NCBI GenBank assembly: GCA_018238545.1
Contig: JABCTC010000025.1
Location: 1-51,897 of the forward strand
Direction: 5' to 3'
Source of the DNA: Candidatus Heimdallarchaeota archaeon
GTDB taxonomy: Archaea; Asgardarchaeota; Heimdallarchaeia; Heimdallarchaeales; Heimdallarchaeaceae
DNA length: 51,897 nt
The position numbers and the translations under genes were made by a program. Shown one piece after another: positions 1-51,897 of this stretch (position 1 is the stretch's first letter; every line of letters begins with the position of its first letter). The notes below the pieces were generated by a model. That model searched no databases. It had not been told where the DNA came from and was given only the letters and a program-made list of their open reading frames with translations.

Positions 1-1
1 T

Positions 2-970
2 TAACAATTTTATGGGTAATCTTCCTTTCTTTTTTCTTTTAAATGGTAATGGAACAACTTTTGCTACTGGGAGACCTTTAACTAACTGAGGGACACTCTG
101 CATGAAATGGTCAAAGAGTGTGAAAACAATTATCAGCCTGACAGCTGAAAAGAGTTTTCGGGAAGGTTTCCCAATTATCGTTGCTAGTTGTTCTGCTAGT
201 ATTTTGAGACTTTTCCAACGAGAAAGTTGAGGGTTGTTAATCCACGAGGCGAGAAAAGGGATAACTACTGCTTGCTCTTTTTTTAATAGTTGGAGTTTGG
301 CTAAAAAGGCTTGTTGCCTCTTAGTCACTTGGGGAATAGTAGCAAAAGCATTGTTGTAAAAGAACAGTGCGTCATCTATCGCTTGTACTATGTCTTGTTG
401 TGTTGTAGAAGGAAGGAAAGAATTGAAATGTAAATGGTTGGGGCTATAAATTACTTTCTTTTTCTTTCCCCAATATCCATCAGCTTGTTGTCTAGTGCTG
501 GTTAAGAGGTTGATAACGTACCTTCTTTTCAGTTTCCAATAGTTCCCTAAACTGCTTTCAGTATAAGGTGACCTACCAAAGATCATCCATTCTACAAGTT
601 GTTGAGGATTCTTAACAAGAAAGTTTAGCAACCCTTGTACTTTCTGTTCCTTCTCTCTTTTCCCCTTGATTGCTATATGCAACCAATGGAAAGCACTCTC
701 TGCTATGTTAGGACTCTTCCCCACTTCTTTGCATAGTTGGCGGGTGAAGAACCCTTCCTTAGGGTTGGAACTGTATAACGTTTCTGCCTTCTTTACTATT
801 CTCGGAGAAAGGAGGGGCAGTTGCTGTTCTTCTAGCTTTCTTATCCTTCGGTTGATCTCTTCTCGTTGGTGCTGGTCTACACATTTTAGCGCCACCTGGT
901 AGCTTCGCATCACCGTCTTTGAGTGAGTGTTGGCAGCTACTTGTGCTTTCTTTGTTGCTTGTGAGACCAT
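2..970 (-). CDS. tnpB: Large TnpB-like ORF B, N-terminal ~323 aa; runs off the window start
   Basis: Not in the ORF track. ATG at 970 gives MVSQATKK...VMRSYQVALKC..QREEINRRIRKLEE..NPQQLVEWMIFGRSPYTESSLGNYWKL, collinear with and highly similar to 12902..14845. GGTGA SD-like motif upstream. Confidence 0.9.
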   Translation of the reverse strand, partial: MVSQATKKAQVAANTHSKTVMRSYQVALKCVDQHQREEINRRIRKLEEQQLPLLSPRIVKKAETLYSSNPKEGFFTRQLCKEVGKSPNIAESAFHWLHIAIKGKREKEQKVQGLLNFLVKNPQQLVEWMIFGRSPYTESSLGNYWKLKRRYVINLLTSTRQQADGYWGKKKKVIYSPNHLHFNSFLPSTTQQDIVQAIDDALFFYNNAFATIPQVTKRQQAFLAKLQLLKKEQAVVIPFLASWINNPQLSRWKSLKILAEQLATIIGKPSRKLFSAVRLIIVFTLFDHFMQSVPQLVKGLPVAKVVPLPFKRKKKGRLPIKLL

Positions 971-998
971 TGTCTTCACCTATTTATCCACAGAATGG

Positions 999-1014
999 TA
1001 TATAAACGCGAAGA
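999..1014 (-). promoter_or_regulatory. Putative TATA promoter of ORF B (copy 1)
   Basis: Minus strand TTCTTCGCG-TTTATATA ~30 nt upstream of the ATG; the equivalent TTCTTCGGG-TTTAAATA precedes copy 2. Confidence 0.55.
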
Positions 1015-1301
1015 AAAGTCAGCTAGGAGGAGTTTTTCCTCATAACAAGATTGGGTAAGTTTCTGCTCATCAGTTGACTACGGTAATTATTTTACCTTTA
1101 ACAATAGCAAATTTCATCTTAATTATGTTTCATTCAAAGGAATTTTTAAACCTATTTGAAGGAAGATACAATGCCCCTCTACAAAACCTGAAAGTTAGTT
1201 GTTTGACGTATTGAAAGTATAAAAAAGAGCAAAACAATCAATTACTCCTCAAAGAGAGTAGGGTTTAAAAATTAAATTGTTTGTTTACCTATTGTGATTA
1301 T

Positions 1302-1637
1302 ATGACTGTTGATTTAACTGAACGATTAAAAGAATTCGGAAAAAAGGTGGAAGATTGGGGAAAAATGAAAACAAGTGTTGCTGGTGTTTCCATTGTTAAG
1401 CTCCCCACAAAAGGAAAGGATCTTAACTTAGGACTTGAGGTAATGCCGGTTAATGAAGATGGTAAGCCATTAAAGAGAAAAGGGGTGTACTTCACTTCAT
1501 TAGATCAATGGGAAGCATTCAAATCTATACTTAATAACGAAAAAGCACAAGATCTTATAGAAAACATTGATGGAATGAAAAAACAAAAAGCAGTCACAAG
1601 TGCATCTGAAGATAATGGAGAAGTATTAGAACTATAA
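1302..1637 (+). CDS. Conserved archaeal hypothetical protein
   Basis: ATG at 1302 preferred over the TTG at 1281. The DW..KTS..GV.IVKLP...PV..G.P.K.KG pattern resembles small archaeal proteins of unknown function. Confidence 0.7.
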   Translation: MTVDLTERLKEFGKKVEDWGKMKTSVAGVSIVKLPTKGKDLNLGLEVMPVNEDGKPLKRKGVYFTSLDQWEAFKSILNNEKAQDLIENIDGMKKQKAVTSASEDNGEVLEL

Positions 1638-1659
1638 GCTCTTCTGAGGAGTTATTTAT

Positions 1660-2961
1660 ATGAAAGCCATCCTTTTAGCAGCTGGTGAGGGGTTAAGATT
1701 AAGACCTTTAACTGAAAATGTTCCCAAACCATTATTGAAAATTCTTGATAAAACAATTCTCGAGAGATCAATAAACAACTTAGCAAAATGTGGTGTTGAA
1801 GGTTTTGTTATTATCACCAATTATAAAGAAGAGGAAATCAAAGAATACATTCTAGATAAATTTTCTTCTTTAGATATTGTTTTTGTGCATCAACCAGAAA
1901 TAAAAGGTACTGGAAATGCTTTTCTTTTAGCTAAAAATCATATTCAAGAGGAATTTTTCATAGGTGTTAATGGAGATTGTTTGTACTCAGTTTCCTTGAT
2001 AAAGCAGACAGTTGAAGCTGCGAAAAATAACATTGTTTCTGTAGGAGGAAAACTAGTATTTGATCCTGAAAATTATGGTATCATCCTAATTGACGATAAT
2101 TCTAGTCCTCATGAAATAAAAGAAAAACCTTCACGAACAGAAATGAAGGAAGGCTATGCAAACATTGGTTTGTATTCACTAAGTAAGGATATTTTTCCAA
2201 TTCTAGAAAAGATAGAGGAAGAAGGAGAGATTTCTCCACGTGGTGAGTATGAACTTCCAGATGCAATAAACAGAGTGCTTAGTGCTAGGAAATATCCAGT
2301 TAACCTTGTAACACTGGGCGAGAAAGATTATTGGTTTGACATTGGACGGCCTTGGTCACTTCTTGAAGCGAATAAAACCTTATTGGACACAATTGCAGAC
2401 GATCGAAAAGGGGAGATAGAGGACGGAGTTCATATTAAAGGTAAGATAATCATCAAGAAGGGTGCCATAATAAAAAGTGGAACCTATATTGAAGGACCAG
2501 TATTCATAGATGAAGAAGCAGTTATCGGACCAAATTGCTATATTAGAAACCATACCTATTTGGGGAAAAAGTCTAAAGTAGGCAACGCATGTGAGATAAA
2601 GAATTCAATAATAGGAGATAATACTCATGTAGCTCATCTTTCTTATGTGGGTGATACTATTATTGGAGAAAATTGTAATTTTGGTGCAGGAACAAAAACG
2701 GCAAATTTACGTTTGGATAAGCAATTAATACCCGTTAATGTAAAGGGAAAGAGAGAAGATAGTGGGAGAAGAAAATTAGGAGCAATTATTGGAGATAATG
2801 TTGAAACAGGTATTGGAGCTTTAATTATGCCCGGAATTAAGATTGGAAACAGTTCTTGGATAGGATCAGGAACAATTGTTAATGAAGACGTTCCATCCGA
2901 ATCAATATATTTTGGAACTCAATCGTATACTCTAAAAAGGAAAAAAACCGATGCTAATTAA
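1660..2961 (+). CDS. glmU: Bifunctional sugar-1-phosphate nucleotidylyltransferase/acetyltransferase (archaeal GlmU-like)
   Basis: LAAGEGLRLRPLT..PKPL nucleotidyltransferase motif, SPRGEYELPD, C-terminal hexapeptide repeats with HLSYVGD. Confidence 0.9.
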   Translation: MKAILLAAGEGLRLRPLTENVPKPLLKILDKTILERSINNLAKCGVEGFVIITNYKEEEIKEYILDKFSSLDIVFVHQPEIKGTGNAFLLAKNHIQEEFFIGVNGDCLYSVSLIKQTVEAAKNNIVSVGGKLVFDPENYGIILIDDNSSPHEIKEKPSRTEMKEGYANIGLYSLSKDIFPILEKIEEEGEISPRGEYELPDAINRVLSARKYPVNLVTLGEKDYWFDIGRPWSLLEANKTLLDTIADDRKGEIEDGVHIKGKIIIKKGAIIKSGTYIEGPVFIDEEAVIGPNCYIRNHTYLGKKSKVGNACEIKNSIIGDNTHVAHLSYVGDTIIGENCNFGAGTKTANLRLDKQLIPVNVKGKREDSGRRKLGAIIGDNVETGIGALIMPGIKIGNSSWIGSGTIVNEDVPSESIYFGTQSYTLKRKKTDAN

Positions 2962-4561
2962 AGAGCAAAACGCTATTCGGAAGAAGTGGTCACCAGACAG
3001 AATATCAATAGGTTTAATCTACCCAAACACCTATCGAGTCGCTATGACCAGTTTGGGTATGCACTTACTATACTTTCTTTTTAACAGTTGGGAAAATTTT
3101 GCCTGTGAAAGAATATTTAAACCACTTGATTCAAAAGTTCTCCCTTACGCCTTAGAAAGCCAAAAAAAGCTCTCAGATTTTGATGTATTGGCAATTTCAT
3201 GTCAATTTGAACACGATTACTTAGAAGCAATAGCATTGTTACATAGAGGTGGAATCAACCCTGATGTCAGAAAACGGGATGAACATGCACCGCTTATTTT
3301 GATTGGAGGACCATCCCCCACTTCTAATCCATTTCCCGTACTTTTTACTCCTGATGTCTTTTTCCTTGGAGATATAGAACCTGTTGCCAACAAAATAAGA
3401 TTAGCACTAGAAAAAGAAACAAAAAAAGAGAGAATAGAAGCTCTTTCAAATATTCCTGGATGCATGGCATTTGGCTATCATTATAATGAATCTGGTGAAT
3501 GGATCGGAGAAAAGGTCCAAAGTGTTCGAACGAAGGAACTCTCTGATTCTTTCTATCCAATAAAACAAATAATACCTGAAAACGTTAAAGGCACAAAAAA
3601 TGAACCAATTTTTGGTAAAGCTTACTATTTAGAAACAGATAGGGGGTGTTCCGAAAGATGTCTTTTCTGTTTTGTGGGACATTGCCGCTTTCCTCGCAGG
3701 GGAAGAAGCCTTGAAAGATTAACTGATATTATTGAACAAGCGAGTCAAGTAAATGATTTTGAGAAAGTTGTCCTATATGGTAGCGCTGTTGCTCAATCAG
3801 GTACTCTTGATAAACTTATAGAATTCATTGTTTCCAAGGGATATGAGGTCTCATGTTCATCATTTCGAGCAGATTATCTCACAGAAGACCTGCTCTTGAA
3901 CTTGCGAAAAGGTAAACAAAGGACATTATCTCTTGCTCCAGAAACGGGAGATGAAGATCAACGATTTGCTATAAACAAACGAATGTCTGATGAAACCATT
4001 TATTCTGCATTAAAACTTGCTTGGGATGTGGGGTTCAGACGACTCAAACTATATATGATATATGGATTTCCTTTAGAAAAAGAAAAAGTAAAATACAACT
4101 CATATGAATTTGTTAAAAAAATCCGAGCAAAATATTTTCCAACTGGTCGTATCTCAATATCAATGAATCAATTCATAACAAAAGCAAATACACCTTTTCA
4201 ATTTGTTCCCATGCTTGGAATTAGTGATTCCAAAAATCAGCAGAAATGGTATAGATCTAATTTGTATCAACTCAAAAATGTTGAGGCGGCCTTCTATGCT
4301 CCTGAATGGGCGATTATACAGAAGATACTATCCCTAAGTAACCACAACTACTTTCCAATTATAAATGAAGTATCTTTGATGGGAAATAAAATCGGCAATT
4401 GGAAACGAATACTCAAAAATAATGGGAGCAACTTAGATAATGAAGCCAGTAAAAGTTATGATATTGATACTTTTCTGCCATGGGATAATATTTCACAACC
4501 ATTAGAAAAGAAGTTTCTTATAAAATCTTATCAGAAATATCTTGCAAAAATGGAACCTTAA
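2951..4561 (+). CDS. Radical SAM protein with N-terminal B12-binding-like domain
   Basis: RGCSERCLFC CxxxCxxC motif, YPNTY..AM.SLG N-terminus, LAPETG and KLYMIYG motifs. Confidence 0.85.
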   Translation: MLIKEQNAIRKKWSPDRISIGLIYPNTYRVAMTSLGMHLLYFLFNSWENFACERIFKPLDSKVLPYALESQKKLSDFDVLAISCQFEHDYLEAIALLHRGGINPDVRKRDEHAPLILIGGPSPTSNPFPVLFTPDVFFLGDIEPVANKIRLALEKETKKERIEALSNIPGCMAFGYHYNESGEWIGEKVQSVRTKELSDSFYPIKQIIPENVKGTKNEPIFGKAYYLETDRGCSERCLFCFVGHCRFPRRGRSLERLTDIIEQASQVNDFEKVVLYGSAVAQSGTLDKLIEFIVSKGYEVSCSSFRADYLTEDLLLNLRKGKQRTLSLAPETGDEDQRFAINKRMSDETIYSALKLAWDVGFRRLKLYMIYGFPLEKEKVKYNSYEFVKKIRAKYFPTGRISISMNQFITKANTPFQFVPMLGISDSKNQQKWYRSNLYQLKNVEAAFYAPEWAIIQKILSLSNHNYFPIINEVSLMGNKIGNWKRILKNNGSNLDNEASKSYDIDTFLPWDNISQPLEKKFLIKSYQKYLAKMEP

Positions 4562-4947
4562 TTTTTTATTACAAAAACAAGGCAGATATGTGTAGATATT
4601 GCCGTCAATAATACATATTTTCCAATTATTATTAATATAGAGCAAAAAAATAAACGAGGTTTTAGCTAATAATGCGTTCAACTAATAGGAAGTTTATCGT
4701 TTTTAAAGAAAAGCGACATGTTGTGTTTAAAGGGACAACAAGCTAGTTTTGTGGACGTTATATTTCATAAAATAAGATATTAACCCCTTCTAATTGTAAG
4801 TGTATTTATAACTATTGAGAATGCAAGAAAAAGATTAAAACATAAAAGGCCTCTAAAGCAGGATATTCTCAAATTTAAAAGATATTATGCAAGAAAATAA
4901 ATAGTTGTATTTGGAAAATATTTTTTTTGTAGTTTTTCCGTATAATC

Positions 4948-4962
4948 TTTAGAGACTCTAAA
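4948..4962. promoter_or_regulatory. Perfect palindrome, candidate operator
   Basis: TTTAGAG-A-CTCTAAA, ~100 nt upstream of a small wHTH gene. Confidence 0.35.
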
Positions 4963-5061
4963 TAAAGCGAGTACTGTAACGATTCGCTTCATTTTTCCAA
5001 TATCGATTTCAAATAAGTTTAAAAGGAGAATTTCTTGAGTCTCTATTAATTATCAAAGGAA

Positions 5062-5316
5062 ATGATGATTGTGGCTATAGCTCTCGAAAACATTAAAATC
5101 AATCAAGAACTTATGACAGGCTTACCGCCTAGTGCAATTACGATCTTTAGAATTGTTACTGGAAGTGGACCTATAACTAGTAGAGAAATTGTTGATTTGT
5201 GCAATTTGGCTCCACGAACTGTTCGACACGGTTTGAAACTTTTGGTTCGAGCAGGATTAATACAAAAAATACCACATCTTCTTGATATGCGTTCTTGCAA
5301 ATTCTATGTAGATTGA
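5062..5316 (+). CDS. Small winged-helix DNA-binding protein
   Basis: LPPSA..IF..V...GPITSREI.....LAPRTVRHGLKLL...GLI HTH pattern. Confidence 0.8.
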   Translation: MMIVAIALENIKINQELMTGLPPSAITIFRIVTGSGPITSREIVDLCNLAPRTVRHGLKLLVRAGLIQKIPHLLDMRSCKFYVD

Positions 5317-5350
5317 TTATCTACAATCTCTTATTTTTAAAAAAAGAAAA

Positions 5351-7651
5351 TTAAAGCTCCACATCACTACTGTGGAACAGGACATCTCGGTTTATAGCAG
5401 ATTTGAAAAGTTGCAAAAGCAAATCGTTTGTAGTACGTATTGCTATAGGCACCGCATCAACTGTTAGAAAGGCAAATACAGCTTCATTGTTTCCGTCAAG
5501 GATTGCGCAATAAACATCTTTTTTATCGTAATGTTTAAGCTTTAATCCAGGAAATCTTTCTGCTAAAGGTCGAAGCAAAGTCTGGTGTTTACTCTTATCA
5601 AAAGAGGATACTAGACTAATTCTTTGAGCTTTTGTGTATTGCATCATTTCTTTCAATAACTCTTCATCAACATCTGGTGTGACAAGCAAAAGTTCATACT
5701 TAGAACGCATAGCAATGTCGGTGATGCTTGCTTTTATGGCCTCTTCACCTACAATGATGGACGTATTGTGTTGTCCTTCAAAGGAGTAAGAAGAGGCAGA
5801 CCTATCTATTTGTCTAAGCTCATCCTCTCTCGTATTAATAACTTGGTAGAAAGCCATGGCTTTACCAATAACGGAATCGAGTTGGGATATAAGGATGTCA
5901 TCAATATCTTTTACAACAGAAGCAATTTGAGAGACCAAGGTATTAATCTGTATTTCCTCACCTTCAGTAACTTGTTGAATAATCTGTTCCTTTTGTTCTT
6001 CCTTATTGTCCTTAAGATATTGCTTTTTGTCTGTTAGACTTGCAGCCAACTCATTTTGTTTGTTACTCTTTGTTTCTCGGAACTGTTCAACAGATGCATT
6101 TATCTTTGTTTTCAAGGTAATAGCCATTTTTTCAGCATCTTGTTTGGATTTAGTTATTTCTTGAAGTGTATCTGTTTGTAATTTTTGTATAACTTGATTA
6201 CATTCAAGACTAAACTTTTGGATTTCAGTCAAGGCCCCATCCTTTGACTTAGTCAGTTCATCAGCTGTCGTTTGTTTCAATTTCTCAGTTACTTCAGCAC
6301 AAGATTTGTAAGAGGATCCAGCATATTTTTCAGTTCCATTTTGAAGCAATTCTAGTAAGTCACTAGGAAGTAAATCAATTTTGTCTATGGCTTCACTAGT
6401 AAGTTGATTCTTCTTTGTTCGTATAGTGGTTTCCCCTGTTAATTGGAAATGATCCAACTTTGACCTAATATCGTCTCTTACATCATTTAGAGCTAAAACA
6501 TGTTGATCTATTAGTTGCAAACCACTTTCGTTCAAATCGTTTGCAAGATTTCTAACAGTATCTCTTGCATCTACTAGTGGAGATTCAATTTGCTTTCTAG
6601 CTTTTCCTAGCTTTAGTACAGCAGAAGCGTCAATCGAATTTAGAGATTCAGCAATTTTAGATGACAGAAAATTAATTTGTCTATCAATTTGCTCAACGCT
6701 TCTTCTTAGTTCTTGAGTCTGCTTAATCTGCTCAGAGAAGAGATTGTTTACCTCTTGAGAGATAGCGTCTACTACCATTTTAGATTCGTTTGTCCAAGAA
6801 GCATAAGCTTCTTGCCAAATCGTATCATATTTATCCACGAATGACTCTTGGATATCTGTAACTCTACCAATAAGTTCTTTCAACTCATTATCCAATTCAG
6901 GGACCAATTTTTCAAGAAATTCTTTATGGTTATCAGTATGAGCATCTAGACTATTAGCAATTATTTGACTCAAATTATCAAATGTTTCTTTGGTTTGTTG
7001 TTCAACCGCTTCTGCTAATTGATTACTTCTCTGTTTTGCAACATGATTGAATTGTTTAACAAATGCATTCAATTCCTCTACAAATGATTCTAACTGTGTT
7101 GAGAAAATTATAGGTTGATCCATTATTTTAGTAAGATACCCTTCTACGGATTCCTTGTTATCGTCAACATACGTGGAAACAGATTCATGTAGTTCATCAC
7201 TATATTCAACATATTTTTGATAGAGAGTATCGACTACTTGCTTTATCAACCCACTTACAATGTGAATATCAAACACATTCCCATCGCCAGTAAGTTCCAA
7301 GGTTCCTCCAAATTTAGTCTTTTTCTCCTTATATTCTTCCTTTGCACTCTTTAAGGAATTAATCATACCATCTATAGAATAGAGGGCGTCTTTTTCAACA
7401 ACAATATACTCTTTCAGGAATGGTAACATTCCGAAATATTCAGGTGTTCTACCAGCTATTTTTTTCAGAAAACCCAGTTCTTCCAGATTCTTCACAGATT
7501 GAATCAGAGTGAGTGGGTCTAACCCTGTAACCACAAGCAGTTCACCTATAGTAACTTTACCAAGCCCCAATGTTGCTGCATAAACTTTAATGTCAGTTTC
7601 ATTAAAACCTATACGAGTCAATAAAGGAGGTAGAATATCGATTTTGGACAT
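5351..7651 (-). CDS. TrmB-like protein: N-terminal wHTH, long helical/coiled-coil insert, C-terminal PLD-like domain
   Basis: N-term L.RIGFNETDIKVY..L...L..LEELGFL (TrmB HTH); ~500 aa Q/E/K/L-rich helical middle; C-term I.G...I...I.DI..R.K.ELLLVTP. Confidence 0.65.
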   Translation of the reverse strand: MSKIDILPPLLTRIGFNETDIKVYAATLGLGKVTIGELLVVTGLDPLTLIQSVKNLEELGFLKKIAGRTPEYFGMLPFLKEYIVVEKDALYSIDGMINSLKSAKEEYKEKKTKFGGTLELTGDGNVFDIHIVSGLIKQVVDTLYQKYVEYSDELHESVSTYVDDNKESVEGYLTKIMDQPIIFSTQLESFVEELNAFVKQFNHVAKQRSNQLAEAVEQQTKETFDNLSQIIANSLDAHTDNHKEFLEKLVPELDNELKELIGRVTDIQESFVDKYDTIWQEAYASWTNESKMVVDAISQEVNNLFSEQIKQTQELRRSVEQIDRQINFLSSKIAESLNSIDASAVLKLGKARKQIESPLVDARDTVRNLANDLNESGLQLIDQHVLALNDVRDDIRSKLDHFQLTGETTIRTKKNQLTSEAIDKIDLLPSDLLELLQNGTEKYAGSSYKSCAEVTEKLKQTTADELTKSKDGALTEIQKFSLECNQVIQKLQTDTLQEITKSKQDAEKMAITLKTKINASVEQFRETKSNKQNELAASLTDKKQYLKDNKEEQKEQIIQQVTEGEEIQINTLVSQIASVVKDIDDILISQLDSVIGKAMAFYQVINTREDELRQIDRSASSYSFEGQHNTSIIVGEEAIKASITDIAMRSKYELLLVTPDVDEELLKEMMQYTKAQRISLVSSFDKSKHQTLLRPLAERFPGLKLKHYDKKDVYCAILDGNNEAVFAFLTVDAVPIAIRTTNDLLLQLFKSAINRDVLFHSSDVEL

Positions 7652-7781
7652 ATCCTTCAGCCTACAATTTTTTTAACGTTAATTACTAGTTAGTTGTTTC
7701 CTAAATAAATTTTATTGCAATATAGACATGATTTGACTACCTTAAAAAGAATATACAAAAGGCAACAAAAAAAGCAATTAC

Positions 7782-8426
7782 CTATTCCTCAACAACACCC
7801 ACTCTAGGACATGCTTCATTCAAGAAACAGGTTTTGCATAAAGGTTTTTGAGCTTTACAAACTGCCCGTCCATGGGAAATAAACAAATGAGTTAGCCGAC
7901 CCCATTTCTCAGAAGGAATTATTTCTTGTAAATCTGTCTCAATTTTGTTTGGATCAGTATTATCTGTTAGCCCCATCCGGTATGATAAACGTTTAACATG
8001 AGTATCAACAGCAATGCCTTCATGGATATCAAACCAATCATTTAGCAAAACATTAGCAGTTTTTCTACCGACACCCGGTAATTTAACTAGCTCAAGAATG
8101 GATGTAGGAACTATAGAATCATATTCATTAATAAGCTGTTTTGATAAATTGAAAATGAATTTAGCTTTATTCTTGTATAAACCTACTTTCGAAATATATC
8201 TTTCTATTTCAATAATTGAGGAGGAAGCAAAAGCTTCGGGATCTGGAAAATGAGAAAATAATTTTTCGGTAATTAAGTTTACTTGTTTATCTGTGCTTTG
8301 AGCGCTTAACACGGTAGCTATAAGCAATTGAAAGGGGGAAGAATAATTTGCTAAACCCCCACGAAATTCCGGATAATTCTTTTCCAGTAACAATAATATT
8401 CTGGAAAACCTATTAGATAAGCTCAT
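7782..8426 (-). CDS. nth: Endonuclease III
   Basis: LIATVLSAQSTD, LPGVGRKTANV HhH, AVDTHV, C-x6-C-x2-C-x5-C Fe-S motif. Confidence 0.95.
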   Translation of the reverse strand: MSLSNRFSRILLLLEKNYPEFRGGLANYSSPFQLLIATVLSAQSTDKQVNLITEKLFSHFPDPEAFASSSIIEIERYISKVGLYKNKAKFIFNLSKQLINEYDSIVPTSILELVKLPGVGRKTANVLLNDWFDIHEGIAVDTHVKRLSYRMGLTDNTDPNKIETDLQEIIPSEKWGRLTHLFISHGRAVCKAQKPLCKTCFLNEACPRVGVVEE

Positions 8427-8624
8427 TACAATAAGAGGGAAAGTTTTCCCATTTTATACTATTTGATAACTACTAAAAGAAAGCATATAATATTCTGAAT
8501 AGACAATATGTTAATTTGCAAACTACACCATTGTAACGAACAGAAAGAATATTTGACGAGGAGTATCAAATAATTTAAATACTATCCTAAGCTAATAGTA
8601 ATTTGTATAAAGGGGAAAAAACGA

Positions 8625-9194
8625 ATGGCAGCGGGCCAAAGAAAAATATTCAAAATAACTTTGTTGGGAGACGGTGCAGTTGGAAAAACATCCTTGCGTA
8701 AAACCTATCTAGGAGAAGGATTCAAAGACGGCTACTCTATGACAATCGGAGCAGATTTTGCTGTAAAACGACTTCGAATTGACGATCAAGATTTTGTTGC
8801 TCAGATTTGGGATTTAGCAGGACAACAAAGATTCTCAGCTGTTCGTGAAGTTTATTACCGAGGAACTTCTGGTTGCCTTCTTGTTTTTGATATTTCTCGT
8901 CGTTCTAGTTTCGAAAATATCCCTTCCTGGATCGCAGAACTTCTTAAGAACAATAGCAATAGGGTTGTCCCCATTGTTTTAATTGGTAATAAAAGCGATC
9001 TTCGTGCTACCGCAAAAGATCCTATTATGCGAGAACAATCTGAAGAATATGCTCGTTCTCTATCACAATGGTCTGGTTTTTCTGTTCCTTACATTGAAAC
9101 TTCTGCAAAAACAGGAGAAAATGTCGATGAAGCTTTCAAGACATTACTAAAAAACATTGTTCTCTTCTATGAAAAACTCTATGCACAGCAATAG
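8625..9194 (+). CDS. Rab/Ras-like small GTPase
   Basis: GDGAVGKT, TIGADF, WDLAGQ, NKSD, ETSAK; no C-terminal Cys prenylation motif. Confidence 0.95.
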   Translation: MAAGQRKIFKITLLGDGAVGKTSLRKTYLGEGFKDGYSMTIGADFAVKRLRIDDQDFVAQIWDLAGQQRFSAVREVYYRGTSGCLLVFDISRRSSFENIPSWIAELLKNNSNRVVPIVLIGNKSDLRATAKDPIMREQSEEYARSLSQWSGFSVPYIETSAKTGENVDEAFKTLLKNIVLFYEKLYAQQ

Positions 9195-9216
9195 TGTTGT
9201 TTACTTTTTATTTATT

Positions 9217-10026
9217 TTATTTATCTTCACTTGTTTTTACTTTGATATTCATTGTTTCTTCATCAAAGCTGGCATCAAGAGAGACTGTGTTGTCTTCATT
9301 TATTTGTAGTATTTTCATTTTTTCTAGTTCATTGATATATCGTTTAGTCTGTAATAATGACACACCTAGAACAAATGATAGTTGAATTTGTGCAATTGCT
9401 CCCATTCTTCTTAACAAATTTATTATGTTAAATCTTGGATCAGTAGTAATCAACCTTTCTAGTACTTCTTTTTGTTTACTCCATTTCCCTTTTTCTGATA
9501 AAACAAAATCTAATTTCTCTTGCAGTTCTTTTTTCTCGGTTTCAATTGTTACTATTTGATCAGATAGTTCATAGATTAAAGACTCTCTTTCTTCTAAGAG
9601 CAATTTTAGCATTTCCTTCTCTTTTTCTATTGTCTCCTGTATATTTGCTATATTTTCTTCAGTCAACTCTCTTTTTAGAAGAGATTCTTCTATACTTGAA
9701 CTATCCCGTCTTCTTGGATATTGTGACACTGTTTGAAAACTAGATAAAAAGTTGAATAATCTAAAAAATTCTGCTTTTAATTCTGATATAATATTGTCTG
9801 AAGAAGATTTCAACATTTCATTGATATATGTTATTGATGGATTGATGTCTAATAAATTATTATTGTAATTTGGTGAACCTCTCTTTGTATCAGTTATTTG
9901 AGTTGAGTTTACCTTGCTCTTAAGTGCTTTCACTTCTTTTGTAAGTCTAACAATCTCATCAGCAATATCCATTAACTCATGGGTTTCAGTATTATCAAAA
10001 TTGTCTTCATTTTCCATGAGGATCAA
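9217..10026 (-). CDS. Coiled-coil protein with C-terminal winged helix
   Basis: Heptad-rich middle; C-term DPRFNIINLL...QLSFVLGVSL.QTKRYINELEK HTH-like. Confidence 0.65.
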   Translation of the reverse strand: MILMENEDNFDNTETHELMDIADEIVRLTKEVKALKSKVNSTQITDTKRGSPNYNNNLLDINPSITYINEMLKSSSDNIISELKAEFFRLFNFLSSFQTVSQYPRRRDSSSIEESLLKRELTEENIANIQETIEKEKEMLKLLLEERESLIYELSDQIVTIETEKKELQEKLDFVLSEKGKWSKQKEVLERLITTDPRFNIINLLRRMGAIAQIQLSFVLGVSLLQTKRYINELEKMKILQINEDNTVSLDASFDEETMNIKVKTSEDK

Positions 10027-10902
10027 CTAAATCTTTGCGGTTGACTCTATTTTGAAGCCTTCTGTTTCTGATGGGGTGATATCTAGAGTTTCACTCACAT
10101 ATGCTACACCCATTAGTTTTGTTATTGCAAAAGTATCTTTGATTCTGCTACCAACTGAACTTCTTGTAAAATAGAATATGCCTTGAGATGCGTTCATTAT
10201 AATTCTTTCTGCTACAGGGTCCAGAACGTCCTGCGGTATTAAGAAGAAGTGTACTCCACCTAGTTTTGATAAAGAAATCAAAGTGTTTTTTAGAAATGTA
10301 ATCAGAGCCGCTGCATCCTCATCAAGTCTATCTTCTTTCATCCACAGCAAATCATCGAAAACACTAAAGCATTGTTTATTTTGATTTTCTTTAACATGAA
10401 TCATTCTATCTATTATTTTTTTAGCGTAAGTTCTTCTTCTAACTTCTATTTTACCTAATTTCAATGCTGATGACATTGTTGAACTAGTCAAATCAAACAT
10501 ATTTTCAAAATACCAGTTTTTACCTTCGTATGGAGAAATGTCCCATTCATAAGCTTGGAAGGATCTTTTTACACTCTCATATGGTGTGCTACTATGAACA
10601 TAAAATATCACATTTTCTTGTGTTTTTTGTGCCCAATTTAGTAATATACGCTGAATAAATAATTTAGGGATTACAGTTTCTGAAGGGTAACTCACTAGAA
10701 TCAGTGAACCATCTGGAAGACCTTTTCGAGAGGACATTTCCATACCAAGTTTCTGGTCTAAAGTTCTAATACCAGTAAGGATTAATTCGCCTCTGACATC
10801 AACGGCATGACTTTTTTTCCCTATTCTTTCAACTCCACCTTTTGGGGTCTCTATATCCATAGAATTTACCTCATAACAATTTTGCTGATTAGAACTGCTC
10901 AA
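10027..10902 (-). CDS. KaiC/RAD55-like RecA-fold protein with degenerate Walker A
   Basis: ILTGIRTLDQKLG...GLPDGSLILV start typical of KaiC; the P-loop position reads SYPSETVIPK with no GKT. True start may be 10860. Confidence 0.75.
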   Translation of the reverse strand: MSSSNQQNCYEVNSMDIETPKGGVERIGKKSHAVDVRGELILTGIRTLDQKLGMEMSSRKGLPDGSLILVSYPSETVIPKLFIQRILLNWAQKTQENVIFYVHSSTPYESVKRSFQAYEWDISPYEGKNWYFENMFDLTSSTMSSALKLGKIEVRRRTYAKKIIDRMIHVKENQNKQCFSVFDDLLWMKEDRLDEDAAALITFLKNTLISLSKLGGVHFFLIPQDVLDPVAERIIMNASQGIFYFTRSSVGSRIKDTFAITKLMGVAYVSETLDITPSETEGFKIESTAKI

Positions 10903-11428
10903 GTTCTCTCAAAGCTAATTCCAAATCTGATATAAACTCATCTTGAACTTTCTTTTCTTCAGTTACAACTGGTTCAGGTGCAGGAGTTGGAGTAGGAGTA
11001 GGAGTAGCAGCAGTTTCTGCAGGAGTTGTGGGTTTAGCTTCAACATCTAATATATTTCGTGTTTTTTCAGCTGCCATTTTCATGGTTCTTCGTACCAAAC
11101 CTAGTTGTACACCAGTATCTGTGATAAGACACAACACTGTGCTCCCACAACTAGCAACTAAGATTAAGCCATCAGAAAATTCTGATATTATGATATCTAG
11201 TGCGGCTAATCCCACATTTTGACCCTGTTGTTCACTTGCCAGATATACAGCACTAGCTATCGCCCCAAGCGCTTCTGTTTCGAATTCATCAAAAGCAAAT
11301 CTTGAAGAATATGCAAGTGTTAGTCCAGTTTTATCGGCTAATATAACGTGGTTAATGTTAGCATCACTAGTTATTATTTCGTGCAGTATTGCATTTATTT
11401 GATCGGCGCCATACAAGAAAATCACCAA
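10889..11428 (-). CDS. Roadblock/LC7 (MglB-like) protein with Pro/Thr-rich linker and acidic tail
   Basis: VILADKTGL.LA...ALGAIAS...G.ILV...VLCLIT....QLGLV. Probable start TTG at 11416 after a GGTGA SD. Confidence 0.88.
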   Translation of the reverse strand: MVIFLYGADQINAILHEIITSDANINHVILADKTGLTLAYSSRFAFDEFETEALGAIASAVYLASEQQGQNVGLAALDIIISEFSDGLILVASCGSTVLCLITDTGVQLGLVRRTMKMAAEKTRNILDVEAKPTTPAETAATPTPTPTPAPEPVVTEEKKVQDEFISDLELALRELEQF

Positions 11429-11546
11429 GTGTTAATACACAGTTCTTATTGATACTAATAAATTTGGATATTTAAACATTTCAAATGTTGTAGTACTACA
11501 ACGTGATTTAAGGAAATTTTTTAAATTACAATGTTAAATTAACTTT

Positions 11547-12230
11547 ATGGTTACACTAAAATTTCCGGTTATCATTTTAAATTTCAAGAATTACACCCAA
11601 TCTATTGGAGAAAATGGAGTTATATTGGCCAAAATAGCAGAAGAAGTTGCAAAAGAAGTAGGTGTGGAGATAGTTGTTTGTCCTCAAACGGTAGACATTC
11701 GACTAATTCATCAATCAGTAAGTATTCCCATTTTTGCTCAACACACAGATTCAAATGATTCAGGTAGCAACACTGGAAATAATTTAATGGAAACGATAAT
11801 GCAAAGCGGAGCAGCTGGCACATTAGTAAATCACTCTGAACATCAATTGAGATTATCCGATATAGAAAAAATCGTTACCAAAGCAAAGAAATTAGATTTT
11901 TTCACATGTGTATGTGCTAATAATCTTCAGGTAAGCAGAGCAATATCTGCGTTAGATCCTCTAGCATGTGCTATGGAACCACCAGAACTTATAGGTAGTG
12001 GAATCTCTGTTACAACGAAACCAGAATTAGTTAAACAAACAATTCAAGCAATAAAAGAAACCAATATTTCAGTCACGCCCTTAGTTGGAGCTGGTGTGTC
12101 TACAGCAAAAGATGTTTCAGAAGCATTACAGCTGGGCGCAAAAGGGGTGCTCCTAGCCTCTGGTTTTGTTAAAGCAAAAGAACCCAAGTCAGTGCTACTA
12201 AAAATGGCAAATGCAATGATAGAAAAATAG
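11547..12230 (+). CDS. tpiA: Triosephosphate isomerase (archaeal type)
   Basis: LNFKNY, NHSEH, EPPELIGSG, GAGV, GVLLASG. Confidence 0.95.
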   Translation: MVTLKFPVIILNFKNYTQSIGENGVILAKIAEEVAKEVGVEIVVCPQTVDIRLIHQSVSIPIFAQHTDSNDSGSNTGNNLMETIMQSGAAGTLVNHSEHQLRLSDIEKIVTKAKKLDFFTCVCANNLQVSRAISALDPLACAMEPPELIGSGISVTTKPELVKQTIQAIKETNISVTPLVGAGVSTAKDVSEALQLGAKGVLLASGFVKAKEPKSVLLKMANAMIEK

Positions 12231-12256
12231 GAAGAAAAATAGTTCAGGTTGCGCAA

Positions 12257-12724
12257 TTATTCATTGCGTTTCCACATCATTTTCTCGCCTTGTTTTATCT
12301 GTGTTAAAATTCCGGCTTCTGCCATTTGTTTTAAAGATCTAGCAAATTCTTCTTTAGTAATCGGGGGGTTTCCTTGTTTTAACACTGCGAATTGACAGGA
12401 TGCAAATATAGCATCTTCAAACATAAATTTAGAAGAGCTGAATGATTCTATGATTAAATCTTTATTAGGAATCTTAAAATCCTTAACAACAGTTTTTACT
12501 TTTTTAATTTCTCCTTTGCTAGAACCAATTTTTGAAATAATTAAATCTGCAATAATGTCATTTAATCCTTTTCCCTCTGTTTGTTCACTAAAACCATGAA
12601 GTTCAGCGATCAAAAAGGTTGCTTGTTGAACAAACGATTCCATAGATTCAAAGTAGTTTTCATCGACTAGTTTCTGTACATAGTTGTACAAACCTTCAGG
12701 GATTTTAATTTCAATAGGTTTCAT
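12257..12724 (-). CDS. Hypothetical protein with N-terminal ribbon-helix-helix-like segment
   Basis: Start placed at ATG 12724 (MKPIEIKIPEGLYNYVQKLV...F.S..SFV) after a GGAG SD; the ORF-track extension to 12856 is low-complexity flank. Confidence 0.65.
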   Translation of the reverse strand: MKPIEIKIPEGLYNYVQKLVDENYFESMESFVQQATFLIAELHGFSEQTEGKGLNDIIADLIISKIGSSKGEIKKVKTVVKDFKIPNKDLIIESFSSSKFMFEDAIFASCQFAVLKQGNPPITKEEFARSLKQMAEAGILTQIKQGEKMMWKRNE

Positions 12725-12850
12725 TAATATTACTCCTTTTATAATTATAAGATACATCCATACAGTTGAATTGCTTCTTATAGGTTTTTTCTTAGATGCG
12801 CCCAAAGTAAAACAAATTTTGTTAATATTTGTTATTGTAATTTGTTTGTT

Positions 12851-12975
12851 ACACACGTTATGAAACTTGGTTAAACTTGCCAGAAGGCGTCTAACCGTCG
12901 TTTAAGTGGGTTCCCTCACGTGTGTTGAGGGGAAGAGATCGGAAGGAAGGAGAGTACCTGGGAGGGAAGAGATGT
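12851..12975 (-). ncRNA. Putative omega-RNA (reRNA) scaffold of the TnpB-like nuclease; 5' limit uncertain
   Basis: Hairpin CCCUCA/UGAGGG whose loop ACACACG is complementary to the downstream CGUGUGU (pseudoknot); intervening stem GGUUAGAC/GUUUAACC capped by GCC-UUCU-GGC. Confidence 0.72.
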
Positions 12976-14845
12976 TATGCGCAGCGTTATCATGAGTGTT
13001 GACCATTTGACCACATTTACCACAAGGAGCAGAATCATACGAACCTGAACCAGGTTGACGGAGGATAGTCCCCCCACAGTTGTGATGGACACTGCTGGTA
13101 TGGTAAGGTTTGACCGTCTCCAAACGGACATCATAACCTAATTCAAGCGAAGCTAACCAGACAGCTTTTTTGTAAATGTAAAGGTTATCAGGCATATTGT
13201 AGATGGCTTTAGCCAGTGCTCCTTTGGTACCAGTAGGGTCAACCTCCAACTCTTCGATCTTCAGAGTATGGCACTTGTTCTTCACCATCACTGCAGCGAG
13301 GAAGTGGGGTAAACGACGGGTGATCTCACGAAGTATGCGACTTCTACGAGTATAGACTCTATTGAGTTCTCCCTTGAGCTTGCAACTGCCGAGAATGTCA
13401 TGCTCTTTACGTTTGCGGAGGAAACCACGGTTAAGTTCCTTCATAACTTTCTCTAGGTGCTTGTAACGTTCAGCTAGTTTCATCAAATCCTTAGGGACTG
13501 AAACAGAGGTGTTAAACGCTACCATAAACTCTCCCAAGCGGTTGATATCCAACCCCAGCACTTGTTTCTTGCCTTTAGGAATCTTTGGGAGATAAGTATG
13601 GAGAAGTTTGTGAGAGTGGAAACAGTCATGAGCGCCTTCTAGCACCACATCTACTCGAGGTTTGAAACAGGGAGCACTGCCGCTGCTTACTTGGAAAACT
13701 TTGATTTCGGCACCATTCTTCAAATATTCCAAGACTTTGGGGGGAAAGAGAACTTGAGCAGTAAGTTTCTTCTTGCCCATTTGCGGGAAACCTAAAGTGG
13801 TTCTACCATTGTTCTTTACTTGTCTGGTCAGATCTTTTGCATTCCCTTCACGGGTGATAACATAATCTTTTTTCATTAGTAGTTTTACTGGTAATCTTCC
13901 TTGTTTTTTACGTTTGAATGGGGGAGGAACGAGTGCAGTTATAGATAGACCTTGTAATAATTGAGGGACACTCTGCATGAAATGGTCAAAGAGTGTGAAA
14001 ACTACCACCTGCCTTACGGCAGAGAAGAGTTTTCGAGTAGGCTTACCTATTAATTCTGCTAGTTCCTTGGAGAGGTTTTTGAGACTTTTCCAACGAGAAG
14101 GGTGAAAACTGTTGATCCACGAGGTGAGAAAAGGAGCAACTATATTCTGCTCTTGCTTTAAGAGCTTGAGTTTATTGAGAAACGCTTGCTGGTTCTTCGT
14201 AAGAGTAGGTAGTTGTGAGAAATTATTGGTCTGGTGAATCAGAGCATCATCGATTGCTTGCACCACATCTTGTTGCTTGTAAGTAGGTAAAGCTCCATTC
14301 AACACCAGATTATTAGAGAAATAGTAGTTCCTCTGTTTCTTCTTGCTAAAACTATCTAGTTGCATCCTAGAACTGGTCAGAAGGTTGATGACGTACCTTC
14401 TCTGTAATTTCCAATATTTCCCCAGGCTGCTTTCGGTATAAGGCGAACGACCAAAAATCATCCATTCCACCAGCTGTTGAGGGTTCTTATGCAAGAAGTT
14501 GAGCAACCCTTGCACTTTCTTCTCTTTGTCTATCTTCCCTTTCACTGCTATCTGGAGCCAGTGGTAAGCGCTCTCAGCGATGTTAGGGTTCTTCCCCACC
14601 GCTTTCCCTACTTGACGGACAAAGTAGCGTTCTTTAGGGTTAGTGCGATAGAGGTCTAAAGCTTTCTTGACCACATCTTGAATGAGAAGGTCGTGCTGCC
14701 TCTCTTCTAAATTCCTAATTCTTCGGTTGATTTCTTCTCGTTGAGAGGGTGATGCACACTTCAGCGCTACCTGATAACTCCTCATCACCTTGTCTAAGTT
14801 AATAGGGGGAGAAGTTTTAGAGGTGCTTGCTGCTTGTGTGCCCAT
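12902..14845 (-). CDS. tnpB: Large TnpB/Cas12-like RuvC protein (647 aa)
   Basis: RuvC-I VLGLD433INRLG, RuvC-II LKIE531EL, P.HTSS, Zn site HxxC..CxxC, RuvC-III NTH618D619NAAHNI; lies downstream of IS607 tnpA. Confidence 0.88.
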   Translation of the reverse strand: MGTQAASTSKTSPPINLDKVMRSYQVALKCASPSQREEINRRIRNLEERQHDLLIQDVVKKALDLYRTNPKERYFVRQVGKAVGKNPNIAESAYHWLQIAVKGKIDKEKKVQGLLNFLHKNPQQLVEWMIFGRSPYTESSLGKYWKLQRRYVINLLTSSRMQLDSFSKKKQRNYYFSNNLVLNGALPTYKQQDVVQAIDDALIHQTNNFSQLPTLTKNQQAFLNKLKLLKQEQNIVAPFLTSWINSFHPSRWKSLKNLSKELAELIGKPTRKLFSAVRQVVVFTLFDHFMQSVPQLLQGLSITALVPPPFKRKKQGRLPVKLLMKKDYVITREGNAKDLTRQVKNNGRTTLGFPQMGKKKLTAQVLFPPKVLEYLKNGAEIKVFQVSSGSAPCFKPRVDVVLEGAHDCFHSHKLLHTYLPKIPKGKKQVLGLDINRLGEFMVAFNTSVSVPKDLMKLAERYKHLEKVMKELNRGFLRKRKEHDILGSCKLKGELNRVYTRRSRILREITRRLPHFLAAVMVKNKCHTLKIEELEVDPTGTKGALAKAIYNMPDNLYIYKKAVWLASLELGYDVRLETVKPYHTSSVHHNCGGTILRQPGSGSYDSAPCGKCGQMVNTHDNAAHNISSLPGTLLPSDLFPSTHVREPT

Positions 14846-14895
14846 CTTCTACTCGTACGTATAATCCTTAAATTGCTATTTAAACCCGAAGAATC

Positions 14896-15498
14896 TCACT
14901 TGTTCGGTGGTGCTTTTCCTCTCCTCTGTCTGTGCAACCTCCCTGCAAAAGAAGTGACGAGAGCGATCATATCTTCTACTAATTTTTTCTCTGCTGCTTG
15001 TTCTTCTTGTTGATACATGGGGATAACTTCTGTATCAAACGTTTGACAAAACTGGTTGATCACCTTCGTTCCGAACCTCGCTATCCTGTCTCTATACGTA
15101 CAGATGACAGCAAAAGGTTGTTTCGTTGCTACAGTTTTTAGTAGTGCGTGTAACCCTTTTCTCTGGTCGTTCATCCCCGAAGCAATATCTGTAAAAATCT
15201 TCTCTACCTTCCACCCTTTTTGCTTAGCAAAAGACCGTAGATGTTCTTGCTGGGTTATCAGTTCTTTCTTCTGTTTTGCCCCACTTACTCTCGCATACCC
15301 TATCACTATTTGTTTGTGCTGAGTGTCGTTCTTCTCCTCCTCTTTTTCTTCTTCTCCTATCATCTGGGAGAGTTTGTATCTCCTGTGTCCTCCTCTTGTC
15401 CTCTTGCAAGGGAGGATTCTTTCTTCCTTCTCCCACCTCCTCATAGTGCTAGCTGATACTCCTTGCATGTATGCTGCTGTGCCAATTCTTGCTAACAT
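14896..15498 (-). CDS. tnpA: IS607-family serine recombinase/transposase
   Basis: MerR-type HTH (AAYMQGVSASTMRRWE..RTRGGHRRY), catalytic YARVS, DIASG, DRIARFG, LVEDMIALVTSFAGRLH. Start at ATG 15498 preferred. Confidence 0.95.
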   Translation of the reverse strand: MLARIGTAAYMQGVSASTMRRWEKEERILPCKRTRGGHRRYKLSQMIGEEEKEEEKNDTQHKQIVIGYARVSGAKQKKELITQQEHLRSFAKQKGWKVEKIFTDIASGMNDQRKGLHALLKTVATKQPFAVICTYRDRIARFGTKVINQFCQTFDTEVIPMYQQEEQAAEKKLVEDMIALVTSFAGRLHRQRRGKAPPNK

Positions 15499-15724
15499 AG
15501 TTCTAATTTTACTGCTCTTACGAAAAATTTTCTGTTTTTTGGCAAGATTGAGCAATATTTCTTTCAGCTGTTGCTTACAGTAAAATGATATTAAGAGATG
15601 ATGGCGTCCTTTTCCCGCTTTTATATCCTTTGTGTGAAGCACATCTAAGCCGTCTCAACCAGTCATTCGCCAGATAAAAATTAAGGGAAAGCATGTTAAA
15701 TTTTTCTATATTGAAAGAAAGAAG

Positions 15725-15892
15725 TTATGTTGCCTTTCGACCGCGCTTATAAATTGTGTATCCACACTTTCCACAAGTCCATCTGTCTGAGTGTCCTGCC
15801 ATATATACGGCGTCTCCACACCTTTCACATTCTTTCTTTAATCTAATGACTTTATCTCCGTCTGCTTCATACCTTTTATGTGTTGAACTCAT
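15725..15892 (-). CDS. rps27ae: Ribosomal protein S27ae (eS31), 55 aa
   Basis: Not in the ORF track. Translates to MSSTHKRYEADGDKVIRLKKECERCGDAVYMAGHSDRWTCGKCGYTIYKRGRKAT; follows eS24. Confidence 0.95.
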   Translation of the reverse strand: MSSTHKRYEADGDKVIRLKKECERCGDAVYMAGHSDRWTCGKCGYTIYKRGRKAT

Positions 15893-15901
15893 TTCTTACA
15901 C

Positions 15902-16198
15902 TCACTCTGCTTTTTCTTGGATTATTCCTGATCTTTTTAAGAGAAACTTTTTTTCAACAGCGATTGCTCTTTCAGCTGTTTCATAGACATGAACAAGCGC
16001 TGTACTTTTTCCTTCCCCATATTTAGCTTCTAGCTTAATTAAAACTACTTGATTTCTTTCTTTATTTAAAAGAGCAGCTAATTTTGACAAAAATTCTTCA
16101 CGTTTAGGAACTGGTTGCCCAACATGATCAACTTTAACATTTATTTCTGTTCGCTCTAATAATTTATTTTCATTTTTCTCAATGATATCAATCTTCAT
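15902..16198 (-). CDS. rps24e: Ribosomal protein S24e
   Basis: ENKLLERTEI, P.R, YGEGKS...HVY; conserved operon position. Confidence 0.95.
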   Translation of the reverse strand: MKIDIIEKNENKLLERTEINVKVDHVGQPVPKREEFLSKLAALLNKERNQVVLIKLEAKYGEGKSTALVHVYETAERAIAVEKKFLLKRSGIIQEKAE

Positions 16199-16739
16199 TA
16201 ATTTTCACCATTTTAAGTAATAATCCGCAAACACTTTGTTTTACTTCTTCAGTAACTGACACTACTACTAACCCTTCATTAGGCTGTCCATATAAGACTT
16301 TTGAATCTAGTGGAGCTTCAAGAATAGTTGGAAGCACTAGTAAATCCTCTTCGCCTATTATTCTTATAATTATTTTGTTATCTTCAATTTTTAGACTATT
16401 AATAATTTCAATCCATGCATTTTGCATTATGTAACCTGCTTGGTTGGATATTTCTACAACAGAAGCATTTTCAATTTCTAATAATGGAACTTTCTCCCTT
16501 TGCACATGTTCATCTATAATAGCAATGTCAGGTATAAATGACAGTTCTACAAGTACTTGTGTGGTTGCATCTCCCACCGCTATTACCTTGGGTGTTGAAT
16601 CGTCTTGAGATAGCTTATTAATGAATTCAACAATGTCTTGTCGATTCTTAATAATTTGCCCTAAAGGGTTCTTAAAATACTTTCTTTGATTTTGGGGGAG
16701 AAAATATGAACTAGGTTTTACTTGATTCAACAAGTTCAC
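16188..16739 (-). CDS. DUF359 family GTP-dependent dephospho-CoA kinase
   Basis: K.PLG, AVGD.TT, D...QR, GEEDLLVLP, VLYGQPNEG; sits between spt4 and eS24. Confidence 0.9.
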   Translation of the reverse strand: MNLLNQVKPSSYFLPQNQRKYFKNPLGQIIKNRQDIVEFINKLSQDDSTPKVIAVGDATTQVLVELSFIPDIAIIDEHVQREKVPLLEIENASVVEISNQAGYIMQNAWIEIINSLKIEDNKIIIRIIGEEDLLVLPTILEAPLDSKVLYGQPNEGLVVVSVTEEVKQSVCGLLLKMVKINED

Positions 16740-16924
16740 CGGACTCGAAGAGCATAATGTCCTTTTTTGTAGATCTTCATTCTCTTCGCAACGTCGCTTT
16801 CTTCTGGTTTTAGGATAAAAATTTCACCTGTGTATTCAGAGGAAATGTCTTGTGTTTTACAATTTGGACAAATACTAGCAGTTTTTTCCATGATTATGTG
16901 ACACACTCTACAAGCTTTGGACAT
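16736..16924 (-). CDS. spt4: Transcription elongation factor Spt4 (RpoE'')
   Basis: KACRVC...CPNC...G.YALRVR. Confidence 0.95.
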   Translation of the reverse strand: MSKACRVCHIIMEKTASICPNCKTQDISSEYTGEIFILKPEESDVAKRMKIYKKGHYALRVR

Positions 16925-16925
16925 A

Positions 16926-17501
16926 TCATGAAGCCTCCTCTGCTTTTTTCTTTGGATTTTTTAACTCATCTTTCCATTCTTCAATCCATTCATTTGTTCC
17001 TAGAGCGTCTTGACGCATTGTTAAACCAACCCTTATAGCAGACTTACCTATACTTACAGCGATTATTCTTGCGCGTACCCTTGTGTTTACCAATAAATCT
17101 CTTTTAGATTTATCTCCACGTAGAACAGCATTTTTTGGGATATAACGGAAATAATCATCTGCGATTTGAGAAACATGACACAAAGCATCAATAGTTCCTA
17201 TTCTGATAAATGCGCCAAAATCTACACATTCCACTACTTCTCCAGAAACAATTTCATTTATTTCAGGCAAATAACACAGCAATTCAAAAGAAGCTTCATA
17301 ATAGGAACCTCCATCTCCAGCAATCAATTTTCCTTGAAAAATTTCGTTTATTTCTGTAACTGCTACAATGAAACCTAAATCAGGATCAATTTTACCTTCG
17401 AATCCTTCCCTCGCTATTTCTGCTAATACTTTAGCAAGTTCATCATCGAATCTGTTAGGGGGGACCCTTAGTGTATCCTTTACTTTTACCTTATAGTACA
17501 A
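16926..17501 (-). CDS. rpoE: RNA polymerase subunit Rpo7 (E')
   Basis: RVPP..F, GDGG.Y, S1 domain FGAFIRIG..DAL.HVSQI, GLTMRQ..LG. Confidence 0.95.
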   Translation of the reverse strand: MYYKVKVKDTLRVPPNRFDDELAKVLAEIAREGFEGKIDPDLGFIVAVTEINEIFQGKLIAGDGGSYYEASFELLCYLPEINEIVSGEVVECVDFGAFIRIGTIDALCHVSQIADDYFRYIPKNAVLRGDKSKRDLLVNTRVRARIIAVSIGKSAIRVGLTMRQDALGTNEWIEEWKDELKNPKKKAEEAS

Positions 17502-17764
17502 GCAAAACCATCTCGTTTAATTATTCAATTCTCGTTCTTTTCTAATGTTTTTAAACATACTCATAGCAAATAGTTTCCATGAACCTAACGCTAAGAACGT
17601 AACCTTAGCAATACAAAGACGGATTATTTGTTTGTAAAAAATATTATGTTAAACGGAAGGTTTTTGATAGATTACTTTAGTTTAAAAACAAACTTAAATA
17701 GATTCATCTAAAGTTAGTCTATAAGATTTGGTAGCTATTGAGCAGAAATATTGAGGAAAATTTA

Positions 17765-19033
17765 ATGAGTGAAAAAGTTCCCCCCACAAAAGAAAAGAAA
17801 AAAATCCAACAACCAGTTGTCAATATTGGAACTATTGGACACGTTGATAACGGAAAATCTACACTGGTACAAGCTTTAACTGGCAAATTCCCAGATGATC
17901 ATTCTGAAGAATTGAAAAGAGGTATATCCATCAGATTGGGGTATGCAGACACAGAATTTCGCAAGTGTCCAAAGTGCTCAGAACCAGAAGCATATACTGT
18001 GGAAAAAAAATGTCCCAAATGTGGAGCACCTTCAGAACTAATCAGACGGGTATCGTTTGTTGATTGTCCAGGTCACGAAGTCTTGATGGCAACGCTTCTA
18101 TCTGGTGCTACATTGATGAATGGTGCAATCCTTCTTATTGCTGCAAACTCAAGATGTCCTCAACCTCAAACAAGAGAACATCTTGCTGCTATGGAAATTC
18201 TTCAAATTAAGAATATCGTCATCGCTCAGAATAAAATAGAGCTAGTCACAGAAGAAGAAGCTAAAAGAAACTACCAAGAAATTAAGGATTTTGTTAAGGG
18301 GACAATTGCAGAAGATGCACCAATAATCCCAATCAGTGCAATGCATGGGGCCAATCTTGACGTGTTAATTTGTGAGATTGAAAAAAATATTCCAACACCA
18401 GATATTGACATAGATAGTCCATTTGAGATGCATGTTGCACGATCTTTTGATATCAACAGACCTGGTACAATACCAATAAACCTCAAGGGTGGAGTGTTGG
18501 GTGGATCAGTTATCCAAGGTCAAATCAACGTAGGGGAAGATATTGAGATTGTTCCGGGTATTTTAATTAAAAAAGGAAATAAGTCAGCATATCAAGAGAT
18601 TACAACAAAGGTAATAAGCATTGCAATAGGGGAACAAGGTTTAGTAGATGGTGCCCATTCTGGTGGTTTGGTTGCTATAGGTACAGAATTAGATCCATCA
18701 TTTTTAAAATCGGACAAGATGGGAGGAAACATCATAACAAAACCGGGAGACGCACCTCCAATACGTTCAACACTGAGTCTCAAAATTCGATTGCTCGAAT
18801 ATGTTGTTGGGTCAGAAGAAATAACAAAAGTCCAACCTCTTGCACAAGGGGAGACACTAATGCTTAATGTTGGAACAGCAAAGACTTCAGGATCAATTAC
18901 AGAAATCAAAGGAAAGGAAGCACAAATTAAACTGAGTAGAAACGTAGCGGCGAGAACAAAAAGCCTTGTTGCAATATCTAGACGTATTTCTGGAAGGTTT
19001 CGGTTAATAGGCGTTGGAGAAATTATAGCTTAA
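17765..19033 (+). CDS. eif2g: Translation initiation factor aIF2 gamma
   Basis: QPVVNIGTIGHVDNGKST, EELKRGISIRLGY, DCPGHE, PQPQTREH, NKIE. Confidence 0.97.
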   Translation: MSEKVPPTKEKKKIQQPVVNIGTIGHVDNGKSTLVQALTGKFPDDHSEELKRGISIRLGYADTEFRKCPKCSEPEAYTVEKKCPKCGAPSELIRRVSFVDCPGHEVLMATLLSGATLMNGAILLIAANSRCPQPQTREHLAAMEILQIKNIVIAQNKIELVTEEEAKRNYQEIKDFVKGTIAEDAPIIPISAMHGANLDVLICEIEKNIPTPDIDIDSPFEMHVARSFDINRPGTIPINLKGGVLGGSVIQGQINVGEDIEIVPGILIKKGNKSAYQEITTKVISIAIGEQGLVDGAHSGGLVAIGTELDPSFLKSDKMGGNIITKPGDAPPIRSTLSLKIRLLEYVVGSEEITKVQPLAQGETLMLNVGTAKTSGSITEIKGKEAQIKLSRNVAARTKSLVAISRRISGRFRLIGVGEIIA

Positions 19034-19049
19034 TTGTGGAGATTTTATC

Positions 19050-19442
19050 ATGTTAGTTTTACTAGATTCTAGCATGTTAATGCTGCCTTTAGAAAAGAAA
19101 ATTAATCTTAGCTATGAATTTGAAAGAATTTTAGATGTTGCTTTTGAAATTGTAGTTCCTCAGATTGTTTTGATTGAATTGAGAGAGCTTAAAGAAAAAA
19201 GCGAGCCTGCTACAAAGCGTAAAGCAGAGTTTGCTCTGAATTTGGCTAAATCTTTTAAGATAATAGAATCTAAAAAAGAAGGGCATGTAGATTATGAATT
19301 GATGCGGCTTGCAGAAATTCACAAAGCAGTTGTAGCTACAAATGATAGAAAACTTCGATCTATACTTATAGATAAAGGAAAATCTGTTATTTCTCTGCAT
19401 GGCAAGAACAAGCTTGCTATTTTTGGTGACTTATCACACTAA
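19050..19442 (+). CDS. PIN-domain protein (Fcf1/Utp23-like)
   Basis: VLLDSS, V..EL, VD..L, VATND..L; follows aIF2-gamma as is usual in archaea. Confidence 0.88.
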   Translation: MLVLLDSSMLMLPLEKKINLSYEFERILDVAFEIVVPQIVLIELRELKEKSEPATKRKAEFALNLAKSFKIIESKKEGHVDYELMRLAEIHKAVVATNDRKLRSILIDKGKSVISLHGKNKLAIFGDLSH

Positions 19443-19510
19443 TAATCTATAGATGGAAAGCCATATCGCAAGCACAAATTTTAATTATTCTGAGTTAATT
19501 TTTTTACTTA

Positions 19511-19527
19511 ATCAGAGATAATCTGAT
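19511..19527. promoter_or_regulatory. Inverted repeat upstream of the tricarboxylate operon, candidate operator
   Basis: ATCAGA-N5-TCTGAT, ~50 nt before the ATG at 19576. Confidence 0.35.
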
Positions 19528-19575
19528 GAGAAACAAAAAAACATCAATTACAAAATTGTAAAAGAGGTCGCCTAA

Positions 19576-20148
19576 ATGGAGATTAAGCATATTTTTCCTG
19601 AAATAGAAAAAATAGAAAATGAAAAACTACAAGATAAGGTAGTTAAGTCACTTGAAAAAGCAATCAATATGGGAGGTTGGAAAGAAGAAGATCTTCAAAT
19701 GATTCCATTTACCCTTTTGATACCAGAATTGCTTGAAGGAGATAATTTGGTCCCAAAAATAACAATTGTTGATCATATTCGCGCAGTAACCCAGATGTGT
19801 ATTGCTACATATGAGAGATATGAAATATTAGGATTAGCTGATAAACTCAATAAGGATGAACTGATTGCAGGAGGATTACTTCATGATGTAGGAAAATTCA
19901 TCGAATATGAGAGAAACTCTGCTGGAAAAATAGTTCAAAAGATTGAAGGGAAATTACTTCGACACCCAGCTATGGGTTTAGAAATTGTATATGAATTTGA
20001 GTTACCTATATCGGTAAGGCAAGCAATAGTCTTTCATAGTAAAGAGGGAGATAAAATCCCAAGATTGCCAGAAGTAGAGATAATCCATCGTTGTGATTTC
20101 CTTTGCTTTGCTCCTATTAAACAGATATTTGAAAACAATAATCGATAA
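19576..20148 (+). CDS. HD-domain metal-dependent phosphohydrolase
   Basis: H..AV, LLHDVGK, RH, H, H..D metal ligands. Confidence 0.88.
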   Translation: MEIKHIFPEIEKIENEKLQDKVVKSLEKAINMGGWKEEDLQMIPFTLLIPELLEGDNLVPKITIVDHIRAVTQMCIATYERYEILGLADKLNKDELIAGGLLHDVGKFIEYERNSAGKIVQKIEGKLLRHPAMGLEIVYEFELPISVRQAIVFHSKEGDKIPRLPEVEIIHRCDFLCFAPIKQIFENNNR

Positions 20149-20164
20149 TTAAAAGGTGTAAAAA

Positions 20165-21298
20165 ATGAAGAAATATAAAATTGCAGTACTACCTGGAGAT
20201 GGGATAGGGATAGATGTAACTAATGCAGCAATGAAGGTTCTTGATACCGTTGGTTTCAGTGATGTGGTAGAGTATACTTGGGGTGACATTGGATGGGAAT
20301 TCTGGAAAACTGAAGGAAATCCCCTACCTGATAGAACAATAGAACTACTCAAGAATTCAGATTGCTGTTTGTTCTCAGCTATTACTTCTAAACCAAAAGA
20401 AGAAGCACAGAAAGAGTTAGTTCCAGAATTGCAAAAAAAGGGAATAGTGTACTCTAGTCCAATTGTTAAACTAAGACAATTGTTTGATTTGTATGTTAAT
20501 TTGCGTCCATGCAAAGCTTATCCTGGTAATCCTTTAAATTTCAGAGATGATTTAGATTTAGTTGTATTTCGTGAAAATACTGAAGGACTCTATGTTGGAA
20601 TAGAATTCCATCCAGTTCCTGAAGATGTAATGAACTGTTTAGTAGAGAATCATCCTAAAGCTAAGCGCTTTGCTGAAACAGATTTAAACGATATTGCTAT
20701 TTCAACAAGAATATTCACACGAAAAGGAGTTCAACGAATTCTAAAAGCGAGTATGGATTATGCAAAAGAGTTTGATTATCCGACAGTCACTGTAGTCGAA
20801 AAACCAAACGTTATTCGTGAAACTTCTGGTCTAATGATTCGAGAGGCGCGTAAGCTTATCCAAAACTATGATGGAAAAGAACTTTGGGAAACCAACATAG
20901 ACGCTATGTGTATGTGGTTAGTTAAAAATCCACAAAATTATGGTGTCCTAGTAGCTTCCAATATGTTTGGTGATATTGTTTCTGATTTATGCGCACAGTT
21001 AGTGGGTGGGCTGGGATTTGCTTGTTCAGGAAATATAGGTGAAAGCTTCGCTGTGTTTGAACCGAGTCATGGTTCAGCTCCAAAATATGTTGGTCAAAAC
21101 AAAGTGAATCCTATTGCACAGATTTTATCCGCAAAAATGATGTTAGATTGGCTTGGAGAGAAAGAAATGAGCAACAAAATTGAAGACGCTGTTGCAGCTG
21201 TTATAGCAGAAGGAAAAGTTCGAACCTATGACATGGGTGGCACTTCAACAACCACGGAAATGGCAGATGCAATTTGTGAGAAAATAAAAGGAATGTAA
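20165..21298 (+). CDS. Isocitrate/isopropylmalate/homoisocitrate dehydrogenase family protein
   Basis: PGDGIG, LRQ.FDLYVNLRP, RENTEGLY, NMFGDIVSD, EPSHGSAP. Confidence 0.92.
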   Translation: MKKYKIAVLPGDGIGIDVTNAAMKVLDTVGFSDVVEYTWGDIGWEFWKTEGNPLPDRTIELLKNSDCCLFSAITSKPKEEAQKELVPELQKKGIVYSSPIVKLRQLFDLYVNLRPCKAYPGNPLNFRDDLDLVVFRENTEGLYVGIEFHPVPEDVMNCLVENHPKAKRFAETDLNDIAISTRIFTRKGVQRILKASMDYAKEFDYPTVTVVEKPNVIRETSGLMIREARKLIQNYDGKELWETNIDAMCMWLVKNPQNYGVLVASNMFGDIVSDLCAQLVGGLGFACSGNIGESFAVFEPSHGSAPKYVGQNKVNPIAQILSAKMMLDWLGEKEMSNKIEDAVAAVIAEGKVRTYDMGGTSTTTEMADAICEKIKGM

Positions 21299-21389
21299 TG
21301 GTTACTTACATTCTTTCTTATCATTTATTTTATTTGTTTTAGTAAGCACAGATAAATACACAGAGATATACTTATTACTTCTTTACTGA

Positions 21390-22673
21390 TTGGTGAAATT
21401 GAACAAAATGGAAGGGTTTACGCTAATAGAAAAAATCATTAGAAAGCACACAGATGCTGCAGATGAGGATATTTATCCTGGTAACATTGTATGGATAAAT
21501 CTAGACATAGTAACGGCCAGAGATTATGCAGGACCACAAGTTATAGACTTGTTCCAGAAATATTATCCAGGTTCTAAGACTTTTGACAATAATAAAATCA
21601 TCTTCACACCAGATTGCTACCCTTATGGTAATGATCCAAAACATGTTAAAGATCAAGAGAAAATTCGCGTTTTTGCTAAAGAACATGATATAAAAGTAAC
21701 GGATTTAGGATCTGGTATCGGTTCACATCTATTGTTTAGAAGAGGTTTTTCAAAACCTGGAGATATAGTTATTGGGGCAGATAGTCATTATAATATATTG
21801 GGGGCGTTAGGCATTCTAGGGCAAGGAGCGGGTGATGTGACGCTAGCTTTTGCTTTCAAAACTGGAAAATCATGGATAAAAATCCCAGAAACGGTTAAAG
21901 TTATACTAGAAGGCAAATACACTTGGCCCACCACTTCAAAAGATTTAGCATTATATGTCTTAAAGCAACTACATGAATATGGAATAACTGGAAAAGCTAT
22001 TGAGTTTTGTGGAGATGTAATCTCCGAATTAACCATTGAAGATCGCGTGACATTATGCTCACTAATTACAGAAGCATCAGGTATGATAGGGTTTGTTCCT
22101 ACAGATGAAGTAACCACCGAATATTATAAGCAACGCAACATTGATATTGAAGTACTTACAGGAGATGAGAATGCAAATTATGCTTCTGAATTTACAATTA
22201 ATATTGATAACTTGGGTTTATACGTTGCATGTCCCCCTCACCCACACAATGTTAAGCCTATAGAAGAGGTTTTGGGAACCCCTATTAATTCAATTATACT
22301 TGGATCATGTACGAACGGCAGTGCTAGTGACATTCATGAAGCCGCGAGAGTACTCAAAGGTTCTCAAATAAAACCAGAAGTTCGATTCGGTATAGTTCCT
22401 GCAACTCGTGAAGATTTTGTAGAGATAAATCTGAATAAAGATATGACAATAATATTAGAAGCTGGCGGTAATTTCTTTGGAGCAGGATGTTCAACTTGTG
22501 CTAAAGGTCAATATGGATTAACGGGAGGAGAAACAGCTGTAACCTTAACAACAGGTAACCGCAACACGCAAGGTAAAATCGGTCCAGCAGATGTTTATCT
22601 TGCAAGTCCTGTTGTAGCAGCAGCAACAGCAATTGAAGGAAAAATTGCTAAACCAAAAATGAGAGATGATTAA
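21390..22673 (+). CDS. Aconitase-family (LeuC/HacA-like) large subunit, divergent
   Basis: GADSH, GSCTNG, CSTC, TTGNRN..G, YLASP. Probable ATG start at 21408. Confidence 0.88.
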   Translation: MVKLNKMEGFTLIEKIIRKHTDAADEDIYPGNIVWINLDIVTARDYAGPQVIDLFQKYYPGSKTFDNNKIIFTPDCYPYGNDPKHVKDQEKIRVFAKEHDIKVTDLGSGIGSHLLFRRGFSKPGDIVIGADSHYNILGALGILGQGAGDVTLAFAFKTGKSWIKIPETVKVILEGKYTWPTTSKDLALYVLKQLHEYGITGKAIEFCGDVISELTIEDRVTLCSLITEASGMIGFVPTDEVTTEYYKQRNIDIEVLTGDENANYASEFTINIDNLGLYVACPPHPHNVKPIEEVLGTPINSIILGSCTNGSASDIHEAARVLKGSQIKPEVRFGIVPATREDFVEINLNKDMTIILEAGGNFFGAGCSTCAKGQYGLTGGETAVTLTTGNRNTQGKIGPADVYLASPVVAAATAIEGKIAKPKMRDD

Positions 22674-23183
22674 ATGAGTAATGAGATTATAGATGGAAAA
22701 GCTAGAAAGGTTCTTGTTGATGATATAGATACTGATCAGATATTTCATCAGTCCCTTTTAACAATTCATGACCCAGAGGAAATTAAACCCCACATTTTTG
22801 GTAACTTGGATGGATATCGCAATTTTGGAAAGGAAGACAATACTGGAAAAATTCTTGTTGTTGGAAAAAATTTCGGAAAAGGGTCTACTAGGCAACAGGC
22901 AGTAACTGGTTTTCTCGCACATAAATTTAAGGCCATAATTGGTGCATCTTTTGGACCAATTTATTACAGTAATGCCGTAAATGCAGGATTACTTTTAGTT
23001 GAAGTGCCCGAGATTGCAAACTTTTCAATTGAAGAAAATGATGAATTAGAGATAGATATCACTCAATCCTTGCTTACAAATAAAACACAGGAAATTAATA
23101 TCAAATGTGAGAAAATCCCGATACCAGTACTAGATATTATGAAAGCTGGTGGCTTAATGAGCTTAGGGGAAAAATTTGAATAG
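22674..23183 (+). CDS. Aconitase-family (LeuD/HacB-like) small subunit, divergent
   Basis: DDIDTDQI, GKNFGKGSTRQQA, SF..IY.SNAVNAG, AGGL. Confidence 0.88.
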   Translation: MSNEIIDGKARKVLVDDIDTDQIFHQSLLTIHDPEEIKPHIFGNLDGYRNFGKEDNTGKILVVGKNFGKGSTRQQAVTGFLAHKFKAIIGASFGPIYYSNAVNAGLLLVEVPEIANFSIEENDELEIDITQSLLTNKTQEINIKCEKIPIPVLDIMKAGGLMSLGEKFE

Positions 23184-23193
23184 AGGAATTAGA

Positions 23194-25044
23194 ATGGCAG
23201 GAAAAACATTCTCAGAAAAGTTATTTTCGCTGAAATCCGGAGAGGATGTTAGTGTTGGAGATATTGTATTTGTAGAACCAGATTTAATTCTTTCACATGA
23301 TAATTCTGCATCCATAGTAAAAACTTTTCAAAAAATGGGTGGAAAAAAGATATTATACCCCCGGCGTTTAGTTATTGTTTTGGATCATGATTCTCCTCCA
23401 ACTAATGTTCAATTGGCAAACGATCATCAAAGCATACGCGATCTAATAGCTGAACACAATATAACAAATTTTTATGATGAAGGAACTGGAATTTGTCATC
23501 AATTAATGTCGAATCATGTTTTGCCTGCCATGTTGGTTGTTGGTTCTGATTCTCATACATGTACTAGTGGGGCACTCGCATCTTTTGCTGCTGGCATTGA
23601 CAGAACAGAAACTGCTGGTCTTTGGCTTACTGGAAAAACATGGTTCAGAGTTCCAGAAACTATTAAGATAAAATTACTTGGAAAACTCTCCCCAGGAGTT
23701 TATGCTAAGGACTGTGCCCTCTATATTATGAACAAATTAGGATCGGCTGGTGCAACTTATCAATCCATTGAATTTCATGGAGAAGGAGTAGAATCGCTTT
23801 CAATTTCTGAACGTATGACCTTAACCAATTTGGCTTCAGAAATGGGTGCAAAAACAGCTATATTTCCACAAGACGATGTTTTGGTAAAGTGGTTAGAGGA
23901 AAAACATGGTGCTTCTTATTCAAGTGATAAGAAAGCTATCTGGTCTGACAATGATGCCATATTTAGTCAAGAAGTTGTTGTGAATCTTAGTGAATTAGAA
24001 CCACTAATTGCAGTACCACACCAAGTGGATAACGCAAGGAAAATATGTGATTTAGATGAGATTACCATTCAAGAAGCATTTCTTGGAACATGCACAAATG
24101 CTAGATTAGATGATCTTCTTATAGCAGCTTCAATTCTAGAAGGTGAGAAAGTAAAAACGGGAGTACAGTTTTTCGTTGCTCCAGCCTCCAGAGAGATTTA
24201 TCTTAAAGCGCTTAAAAAAGGAGCAATTCAAACATTTGTAGAAGCAGGTGCAACTATACTATCCTGTAGTTGTGGTCCATGTCTAGGAAAAGGTCAAGGA
24301 ATTCCAGCTGATGGATGGAACGTGATTTCCACTGCAAACAGGAATTTTCTTGGCAGAATGGGAAACAAAAAATCATTTGTTTATCTTGCATCTCCAGCAA
24401 CTGTAGCAGCTTCAGCAATCGCAGGGAAGATTGTTGACCCCCGCAGTTATCTAAAGGGAGATATCAAGAAGACAACTTCATCACTAGAATTAGAACCAAG
24501 AATAAAGCAAACAAAAACATTAGTTATCGGCTCAAGTGAGGATAGAAAGATAAACAACGCCTGGAACTATAGCGATATTGATAACTTCAACACAGACCAA
24601 ATGTTTGCAGGTTCTTTAACATATGACATAAAATCAGCTGACGGAGAGAATATTATTGCACATTTGTTTAAGGGTTTGGATGAATCCTTTGCTTCAAGAG
24701 TACAAGAAGGGGACATAATCATAGCTGGAGCGAATTTTGGTTGTGGATCATCAAGAGAGCACCCTTCAGTAGGATTGGCGTTTGCAGGTGTAAAAGCCGT
24801 TATAGTGAAATCTGTTTCGCGCATTTTCTTTCGATCAGCAATCAACCAAGGATTGCCAATAATAGTTCACCCACAGCTTATTGAAAACTATAATTCGAAA
24901 GAATCTGTAACAATAGATTTGCAAAATGGAATTATTATGAATGGAGATAAAAGATATACATTTCCAAAATTGCCTTCAGAGTTACTAGAAATTTTCAATG
25001 CAGGTGGTCTTATCAATTATTACCAAAAGAAATATTCAGAATAA
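23194..25044 (+). CDS. Fused LeuC-LeuD type hydro-lyase (homoaconitase/aconitase-like)
   Basis: LDH, GICHQ, DSHT, GTCTN, CGPC, ANRNF.GRMG, then C-terminal NTDQ and NFGCGSSREH. Confidence 0.9.
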   Translation: MAGKTFSEKLFSLKSGEDVSVGDIVFVEPDLILSHDNSASIVKTFQKMGGKKILYPRRLVIVLDHDSPPTNVQLANDHQSIRDLIAEHNITNFYDEGTGICHQLMSNHVLPAMLVVGSDSHTCTSGALASFAAGIDRTETAGLWLTGKTWFRVPETIKIKLLGKLSPGVYAKDCALYIMNKLGSAGATYQSIEFHGEGVESLSISERMTLTNLASEMGAKTAIFPQDDVLVKWLEEKHGASYSSDKKAIWSDNDAIFSQEVVVNLSELEPLIAVPHQVDNARKICDLDEITIQEAFLGTCTNARLDDLLIAASILEGEKVKTGVQFFVAPASREIYLKALKKGAIQTFVEAGATILSCSCGPCLGKGQGIPADGWNVISTANRNFLGRMGNKKSFVYLASPATVAASAIAGKIVDPRSYLKGDIKKTTSSLELEPRIKQTKTLVIGSSEDRKINNAWNYSDIDNFNTDQMFAGSLTYDIKSADGENIIAHLFKGLDESFASRVQEGDIIIAGANFGCGSSREHPSVGLAFAGVKAVIVKSVSRIFFRSAINQGLPIIVHPQLIENYNSKESVTIDLQNGIIMNGDKRYTFPKLPSELLEIFNAGGLINYYQKKYSE

Positions 25045-25056
25045 AAGGTAAAAACA

Positions 25057-26370
25057 ATGAAATTATACGAATACGAAGCAAAACAAATTTTTGAAAAGTT
25101 TGGTTTAGCAGTGCCAAAGAAGATTGGTATAATAGAAAGTATTAGCGATTTAGAAGGTTTATCCTTGAATTTTCCAATAATGATCAAAGCAATGGTTTTG
25201 ATAGGGGGAAGAGGAAAAGCTGGTGGGATAAAAAAAGCTGATAATATTGAAGAAGCAAGAGACATTTGTAACAAGATGTTTGATTTAGTTATTCATGGTT
25301 TTGTTATAAGAAGACTACTTCTTGAGGAAGCTGTGAGCGTATCACATGAGATTTATTTATCAATAATAACAGACCCCGCAACATTTGACCTTGTTGTTGT
25401 TGCATCTGCAAGTGGTGGAATAGATATTGAAGAAGTGGCTAAAAATCAACCTGAAGAAATTTGGAAGAGAACCCTAAGTAACAATCCTAAGACTCTTTCA
25501 GAGGAAGTAAGCCAAGAAGCAGCAGATTTTCTAGTTGGAAGAAATCCAGAGTTAGCTTCGGTTAAAGAAAGTTTATCTACAGTTATAATTTCATTATTTT
25601 CAGCTTTTCAACAATCTGAAGCCAAAATATGTGAAATTAATCCACTCATAGTAACCAATGATAATCAACTAATAGCTGCAGATGCAAAATTTGTATTAGA
25701 CGACAATAGTTTGTATAGGCAAGCTCCGTTGCTCAAGTCAATTGGAATTGACCCTAAAAGTAAGAGACATGATGTGTCAGAGCAAACCAAATATGAAGCA
25801 CAAGCATATATTGTTGGTTTTCCATTTCTTGATTTACTTGCCAATCCAGTGAATTTTCAAAAAGAAGAAGATAAGTTATATGTTGGATTAGTTCCTGGAG
25901 GAGCAGGTTATGGTATCTTTTCAATTGATGAAGTTGTAAATATTGGTAATCGCTATTTTGATGGAAATGTAGTTCCAATTAATTTCATGGACAGCGGGGG
26001 AGGACCTTCCCTAAGTAAGGTTGCAGATATGTTTCATCTCTTAATGGATCATCCAGCAACAGATCTAGTAATTACAAGCCGCTTTGGTGGCATATCAAGT
26101 TGTGATATATTTATTCAAGGTTTAATTATGGCTTTAAGGGATAGATACATCTCAAAAAGAAGAATGATTCCAGTCTTTGGTCGAATGGTTGGAACGGATT
26201 TAGCTGCAGCGAGAGCTTTTCTTGACAAAGCGAAGAAAGAGTCACCTGAACCCTTGAAAGATCTACACATAATTGTTGGTAATCAAAAGATAATGGCAGA
26301 TGTCATCAAAGATGGTATTGAATATGGCTTTAAAATCAAAAAACAGAAAGGAATTGGGGTAATTAAATGA
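25057..26370 (+). CDS. ATP-grasp acyl-CoA synthetase beta subunit (SucC/AclB/citryl-CoA synthetase-like)
   Basis: MKLYEYEAK, GGRGKAGG, GGIDIEE, EINPL, DAK..LDDN, GGAG, FGGI..CD. Confidence 0.88.
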   Translation: MKLYEYEAKQIFEKFGLAVPKKIGIIESISDLEGLSLNFPIMIKAMVLIGGRGKAGGIKKADNIEEARDICNKMFDLVIHGFVIRRLLLEEAVSVSHEIYLSIITDPATFDLVVVASASGGIDIEEVAKNQPEEIWKRTLSNNPKTLSEEVSQEAADFLVGRNPELASVKESLSTVIISLFSAFQQSEAKICEINPLIVTNDNQLIAADAKFVLDDNSLYRQAPLLKSIGIDPKSKRHDVSEQTKYEAQAYIVGFPFLDLLANPVNFQKEEDKLYVGLVPGGAGYGIFSIDEVVNIGNRYFDGNVVPINFMDSGGGPSLSKVADMFHLLMDHPATDLVITSRFGGISSCDIFIQGLIMALRDRYISKRRMIPVFGRMVGTDLAAARAFLDKAKKESPEPLKDLHIIVGNQKIMADVIKDGIEYGFKIKKQKGIGVIK

Positions 26371-28508
26371 CAATTGAGAAACTTCCGGCTGAACAAGGCT
26401 TACTTTATTATTTCATTAAACAAGTTCGTCCAGAACTTGCTGAGAAGATTACAGAAACAAAAACAATTGAAACCATGATAGTAGGATTAGGTAGACAAGG
26501 AACAAGACATGCTCAACTGATGATGGAATATGGTACAAATGTTACTTGTGGTGTAGCTAAAGGAAAAGGTGGAACTTTAGTTCATGAGAGAATTCCTGTA
26601 TATGAGAGCGCTCAAGATGCTATGGAAAAGCACCCAAATATCGCAGTTGCCAGCATTTGGAGGCATTATTCAACAGCAAAAGATGCTACAATCGAAGTAA
26701 TTAGAGCTGGGATACCAATCGTTGTCTTGATTTCTGAGTTTATTCCACTAAAAGATGTCAGAGACATACTTGTTGAAGCGAGGAAACATAAAACTATTTT
26801 ATTCGGAGGAAATACTCCTGGTATAATTTTTCCGCCAGAAGGAATAAAAGTTGGAATGCTTCCAGATATCTTTCAAGCTGAATTGGTTGGGGATATAATA
26901 GGACCAAAGGGTGTCACTATTCTTTCACGAAGCGGGGCGATTCTCTACCATTTATCAGATGCATTAGCAAGTGCAGGTATTGCTCAAAACGGTGTACTTG
27001 GTGTTGGAGGAGATGGAGCAATTGGTTCTCGTTTTGTAGACCTTGTTTCAAGAATTATGTTTTATGAAAATACTGATCTTGTTGTCATTGCTGGAGAAAT
27101 TGGAGGGATGCAAGAAGAACTTCTTGCACAAGACATGTTAGCACATCCAGAAAAATATCCTAAGCCTTTGGTTGCTTTGATTTCAGGTGCCAACGCTCCC
27201 GAGGGAAAAACAATGGGTCATGCTGGAGCTGTAATTTCTCCTGGACAAAAATTCGGGACTTATGAGTCAAAACGAGAGGTGTTGGAACAAGCTGGAGTCA
27301 CAGTAGTTAATCATCAACATGATTTAATTGAAGCTGTCAAAACAAAACTAGATAGGTCATATTTTGATGTTGAAAGATATTATAACAAAATGCAGAAGAA
27401 ATGGGATGAAAAACCACCTGAAAAAATTTGGGGTACTTTGATAACAAATGTTATGCCTAACAACTTGATAATAAGAGGTTACCCACTGCAAGATATTATA
27501 GCCAATAAAGGACTGTTAGAAACATCTTATCTTTTACAAGTTGGGGAATTTCCAGATGAATCAACATTAGTTGAGCTAGAAAAGATAGCTGTGGATGCAG
27601 CAAGGCAACCTTTTGTAAACCATAATGCGGTTCCCACAAGCCTAGACATTTCAAAGATGTTAGGAACATGTCTCTTGCTTGATACTCGCTTGTCCAACTA
27701 CGTTAATTTGACTAGTGATGTAGCTGAAGTCGCTGCGTTTAGTTTAGGAAGAATGCTAAGATATCTTGCAATACTCTTAGGAAACATAGACATGATTGAG
27801 AATGCAGGTGAAGAAGATATCTCTTTCAGTAAAATGATATATTTTGGACTTGTAGGAGAAGAACAGCCAGATCCATTAAAAGTTAAGTTACTTGAATCTA
27901 TGCTAACAGCTTGTGTCGATCACGGCATAACACCTCCATCTGCTCAAGCAACATTGGTATTAGCATCTACTAGAGCAAGTTTTGAGGTAGCAATGTCAGC
28001 TGGTCTTCAAGCGATTACTGATGTTCATGGAGGAGCAGGACAAAGGGCCGCTGGTTTTTTCTTGTCTATAGCAAAAAAAGCTAGAGAAGAGAATATTAAA
28101 CTTGATGAAGCAACATTTGAATTAATTCGCGATACAATCAAAGCAGGCAAAAGAGTAGAGGGGTTAGGTCACCGCATACATACTCAAGACCCTAGAAGAG
28201 ATGTTCTTTGGCAACTTGCTGAAGAGGCAGGTTACGCAAAAGAATGTGTTGCTATATCAAAAATTGTAAGCGATGTTTTCTACAGAATAAGAGGAATGAA
28301 TCTTCCAATAAATGTAGACGGCGTGATAGCTGCAATTGTTGCCGATATGAAATTAGATCCAAAACTAGCAAAAGCAATTTTCGTGTTTGGAAGAACAGCA
28401 GGTTTAGCTGCCCATTACTATGAGGAAATCAGTACACAACCACAAATGAGACGACTAGCGTTTGATAAAGCGGTATACAAAGGATCTTCTATTCGAGAGA
28501 TAAAATAA
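26367..28508 (+). CDS. SucD-like alpha subunit fused to citryl-CoA lyase/citrate synthase-like domain (AclA-like)
   Basis: GGNTPG, SRSG, GEIGG, phospho-His MGHAGA; C-term DHG, HGGA, GLGHR, NVDG. Confidence 0.9.
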   Translation: MTIEKLPAEQGLLYYFIKQVRPELAEKITETKTIETMIVGLGRQGTRHAQLMMEYGTNVTCGVAKGKGGTLVHERIPVYESAQDAMEKHPNIAVASIWRHYSTAKDATIEVIRAGIPIVVLISEFIPLKDVRDILVEARKHKTILFGGNTPGIIFPPEGIKVGMLPDIFQAELVGDIIGPKGVTILSRSGAILYHLSDALASAGIAQNGVLGVGGDGAIGSRFVDLVSRIMFYENTDLVVIAGEIGGMQEELLAQDMLAHPEKYPKPLVALISGANAPEGKTMGHAGAVISPGQKFGTYESKREVLEQAGVTVVNHQHDLIEAVKTKLDRSYFDVERYYNKMQKKWDEKPPEKIWGTLITNVMPNNLIIRGYPLQDIIANKGLLETSYLLQVGEFPDESTLVELEKIAVDAARQPFVNHNAVPTSLDISKMLGTCLLLDTRLSNYVNLTSDVAEVAAFSLGRMLRYLAILLGNIDMIENAGEEDISFSKMIYFGLVGEEQPDPLKVKLLESMLTACVDHGITPPSAQATLVLASTRASFEVAMSAGLQAITDVHGGAGQRAAGFFLSIAKKAREENIKLDEATFELIRDTIKAGKRVEGLGHRIHTQDPRRDVLWQLAEEAGYAKECVAISKIVSDVFYRIRGMNLPINVDGVIAAIVADMKLDPKLAKAIFVFGRTAGLAAHYYEEISTQPQMRRLAFDKAVYKGSSIREIK

Positions 28509-28571
28509 TATCCTTAAACTTGTTTGAAGGCTTTATTCTCTTCTATTAGGGATGCTTTGTTGGAGATAAGA

Positions 28572-29363
28572 ATGAAAACTTTAGCATTTGAAATAATTGG
28601 GAGTGTTTTGATTATTAGGGGTTCAGCTAATGATAGAATTTTGAAAGAATTTGCAGAAGAAAAGATGAAGAAACATCCGTATATTCAAACAGTTATGTTA
28701 CAAACCACAAAAATACAAGGTCAGGAGAGAATTCGCAAACTAAAATTTCTTACTGGAGATAGGAATTTCGAAACAATTCACAGAGAACATGGTAATCAAT
28801 ACTTACTCAACCCCCTAGACACCTTTTTTTCACCTAGATTAAGTTTTGAAAGAATGAGGATAGCTAGCCTAGTCAAAGAAAACGAAGTCGTTCTTAATTT
28901 CTTTGCTGGAGTGGGACCGTTTAGCATTACAATCGCTAAGAAACAAAAAAATTGTTTAATTCATAGTATAGAAATTAACGAAAAAGCATGCAATTACATG
29001 CGAAAAAATATTGAACTAAACAATTGTGAAGACAATATTATTGTATATTGCGGAGATGCTTTTGATATTGTTCCTTATAGATTTCTAAATTCTGCAGATA
29101 GAGTGTTACTTCCACTTCCGCTAGAATCAAAGAGTTCCTTGCCTTTGGCTATTGAATGCTTAAAAGAGGGCAAAGGCACTATTCACTGGCAAATAACTGA
29201 TCACCTGAGTTCAAAGAATATTGATTTGAATGATGTAACCACAAGCATAGAGAGGATATTTGCAAGAGAGAGTGTTTCTTTTGGATACAGTATTAGTGAG
29301 TATCGCATTATTAGATGGATTGCACCTCATATTGCGCATATTGCAATAGATATCGAATTATGA
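28572..29363 (+). CDS. Trm5/Taw2(TYW2)-family SAM-dependent tRNA modification enzyme
   Basis: ETIHREHG, FFSPRLSFER, FAGVGPF, EIN, GDA, DRV.LPLP. ATG at 28572 preferred. Confidence 0.88.
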   Translation: MKTLAFEIIGSVLIIRGSANDRILKEFAEEKMKKHPYIQTVMLQTTKIQGQERIRKLKFLTGDRNFETIHREHGNQYLLNPLDTFFSPRLSFERMRIASLVKENEVVLNFFAGVGPFSITIAKKQKNCLIHSIEINEKACNYMRKNIELNNCEDNIIVYCGDAFDIVPYRFLNSADRVLLPLPLESKSSLPLAIECLKEGKGTIHWQITDHLSSKNIDLNDVTTSIERIFARESVSFGYSISEYRIIRWIAPHIAHIAIDIEL

Positions 29364-29783
29364 AATTGAAAATTCACTTGCGTAATCTGCAATCTGAACT
29401 AGTTCTTCAATCATTTCTTCACTTGTAAGAATAATTTCATTTTTTGGTTTCACTTGTTCTATTGTTTTGATAAAATCGTTTACTGAAATTTGACTATTAC
29501 ATAGAAAAAGATCAACATTTGCTACTAATATAGTGTGATTATTATTCGAAGACAAGCTCTTAAAAGCATCTAACCCAAGGGTCCTAATTTCTGTTTTATT
29601 AATAATCTGAATCTGTAAATGGCTACGACTCTCTAGGTTTTTAATCCAATTATAATTATCATTAAAAACAATAAAAGTAGTCTTTAGAGAATGACCTTCA
29701 GATCTAATAATTGTACCTAGACCTGTTTCAAAAGCCTTTATCCTATCTCCAAAGTAGAAATGAACCAAACCTGACATTATCAT
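29358..29783 (-). CDS. Degenerate CobA/CobO adenosyltransferase-like protein
   Basis: GLVHFYFG..., R..GH, EIILT, L..IADY.SE match the CobA layout, but the GxGKGKT P-loop is lost. Confidence 0.6.
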   Translation of the reverse strand: MIMSGLVHFYFGDRIKAFETGLGTIIRSEGHSLKTTFIVFNDNYNWIKNLESRSHLQIQIINKTEIRTLGLDAFKSLSSNNNHTILVANVDLFLCNSQISVNDFIKTIEQVKPKNEIILTSEEMIEELVQIADYASEFSIS

Positions 29784-29802
29784 TCCAGCTTAAAAACTAC
29801 TT

Positions 29803-31146
29803 CTAAATTTTCTTTATATATCTTCTATAACCATCTAATGTATCTTCAATCCTTAGAACATGTTTTTCGGCCTTAATTCTGAGTTCTTGCCATTCTTCTT
29901 CATCAATCTTCTCAGAATTTAATGCTTGTTCAAGTTGTTGAATTCGCTCTAAGGCTTTTTGTCTCTTCGATTCTAAATGAGTAATAATGTTCTGAATGTC
30001 TTCAGATTGCACAGGAGATTTCTCCGTTTCACCCGATTCTGCTTCAATCATTTTGGTTAGAGGAGATTTTTCTTCTGGTTCAATGTCTTTTTCTTCGGAA
30101 ACGTGTGCTATTGTTTTCTTGATAGATGAAACGAACTCTGCTGCATCTTCTTCTCCTTCTGGTGCAGAGAGAACACTTCCCAAACGCGATACTGAAGTCC
30201 TGAAAGCGTGTACTTCTTCCAGCTCTTCATCTGTAAGTCCTTCATCAATTATTAGTTCTTGCTCAGGTATTAAGGAAATATCATCACCTAAAGTCAGTAA
30301 TTTTTCAGTTAAAGGCGATATTATGGAATCGTCCCCAGGATCTAGAGCTGTTAAAAGGCTAGCTAGTTTTCTTAATGATTCTTGTTCAGATTCCAAAGTT
30401 TGCATAAATGGCTCTTGTTCGAATTCATATTGTGAAGCCAATTCTATTCCTTCAATCAAATCTTTCGTATCTGATGAAATGTCTTCCTTTTCTTTAATCA
30501 CAATTCCGTCTTTCACTTCTGACGCAGTCTCTGTTTTAGTAGTATCAATCTCCTCATCTGCCCCTTCTTCTTTTGTTTCTTCATCAAGAACCTCTTTTTC
30601 AGACGGGATATCTTTGATTACTTCTTCCTTTTCTTTAGTGTCAATTTCATGAATAACTTCAACCTTTTTCTCCGATTCAGTTTCCTTCTCGATAATTTCA
30701 CCCTTTGGTGATTTTGATGTTTTTGCCTTAATCTTTTTTATTTCTTCATTTAAAGAATGGAGACTCAATTCTAAAGACTCAAGTTTCGCATTTAAATATT
30801 GGAGTGCATCATTATCAACTGCTACCGAGCGTTGATATTCAATCTGTAACATATTAGCATGAGTTATCACATTATAAACGGTATCTGTCATTTCAGGTAA
30901 CTCACGAAACCAAGGTCCAGCACTATCAAATTTTAATAATACGTCTTTTGCTTTTTGAAAATGTTTTTCATATTCTTCTTGCTGTTCAAGAGGCAGAAAG
31001 GATTTAGCAAAAGATGTTAAAGTTGCAAGGTTTGTTATTAGATGTGCTTTGACGTTTTCTTCCTCATCAGGATTGTATTCTCCTTTTAAGACACCCCAAA
31101 ACATCTTTTTTATTTCTTCAATGGCTTCTTCGAGATTCATTATCAA
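29803..31146 (-). CDS. Acidic hypothetical protein with helical N- and C-terminal domains
   Basis: 447-aa ORF, Glu-rich low-complexity centre, coiled-coil C-terminus; overlaps the stop of the upstream gene. Confidence 0.7.
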   Translation of the reverse strand: MIMNLEEAIEEIKKMFWGVLKGEYNPDEEENVKAHLITNLATLTSFAKSFLPLEQQEEYEKHFQKAKDVLLKFDSAGPWFRELPEMTDTVYNVITHANMLQIEYQRSVAVDNDALQYLNAKLESLELSLHSLNEEIKKIKAKTSKSPKGEIIEKETESEKKVEVIHEIDTKEKEEVIKDIPSEKEVLDEETKEEGADEEIDTTKTETASEVKDGIVIKEKEDISSDTKDLIEGIELASQYEFEQEPFMQTLESEQESLRKLASLLTALDPGDDSIISPLTEKLLTLGDDISLIPEQELIIDEGLTDEELEEVHAFRTSVSRLGSVLSAPEGEEDAAEFVSSIKKTIAHVSEEKDIEPEEKSPLTKMIEAESGETEKSPVQSEDIQNIITHLESKRQKALERIQQLEQALNSEKIDEEEWQELRIKAEKHVLRIEDTLDGYRRYIKKI

Positions 31147-32156
31147 AACCCTAAATTAATGGTTCTTCGCTTTGTAAAATCTGGAGGGAGAGATGGTTCT
31201 ATAAAAACTGCTTCAGCATTTAAGTCCTCTCTCATTTGGTTAACAGATTCTAGTTTTTCAGCTGATGAAACATTCCAGAAATACAAAGAGTATTTCATAC
31301 CAGAACTTGAATAGTCCTTGAGAACTTCAAGTGATGAAAGTATTTGTTGATACTCTGGTGTTCCTCGTGAGGGGAAGGATTCATTCCAAGGGTTAACATG
31401 AATAACAAAATTATTCGTTATTTTTGCCAATTCGTTAATATTTTGGCCAAAATACTCATCGGCGCCTACAAGATAACCCGTTTCTTTATCAGCCTTAACT
31501 GCGATTGCAATATCAATGTTTTTGAGGTTCTTAATTGAATCTGTTATTTCCCTTAAAGTTTGATTTATGTAGGTTGCTCTAGATTCCTTCCATTCTGCTA
31601 GTAAGTCTCTAGATTCAAGGAAATCAGAGCTAAAGTCTCGTTCCACGTTCCATTTAGTAGCAAAAATCCTGCGGCATCGATCACAGAAACAGGTTTGTTT
31701 GCTTGGAAACATCAATCCATCAAGCACAAGGGATTCGATTGGATATTGTGCAATCTCTAGAGCAATTGATGCAACATATTTGCTGAAATGCTCTTGACTT
31801 GGACATGCATATGACGGCACAACTCCACCCTCATTATTAGTGATTCGGAAATCTGCATTTTGTGAGAGAAAATTATCTTCATGATTGTAAATAAATGCGT
31901 TAACTTTGATCCCCATATTATCTGCTATTGTACAGAAGGAGTGGAAAAACACACCGTTGAATTTATCTTTAGGGGCACTGTTGCTCTGGTAAAAAGTGAA
32001 ACCAGACCTTCCTTTTGCAACCAAAGCAATTGTATCTAAAATATGACCGTAGTGATCAAGAAAATCATCAGGGTCTGTATCAATAATGGTAGGGTTAACT
32101 ACCAGTATTGCTCCGCTTTCAAGTATTTCTTGAATAATATCTGCCAAAGTAATCAC
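31143..32156 (-). CDS. TIM-barrel glycoside hydrolase-like protein
   Basis: ACPS, LVLDG..FP, CFCDRCRR.F, W...R pattern of GH42/GHL-like barrels. Confidence 0.6.
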   Translation of the reverse strand: MITLADIIQEILESGAILVVNPTIIDTDPDDFLDHYGHILDTIALVAKGRSGFTFYQSNSAPKDKFNGVFFHSFCTIADNMGIKVNAFIYNHEDNFLSQNADFRITNNEGGVVPSYACPSQEHFSKYVASIALEIAQYPIESLVLDGLMFPSKQTCFCDRCRRIFATKWNVERDFSSDFLESRDLLAEWKESRATYINQTLREITDSIKNLKNIDIAIAVKADKETGYLVGADEYFGQNINELAKITNNFVIHVNPWNESFPSRGTPEYQQILSSLEVLKDYSSSGMKYSLYFWNVSSAEKLESVNQMREDLNAEAVFIEPSLPPDFTKRRTINLGF

Positions 32157-32236
32157 ACTGACGTTTTATTTAATATGATAAACGATTTTTTCCTTATTAA
32201 ACATTTGTTCAAAGGCCTCGGTCTTATCTTCAGTTC

Positions 32237-32674
32237 TTATTGTAAGTTCAAGAGATAAAGATTGAATTCCTCGTCTTTTTTTCTAGTTATAGTGGAATTA
32301 ATTTCGAAGATAGTAAACTCTCCTGTGACACTAATAATTGTACCAGGAAGTACGTGCCCACCAAATGTGCTTCCCTTAATGTCACCTATAATCATATGAA
32401 TATGGGGGATATAATGAGCTGTTTCCTCATTTTTTGAGATATTACCAGTACAGCTTAAAATTTCAGCATTGAAATCGAATTTATTTTCTAAATATGTTTT
32501 TTTATCCAAATCATAATATCCTAGTGAAGCCTTACTTACTGCACCTAAACCATAGATAGCACCAGACAAGAGATTCTTTTCTTTACAATATTCAATAATG
32601 CTTTCTAACACATCTTCACCTGTCACTAAACGTAAAAAATGAACACCTTTCAATTCATCAAATTTAGATTGCAT
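32237..32674 (-). CDS. PPC-domain (DUF296) protein
   Basis: RL..GED, GLGAV, EILS..GNI, HIH, GGHV. Confidence 0.92.
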   Translation of the reverse strand: MQSKFDELKGVHFLRLVTGEDVLESIIEYCKEKNLLSGAIYGLGAVSKASLGYYDLDKKTYLENKFDFNAEILSCTGNISKNEETAHYIPHIHMIIGDIKGSTFGGHVLPGTIISVTGEFTIFEINSTITRKKDEEFNLYLLNLQ

Positions 32675-32862
32675 AATCTATCACCAATTTGTCATTAAGT
32701 ATTTTCTAATTATATAAGATTCTTCATCTACTCATACAAAAATGTTCTAGTAAAACCAAAAAGAGGAGAAAATCTCTTTTAATCTTGACTATTTAACAAC
32801 AAATATTATATTTGTATGTTTTAATATCTCTCAATAATAATAATTTTAGAGTTATTGATATT

Positions 32863-35607
32863 ATGAATTCTAATCTTACCAAATTTCTATCCGAAAATTC
32901 AAAAAAAGAAAAAGAGGAATTGAATCTTCAGAATCAGGCTAATGAGGTCAAGGAGAACAATTTTCCAGATGATGAAGAGAGAAATCACAGGTTTATTGTG
33001 AATCATAGTAAGCGAACTGTTGAGGGAAAGGGGAAAGATTACATCTTATCTGCCCCTGATAATTTACCACCCTCGGTTTTAATAGACGTAAAATATGATG
33101 GCAAGAATGAGCAAGCTTATGTAAAATTGTTCAATCCGGAGGATGGAAAAGTTTACCGGTGGCATGATAACACAAACCATTTACCGTATCTATTAACAAC
33201 TTTGAGCAAAACTCAAGTTGAGGCACAATTAAAAAACGAGAAGGAATTCATAGGTTGTGAGATAGTAAAGAAACAGAATCTGTTAAACGATAAAACTATA
33301 AATTTAACTAAGGTTCTGGCATCCAATCCTTTAGCGATTGGTGGCAAAAACAACAGCTACAGAGACCAACTGTCTCCATCTTTTGAATCCAATATTCGCT
33401 ACCATCTTAGCTATATTTATGATCGTCATTTAGTTCCATGTACCTATTACTCAATTCAAAATGGGGATTTGATAAGGGAGGAGCCAACAATTAGTAAAGA
33501 AGTACAAGAAGGCATTTTTGAAATTTTTAAGGGGCAATCAACAGAAATTGCGAGAATGGTTAAACAAAATATGCCTTTATTCTTTGCACCTATTCCTAAT
33601 ATTAAACGCTGTTCCGTTGACATTGAAACACATAGCCAGCCAAATAGAATCCCTGACCCAAATGCAGCTCTTGAAAAAGTAATCTCTATAGGAATTTCGG
33701 ATACTGATGGAAATACTTGTGTTTATGTGCTCAATGAGGAAGGTAAGAAGATTGACAAAGTTAGAGCAATTAGTAATTTCATTGAGTTCAAAGACGAAGC
33801 TGAATTGCTAAAAGCAGTTTTCAAAAAGATGAGTAAGTATCCAATAGTTATTACATTCAATGGAGACAATTTCGATTTCCTATATCTAGATAATAGAGCA
33901 AAACGACTGAAAATAGAAGAAACTATGATCCCTTTTGTTAGAACAAGGTCTCAAGATATCTATCTCTCTCATGCAGCCCATATTGATTTGTATCGATTCT
34001 TCAGACAACCAGCAATGAGAATTTACGCATTTGGTGGTGCTTATGACAGAGTTACACTAGATGAGCTAGGAAAATCACTACTTGGCAAAGAAAAAGTGAA
34101 ACTAGATAAATACATTTGGGACTTAGATTTAGAAGATTTAATCAAATATAATGCACAAGATGCAGACATTACTCTTGAATTAACAACATTTAGTAATAAT
34201 CAAGCAATAGAACTCATTTTTATGTTATCCAGAATCACAAAGATGCCAATTGATGATTTCACAAGATCTAGTGTAAGCATTTGGGTTCAAAACTGGATGT
34301 ATTTTGAACACAGACTTCTAAATTATCTAATCCCAAGAAAAGAAGACATTATGCGACTGAAAGGAGATACATCTACAGAGGCGATTATCAAAGGTAAGAA
34401 GTATCAAGGAGCGATTGTAATTGAACCTCAAGCGGGTGTGTGGTGGAACGTTCATCTGCTTGATTTTGCAAGTCTGTATCCTTCAATTATTAAAACTAGG
34501 AACCTATCGTATGAAACAATTAACTGTAATCATGCAGAGTGTAAAGTAAATAAAATTCCTGAGACAAGTCATTGGGTTTGTGGCAAGAATGTGGGAATAA
34601 GCTCCATGCTTGTTGGATTTATTAGGGATATTCGTGTTTATTGGTTTAAAGACCGAGCAAAAAATCCAAACCTTAGTGAAAGTGAGAGAAACCAGAGTAA
34701 CGTGATTCAATCCTCACTAAAAGTTATTCTCAACGCTTCCTATGGTGTGTTTGGTTCGGATAATTTTGCTCTTTACTGTCCACCTGTTGCAGAATCAACG
34801 GCTGCTCTAGCCAGAGAAGCGATAACAAAAACCAAAGAATACTGTGAACAAAAATTAGGTTTACGAGTTCTTTACGGTGATACTGACAGCATCTTTGTGC
34901 TTCAACCAACTGAAGATAACATAAAAGAACTAGAAGATTGGAGTATGAAAACCTTTCAAATTGAATTAGGAACAGATTATGTTTTTCGATACTGTGGTTT
35001 TTCAGATAGAAAAAAGAATTACTTCGGTATCACAACTAAAGGAAAACCCATAGTGAAAGGTTTGATGGGGAAAAAGAAAAACACTCCTGGTATAGCTAAA
35101 CGTCCTTTTGAAAAAGCTCTAGAAATTTTAGTTGAAGTGCAGAATCCTGAGGAATTGGAAATTGCAAAGAAGCAAATTATAAAGATAATTCAGAAAGTTG
35201 TTCGGGAGGTATCTAAGAGAGAATTTAATCTTGAGGATCTTGCTGTCACTGTAACGCTTTCGAAAAAACTTGAACAATATGATAGTTGGACTCAACCTCT
35301 GCAAACAGCGGTTCAGTTAATCATAGCCTTTCCGGAAGGTGAAAAACCATCTGTTGGGAGCATTGTTAGTTTTATTAAAACCAAACCATTTAAAATTCAA
35401 TCAAATGCCGTTAAATTGTCTGATAAAATCAGCAAGAGTAGTGATTGTTCAGTTAAGCCACTTAGACTAGCTAAGAAAACCGACGCAGATATACCTAAAA
35501 TTAAAGAACTACTCAAGACAACATTAGTACAATTGTTTGACACCATTGGAATTTCATGGGATGAATCTGTCGAAGGACAAAAATCACTAGATAATTGGTT
35601 CAAATAG
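32863..35607 (+). CDS. polB: Family B DNA polymerase (PolB1-like)
   Basis: Exo motifs DIET/FNGDNFD/YNAQD; DFASLYPSII, K.ILNASYG, YGDTDS, KKNY; PIP box QKSLDNWF. ATG at 32863 preferred. Confidence 0.95.
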   Translation: MNSNLTKFLSENSKKEKEELNLQNQANEVKENNFPDDEERNHRFIVNHSKRTVEGKGKDYILSAPDNLPPSVLIDVKYDGKNEQAYVKLFNPEDGKVYRWHDNTNHLPYLLTTLSKTQVEAQLKNEKEFIGCEIVKKQNLLNDKTINLTKVLASNPLAIGGKNNSYRDQLSPSFESNIRYHLSYIYDRHLVPCTYYSIQNGDLIREEPTISKEVQEGIFEIFKGQSTEIARMVKQNMPLFFAPIPNIKRCSVDIETHSQPNRIPDPNAALEKVISIGISDTDGNTCVYVLNEEGKKIDKVRAISNFIEFKDEAELLKAVFKKMSKYPIVITFNGDNFDFLYLDNRAKRLKIEETMIPFVRTRSQDIYLSHAAHIDLYRFFRQPAMRIYAFGGAYDRVTLDELGKSLLGKEKVKLDKYIWDLDLEDLIKYNAQDADITLELTTFSNNQAIELIFMLSRITKMPIDDFTRSSVSIWVQNWMYFEHRLLNYLIPRKEDIMRLKGDTSTEAIIKGKKYQGAIVIEPQAGVWWNVHLLDFASLYPSIIKTRNLSYETINCNHAECKVNKIPETSHWVCGKNVGISSMLVGFIRDIRVYWFKDRAKNPNLSESERNQSNVIQSSLKVILNASYGVFGSDNFALYCPPVAESTAALAREAITKTKEYCEQKLGLRVLYGDTDSIFVLQPTEDNIKELEDWSMKTFQIELGTDYVFRYCGFSDRKKNYFGITTKGKPIVKGLMGKKKNTPGIAKRPFEKALEILVEVQNPEELEIAKKQIIKIIQKVVREVSKREFNLEDLAVTVTLSKKLEQYDSWTQPLQTAVQLIIAFPEGEKPSVGSIVSFIKTKPFKIQSNAVKLSDKISKSSDCSVKPLRLAKKTDADIPKIKELLKTTLVQLFDTIGISWDESVEGQKSLDNWFK

Positions 35608-35619
35608 AAGTTGATGTAG

Positions 35620-36333
35620 ATGTTAAGAACAACTATGATGAGAATTTCGCAGAAGTCGTTGAATATTGATACCTTAGATGAGTTTTACTCTTCTCTAGAT
35701 GATGAATCTATAACAATCAAGCGTATTTTTGATCCACGATATTCTTTTTCTGGAGATGATCTCATAATAGAGGGCGATATCGATAAGATTCTAACAAAAC
35801 TTGCACATGATTTGCCCAAAGTCATTTCAGTTCGTTATAGTTTTGACAAATGTGAGGATCTTTTTGATCCTATAACTGCTCTTAACATTCAATATGGAGA
35901 GACTAAGATTTACTTTGGAACAACTATGGTTGATTATGAAAACTTGTATGATAGATTACGAGTTAATGATAAGAAGAAGATATTGGCATTATTATTTAAA
36001 ACACAACTTGGAAGTCAATTCATTTCACTGATGCCAGTGAAGATAAAGGGGATTGTAGTAACGAATCAGTCAAATGGAAGTGTTGAATTTATATTACCAG
36101 CTCAAAGAATGGAAACTTTGAAAGCGTGGCTACAGAAACTTATACAAATGCGAACTGTGAATTTCGACACATTAGTTGATATCTATCGTGAAACTGACCC
36201 AAACATGAGAAGGAAAATGGAAGAAACGATAAGTTGGATCAACAATCAATTACCGGATATCGTGGCGAAATCAACTGTTGTGGAAGATATTGACATAGTT
36301 AGAGCATACCAAAACACCTTAGCACTCATGTGA
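35620..36333 (+). CDS. Hypothetical protein
   Basis: 237-aa ORF 12 nt after polB; no motif recognised. Confidence 0.7.
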   Translation: MLRTTMMRISQKSLNIDTLDEFYSSLDDESITIKRIFDPRYSFSGDDLIIEGDIDKILTKLAHDLPKVISVRYSFDKCEDLFDPITALNIQYGETKIYFGTTMVDYENLYDRLRVNDKKKILALLFKTQLGSQFISLMPVKIKGIVVTNQSNGSVEFILPAQRMETLKAWLQKLIQMRTVNFDTLVDIYRETDPNMRRKMEETISWINNQLPDIVAKSTVVEDIDIVRAYQNTLALM

Positions 36334-36413
36334 TTTTTTTCATTGATTTCTTTAAGACATAAAGAGTTAAAGTTAAAAATAAAGTCTTTTTATGCATTCA
36401 AGGAGAAAAAAAA

Positions 36414-37103
36414 ATGAATAAGATGAAACTAATAATTCCACTGATTTTACTCATAGTAACACCTATTTTTATTCTACCAACAAATGCTTTAATACCAGAG
36501 GATCAAATATTGATATTAGATCAACAGTACCTCACTCGTGAAGCTATTGAAGGAGAAAACATTACTATTGGAATTATTGTTAAAAACTTCTTTAACTATA
36601 CAATTACAGATGTAAACATCTCATTAGACCTTACTGACGAGGTTAATGCACTAAGATTTACTTCTTGTGATTTCGGATCCCTCACCAACAAAAATGTTAC
36701 TCTTAATTCAACAATGCAATCATCTGATGAAAATGAGTTCACAGCTACAAATATAACTTATGGCTACATGACAAAAAGTTATCTTACTTTCAATGTCTCA
36801 CAGATATTGAACGGAACCCAAGTGATTTTTTATTATAATATAACTTCAGATGAAGACAGGTCAGCACAAATTCCATATGTAAAAATGTCTTATTATGACA
36901 ATTGGAAAGATTTTCAAGAAATTCAGAGTCTCAACCGATTATTACTCAATTTTCTGCCATTAAATCCTCCAATAGATCCTGTTTTACCCTGTTGGGATTG
37001 TGGTGTATCCTTACCAAATGTTTGGGGTTGGATCATCTTAGGGCTAGCACCAATACTGTTTGGAGCTATAATTTCCTCTGTTTTATATATACGCAGAAGA
37101 TAA
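36414..37103 (+). CDS. Type I membrane glycoprotein, TRAP-beta (SSR2)-like Ig fold
   Basis: Signal peptide, YLTREAIEGENITIGIIVKN...DV motif, 9 N-x-S/T sequons, C-terminal TM helix followed by RRR. Confidence 0.6.
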   Translation: MNKMKLIIPLILLIVTPIFILPTNALIPEDQILILDQQYLTREAIEGENITIGIIVKNFFNYTITDVNISLDLTDEVNALRFTSCDFGSLTNKNVTLNSTMQSSDENEFTATNITYGYMTKSYLTFNVSQILNGTQVIFYYNITSDEDRSAQIPYVKMSYYDNWKDFQEIQSLNRLLLNFLPLNPPIDPVLPCWDCGVSLPNVWGWIILGLAPILFGAIISSVLYIRRR

Positions 37104-37134
37104 AAAGCAATCTTCTGAGTTATCCTTCTATTTT

Positions 37135-37995
37135 TCATTTACCATAAATATAGAAGCCTTCTTTTGTTTTCTTCCCAAGTTTTCCCTCATCTACTAATTT
37201 ACTGAGAATTTTTGCAGGTTTGTAGCTCGTACCTAGTTGTTCCTCCAAATATTTACCTATCTCTAACATAACATCTAATCCTATGTAATCGGATAGCTCA
37301 AAGGGTCCCATAGGATGATTGAGTCCCAGTTTAATTGCAGTGTCGATAAATTTTTTATCAGAAACACCATTTTCGAATAATTTGTAAGCTTCATTCAAGA
37401 AGGACCAAAGTAAACGGTTTACAATAAAACCAGGTGCTTCATTTGAGGGTACAGCAGTTTTTCCAAGTCTAGCGCATAATGCAACTATATTGTCTATAAC
37501 TAATTCACTTGTTTTTTCCCCTTTAATAATTTCAACAAGTTTCATGAGTTGTGGAGGGTTGAAGAAATGCATACCTAGAAACTTGGAAGGTCTATTAGTT
37601 GCATCAGCTAAACTACTAATACTTAGAGCAGAAGTATTACTAGCAAAAATCACTTCATCAGAACAAACTGAATCTAATTCTTTAAACAAGTCCTTTTTAG
37701 CTTCTTCATTTTCGATAATTGCCTCGATAACTAGTTGAACATCCTTGGTAGCTTCTTCTAAATTTGTACTCAGCATAACACGTTTAAGAACCTCATTAGA
37801 TTCCTGTTGAGTTATTTTTCCTTTTTCTATACTCTTGTTTAGAAATTTCTTTATTCGTTCAATTCCATCATCAAGATATTTCTGTTCAACATCTACCAAA
37901 ACAACTTCAATTTTTACTTGTGCAAAAACAAGCGCTATCCCACTCCCCATAGTTCCTGAACCAATAACAGCTATTTTGTTGATCTCTTTAATCAT
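37135..37995 (-). CDS. 3-hydroxyacyl(butyryl)-CoA dehydrogenase
   Basis: GSGTMGSGIA, EA..E, SNTS, GMHFFNP, PGFIVNR, HPMGP..L.D.IGLD. Confidence 0.95.
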   Translation of the reverse strand: MIKEINKIAVIGSGTMGSGIALVFAQVKIEVVLVDVEQKYLDDGIERIKKFLNKSIEKGKITQQESNEVLKRVMLSTNLEEATKDVQLVIEAIIENEEAKKDLFKELDSVCSDEVIFASNTSALSISSLADATNRPSKFLGMHFFNPPQLMKLVEIIKGEKTSELVIDNIVALCARLGKTAVPSNEAPGFIVNRLLWSFLNEAYKLFENGVSDKKFIDTAIKLGLNHPMGPFELSDYIGLDVMLEIGKYLEEQLGTSYKPAKILSKLVDEGKLGKKTKEGFYIYGK

Positions 37996-38184
37996 ATAAC
38001 TACTATATCACATTAATATATTTAAGAATTAAGCAATAGAAGTTATCTAGCAATTAGCTAAATATGAATTTGGGGTGGTTCTGTTTAATAGAAAATGTAA
38101 ATGGAACGTATTTTCTCCCGTAACCTCTTAGTATTACATCGCCTTTTATTCGTTTTTTTGAATTTTTATCTGGATGTTTTATCC

Positions 38185-38736
38185 ATGGGTCCACAGGTTG
38201 AAGTAAAATTTAGAGATTATGACATTTACAAATTAGCTATTTGCGGTCCAGGTAAATCTGGTAAAACATCTATTTGTAAAAGACTAACTCAAAATACTTT
38301 TCAAAAAAAATATCAACCTACCTGTGGCGCAGAATTTCATAGTTATTCATTCAAAACGACCAAAGGTAAAGCAGTAGCTCTTTTCTATGATATGGCTGGG
38401 CAAAAACGTTTTGGCGTTGTAAGGAAGCTTCTATATTCAGGCACTAATGCTGCAGCAATTGTTTTTGATATATCAAACAAAGAATCTTTTCGAGAATGTG
38501 CAGAGTGGATTAGAGAACTAAGAAATCAAAACAAAGAATTAGATATTACCATTGTAGGAAATAAAACAGATTCAACTCGAGAAGTTGAAAAAGTTGATGC
38601 AGAGAGAATTAGTCGTAGACTTGGTTGTAGATACATTGAAACATCTGCTTTAACTGGTGAAGGTATAGGAGAGTTAGTCAAAACTTTAGTAAGTTCCGCC
38701 ATTATTAGTTCTAATAAGAAGTTTGCAGGAAGATAA
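38185..38736 (+). CDS. Rab/Ras-like small GTPase
   Basis: GPGKSGKT, PTCG, DMAGQ, NKTD, ETSA. ATG at 38185 preferred. Confidence 0.92.
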   Translation: MGPQVEVKFRDYDIYKLAICGPGKSGKTSICKRLTQNTFQKKYQPTCGAEFHSYSFKTTKGKAVALFYDMAGQKRFGVVRKLLYSGTNAAAIVFDISNKESFRECAEWIRELRNQNKELDITIVGNKTDSTREVEKVDAERISRRLGCRYIETSALTGEGIGELVKTLVSSAIISSNKKFAGR

Positions 38737-38820
38737 TATCTGACAATTTTCTCCAGCATACTAGTAATTTTTCCACAATAAAGCGAAATACTTTTCAGAG
38801 TTCAAATAATTAGTTATTTA

Positions 38821-39249
38821 ATGAGTAGTAGAAGTAGACGGACCTCAAATATTCGAATATATATTATTCAATATGCCATATTTCTCTTTGGGGCAATGCT
38901 TGCAATCGCTGGGATGTACATGATTGATATAGATGGGTTAGCTGTCGCAGGATTTATTTCTCTGAGTTTAGGTGCTGTTTTTGTTGTATTATCATATATA
39001 TACGCTAGGCATGGCGCTAGGGTAATTGGTACAAATTGTCCCTTCTGTTATGGAGTAGGTTATACTGATAAAGGAGAAGAGGGAATAAAAGAACTCTGTC
39101 CTGTCTGCGAAGGATCAGGAAAAATGTATTCTAAATCTCAACAATATCTTATGGAAGAAAAAAGGAGAAAAGAAATATCAAAAAGTGAACCCTCAAATAG
39201 CTTAGAAATTACTCAAAAAGAACACAATAACGGTTCCAAAAACCAATAG
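38821..39249 (+). CDS. Two-TM membrane protein with DnaJ-type zinc finger
   Basis: Two hydrophobic helices followed by CPFCYGVG and CPVCEGSG. Confidence 0.75.
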   Translation: MSSRSRRTSNIRIYIIQYAIFLFGAMLAIAGMYMIDIDGLAVAGFISLSLGAVFVVLSYIYARHGARVIGTNCPFCYGVGYTDKGEEGIKELCPVCEGSGKMYSKSQQYLMEEKRRKEISKSEPSNSLEITQKEHNNGSKNQ

Positions 39250-39374
39250 AATACACCCATTAAGTCCTAACCGAGCTCTTGCATAATTTTCAGAAAACGT
39301 TGGTTTTTTTCACCTTTCCAAACCAATCTTGTGAAAACTCTTAAGAGCATTAAAAATCACTAAGAATCAGCGAT

Positions 39375-39881
39375 ATGGCTTCTTTAACTGTAATATTTGG
39401 TAATGGAAGAGGAAAAACCAGTTCTGCTATTGGTTACTTGTATCGCAAAATGACTGAGGGAAAAAACATAATTGTTGCTCAATTTTTGAAAACTGGAAAA
39501 AACTGTGGTGAATGCAATTTCTTTGAATCTTTTCCTAACGTCACGTGGTATTGCTTTGGCAAAAAAGAATTTTACCATAAGGAGAATAAAAAAGAATTTC
39601 AGGAGATAATAGAAGCTGGTTATCAACAATTAAGAGAAGAAATAATTAATGAAGGGGTTGATGTTTTAATTTTAGATGAAATAGGCATTGCTTTGTTTTA
39701 TGATTTAACAAAATGGGAAGAGATAAAAGATCTCTTTCAATTCGTGAATGAAGAAGTTATCATCACTGGTAGAAAAGTCCCTGATATTGCTCTACAAAAT
39801 GCTAGTACTTCTATTTATGTAAAAGAAATAAAACATCCCTATAATGTAGGGATTCAAGCAAGACAAGGTATCGACTACTAA
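39375..39881 (+). CDS. cobO: Cob(I)alamin adenosyltransferase (CobA/CobO/BtuR)
   Basis: GNGRGKTSSA, QFLK, ILDE, IITGR, KHPY..G..A..GIDY. Confidence 0.92.
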   Translation: MASLTVIFGNGRGKTSSAIGYLYRKMTEGKNIIVAQFLKTGKNCGECNFFESFPNVTWYCFGKKEFYHKENKKEFQEIIEAGYQQLREEIINEGVDVLILDEIGIALFYDLTKWEEIKDLFQFVNEEVIITGRKVPDIALQNASTSIYVKEIKHPYNVGIQARQGIDY

Positions 39882-40074
39882 TTGTAACAACAAACAAGAA
39901 TCACACAATTATTGCTCATCATCTTAATAAAAAGCACTGCTAGATTTCAGTTAAATTACTTTTGAAGAAGGGTCTCCCTACAAAGAAGTTAAATTTACTT
40001 AGAACAGAGATTAAACTGAGTATTATATTTATATACTCTAACCTCTTCGGTCAAGTAGTAGTAGGGTGAATAAT

Positions 40075-41379
40075 ATGAGCAAAAAAAAGCAGGAGACAGC
40101 TGAGCCTGAAACAAAAGAAGTTGAAGAACAATATGAAGAGCTTCTTATAGAACAAGCTAAAGAAAATATTATTGGATCAGAGGAAAAAATCTCAATTTTA
40201 GAAATAAAGGATGTTCCTGGTTTAGGCAAAAAAAGTCAAGATGTCTTAGCTGAAAATAACATATTAACGATTGATCAATTAATGACAACAAGATTAATTG
40301 AATTACAAGCAATGGGAATGCAACGTGCCACCATTAAGAAAGCCCGTACTACAATCTCCAAATCAGTTGCAAAATACAAATATTTTAAGGAAGAATTGGG
40401 TCTTGAAGATCTTCCAGGAGTTGGAAAATCAACAGCAGACATGCTGCGCGAAAAAGGTTTGAATGTCTACCTGCTTGAAACAACGCCTATTCGCGAACTA
40501 GAAGATAAGTATGGTATTACGGAAACTGCATCAAAGAAATACAAAGAAGGGTTAAGCGAGTTAAGAGGGGGGGTTGACTTTATTAATGCTTTTGAAATAA
40601 TGGAAAGGCAAACAAACGCCCCCGTTTTTACTTATGGAATAAAGGCTTTAGATGCGTTAACTACCATTGAGGAACTTGGTGTATCAGGTGTGAGATTAGG
40701 AGAAACGTTAGAGCTTTTTGGCTCATTTAGATCTGGTAAATCGCAAATTTGTCATCAACTATGTGTAACAGTACAATTACCAACCGAATTAGGAGGCGTA
40801 GGAAAGAAAGCAGTTTTCATAGATACTGAAGGAACTTTCTCGCCTAGTAGAATTAAGGCCGTTCATGCTAGATTACAAAGTGAACTCGGTTGGGAAAAGA
40901 GTTTTGAAGAAGTCCTCAAGGACATAACCTATGCAAGAGCTTACAACTCGGATCATCAAATGAGTTTAGTAGAGAGATTACTTGAATTGTTCTACAATCA
41001 TAAGGATGAATATGGTTTTGTAGCTGTAGATTCAGCAACTGCACATTTCAGAGCTGAATATGCTGGTAGAGGAACATTAGCTGAAAGGCAGCAAACAATC
41101 AATCATCATTTAGGCATATTAGGTAGGCTAGCTGATACATACAATGTTGCTGTTGCTATAACGAATCAGGTTCAGTCAAATCCTGCTGCGTTCTTTGGAG
41201 ACCCAACACAAGCTATTGGTGGAAATATTCTAGGGCATTGGGCAGTTACTAGATTTTATTTGAGAAAATCAAAAGGTGAAAAGCGAATAATAAGAGTGTA
41301 TGATTCTCCATATTTACCTGAATCAGAAGCTGTTTTTGCAATTACTCCAGAAGGTTGTGTTGACGTAGAAGGAGATTAA
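40075..41379 (+). CDS. radA: RadA recombinase with duplicated N-terminal HhH region
   Basis: GSFRSGKSQ, FIDTEGTF.P.R, RAYNSDHQ, VDS..AHFRAEY.GRG.LAERQ, GGNIL.H, DSPYLPE.E. Confidence 0.93.
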   Translation: MSKKKQETAEPETKEVEEQYEELLIEQAKENIIGSEEKISILEIKDVPGLGKKSQDVLAENNILTIDQLMTTRLIELQAMGMQRATIKKARTTISKSVAKYKYFKEELGLEDLPGVGKSTADMLREKGLNVYLLETTPIRELEDKYGITETASKKYKEGLSELRGGVDFINAFEIMERQTNAPVFTYGIKALDALTTIEELGVSGVRLGETLELFGSFRSGKSQICHQLCVTVQLPTELGGVGKKAVFIDTEGTFSPSRIKAVHARLQSELGWEKSFEEVLKDITYARAYNSDHQMSLVERLLELFYNHKDEYGFVAVDSATAHFRAEYAGRGTLAERQQTINHHLGILGRLADTYNVAVAITNQVQSNPAAFFGDPTQAIGGNILGHWAVTRFYLRKSKGEKRIIRVYDSPYLPESEAVFAITPEGCVDVEGD

Positions 41380-41387
41380 CTGTCCTT

Positions 41388-42035
41388 TTACTGGGTATTA
41401 CCACAGCTACCACAAAACTTCCAATTGACATTTATGGTTACTCCACAATGTGGACATTTACCACGATACTTTCGAGGAATAGAAGTAATATTCATTTTAG
41501 AAGAACCATATTTTGTTAACGGAGACACTCCCACCATTTCAGTTGGTTCGGAGATATAGTCATGTAATTCATCCAAATCACTACCTTCAGCTGGAGAAAC
41601 ATCATTGAACTGAAATGGTTTATGTGTGGAAGATTGTTTTAAAGGACTACCAAATAGGTTAGTTATGTCAATGTCATCATTATCAATTTCAATTTTTTCT
41701 ACATATGATTTGTTAAGTTCAGGTTTAAAATCAACTGGAAATTGGTTTAAACTATCTAACTGTGTTTTTAGAGATGAGGATGATGTAGTTGATTCAGTAC
41801 CGCAAGTAGAATTAGAATGGAGTTTATCGTAAATTTTACAATAGGGTGACATTGAGCAAGATATTTCACCAACTTTAATGTCTGGAGACTGGTCAATGAA
41901 TGATCTTCCAATCAGTAGTGTGCCATTAAGAGAATGAACTTTGAGACCTTGTTCAACGAGAGCTCGAAGTATTTCCTTTGGATCAAATTTCAATCCATCG
42001 ATCTCAACAATTCCCTTAACATCATTAAGATTCAT
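41388..42035 (-). CDS. Hypothetical protein with C-terminal zinc ribbon
   Basis: CPHCG....WKFCGSCG at the C-terminus; Ser-rich linker. Confidence 0.75.
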   Translation of the reverse strand: MNLNDVKGIVEIDGLKFDPKEILRALVEQGLKVHSLNGTLLIGRSFIDQSPDIKVGEISCSMSPYCKIYDKLHSNSTCGTESTTSSSSLKTQLDSLNQFPVDFKPELNKSYVEKIEIDNDDIDITNLFGSPLKQSSTHKPFQFNDVSPAEGSDLDELHDYISEPTEMVGVSPLTKYGSSKMNITSIPRKYRGKCPHCGVTINVNWKFCGSCGNTQ

Positions 42036-42124
42036 AACTTATCAATATGACGTCAACTTTGATAAGTTAAAAAATAGGTATCATATCAATATGGATGAGG
42101 GTATTACTTTTGTAATTTTCATGC

Positions 42125-42808
42125 TTATTGATATTTTAAGTGAATAGCTTTTGTAACTCGCTCTAACCAATCATCCAATTTAACAATTAATTCGCTGTGA
42201 ATGTCTGGTAAAAGAATGTCTGCTTCTGGCATTTTTCCAACTCTTTTAACCCAAGAATTGAGTTCATAAAGCATTGGAGACATACCCACTTGAGTTTCTA
42301 CTTCGACTCTTAAATCTTCTAGCATTTTTGCAATGTTACCACAACTAGATTGTGGGGTTATCATTTGGCTTATATGTTTAAACTTATTTGAAACAGCATT
42401 AAAAGCTGCATCTGCTCCATCTGACGCACTAAATGATGGATCCTCCTCTTTAAGAGCTGATGAAACATATTCTTCTTTAGGCTTTTCATGTTCTTTAACC
42501 TCAGCTGGAAGAAGAGATTCTTTTTTCTTTGCTGACTTCTTCACTGGAGCGGCAGTTACTGAGCTTGATAATCCATCTATTTTTGAAGTTAAATCTGCAA
42601 TCATGCCTTTCATATTTGGAATTTCACCTAATTTTAGACCAGCTTCGGAAACCTGTAATTCAACATTTGAAAAACCGGTCATCTTTGTATCTAATTGAGT
42701 GATTTGGGTTGATAATTTAGTAATAGCATCATTCACATTTTGAACTAAGTTAGACAATTTGTTTATTGAATTGATTAGTTGAACTAGCATTTCCTCTGGA
42801 TTACTCAT
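42125..42808 (-). CDS. Coiled-coil hypothetical protein
   Basis: N-terminal heptads, low-complexity linker, helical C-domain ending W..R. Confidence 0.7.
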   Translation of the reverse strand: MSNPEEMLVQLINSINKLSNLVQNVNDAITKLSTQITQLDTKMTGFSNVELQVSEAGLKLGEIPNMKGMIADLTSKIDGLSSSVTAAPVKKSAKKKESLLPAEVKEHEKPKEEYVSSALKEEDPSFSASDGADAAFNAVSNKFKHISQMITPQSSCGNIAKMLEDLRVEVETQVGMSPMLYELNSWVKRVGKMPEADILLPDIHSELIVKLDDWLERVTKAIHLKYQ

Positions 42809-42960
42809 ATAATCTCACAAGTGTAAAGAATGCATTGAAATTAAAAAGATTTTTGGAATAGGTTATCAATTTTCAGAAAAGAAACTGCATAAATTAGTCT
42901 AAGTCACTAGAGCATTAGTAATGTTAATAAATCTAACTCGCTTTCCTAAAATGAAAGCTA

Positions 42961-43125
42961 ATGAGTGAAAGAGACATCGTCGAATTATTAGTAAGGTGGC
43001 GTTCTGTAGCAATGATGCTTGAAAGAGAAGAATTCAAAAGAATAGCCGGAGATCAAAAGGGTTTAATTGCGTCTGTTCTCATGATATTGTTAGAACTGCA
43101 AAAAGATTCGTCTGGAGGATACTAA
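42961..43125 (+). CDS. Small helical protein (54 aa) ending in GG-Y
   Basis: Below the ORF-track cutoff: MSERDIVELLVRWRSVAMMLEREEFKRIAGDQKGLIASVLMILLELQKDSSGGY*. Fills the gap and ends 43 nt before the E2 gene on the same strand. Confidence 0.6.
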   Translation: MSERDIVELLVRWRSVAMMLEREEFKRIAGDQKGLIASVLMILLELQKDSSGGY

Positions 43126-43168
43126 ACTTAATCTCAATTAGTCAAATCTAAAGGAAGGATTTGGATAA

Positions 43169-43636
43169 ATGTTAGCAGAAGAAGAATTTTGGCCAAGAAT
43201 AGCAATTGAAGCTAACGAATTGAAAAAAGAGCTCCCAACATTTAAACCGGTGGATAATAATACATTGCTCTGGAGGGGGTTCATTTTTGGAGCTGGGCTA
43301 TATGAAGAAGGCGTGTTTGTCCTTGAAATTGAAATTCCCAGAGAATATCCATTCAAACCACCAAAAGTTAAAATGCTAACAAAAGTATTCCACGCAAATG
43401 TTTTCGATACAAGAATATGTGTAGGTGTATTAGGAGTAGATTGGACACCTGCTAATAATCTAGTAGACGTAATTGAATCAATACGATTTATACTTAGTAA
43501 CCCAAATCCTGATGATCCATTGAATTCTACAGCTGCTAATTTGATGAAACGTGACCCAAAGGAATATTCCCGCAAAGTAAGAGAATATGTTGAAAAGCAT
43601 GCTACTTTTGAGCAGATAGGTAAGTATTCCTTGTAG
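43169..43636 (+). CDS. Ubiquitin-conjugating enzyme E2
   Basis: W.G.I.G...YE.G.F, YPFKPPKV, FHANV....IC (catalytic Cys), W.P, PNPDDPLN. Confidence 0.95.
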   Translation: MLAEEEFWPRIAIEANELKKELPTFKPVDNNTLLWRGFIFGAGLYEEGVFVLEIEIPREYPFKPPKVKMLTKVFHANVFDTRICVGVLGVDWTPANNLVDVIESIRFILSNPNPDDPLNSTAANLMKRDPKEYSRKVREYVEKHATFEQIGKYSL

Positions 43637-43701
43637 AAAAGCGTTTAGCCAAAATATCAACATAAGGAATTTTTATTTATCTGCAGGCATAAGACAAGTT
43701 A

Positions 43702-44511
43702 ATGCCATCAGGTTATATTCAAGAAATATTTTCCAGTTTTCAAGGTGAAGGAGCTTCTATCGAAGGAAGTTGTTATGGTTTAAGACAAATTTTCGTTCGG
43801 TTTTCAGGATGCCCTCTTGCTCTAGGAGTACATGGAACCAAAGGATGTATTTGGTGTGATTCACCGAAAGCTAAAACAACTATACAAAAAACATGCTACG
43901 TTGAAACAAATGCGGGGAATCAAAAATTTAGAGAAGAGAAAAACCCAATCAGTTCAGAAAATATCATAAAGATTATTCAGAAGTTGACAACCAGAGACTT
44001 GCATTCCATTAGTTTGACAGGAGGCGAACCACTTTACCAACCTGAATTTCTTGAAGAAATTCTCAATCAACTCAAAACTGAAAATTACAAAATCTTCCTA
44101 GAAACAGCTTTCACTAACAATTTCAAGTTTCTTGAGAAAATTGCAGATAAAATAGATTATGCTAGTGTAGATCTAAAGGATAGAACAGCAGGCGCATCAA
44201 CCAACTGGGAACAGCTCATTGAGGAGGAAAGTAAAATATTGAAAATACTGAAAAACGCTGGAACCAAAGTTTTTGCAAAAACTGTAATAACTAAATCCTC
44301 AAAAAAAGAAGATTTTGAAGTAATCACAAAGAAATGCTCAGAAAATGACGTTCCAATAGCGATTCAGATTGTAACACCTATTAAGGGAACAAAAATATTA
44401 CAGCCTACATGGAAGCAAATCAAAGAATTCTCTGAACTGGCCGGAAAATATTTACCTCCAGAGAAGATTGGTATTTCTGTCCAGATGCACAAGAGCATTA
44501 ACATACTATAG
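43702..44511 (+). CDS. queE: 7-carboxy-7-deazaguanine synthase (radical SAM)
   Basis: EIFSSFQGEG, FVRFSGC..C..CD, SLTGGEP, ET, QMHK. Confidence 0.92.
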   Translation: MPSGYIQEIFSSFQGEGASIEGSCYGLRQIFVRFSGCPLALGVHGTKGCIWCDSPKAKTTIQKTCYVETNAGNQKFREEKNPISSENIIKIIQKLTTRDLHSISLTGGEPLYQPEFLEEILNQLKTENYKIFLETAFTNNFKFLEKIADKIDYASVDLKDRTAGASTNWEQLIEEESKILKILKNAGTKVFAKTVITKSSKKEDFEVITKKCSENDVPIAIQIVTPIKGTKILQPTWKQIKEFSELAGKYLPPEKIGISVQMHKSINIL

Positions 44512-44523
44512 AGAGTCATAAAA

Positions 44524-45492
44524 ATGAAAGTTAACAGTGACAAACTATCTGATGTTCAATCTGATCCATCAAGAATACAGATAGGGATTCGAAGAGTAGG
44601 TATCAGCGATATACCAAAAATTATAAGACGAAAAAGATTCGGAGTGTATAATGAATTATCAGCTAAAATAGATGTTTATGTGGATCTTTTGCCCTCAAAA
44701 CGAGGTATTCACATGTCAAGGAATATTGAAGCAATAAATGAAGTTATAGCAACTCTTACCGGAGAAGTAATTACAGATTGCGAGGAGCTCTGTGCAAAAA
44801 TCGCTGAGAAAGTAATTACCATTCAACCTGGAGCACGTTATGCAGAAGTTAACTTAAGAGCGGATTATGAAATGGAAACATTTTCAAAAGCAATTTCTAG
44901 GACAAAATCCAGCGTTCACAAACTACGTGCAGGTGCATATGCTAGAAAAAAGGAGGATAAGATTACAATAACTAAAGTTATTGGTGCAGAAGTAGAAGGT
45001 ACAACTGTATGTCCTTGCTCACAAGAACTTTCAAGAGACATAACTAAAGAGAGATTATTAAAAGAAGGATTTTCTGAAGAACAAATCAAGAAAGTTATTG
45101 AAAATGTTCCAATTGCTGCTCACAATCAACGATCAAAATCTATACTTTTATTAGAACAACCTAGAGATGCTGAGAGAATAGAACTTGAAGACATCATTGA
45201 AATTCTTGAAACATCAATGAGTGCTCCAGTCCACGAAGTATTGAAAAGGAAGGATGAGCTTGAAGTAGTTCTTTATGCCCATCAACACCCAGTTTTTGTT
45301 GAAGACGTTGTTCGAATCATATTGCGTAAGGTAAGTAACAAATTTGTAAATCAACCCCCCAACACTATAGTATCAGTGAAGCAGATAAATTATGAAAGCA
45401 TACATCAGCATAATGCAGTTGCTGAGGTTAAAACAACACTTGAAAGCCTAGATAAGCAATTAAATGGACTTGAAAATAATGAAGATATATAA
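44524..45492 (+). CDS. mptA: GTP cyclohydrolase FolE2/MptA family
   Basis: DVQ, RGIHMSR, TVCPC, HNQRS, LKR.DE, FVED.VR, ESIH.HNA. Confidence 0.92.
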   Translation: MKVNSDKLSDVQSDPSRIQIGIRRVGISDIPKIIRRKRFGVYNELSAKIDVYVDLLPSKRGIHMSRNIEAINEVIATLTGEVITDCEELCAKIAEKVITIQPGARYAEVNLRADYEMETFSKAISRTKSSVHKLRAGAYARKKEDKITITKVIGAEVEGTTVCPCSQELSRDITKERLLKEGFSEEQIKKVIENVPIAAHNQRSKSILLLEQPRDAERIELEDIIEILETSMSAPVHEVLKRKDELEVVLYAHQHPVFVEDVVRIILRKVSNKFVNQPPNTIVSVKQINYESIHQHNAVAEVKTTLESLDKQLNGLENNEDI

Positions 45493-46099
45493 CAAGAGCA
45501 ATTATTCTATTATAATTGAAGATTTGAAAAAATTAACAACTTATGATGGATCTCAGCTTTTAAGTCAGTTTACATCTCAGAATTACAATGTAATAGGAAA
45601 TTCAATCTTAGTTTTCAGAGGAGGGATGAAATTATCTCCAAAAGAGATGGTAGATATAAAGGATATACAAAGAGAATCGCACCTTAGCGATATTTTAATT
45701 AGTTCAGATGACAGTTTACATCTTATCATAGAAGAATTTGACATTCAACCTCCAAACATGGAAATTGAATATTATAGATTAAGAGTACTTACACAGATAG
45801 TCATAGAATTTCTAAGAACTAGAGGGATATCTACGATAAGAAAAGGCACAGATATATACATTAATGATAGGAAATTAAATGTAGGAATTGCAAGTATAAG
45901 TGTATCTAGTAGCAAAATACACTTCGGAATAAATCTGAGTTGTTCAGGTTTTCCACAACATGTTAAAGCAACATGTTTATTTGATTTGGACATAAAGGAA
46001 GATGAGATAGAAGAAATTGTAGTTCAAATAACAGAGAGATATATAGAGGAATTACAGCGGATAAAAGAAGACGTTGCAAAGACACGTTATATACATTAG
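45464..46099 (+). CDS. DUF366 family protein (BPL/LplA-like fold)
   Basis: YDGSQL, F.G, EMVD..D, I.SDD.LH.IIE.FD, R.G.DIY....KL.V.IA, HFGIN. Confidence 0.82.
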   Translation: MDLKIMKIYNKSNYSIIIEDLKKLTTYDGSQLLSQFTSQNYNVIGNSILVFRGGMKLSPKEMVDIKDIQRESHLSDILISSDDSLHLIIEEFDIQPPNMEIEYYRLRVLTQIVIEFLRTRGISTIRKGTDIYINDRKLNVGIASISVSSSKIHFGINLSCSGFPQHVKATCLFDLDIKEDEIEEIVVQITERYIEELQRIKEDVAKTRYIH

Positions 46100-46107
46100 G
46101 TGATCAA

Positions 46108-46563
46108 ATGAAATTGAGGATTTCTGGTGACAAACTTACAATCGCGTGTGCTCATATGCTTTCAAAACACGATAAATGTGCTCGTGTGCATGGTCACAAT
46201 TATCAAATTGAAGTTGAAATAGAAGGAGAACTAAATGAAAGCAATATGATTATTGATTTTAGTGTTTTCAAAAAAGGTGTGGGTGAGATTCTTAAAGAAT
46301 TAGATCACAAAACTTTACTTCCTGAAAATAGCAAGGATTTTGACATTGAAGCTAACGAAAAAGAAGTAGTGGTTACAACATGCGATGATAAGAGATATAG
46401 GTTTCCAAGAGAGGATGTGATATTACTACCAATAGAAGCAACCACTGCTGAACTTATGTCCATATATTTTCATGATTTAATTAAAGAACAATTTCCAGAA
46501 TTTATAGTTACAGTAATTATGTCGGAAACTCCTACAAGCAAGGTCATCTACACAGGAGATTGA
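46108..46563 (+). CDS. queD: 6-carboxy-5,6,7,8-tetrahydropterin synthase
   Basis: AH, KCARVHGHNY, DF, LDHK, TAE, ETP. Confidence 0.93.
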   Translation: MKLRISGDKLTIACAHMLSKHDKCARVHGHNYQIEVEIEGELNESNMIIDFSVFKKGVGEILKELDHKTLLPENSKDFDIEANEKEVVVTTCDDKRYRFPREDVILLPIEATTAELMSIYFHDLIKEQFPEFIVTVIMSETPTSKVIYTGD

Positions 46564-46624
46564 TTTTCGATAATACGATAATAATATGTTGAACCTACAA
46601 GTTATTTAGCGAAGAGGATTAAGA

Positions 46625-47344
46625 ATGAGCATAGCAATAATATTGTTTTCTGGAGGATTAGATTCTTCTGCTTGCCTTTATTGGGCTTTTGAACAATATA
46701 ATAAAATAATATTATTGAGTTTCAAATACGGTAGTAAAGAAGATGAAGTTATCAAAAGATTGAATCTGAGATTTGCAGATTTTTACAATTTGGAAAGCAA
46801 AATCATTTCTCTAGATTTCCTTGAAGAACTCTCCTCAAAAAGAGGTTCAAAACTCGCTTCGTCTGAAACGGATCCTCCTGAATTTTCTAGCTTTAGGCAA
46901 CTTGATGAAAGTAAATTAACAAAAGAAGCAGCGAATAAAGTATGGGTTCCAGCAAGAAACCTTCTATTCATATCCGCAGCTTCAGCTTTTGCGGATAGTT
47001 ACAAAGAGCCGGTTCACATCTTATTCGGTGCAAACAAAGAAGAAGCGACAACATTTCCGGACAATACTCCAGAGTTTGTAGAACGGATGAATGAAGCGAT
47101 TAATCTAGGTTGTTTGAACGAGGTTTCGGTCCTCGCACCTTTCAATACACAAGTCAAAAGAGAGATTATTGAGTTTTTGATTGAAAAAAAAGCAAAATTT
47201 GAGTATATGTCTTCTTGTTATCAAGTCAAAGGATGGACCAAGGAAGGATATCCTATCCATTGTGGAATTTGTGAGTCATGTCAAAGAAAAAAGAGAGCTT
47301 TTCAAGAATCAGGGCATTTAGATCCAACATTTTATAAGAAATAG
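46625..47344 (+). CDS. queC: 7-cyano-7-deazaguanine synthase
   Basis: SGGLDS, WVPARN, FPDN, SCY...HCG.CESC. Confidence 0.95.
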   Translation: MSIAIILFSGGLDSSACLYWAFEQYNKIILLSFKYGSKEDEVIKRLNLRFADFYNLESKIISLDFLEELSSKRGSKLASSETDPPEFSSFRQLDESKLTKEAANKVWVPARNLLFISAASAFADSYKEPVHILFGANKEEATTFPDNTPEFVERMNEAINLGCLNEVSVLAPFNTQVKREIIEFLIEKKAKFEYMSSCYQVKGWTKEGYPIHCGICESCQRKKRAFQESGHLDPTFYKK

Positions 47345-47406
47345 GTCATTTGACAGCAAATAGTTTTTATTTCCAGTTCGCTTTTGTATACAATGGGGTG
47401 AAATTT

Positions 47407-48051
47407 ATGAGCTTACGTATCTTTTCAGTTAACAAGGATGGTAGCTTTTTCGAGGTTCCATCAGAGAAAGAGAGTTTTCTTCACGGTGATGGGGCCTATT
47501 TGATTGTAGATAGAAAAGAAAAGAAGATATTCATTTATCGAAAAAGGGGTATATCAAGTGCTTTAGCTTATTCAGCAGCTAGAGCTGCAACTAACCTTAA
47601 TACACAGAAGGGGTCAAGATATAAAGTCATCAATATAGAAGATGAAGAGAAAGAGCGTATACTTCCGTCACTTTATCAGAGGCTAGATGTTTCGATTCCA
47701 AGTGAGATTAAAGAAAACAAAGAATTTGAGAGGGTCTCGAGAAATATTTTTTATGGTGAAAAAACCATTCCAGTTTTTGAAACACACAATTATTCTTCAA
47801 TCGTTCAAACTACAAAACAAAAAAGGGAAATACAACCTGTAAAAAAAATTCTTCAAGTAGAGAAAGAAGAGGAGAGTTACAAAACGCAAAATATTGATGA
47901 ACTAGTTAAGACTTTAGCAAATCAGATTCTTTTTGAAACCAAATTGGACAAAGCCAAAAAAATGAAAAAGCCTGCAAGACATATTCTTAAAGCTGAGATG
48001 GTTAAAAAAATAGATTCGTTATTAGATAATATCTATGAGGAAGACAGCTAA
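47407..48051 (+). CDS. Single gelsolin-like domain protein with charged C-terminal extension
   Basis: L....AYLIVD....KIFIY...G.S.....SAARAA..L pattern; the usual Trp is absent. ATG at 47407 preferred. Confidence 0.6.
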   Translation: MSLRIFSVNKDGSFFEVPSEKESFLHGDGAYLIVDRKEKKIFIYRKRGISSALAYSAARAATNLNTQKGSRYKVINIEDEEKERILPSLYQRLDVSIPSEIKENKEFERVSRNIFYGEKTIPVFETHNYSSIVQTTKQKREIQPVKKILQVEKEEESYKTQNIDELVKTLANQILFETKLDKAKKMKKPARHILKAEMVKKIDSLLDNIYEEDS

Positions 48052-49418
48052 TTACTCTCTTTTCTCATTTTCGCAATGAAAAAACCTTCAGTTTCATGAA
48101 GGTGAGGATATATCTCTTGAGTTTTATTATTCAATAGATTAGATGGTATACCTATCATGGGTGAGGCCAACATCAAGGAGAAGTTTGAGTTATTCTTGAG
48201 AAACTGTGAAATAATATCATGATTTTCATCTTCAAAAAGTGAACAAGTTGAATAAACAATGCATCCATCCACTTCCAGAAGCTTGGAAGCTTCATTAAGT
48301 AAATCATTCTGCAATTTAATATACCAATTAAGATCTCTTTGTTTAATTCTCCATTTAATATCAGGTCTTGAAGAATAAGTCCCAGAACCAGAGCATGGAG
48401 GATCTAGTAAAATTTTATCAAAAGAAGATTTAACAGTTGTTTTTAGAGTTCTAGCATCTGCTGACAGAATTTTAACTTCTTCAGCACCTAACAATTTTAG
48501 TCGATCAGTTAATATTTTCACCCGGTCTTTATTTAAATCAACTGCCAAGATATTTTTAGTTGTACCAGCTTGAGCTACGATGTGTGAGGTTTTTCCTCCT
48601 GGTGATGCACACATATCAAGTATTTGCTCGTCTGGTTGTGGATCCAGAACCAGTGAAACCAAGGCTGAAGCTTTTTGCTGCACAACAAGTTTACCTACTT
48701 TAAATTCATCTAAACGTGGAATTGGTACAGGTGTTTCATCAATTCGTATAAGATTCGGTATAGTTTCAACAGGGGTATATCTAATCCCATAGTTTGTAAG
48801 ATTGTTAACAATCTCATTAAAAGATGCTTTTAGGGTATTAATTCTCACATACATCGGGATACTTTCAAGGGAAGATTGCAATACTTTCTCTGCGAAATCT
48901 TCTCCCCATTGTTTAATGAATTTTCTAATTATCCAAGTATAAGTAAAATACTTCAGAGAATATTTTGAGGGTAAATCTTCTCGATTCTCATATAAATTTT
49001 CCTCAGTTATTGATTGAATTAGTTCTAACAAAGTGTCAAAAGGCATGTTCTCAATTGGTCGATAGTACGGTTCAAGTATTGTAACTACTTCATCAGTTGA
49101 TTTTTTATTTACTTTCAACATGTGTGTAGCTACACGTAATACTGCCCTCATATCACTCTTTATTTTTTTCAGAGAGAAATTTGATGAACTAGTTTTTATA
49201 AAAAGATCAATCCAGTTGAGTTTTCTGTAAATCTCATGAGTATAATAATATAAAGTAGATTCCTCTTCTCTATCTAAGTTATATTTGTTAACGTGAAAGC
49301 GTAAAACACTGCGTAGAGATTTTCCCTTGTCTATATCCTCTAATGCAGATATAACTATAGGAATAATAGAATCCATCTCTTCCCAACTCTTCTTTCTGGA
49401 GTCATAGTCTCTTTTCAC
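48048..49418 (-). CDS. RsmB/NOP2-family RNA m5C methyltransferase
   Basis: RINTLK, DMCASPGGKT, D.PCSGSG, YSTCS...EN, GFFIAK; NusB-like N-terminus. Confidence 0.93.
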   Translation of the reverse strand: MKRDYDSRKKSWEEMDSIIPIVISALEDIDKGKSLRSVLRFHVNKYNLDREEESTLYYYTHEIYRKLNWIDLFIKTSSSNFSLKKIKSDMRAVLRVATHMLKVNKKSTDEVVTILEPYYRPIENMPFDTLLELIQSITEENLYENREDLPSKYSLKYFTYTWIIRKFIKQWGEDFAEKVLQSSLESIPMYVRINTLKASFNEIVNNLTNYGIRYTPVETIPNLIRIDETPVPIPRLDEFKVGKLVVQQKASALVSLVLDPQPDEQILDMCASPGGKTSHIVAQAGTTKNILAVDLNKDRVKILTDRLKLLGAEEVKILSADARTLKTTVKSSFDKILLDPPCSGSGTYSSRPDIKWRIKQRDLNWYIKLQNDLLNEASKLLEVDGCIVYSTCSLFEDENHDIISQFLKNNSNFSLMLASPMIGIPSNLLNNKTQEIYPHLHETEGFFIAKMRKESN

Positions 49419-49429
49419 TATATATTGGT

Positions 49430-50236
49430 TTAGTTGTTTAAATCATTGGCAGAAGTCCAGTTTACTATCTCTTGCGGGTAGAAAATTACTTTCTGCTCTA
49501 CTTTCATTTGCAATAACTGTGAGAACTTTCTAAGAGCGACATTACAGAAATCTTGTATTGGTATAAATAGAAAATTCATTTTGTTTTGTTGATATTTCTT
49601 TAATCTTTTTGAATCTAAATTGAAGCTAACCACTGTAGTTGCTCCTTCCTTCTTAAGTCTCTTTAGCTCTTGCCAGGATAGTTCTTGTGTTTCCAGAACA
49701 AAGCATTCAGATTTATCTTTGGATGTGTTGTTAAAAGCTGTCCACCTCTTTGTGAGATGTGAAAGATTTGCTAGGAAATCTTTAAAAGAAATTCCGCTGG
49801 TGTTCCAGAGATATGTGGTGTTGCCTGCAGATAAGGAAACTCTGTCTTGGCTAAATTGATTGATGCCAAGAGTTTGAAGAAAATACGCAAAAGCACCGTT
49901 TTGTGAGTACAACCAGCTGTTTGAAAGGCTCATTGTTTTGATATTATTGGTCGTTAAAGAGCGTAATAATTCAAAATCTCGCTCAGACAATGGAAAACCA
50001 GTTTCAATTATTGATAAAGGCATAATAGTGATTACCAGATTAGATTTGTTTTCATTCATTGAATGAATAAGTCTAAGATTGGCAAATGTGGAAACGAAAA
50101 TCGTTTTTATTATAGTAGATTTTGTAACTTTCTCTGCATAAGTACCAAACTCAATCCCAAAATCCTTGCTTCGTATGACATCTTTATGGCACATTGAGCT
50201 AAGCAATGTCAATATCTCGTCCAAAGTTTTTTTCAT
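49430..50236 (-). CDS. Divergent Nif3/DUF34-like protein
   Basis: D.G.EFG...IKTIFV, NLVIT..P, L..NNI layout; the metal-binding His residues are not visible. Confidence 0.5.
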   Translation of the reverse strand: MKKTLDEILTLLSSMCHKDVIRSKDFGIEFGTYAEKVTKSTIIKTIFVSTFANLRLIHSMNENKSNLVITIMPLSIIETGFPLSERDFELLRSLTTNNIKTMSLSNSWLYSQNGAFAYFLQTLGINQFSQDRVSLSAGNTTYLWNTSGISFKDFLANLSHLTKRWTAFNNTSKDKSECFVLETQELSWQELKRLKKEGATTVVSFNLDSKRLKKYQQNKMNFLFIPIQDFCNVALRKFSQLLQMKVEQKVIFYPQEIVNWTSANDLNN

Positions 50237-50449
50237 TATAACGACATTTTTGATTACAGCTTAAAAAAGGATTTGGGGGCATTACTGAAAGTAAAATATT
50301 TTAAAAATGAAAAACAGAAAAATAATTTTCTTCTTTAGGAACAAGGGTGTTAATACATTGTATTGATTGGAATAAAGCTAAAAGAAAAGTTTTAAAACAA
50401 AAGTAAGGAAGAAAAGACGTAAGCTTTATTTATAAGATTTACAAAAAGC

Positions 50450-50534
50450 GCCAGGATATCCAAGCGGTTACGGAGATGCATTGGAAATGCATTGCCCTTG
50501 AGGCGCCGGGGTTCAAATCCCCGTCCTGGCTCCA
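50450..50534 (+). tRNA. tRNA-Ser(GGA), CCA encoded
   Basis: Acceptor GCCAGGA/TCCTGGC, anticodon arm ATGCA-TTGGAAA-TGCAT, long variable arm, T arm CGGGG-TTCAAAT-CCCCG. Confidence 0.95.
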
Positions 50535-50628
50535 TATTTTCTTAAACATATTTACTTATGATGAATATGTTTTTCTCTCTTAAGCAAATATTTAAAAAAA
50601 TCTTTTCTTTTTCCATTCTTGAAGTCAT

Positions 50629-50727
50629 TAGTATCTGCTATGTATAGATGCTAGGCGAAGCTCGAAGGAGATATACTCCCGTTCTACAAACTGGTAGAAT
50701 GATGAGCACCACAACTCCGGGTTGTGG
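50629..50727 (+). promoter_or_regulatory. Structured 5' leader of the uS13-uS4 operon
   Basis: Four hairpins including a three-way junction, between a TATA-like TTTAAAA (~50591) and the ATG at 50753. Confidence 0.6.
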
Positions 50728-50752
50728 AAAAGAAAAAAACAAAAGTGATAAT

Positions 50753-51199
50753 ATGTCATTTCGCCATTTAGTTAGGATAAAGTCTACCGATTTAGAGGGT
50801 TATTTACCTGTTTCTTTAGGACTTTCTAAGATCGCAGGTGTTAACAGAAGGTTAGCACAGACAATTGTAAAAACTTTGAACATTCCTTATTCTGAACGTA
50901 TTGGTACTCTTACTGATGTTACAGTTAAGGAAATAGAAAGTGTTATTTCTGATCCCATTGCGGCAGGTATCCCTGTCTGGATGATTAATCGAAGAAAAGA
51001 TCGCCAAACTGGTGATAATTTACACATAACTGAGGCTAAACTCATTCTTCAGACAAAGCAAGATATTGAGAGATATATCAAAATTCGATGCCGTCGAGGA
51101 ATTCGCCATCAGTTCAAATTAAAGGTCAGAGGTCAGAAGACCAGAACTCACGGTAAAAGTGGTACAACCGTAGGTGTATCTAAGAGAAGACAAAGGTGA
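50753..51199 (+). CDS. rps13: Ribosomal protein uS13
   Basis: FRHLVRI...DL.G, I.GV, IP.WM.NRRKD..TG, RGIRH...LKVRGQKTR. True start 50753. Confidence 0.97.
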   Translation: MSFRHLVRIKSTDLEGYLPVSLGLSKIAGVNRRLAQTIVKTLNIPYSERIGTLTDVTVKEIESVISDPIAAGIPVWMINRRKDRQTGDNLHITEAKLILQTKQDIERYIKIRCRRGIRHQFKLKVRGQKTRTHGKSGTTVGVSKRRQR

Positions 51200-51201
51200 T
51201 T

Positions 51202-51897
51202 ATGATGGGTGGAATTAAAAGACAAAGAAAGAAAATTGAAACTCCTGGTCATCCTTATGATAAAGCTCGTTTAGAGAGAGAACTCCCTCTTGTTGGTACT
51301 TATGGGTTAAGAAATAAACGCGAATTATGGAGAGCAAGAACTATCCTTTCAACAGCTAGACAACAAGCTAGAGGTTTACTTGCTCTTGACCCTGAAGCTA
51401 GAAAAACTCGAGAACAAGAACTTCTATCAAGACTCTCTCGTTTTGGTATGCTACCTCAAAATAGCAACCTTGACTCTGTTTTAGCTCTTGAAATTAAGGT
51501 TGTTCTTGAAAGAAGACTTCAAACAATCGTATTTAGAAAAGGTTTAGCAGCCTCTCCTTACCAAGCTCGTCAGTTTATTACTCACAGACATATAGCTATT
51601 GGTACTGGTGTTGCAACATCACCTAGTAGATTAATTACAGTAGCTGAAGAGGATTTAATCAGCTACGCTCCCCGTTCTCCACTAAATGATCAAGGGCATC
51701 CCTCTCGACCTCAAGCACCTCCTGCTTTTGATGCAGGACAACCTGAGAAAAAGGAAGAACCCAAACGTGGAAGAACTGGAAGAGATGGTAAACCCAGAAG
51801 GAAAGAAGCTCCAAAGAGAGAAGCTCCAAAGAGAGAAGCTCCAAAGAGAGAAGCTCCAAAGAAAGAGGTTCCAAAGAAAGAAGTTAAGACAATACCA
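51202..51897 (+). CDS. rps4: Ribosomal protein uS4 with repetitive C-terminal tail; runs off the window end
   Basis: Not in the ORF track: MMGGIKRQRKKIETPGHPY...YGLRNKRELW...LERRLQTIVFRKGLA.SPYQARQFITHRHI. Confidence 0.96.
   Translation, partial: MMGGIKRQRKKIETPGHPYDKARLERELPLVGTYGLRNKRELWRARTILSTARQQARGLLALDPEARKTREQELLSRLSRFGMLPQNSNLDSVLALEIKVVLERRLQTIVFRKGLAASPYQARQFITHRHIAIGTGVATSPSRLITVAEEDLISYAPRSPLNDQGHPSRPQAPPAFDAGQPEKKEEPKRGRTGRDGKPRRKEAPKREAPKREAPKREAPKKEVPKKEVKTIP
51805..51885 (+). repeat. 15-bp coding tandem repeat (EAPKR)
   Basis: GAAGCTCCAAAGAGA x3 exact, two variant units and a partial unit. Confidence 0.95.

Follow-up and report, generated by a model that had tools for sequence, protein, structure and literature searches.

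An IS607 element of a Heimdallarchaeia genome ends in a pseudoknotted omega-RNA module and carries a conserved RNA hairpin inside tnpB

The window, a stretch of 51,897 nucleotides from Candidatus Heimdallarchaeota archaeon, is contig C71 of a 3.6-Mb Heimdallarchaeia assembly of 128 contigs. On its minus strand lies an element of two genes, tnpA followed by tnpB (Table 1). The element sits between the gene for ribosomal protein S27ae and a 155-aa gene, which are adjacent to each other in relatives. The order tnpA then tnpB is also seen in distant homologues. An earlier note on this DNA had read a pseudoknotted TnpB omega-RNA at the right end of the element, and the ORF upstream of it does encode a protein of the TnpB/Cas12f fold behind an IS607 serine transposase. 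Our results show that positions 12851-12932 of the minus strand are the right end and the omega-RNA 3' module of a multicopy IS607 element. The genome holds 27 such right ends, each with a different flank.

Table 1. Features of the element, in the direction of transcription
Feature	Position	Strand	Remarks
Target motif ACTGT (family consensus ACYGT)	15577..15581	minus	Retained from the empty site; putative TAM
Left end: variable 4 nt, then conserved AACAG and CAATCTT blocks	15540..15576	minus	Presumed TnpA sites (putative binding)
tnpA, IS607 serine transposase, 200 aa, ATG at 15498	14896..15498	minus	MerR HTH and resolvase
BRE/TATA-like box ahead of tnpB	14876..14893	minus	Conserved in sequence; putative promoter
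tnpB, 647 aa	12902..14845	minus	RuvC D433, E531, H618; HxxC/CxxC zinc site
Block of suppressed synonymous change in tnpB	13810..14100	minus	Codons about 250-345
Intragenic RNA hairpin	13958..14002	minus	Arms 13996-13990 / 13974-13968; flanked by UUC and CCCUCARUUA
Pyrimidine-rich tract	12933..12975	minus	Composition conserved, sequence not
Nexus-like hairpin of omega-RNA	12912..12932	minus	Overlaps last tnpB codons; 98% paired, nearly invariant
Second stem-loop	12863..12903	minus	AAAC/GUUU helix, internal loop, 7-bp GGUUAGA/UUUAACC helix, variable cap
3' strand of 6-bp pseudoknot helix	12852..12857	minus	Pairs with 12924-12919; two-sided changes at 4 pairs
Terminal YGT, copy of target motif end (recombination core GT or YG)	12851..12853	minus	Last conserved base 12851
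Flank-derived guide	12831..12850	minus	First variable base 12850; putative length

The assignment to IS607 follows from the gene content and the junctions. TnpA is an HTH serine recombinase that matches NF033518 at 170.9 bits (cut-off 110), tnpB lies downstream of it, and a short core is found at both junctions and once in the empty site. This core is GT or YG and not the GG of characterised IS607 members, which we treated as typical of the studied members, not as defining. An IStron is not indicated, since there is no Rfam match to a group I intron and two ORFs fill the element. The BRE/TATA-like box is also retained in tnpA-less copies and in the mini-elements described below. A scan for sigma-70 promoters and terminators, of a kind unsuited to archaea, found nothing. 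No relatives were found on viral contigs.

The window holds a second copy of the family at positions 1-1084 (minus strand). It has no tnpA, its left junction reads ACCGT at 1084, and a TATA-like box lies near 1005. Its tnpB, 65% identical, is cut by the contig end and has the mid-gene hairpin at 86-124. A candidate small non-coding RNA lies immediately left of the element described here: an intergenic stretch of 69 nt (15603-15671, minus strand), closed by a GGCG/CGCC stem, is shared almost unchanged with four other species and has no Rfam match. A Rab/Ras-like small GTPase gene and a roadblock-like gene, both read from the sequence and of Asgard eukaryotic-signature types, occupy 8625-11428.

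The right boundary of the element is sharp. Among 83 distinct junctions (the right ends of this genome plus those of related loci) columns up to 12851 carry 1.4-2.0 bits of information, and those from 12850 on less than 0.3 bits. The earlier note had expected conservation to stop at about 12850 and a guide to start there, and both the 83 ends and the empty alleles place the first variable base at 12850. The AT-rich turn past the pseudoknot strand, also remarked on at the time, is present, but it is just host flank, with a GC content of 20% here and 10-45% in other copies.

At the other end of the element, the left junction reads ACYGT, and the last two or three bases of this motif are repeated at the right end. 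The Y of the left motif (position -3) equals the Y of the right end in all 13 complete copies; in a larger set a few left junctions deviate from this match (L050, L070, L090 and C102). Where empty alleles could be taken from sister genomes or a paralogue, the retention of five bases was the best or joint best solution (C71, C21, C82, C4 and C90), with exact ACTGT junctions at C82 and C90. The empty alleles of the window's own copy (C71) come from diverged species and are about one base off in length. C43 and C106 have no usable empty allele, and their left flanks mismatch, probably through deletion or rearrangement. Since the empty alleles keep ACYGT, the motif belongs to the target, and its last bases are copied at the right end of the element. 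As the element is of IS607 type, these terminal bases are a duplicate of the recombination core and remain part of the scaffold. In characterised IS607 systems the scaffold finishes on the core dinucleotide and requires the pseudoknot (PMC10711439; 10.1101/2023.11.20.567912), and the TAM is the insertion motif. By the same rule the TAM here is likely to be ACTGT, and the guide would be read from 12850 onward; its length of about 16-20 nt is assumed from other TnpBs.

At up to two mismatches, the genome contains no self-target of the guide of the window copy. A mini-element on another contig (G000:C90) has a near-perfect target of its own guide in a paralogous gene on G000:C25, with the motif intact and one mismatch in the first 14 guide bases.

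Within the module, the strings and minus-strand coordinates that had been reported are all correct. The arms of the nexus-like hairpin are CCCUCA (12931-12926) and UGAGGG (12918-12913), and its loop ACACACG (12925-12919) is the complement of 12857-12851. Only 58 of 20,000 random 146-nt windows of the genome (0.3%) contain a hairpin with such a loop complement, and the fold z-score of the single window sequence is -1.77. On one sequence alone, the structure is only moderately unusual. Comparison of copies says more. Over 55 distinct ends, 92.7% of cells pair across five helices and 12 pairs show two-sided changes, four in the pseudoknot and five in the second stem-loop; covariation of the stems had been predicted. 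This level of pairing was reached in 0 of 500 shuffles, and slid controls pair at 21-44%. Shuffling is a mild test when sequences are related, and more weight therefore goes to how widely the changes are spread: four pairs of the pseudoknot are among those changed on both sides, and the same architecture recurs, written in different letters, in lineages with 30-48% protein identity.

Some details of the earlier drawing have to be revised. The pairing between loop and complement covaries, but its core is 6 bp and not 7. A12925-U12851 fails to pair in 12 of the 55 ends, so the helix is 6 bp with a connector of one nucleotide. A one-base connector is the usual pseudoknot geometry. The 8-bp stem (12896-12889 / 12876-12869) is present with one G.U pair, but its innermost pair is broken in 17 of the 55 ends, and the GCC/GGC cap that was drawn on top of it is not conserved (only 55% paired). 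One helix had been missed: AAAC (12903-12900) pairs with GUUU (12866-12863), is invariant in the 55 ends and reads AAGC/GCUU in distant relatives. The window copy has two stem-loops before the guide, and relatives and some mini-elements have a third between them. Both copies of the 10-mer described for the pyrimidine tract are there (12973-12964 and 12939-12930), but the first copy is not conserved whereas pyrimidine richness is, and we rejected the 10-mer as a functional repeat. In mini-elements the tract pairs with an upstream purine segment. An overlap of the scaffold with the 3' end of the ORF had been expected as well. The nexus-like hairpin does extend into the gene, but synonymous sites at codons 600-625, just upstream of the right end, are unconstrained (diversity 0.97 of the mean), and hence a long contiguous overlap is not supported. 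Rfam searches at gathering and E-value thresholds gave no match for the window region or the mini-elements. The pseudoknot and the guide junction are ordinary for a TnpB, and the RNA is of a known kind.

One could argue that the right end is only a recognition site for TnpA in the DNA and that the RNA structure is incidental. TnpA would keep IS ends conserved in any case, many columns do not vary and carry no information on pairing, and there is a loose resemblance between the AAACGACGG block of the right end and the AAGCAACAG block of the left end. We consider this explanation largely refuted and its truth highly improbable. The 12 pairs with two-sided changes, the shuffles and the far lower slid controls speak against it, and the architecture outlasts full sequence turnover and the loss of tnpA. 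Furthermore, whenever the terminal bases change, so does the loop, although it lies 60 nt inside the end. Since the last bases act at once as recombination core, as pseudoknot strand and as mirror of the TAM, a change in the target motif goes with changes in the right end and the loop (ACTGT/GUGU/ACAC versus ACCGT/GCGU/GCAC).

For the TnpB protein, the AlphaFold model (pLDDT 85.9) has its best structural matches in Cas12f and TnpB, including that of the IS607 element ISFba1 (8iaz), with low overall TM-scores of 0.2-0.35. The three RuvC residues are strictly conserved in close homologues (D433 in 121/121, E531 in 116/117 and H618 in 112/113). H618 aligns to the RuvC-III Asp of Cas12f, and distant homologues have His at this position in 78 of 81 cases. 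The protein thus departs from the canonical D-E-D of TnpB by a His in place of the RuvC-III Asp. D619, which could be a shifted catalytic Asp, was rejected in this role, its column being variable.

Could the omega-RNA be real and the TnpB not cut? Such a TldR-like protein would be a guided DNA binder that blocks re-insertion by TnpA or represses transcription. The replacement of Asp by His throughout the family, the lack of conservation of D619 and a score of 30 bits against the guided_TnpB model, far below the cut-off of 100 bits, point in this direction. Nevertheless, we think it quite improbable. The strict conservation of D433, E531 and H618 is unlike decay, and the guides differ in every copy, which leaves no fixed regulatory target. 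TldRs have a fixed guide, lost mobility and a degenerate RuvC; our element has 27 differing flanks and an invariant D and E. Clades with the same Asp-to-His change in RuvC-III (RIIIr clades, Ser-6) have been catalogued and predicted to be active (Altae-Tran 2023, PMC10691335). Some of the RuvC-III-rearranged branches are archaeal and linked to serine recombinases (PMC10691335). Unlike RIIIr-4, which is without a zinc finger (PMC10691335), the family here keeps the HxxC/CxxC site.

The family also includes proteins of 800-1784 aa (P0144, P0148, P0156, P0174, P0180; L154:3001-6684). A member of 1227 aa has an IS607-type tnpA fragment nearby and retains the mid-gene hairpin.

A further RNA structure lies in the middle of tnpB. 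Among 53 tnpB copies, synonymous diversity in the block of Table 1 is 0.69 of the mean (0/5000 permutations), and at codons 280-297 it is 0.46 (p=0.0004). When folding is compared to that of synonymous shuffles, structure along the entire ORF peaks at codon 288 in the close and the distant set separately, and the lowest folding z-score falls on the hairpin (-2.2 for 6 close sequences, profile sd 0.54; -1.5 for 15 distant ones, sd 0.28). The stems show two-sided changes as the protein diverges, out to homologues of 682 aa and 1227 aa. The structure peak, the two-sided stem changes and the synonymous freeze mean that the hairpin 13996-13968 is real and selected at the RNA level. The pattern UUCRCA-hairpin-UGUCCCUCAG was found in 23 of 82 genomes, nearly always in tnpB or in the mini-element form, and a reversed control pattern was found once; CCCUCAG is missing from distant lineages. 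In the literature searched, the coverage of which was incomplete, we found no report of an intragenic TnpB hairpin, of its reuse in mini-elements or of this family's RNA.

Another block of tnpB with frozen synonymous sites, codons 313-341 (window about 13910-13820), has less structure than expected. Weaker synonymous dips lie at codons 393-397, 545-549 and 593-601.

The mini-elements are protein-less copies of 355-400 bp, found in this genome and in two genera of relatives. What they have is the two ends of the element, the TATA-like box and the same 3' module, together with a structured 5' domain. The 5' domain has multiple helices and covaries strongly (its hairpin is 97% paired), and hence is under selection as RNA. 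Its core is formed by the mid-gene motif with a different stem, at a distance of 188 nt from the right end instead of about 1110 nt in full elements. Common to tnpB and mini-elements are only the hairpin and about 13 flanking bases: a covariance model of the mini-element domain did not detect tnpB, and an HMM gave a weak match to a core of 14-17 nt only. There are also deletion derivatives without the mid-gene hairpin (L062, L073 and C51). Since copies that encode no protein keep the hairpin, a role in translation is less plausible than one in partnership with the omega-RNA. On the strength of these sequence comparisons, we lean toward the view that it works with the omega-RNA in some way, as a second RNA element recognised by TnpB.

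One mini-element lineage (L028-L030, L047-L053) has an apparent second pseudoknot in its 5' domain, where columns 102-106 pair with 132-136 across a nested helix.

A stronger version of this idea is a scaffold of two pieces about 1.1 kb apart, in which a tracr-like RNA is cut from the middle of the tnpB message and joins the short pseudoknotted right-end RNA. Alternatively, a single RNA of more than 1.1 kb could have its middle looped out, and the mini-elements would be natural single-guide fusions. The distribution of constraint fits, with a conserved 3' module of only about 82 nt, unconstrained codons 600-625 and a constrained block at codons 250-345, as does the retention of the motif in a multi-helix covarying domain by elements that make no protein. 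In size the TnpB also exceeds ordinary TnpB by about 250 aa, and its fold comes closest to that of tracrRNA-using Cas12f, whose two-part guide architecture is the model for this reading. TranC, too, has a split tracrRNA:crRNA guide. Unlike in Cas12f and TranC, no CRISPR array is seen here, the guide is derived from the flank, and the candidate 5' piece lies inside the nuclease ORF. Against two pieces, a scan for long-range helices found no covarying pair between the mid-gene block and the right end, and the sequence shared by tnpB and mini-elements is short. Conserved long-range helices were no commoner than in an antisense control (11 versus 12). The complements CCCUCA/UGAGGG and AUGAAA/UUUCAU are invariant, and a ranking of duplexes did not single them out above background. 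Moreover, the 3' module could be enough by itself, given that processed TnpB scaffolds of only 79 nt have been described (PMC10278001). We therefore hold the two-piece scaffold only tentatively, as possible but rather doubtful.

Suppose instead that CCCUCA downstream of the mid-gene hairpin invades the UGAGGG arm of the right end. The precursor would then be inactive until TnpB trims the mid-gene motif away, and the motif would be a brake in cis. A precedent is a region of the AmaTnpB message (PMC10278001), which is likewise a segment inside tnpB that may pair with the scaffold. The 7-bp complement 13968-13962 / 12918-12912 is retained in at least 92% of 28 copies, C-to-U variants in mini-elements preserve G.U pairs, and the co-folded and separate states have near-equal energies (-35.3 versus -35.0). 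However, the inhibitory AmaTnpB region is known from one enzyme and lies near RuvC-II, whereas here a family-wide covarying hairpin lies upstream of RuvC-I and is also kept by protein-less copies. In distant lineages, whose arms differ, it is the hairpin and not the CCCUCA tail that persists, and an element that makes no protein would gain little from preserving an inhibitor through compensatory changes. Hence, a brake seems unlikely to us.

The best overall explanation is, in all likelihood, the 3' module of an IS607 omega-RNA, to which we would add, with less confidence, a second hairpin recognised by TnpB. TnpA-type insertion is just 3' of ACYGT, and 12850 onward is host flank that differs in each copy. 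The pseudoknot, formed by the loop and the last bases before the junction, encloses the second stem-loop. By analogy with IS607 systems that have been characterised, transcription would start from the box at 14893-14876 and continue through tnpB into the flank, and TnpB would bind the pseudoknot and take the flank as its guide. It could then attack the empty allele (ACTGT plus flank) left by excision, which would favour the retention or recovery of the element. The hairpin 13996-13968 may act in the loading or trimming of the precursor, or it may be a lasting 5' piece of the scaffold. Mini-elements would have deleted the coding sequence between the hairpin and the 3' module and would borrow TnpB in trans.

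Much of this resembles ISXfa1 (PMC10711439) and CboIStron (10.1101/2023.11.20.567912). In these systems, too, a serine TnpA is followed by TnpB, there is no large target duplication, a short core is found at both ends, and the nexus loop pairs with the 3' end of the scaffold. The scaffold ends on the core, the guide comes from the flank, and the TAM, predicted in our case, is the insertion motif. In contrast to their GG core, the motif here is ACYGT with a GT (or YG) core. The module is only about 82 nt long, and the middle stem-loop is absent in this lineage and present in relatives. The 647-aa D-E-H TnpB, the conserved mid-gene hairpin and the lack of an intron are further differences. ISFba1 with its RAGATH-18 RNA (PMC11061315) also combines an IS607 TnpB with a pseudoknotted right-end RNA, but that RNA is 187 nt long and lies wholly downstream of the ORF, and the TAMs are AGGAG or GAGGG; our RNA has no Rfam match.

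The locus is a complete and testable design for a large His-type Asgard TnpB, with a predicted TAM (ACYGT) and an exact guide start, and the transcript of the mini-elements is a ready compact RNA for the family. Whether a TnpB with the Asp-to-His change in RuvC-III cuts DNA can be tested directly with it. With a family-wide hairpin in the middle of the ORF, codon-optimised constructs supplied with the right-end RNA alone could fail. If the hairpin is a second piece of the scaffold, then there would be a route to split guides at the level of the transposon, without a CRISPR array.

Relatives without tnpA, mostly at 38-48% identity, adjoin tRNA genes (L036:1332-1414 and 3471; L039:3520; L040:3460; L043:3500; L116; L031, i.e., G000:C68; and L005). 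The sequence that follows the pseudoknot in L036, L039, L040 and L043 agrees with the nearby tRNA gene in 12-13 of 14 bases. Possibly, the guides of these relatives are fixed, target tRNA genes and guard the integration sites.

Follow-up and report, generated by a model that had tools for sequence, protein, structure and literature searches.

An enlarged IS607-associated TnpB with histidine at RuvC-III in a Heimdallarchaeota archaeon

Introduction

Can a TnpB in which histidine stands in place of the last catalytic aspartate of the RuvC domain still cut DNA? The question is raised by a 647-aa reading frame in the window, by which we mean the whole stretch of 51,897 nucleotides analyzed here from a Candidatus Heimdallarchaeota archaeon (contig JABCTC010000025.1). 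For TnpB and Cas12 RuvC domains with His as the third residue, the substitution has been catalogued, and the one tested orthologue that we found was negative. Other RNase H-fold nucleases use His at the last position, for example Argonaute with its DEDH site and the RuvC of Cas9. The locus offers what a direct test of cutting needs: an intact gene, an RNA scaffold of ~85-90 nt, a putative TAM, a guide boundary and natural targets. An initial annotation, made from the letters alone, had proposed an IS607-associated TnpB of a distinct enlarged clade, with an altered or rearranged RuvC-III, acting as nuclease, nickase or binder.

The element and its insertion site

The reading frame is real and is the tnpB of a complete IS607 element (Table 1). 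An intact tnpA is situated 50 nt upstream of it and matches NF033518 with 171.7 bits (cut-off 110, E 1e-50); it has MerR and Resolvase domains, which bears out the proposed IS607 association. Comparison within the genome gave 27 right ends and 22 left ends in all, corresponding to positions 12851 and 15576; among the copies are full ones, tnpA-less ones and 400-nt MITEs with a promoter-like box and an RNA scaffold. Boxes resembling TTTAAATA also precede transposase-less copies and occur in MITEs. The MITEs on contigs C21, C43 and C90 of G000 (~400 nt) have the left and the right end, with a TATA-like box inside and the core of the omega-RNA, and are possible trans-acting guide cassettes.

All 22 left flanks in the genome read RCYGT (14 ACCGT, 6 ACTGT and 2 GCCGT), and the Y of the left flank is the same as the Y of the terminal YGT in each of the seven elements for which the two ends could be compared. 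In three relatives with ~90% nucleotide identity (L083-L085), rps27ae and the downstream gene still flank an empty site; the insertion is therefore recent, and the spacing of this empty site assigns ACTGT to the target. Terminal inverted repeats are absent, as the ends share only YGT and the inverted motifs are subterminal, and no target is duplicated beyond the common core, in agreement with the spacing of the empty site. The core dinucleotide is YG or GT and not GG, which is typical, not universal, for IS607. A group I intron, as in an IStron, was rejected, given that only ~75 nt separate the left end from tnpA and that no Rfam family matches within 12700-15900. Between rps27ae and the insertion site lies a non-coding stretch (15604-15672, minus strand) which is kept across the genus and closed by GGCG/CGCC; it has no Rfam match, its folding is not above that of shuffles, and the insertion parts it from the downstream gene. 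At the contig end (51783-51883) about six units of a 15-nt tandem repeat are found in a lysine/glutamate-rich reading frame.

Table 1. Features of the IS607 element and its surroundings, positions counted from the first letter of the window.
Feature	Position	Strand	Description and basis
IS607 element, complete	12851-15576	-	2.73 kb; ends defined by comparing same-genome copies
Target motif left of element	15577-15581	-	ACTG-T, putative TAM (RCYG) plus common core; host-derived; left flanks and empty-site spacing
Left end	15520-15576	-	Sharp boundary between copies
12-bp subterminal motif	15540-15551		Inverted counterpart in right end at 12872-12883; probable TnpA sites
tnpA, IS607 serine transposase	14896-15498	-	200 aa from ATG at 15498; MerR-type HTH and resolvase domain, YARVS motif
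TATA-like box TTTAAATA	14877-14884	-	~35 nt before tnpB start; putative own promoter of tnpB; sequence
tnpB	12902-14845	-	647 aa; WED strand 20-29, helical REC 30-305, WED 320-405, RuvC 425-630 with HxxC/CxxC zinc finger
Enlarged REC lobe	13931-14758	-	All-helical, ~275 aa, conserved, dN/dS ~0.1; no clear solved relative
RuvC-I D433	13547-13549	-	D-x-N-R motif; D and N435 invariant
RuvC-II E531	13253-13255	-	Canonical position; conservation counts
D604	13034-13036	-	Conserved acidic residue in zinc-finger hairpin, candidate fourth metal ligand; conservation counts
RuvC-III H618	12992-12994	-	Replaces catalytic Asp; conservation and profile alignment
Omega-RNA scaffold core	12851-12935	-	Overlaps tnpB stop, right end at 12851; covariation
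Predicted guide	12831-12850	-	Right-flank host DNA, complementary to empty donor site; conservation falls there in all copies, empty site in relatives
Second tnpB copy, transposase-less	1-1084	-	tnpB starts at 970 and is truncated by contig end; ACCGT flanks the left end at 1080-1084

The TnpB protein and its active site

The AlphaFold model of the protein (pLDDT 86, pTM 0.73) has the TnpB/Cas12 layout, with bridge helices in the RuvC domain and a zinc finger. Pfam and NCBIfam give a weak match to the TnpB/Cas12f C-terminus and nothing else, while the closest structural matches (Foldseek, VIA) are Cas12f and TnpB, among them the IS607 TnpB of ISFba1. The ~300-aa N-terminal region, for which the initial annotation recognized no resemblance, is not a separate domain but a REC lobe that follows the first strand of WED, and its ~275-aa helical insertion has no clear PDB match. 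We consider the insertion an enlarged REC lobe since it folds confidently when modelled alone (pLDDT 93), sits within WED and is all-helical. A fold search with it returned no Foldseek match at E below 0.001, and the best VIA match, to 81 residues of a mitochondrial RNA polymerase (Z 7.2), is at the background level for helical bundles; the lack of a clear PDB match for this insertion is no proof of a new fold. Its conservation in the second copy was correctly noticed, as the copy, which runs from 970 to the contig end, shows 65% identity along 323 aa.

Conservation was counted in 120 close homologues and in ~150 more distant representatives, with row totals that vary by position. D433 is found in 121/121 rows of the close and 102/102 of the distant set, where N435 is invariant as well. 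E531 is kept in 116/117 close homologues, and 120 distant rows have E in 104 and D in 15. The corresponding counts are 112/113 and 113/118 for H618 and 111/114 and 101/119 for D604. The zinc ligands H587xxC590/C608xxC611 are conserved, and D, E and H are near-invariant across the clade down to ~25-30% identity. The initial placement of D433 and E531 in canonical positions, of H618 and D619, and of the HxxC/CxxC zinc site is thus right, and so is the reading of His at the catalytic-Asp position of RuvC-III: the family profile aligns to CnCas12f1, AsCas12f and OsCas12f with no gap around RuvC-III, H618 taking the place of the catalytic Asp in NADxNAA and D619 that of the variable x. The accompanying suggestion that D619 might complete the site did not hold, D619 being a polymorphism that reads D in 13/113 close homologues and F, S, N, E, K, A, H or T elsewhere. 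Because H618 is kept and D619 is not, the site is D-E-H and not one with a shifted Asp. If there is any further carboxylate, D604 is more likely to provide it than D619.

Omega-RNA, guide and target motif

The scaffold occupies the final ~85-90 nt of the element. It consists of a hairpin (12912-12932) whose loop (12919-12925) pairs with the terminal seven bases (12851-12857) as a pseudoknot, and of an inner stem-loop. In an alignment of 49 copies 92% of the cells pair, and two-sided changes are seen at 12 pairs, compared with 4.5 in shuffles and at most 6 in slid controls; in the pseudoknot helix itself compensatory changes, with several different base pairs represented, occur at 4/7 pairs. 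No Rfam family matches the scaffold. From these features we infer that an omega-RNA is expressed from the right end. A guide-adjacent pseudoknot is known to be needed for the activity of IS607 TnpB (PMC10711439).

The window contains no CRISPR array and the guide derives from the flank. The 22 left flanks give RCYG(T) as the putative TAM. The element's own right end reads TGYG as opposed to RCYG in the target, so that the -3 position differs, and in CboTnpB the self/non-self difference, TCGG versus TGGG, is also at -3 (10.1101/2023.11.20.567912). Searching the genome with 27 guides, a weak test, revealed no exact self-target with TAM and guide.

Distribution and selection

Members of the family are from ~600 to 1784 aa long. 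Named homologues belong to Heimdall-, Thor-, Odin-, Hod- and Lokiarchaeia, but an Asgard-only range is unproven because many matches carry no taxon. The link to IS607 tnpA is old, since the distant members P0128 and P0134 also have tnpA upstream. Giant relatives of 1100-1784 aa (P0144, P0156, P0174, P0181, P0185, P0221 and P0224, at loci L079, L080, L230 and L232) are present in Odin, Hod and Loki lineages; they share the D-(E/D)-H RuvC, and their N-termini are long and match no annotated domain. P0174 gives a weak MazE/AbrB match. In the tree the mobile copies and relatives at 38-50% identity form one clade (100/99), which this tree cannot place among published branches because its canonical TnpBs are only two and sit on long branches. 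Two complete genomes from the same family (G044, G045) gave weak TnpB-family matches only, with one query, hence the family appears patchy within the host family. IMG/VR and INPHARED contain no viral member of the TnpB family, and plasmids gave weak matches to ordinary TnpB only. In the literature, the coverage of which is incomplete, we found no work on an Asgard or D-E-H TnpB lineage.

All domains of tnpB are under purifying selection (dN/dS 0.05-0.16), and the value is ~0.13 also among copies without tnpA. In 43 loci tnpB is intact in 39 and tnpA in 5, the former count being biased because the loci were found via tnpB.

Transposase-less cassettes and tRNA genes

Sister cassettes at 38-50% identity to the window protein lack tnpA, have the same pseudoknot scaffold and are in many cases found beside tRNA genes. 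Their guides are fixed and match the type of the neighboring tRNA (Cys, Asn, Leu, Pro, Ser), in the case of Cys and Asn directly behind RCCG. The host genome has one of them on contig C68, adjoining tRNA-Cys. Solo D-E-H cassettes whose guides match foreign alleles behind RCCG were observed at the ends of G000 contigs C49 and C68 (L203, L204) and at L059-L066, L097-L110 and L127-L148, their neighbors being tRNA-Cys, -Asn, -Leu(TAA), -Pro(TGG) and -Ser(GCT). Other solo relatives (L067, L077, L107, L109 and L076, L102) have fixed guides which match none of the tRNAs found here.

The target region in tRNA-Cys is hypervariable, with 20 variants in 23 genomes, and 13 genomes have the scaffold, with 13 different guides. 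The host's own allele is the best match for just one of these 13 cassettes, and there the TAM reads ACTT; in all seven hosts which keep ACCG the own allele differs from the guide at 4-7 of the first 12 nt. The best foreign allele has 1.6 mismatches on average. Since the host's allele is so rarely the one that fits best, the guide is not merely the host's own flank. Mismatch to the own allele is not significantly above the mean mismatch to foreign alleles (p 0.06 over 12 nt and 0.49 over 17 nt). In eight genomes tRNA-Cys averages 82% identity while their tRNA-Ser(GGA) is 96-100% identical; the control tRNA-Thr(TGT) is 93-100% identical over 21 genomes and tRNA-Ala 87-100%. This pattern of apparent escape alleles fits a cutter and suggests that the altered enzyme really cuts DNA, on evidence that comes from relatives at 40-50% identity and not from the window protein.

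Among the 80 viral tRNA-Cys listed, no contig is within 2 mismatches of the tRNA-Cys guides, so an anti-virus role is unsupported; one metagenome match was found, in a tRNA array. Unrelated cargo genes are present between repeated tRNA-Cys 3' halves at L205 (G001), L206 (G010), L207 (G008) and L203, and in such arrays, at several loci, no integrase is evident. In G001 the scaffold and guide are retained and the tnpB reading frame is absent.

Function of the protein

We think that the window TnpB is probably an active RNA-guided nuclease of retention or homing, which would cut the empty donor site. By analogy with known IS607 elements, TnpA would excise the element as a double-stranded circle and insert it at RCYGT, a target taken from the flanks described here. 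A transcript through the right end would give an omega-RNA with a pseudoknot and with flanking host sequence at its 3' end; TnpB would bind it, read a TAM of about RCYG and cut the empty donor site, whether this arises by excision or is encountered on a homologous chromosome, and repair after the cut would restore or spread the element. The RuvC domain would work through D433, E531 and H618, possibly aided by D604. This reading is favored by the near-invariant D, E and H, the low dN/dS, the tnpB that is intact in most loci, the compensatory changes in the pseudoknot, the self/non-self difference at -3, weakly by the lack of exact self-targets, and by the apparent escape of tRNA alleles. The last counts for cleavage because escape by tRNA-Cys alleles is what a cutter would bring about, but the same alleles could come from selection by a protein that binds an essential tRNA gene tightly and does not cut it. 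Doubt about activity comes from the one D-to-H protein that we found assayed, a RIIIr-4 orthologue from Nocardiopsis, which processed its omega-RNA and was negative in a dsDNA TAM screen; 32/59 orthologues were negative there (PMC10278001, file S2).

That result would also agree with an RNA-guided nickase, or with an enzyme whose activity is limited to omega-RNA processing or to single-stranded nucleic acid, with retention and homing through nick-induced recombination. His weakens the second metal site, and IsrB nickases persist in IS elements (PMC13565253); however, a single RuvC of the Cas12 type normally cuts both strands in turn, and the strong diversification of the tRNA-Cys target and of the TAM bases suggests lethal damage, which makes this explanation unlikely. 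We consider it quite improbable that the protein is a nuclease-dead, RNA-guided DNA binder like TldR, Cas12k or Cas12m, blocking or guiding TnpA or repressing targets. The catalytic Asp is lost, an enlarged REC could stabilize binding as in Cas12m, and some solo relatives carry fixed non-tRNA guides (L067, L076). In dead clades, on the other hand, the residues decay, whereas here D433 and E531 never do and the third position does not drift but stays His; the insertion sites share only RCYGT, and guides of mobile copies cannot choose new sites because they are arbitrary flanks. TnpB is dispensable for IS607 transposition (PMC13565253), but neutral cargo hitch-hiking on TnpA is largely excluded by the selection seen even in tnpA-less copies, together with the covarying RNA, and has very little probability. 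Least credible is a rearranged RuvC site completed by D619, which is present in the window copy but lies at the variable position described above. On the whole, the indirect sequence evidence favors cutting over nicking or binding.

A broader picture is possible, which we put forward tentatively and hold to be rather less probable than activity of the window protein: the D-E-H proteins, which span 600 to 1780 aa, would constitute an Asgard clade not described before and be active RNA-guided nucleases that have a novel REC fold and recognize RCYG as TAM; one branch of the clade, having lost its transposase, would act as RNA-guided homing endonucleases (natural gene drives) against competing alleles of essential tRNAs, driving hypervariation of tRNA-Cys and cargo capture between tRNA 3' repeats. 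If the sister cassettes are drives that target tRNA, they would account for the fast change of an essential tRNA and represent a further way in which OMEGA systems spread, one that needs no transposase. For the TnpB tool set, a 4-nt TAM containing GC and a large REC lobe of a new kind would be useful additions, and they would demonstrate that such proteins can grow without CRISPR. IS607 elements, the OMEGA-type layout of TnpB and, in another clade, the D-to-H change at RuvC-III were known already; the tRNA-Cys allele analysis of transposase-less cassettes and the giant members come from the present analysis.

Comparison with known systems

D-to-H at RuvC-III was described in the TnpB clade RIIIr-4, where it is predicted to be functional, in a study that reports six branches with altered RuvC-III (Altae-Tran 2023, PMC10691335). 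The claim of a distinct enlarged clade with altered RuvC-III therefore stands in part: the lineage is a distinct Asgard one which no checkable characterized clade matches, but the His swap was already published. RIIIr-4 likewise has His for the Asp of RuvC-III but is associated with RHH/MazE genes and has no zinc finger, while the window family has a zinc finger, NTHxNAA and a serine TnpA; the conserved H587, C590, C608 and C611 rule out membership, and the host genome has no RIIIr-4 sequences. The archaeal branches Ser-6 and RIIIr-6 of the same study, compared by description only, could include the window family, and its motifs are absent from the representative set of PMC10278001, in which some sequences are incomplete.

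The implied kinship to Fanzor2 found no confirmation. Association with IS607 and the TnpB fold (9b0l, Z 10.2) are common to both, but Fanzor2 and pro-Fanzor are recognized by DPG at RuvC-I and by an alternative Glu six residues before the zinc finger (PMC10711439). Here RuvC-I reads D-I-N, residue 581 is Tyr, and E531 is canonical, 56 residues before the zinc finger. TldR-type dead TnpBs have a decayed RuvC, an immobile locus and a fixed guide to a host promoter; they were rejected, as the window family is multi-copy with invariant D and E, a recent insertion and variable guides. The solo sister cassettes, though not the window element, resemble free-standing homing endonucleases such as SegB of phage T4, which cuts tRNA genes (cited in PMC13565253), in that they adjoin a tRNA gene whose foreign alleles are their apparent targets; their specificity would come from a guide RNA.

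Cas12f1 (8dzj, 8hr5, 7c7l) gave the best Foldseek/VIA matches (E 2e-9; Z 13.2, rmsd 4.8, 350 aligned) and has the same WED/RuvC/TNB layout, whereas the window system is transposon-borne, without CRISPR array or tracrRNA, and has a much larger REC. IS607 TnpB-omega-RNA systems (CboIStron TnpB, ISXfa1, ISFba1/8iaz) likewise have a serine TnpA followed by tnpB, no terminal repeats, no target duplication, a target motif overlapping the element end and a right-end RNA with a guide-adjacent pseudoknot. The fold of 8iaz (ISFba1) matches with Z 12.4 and rmsd 5.3 over 349 aligned residues at ~14% identity. They differ in size (~400 against 647 aa), in D-E-D against D-E-H, in GG and a G-rich TAM against the YG/GT core and RCYG target; the window protein has D-x-N-R at RuvC-I and an HxxC zinc finger, and its element has no intron. 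The canonical D-E-D of OMEGA systems is absent here; the WED-REC-RuvC-zinc finger architecture is present, as is a right-end RNA, pseudoknotted by covariation, beside a variable guide.
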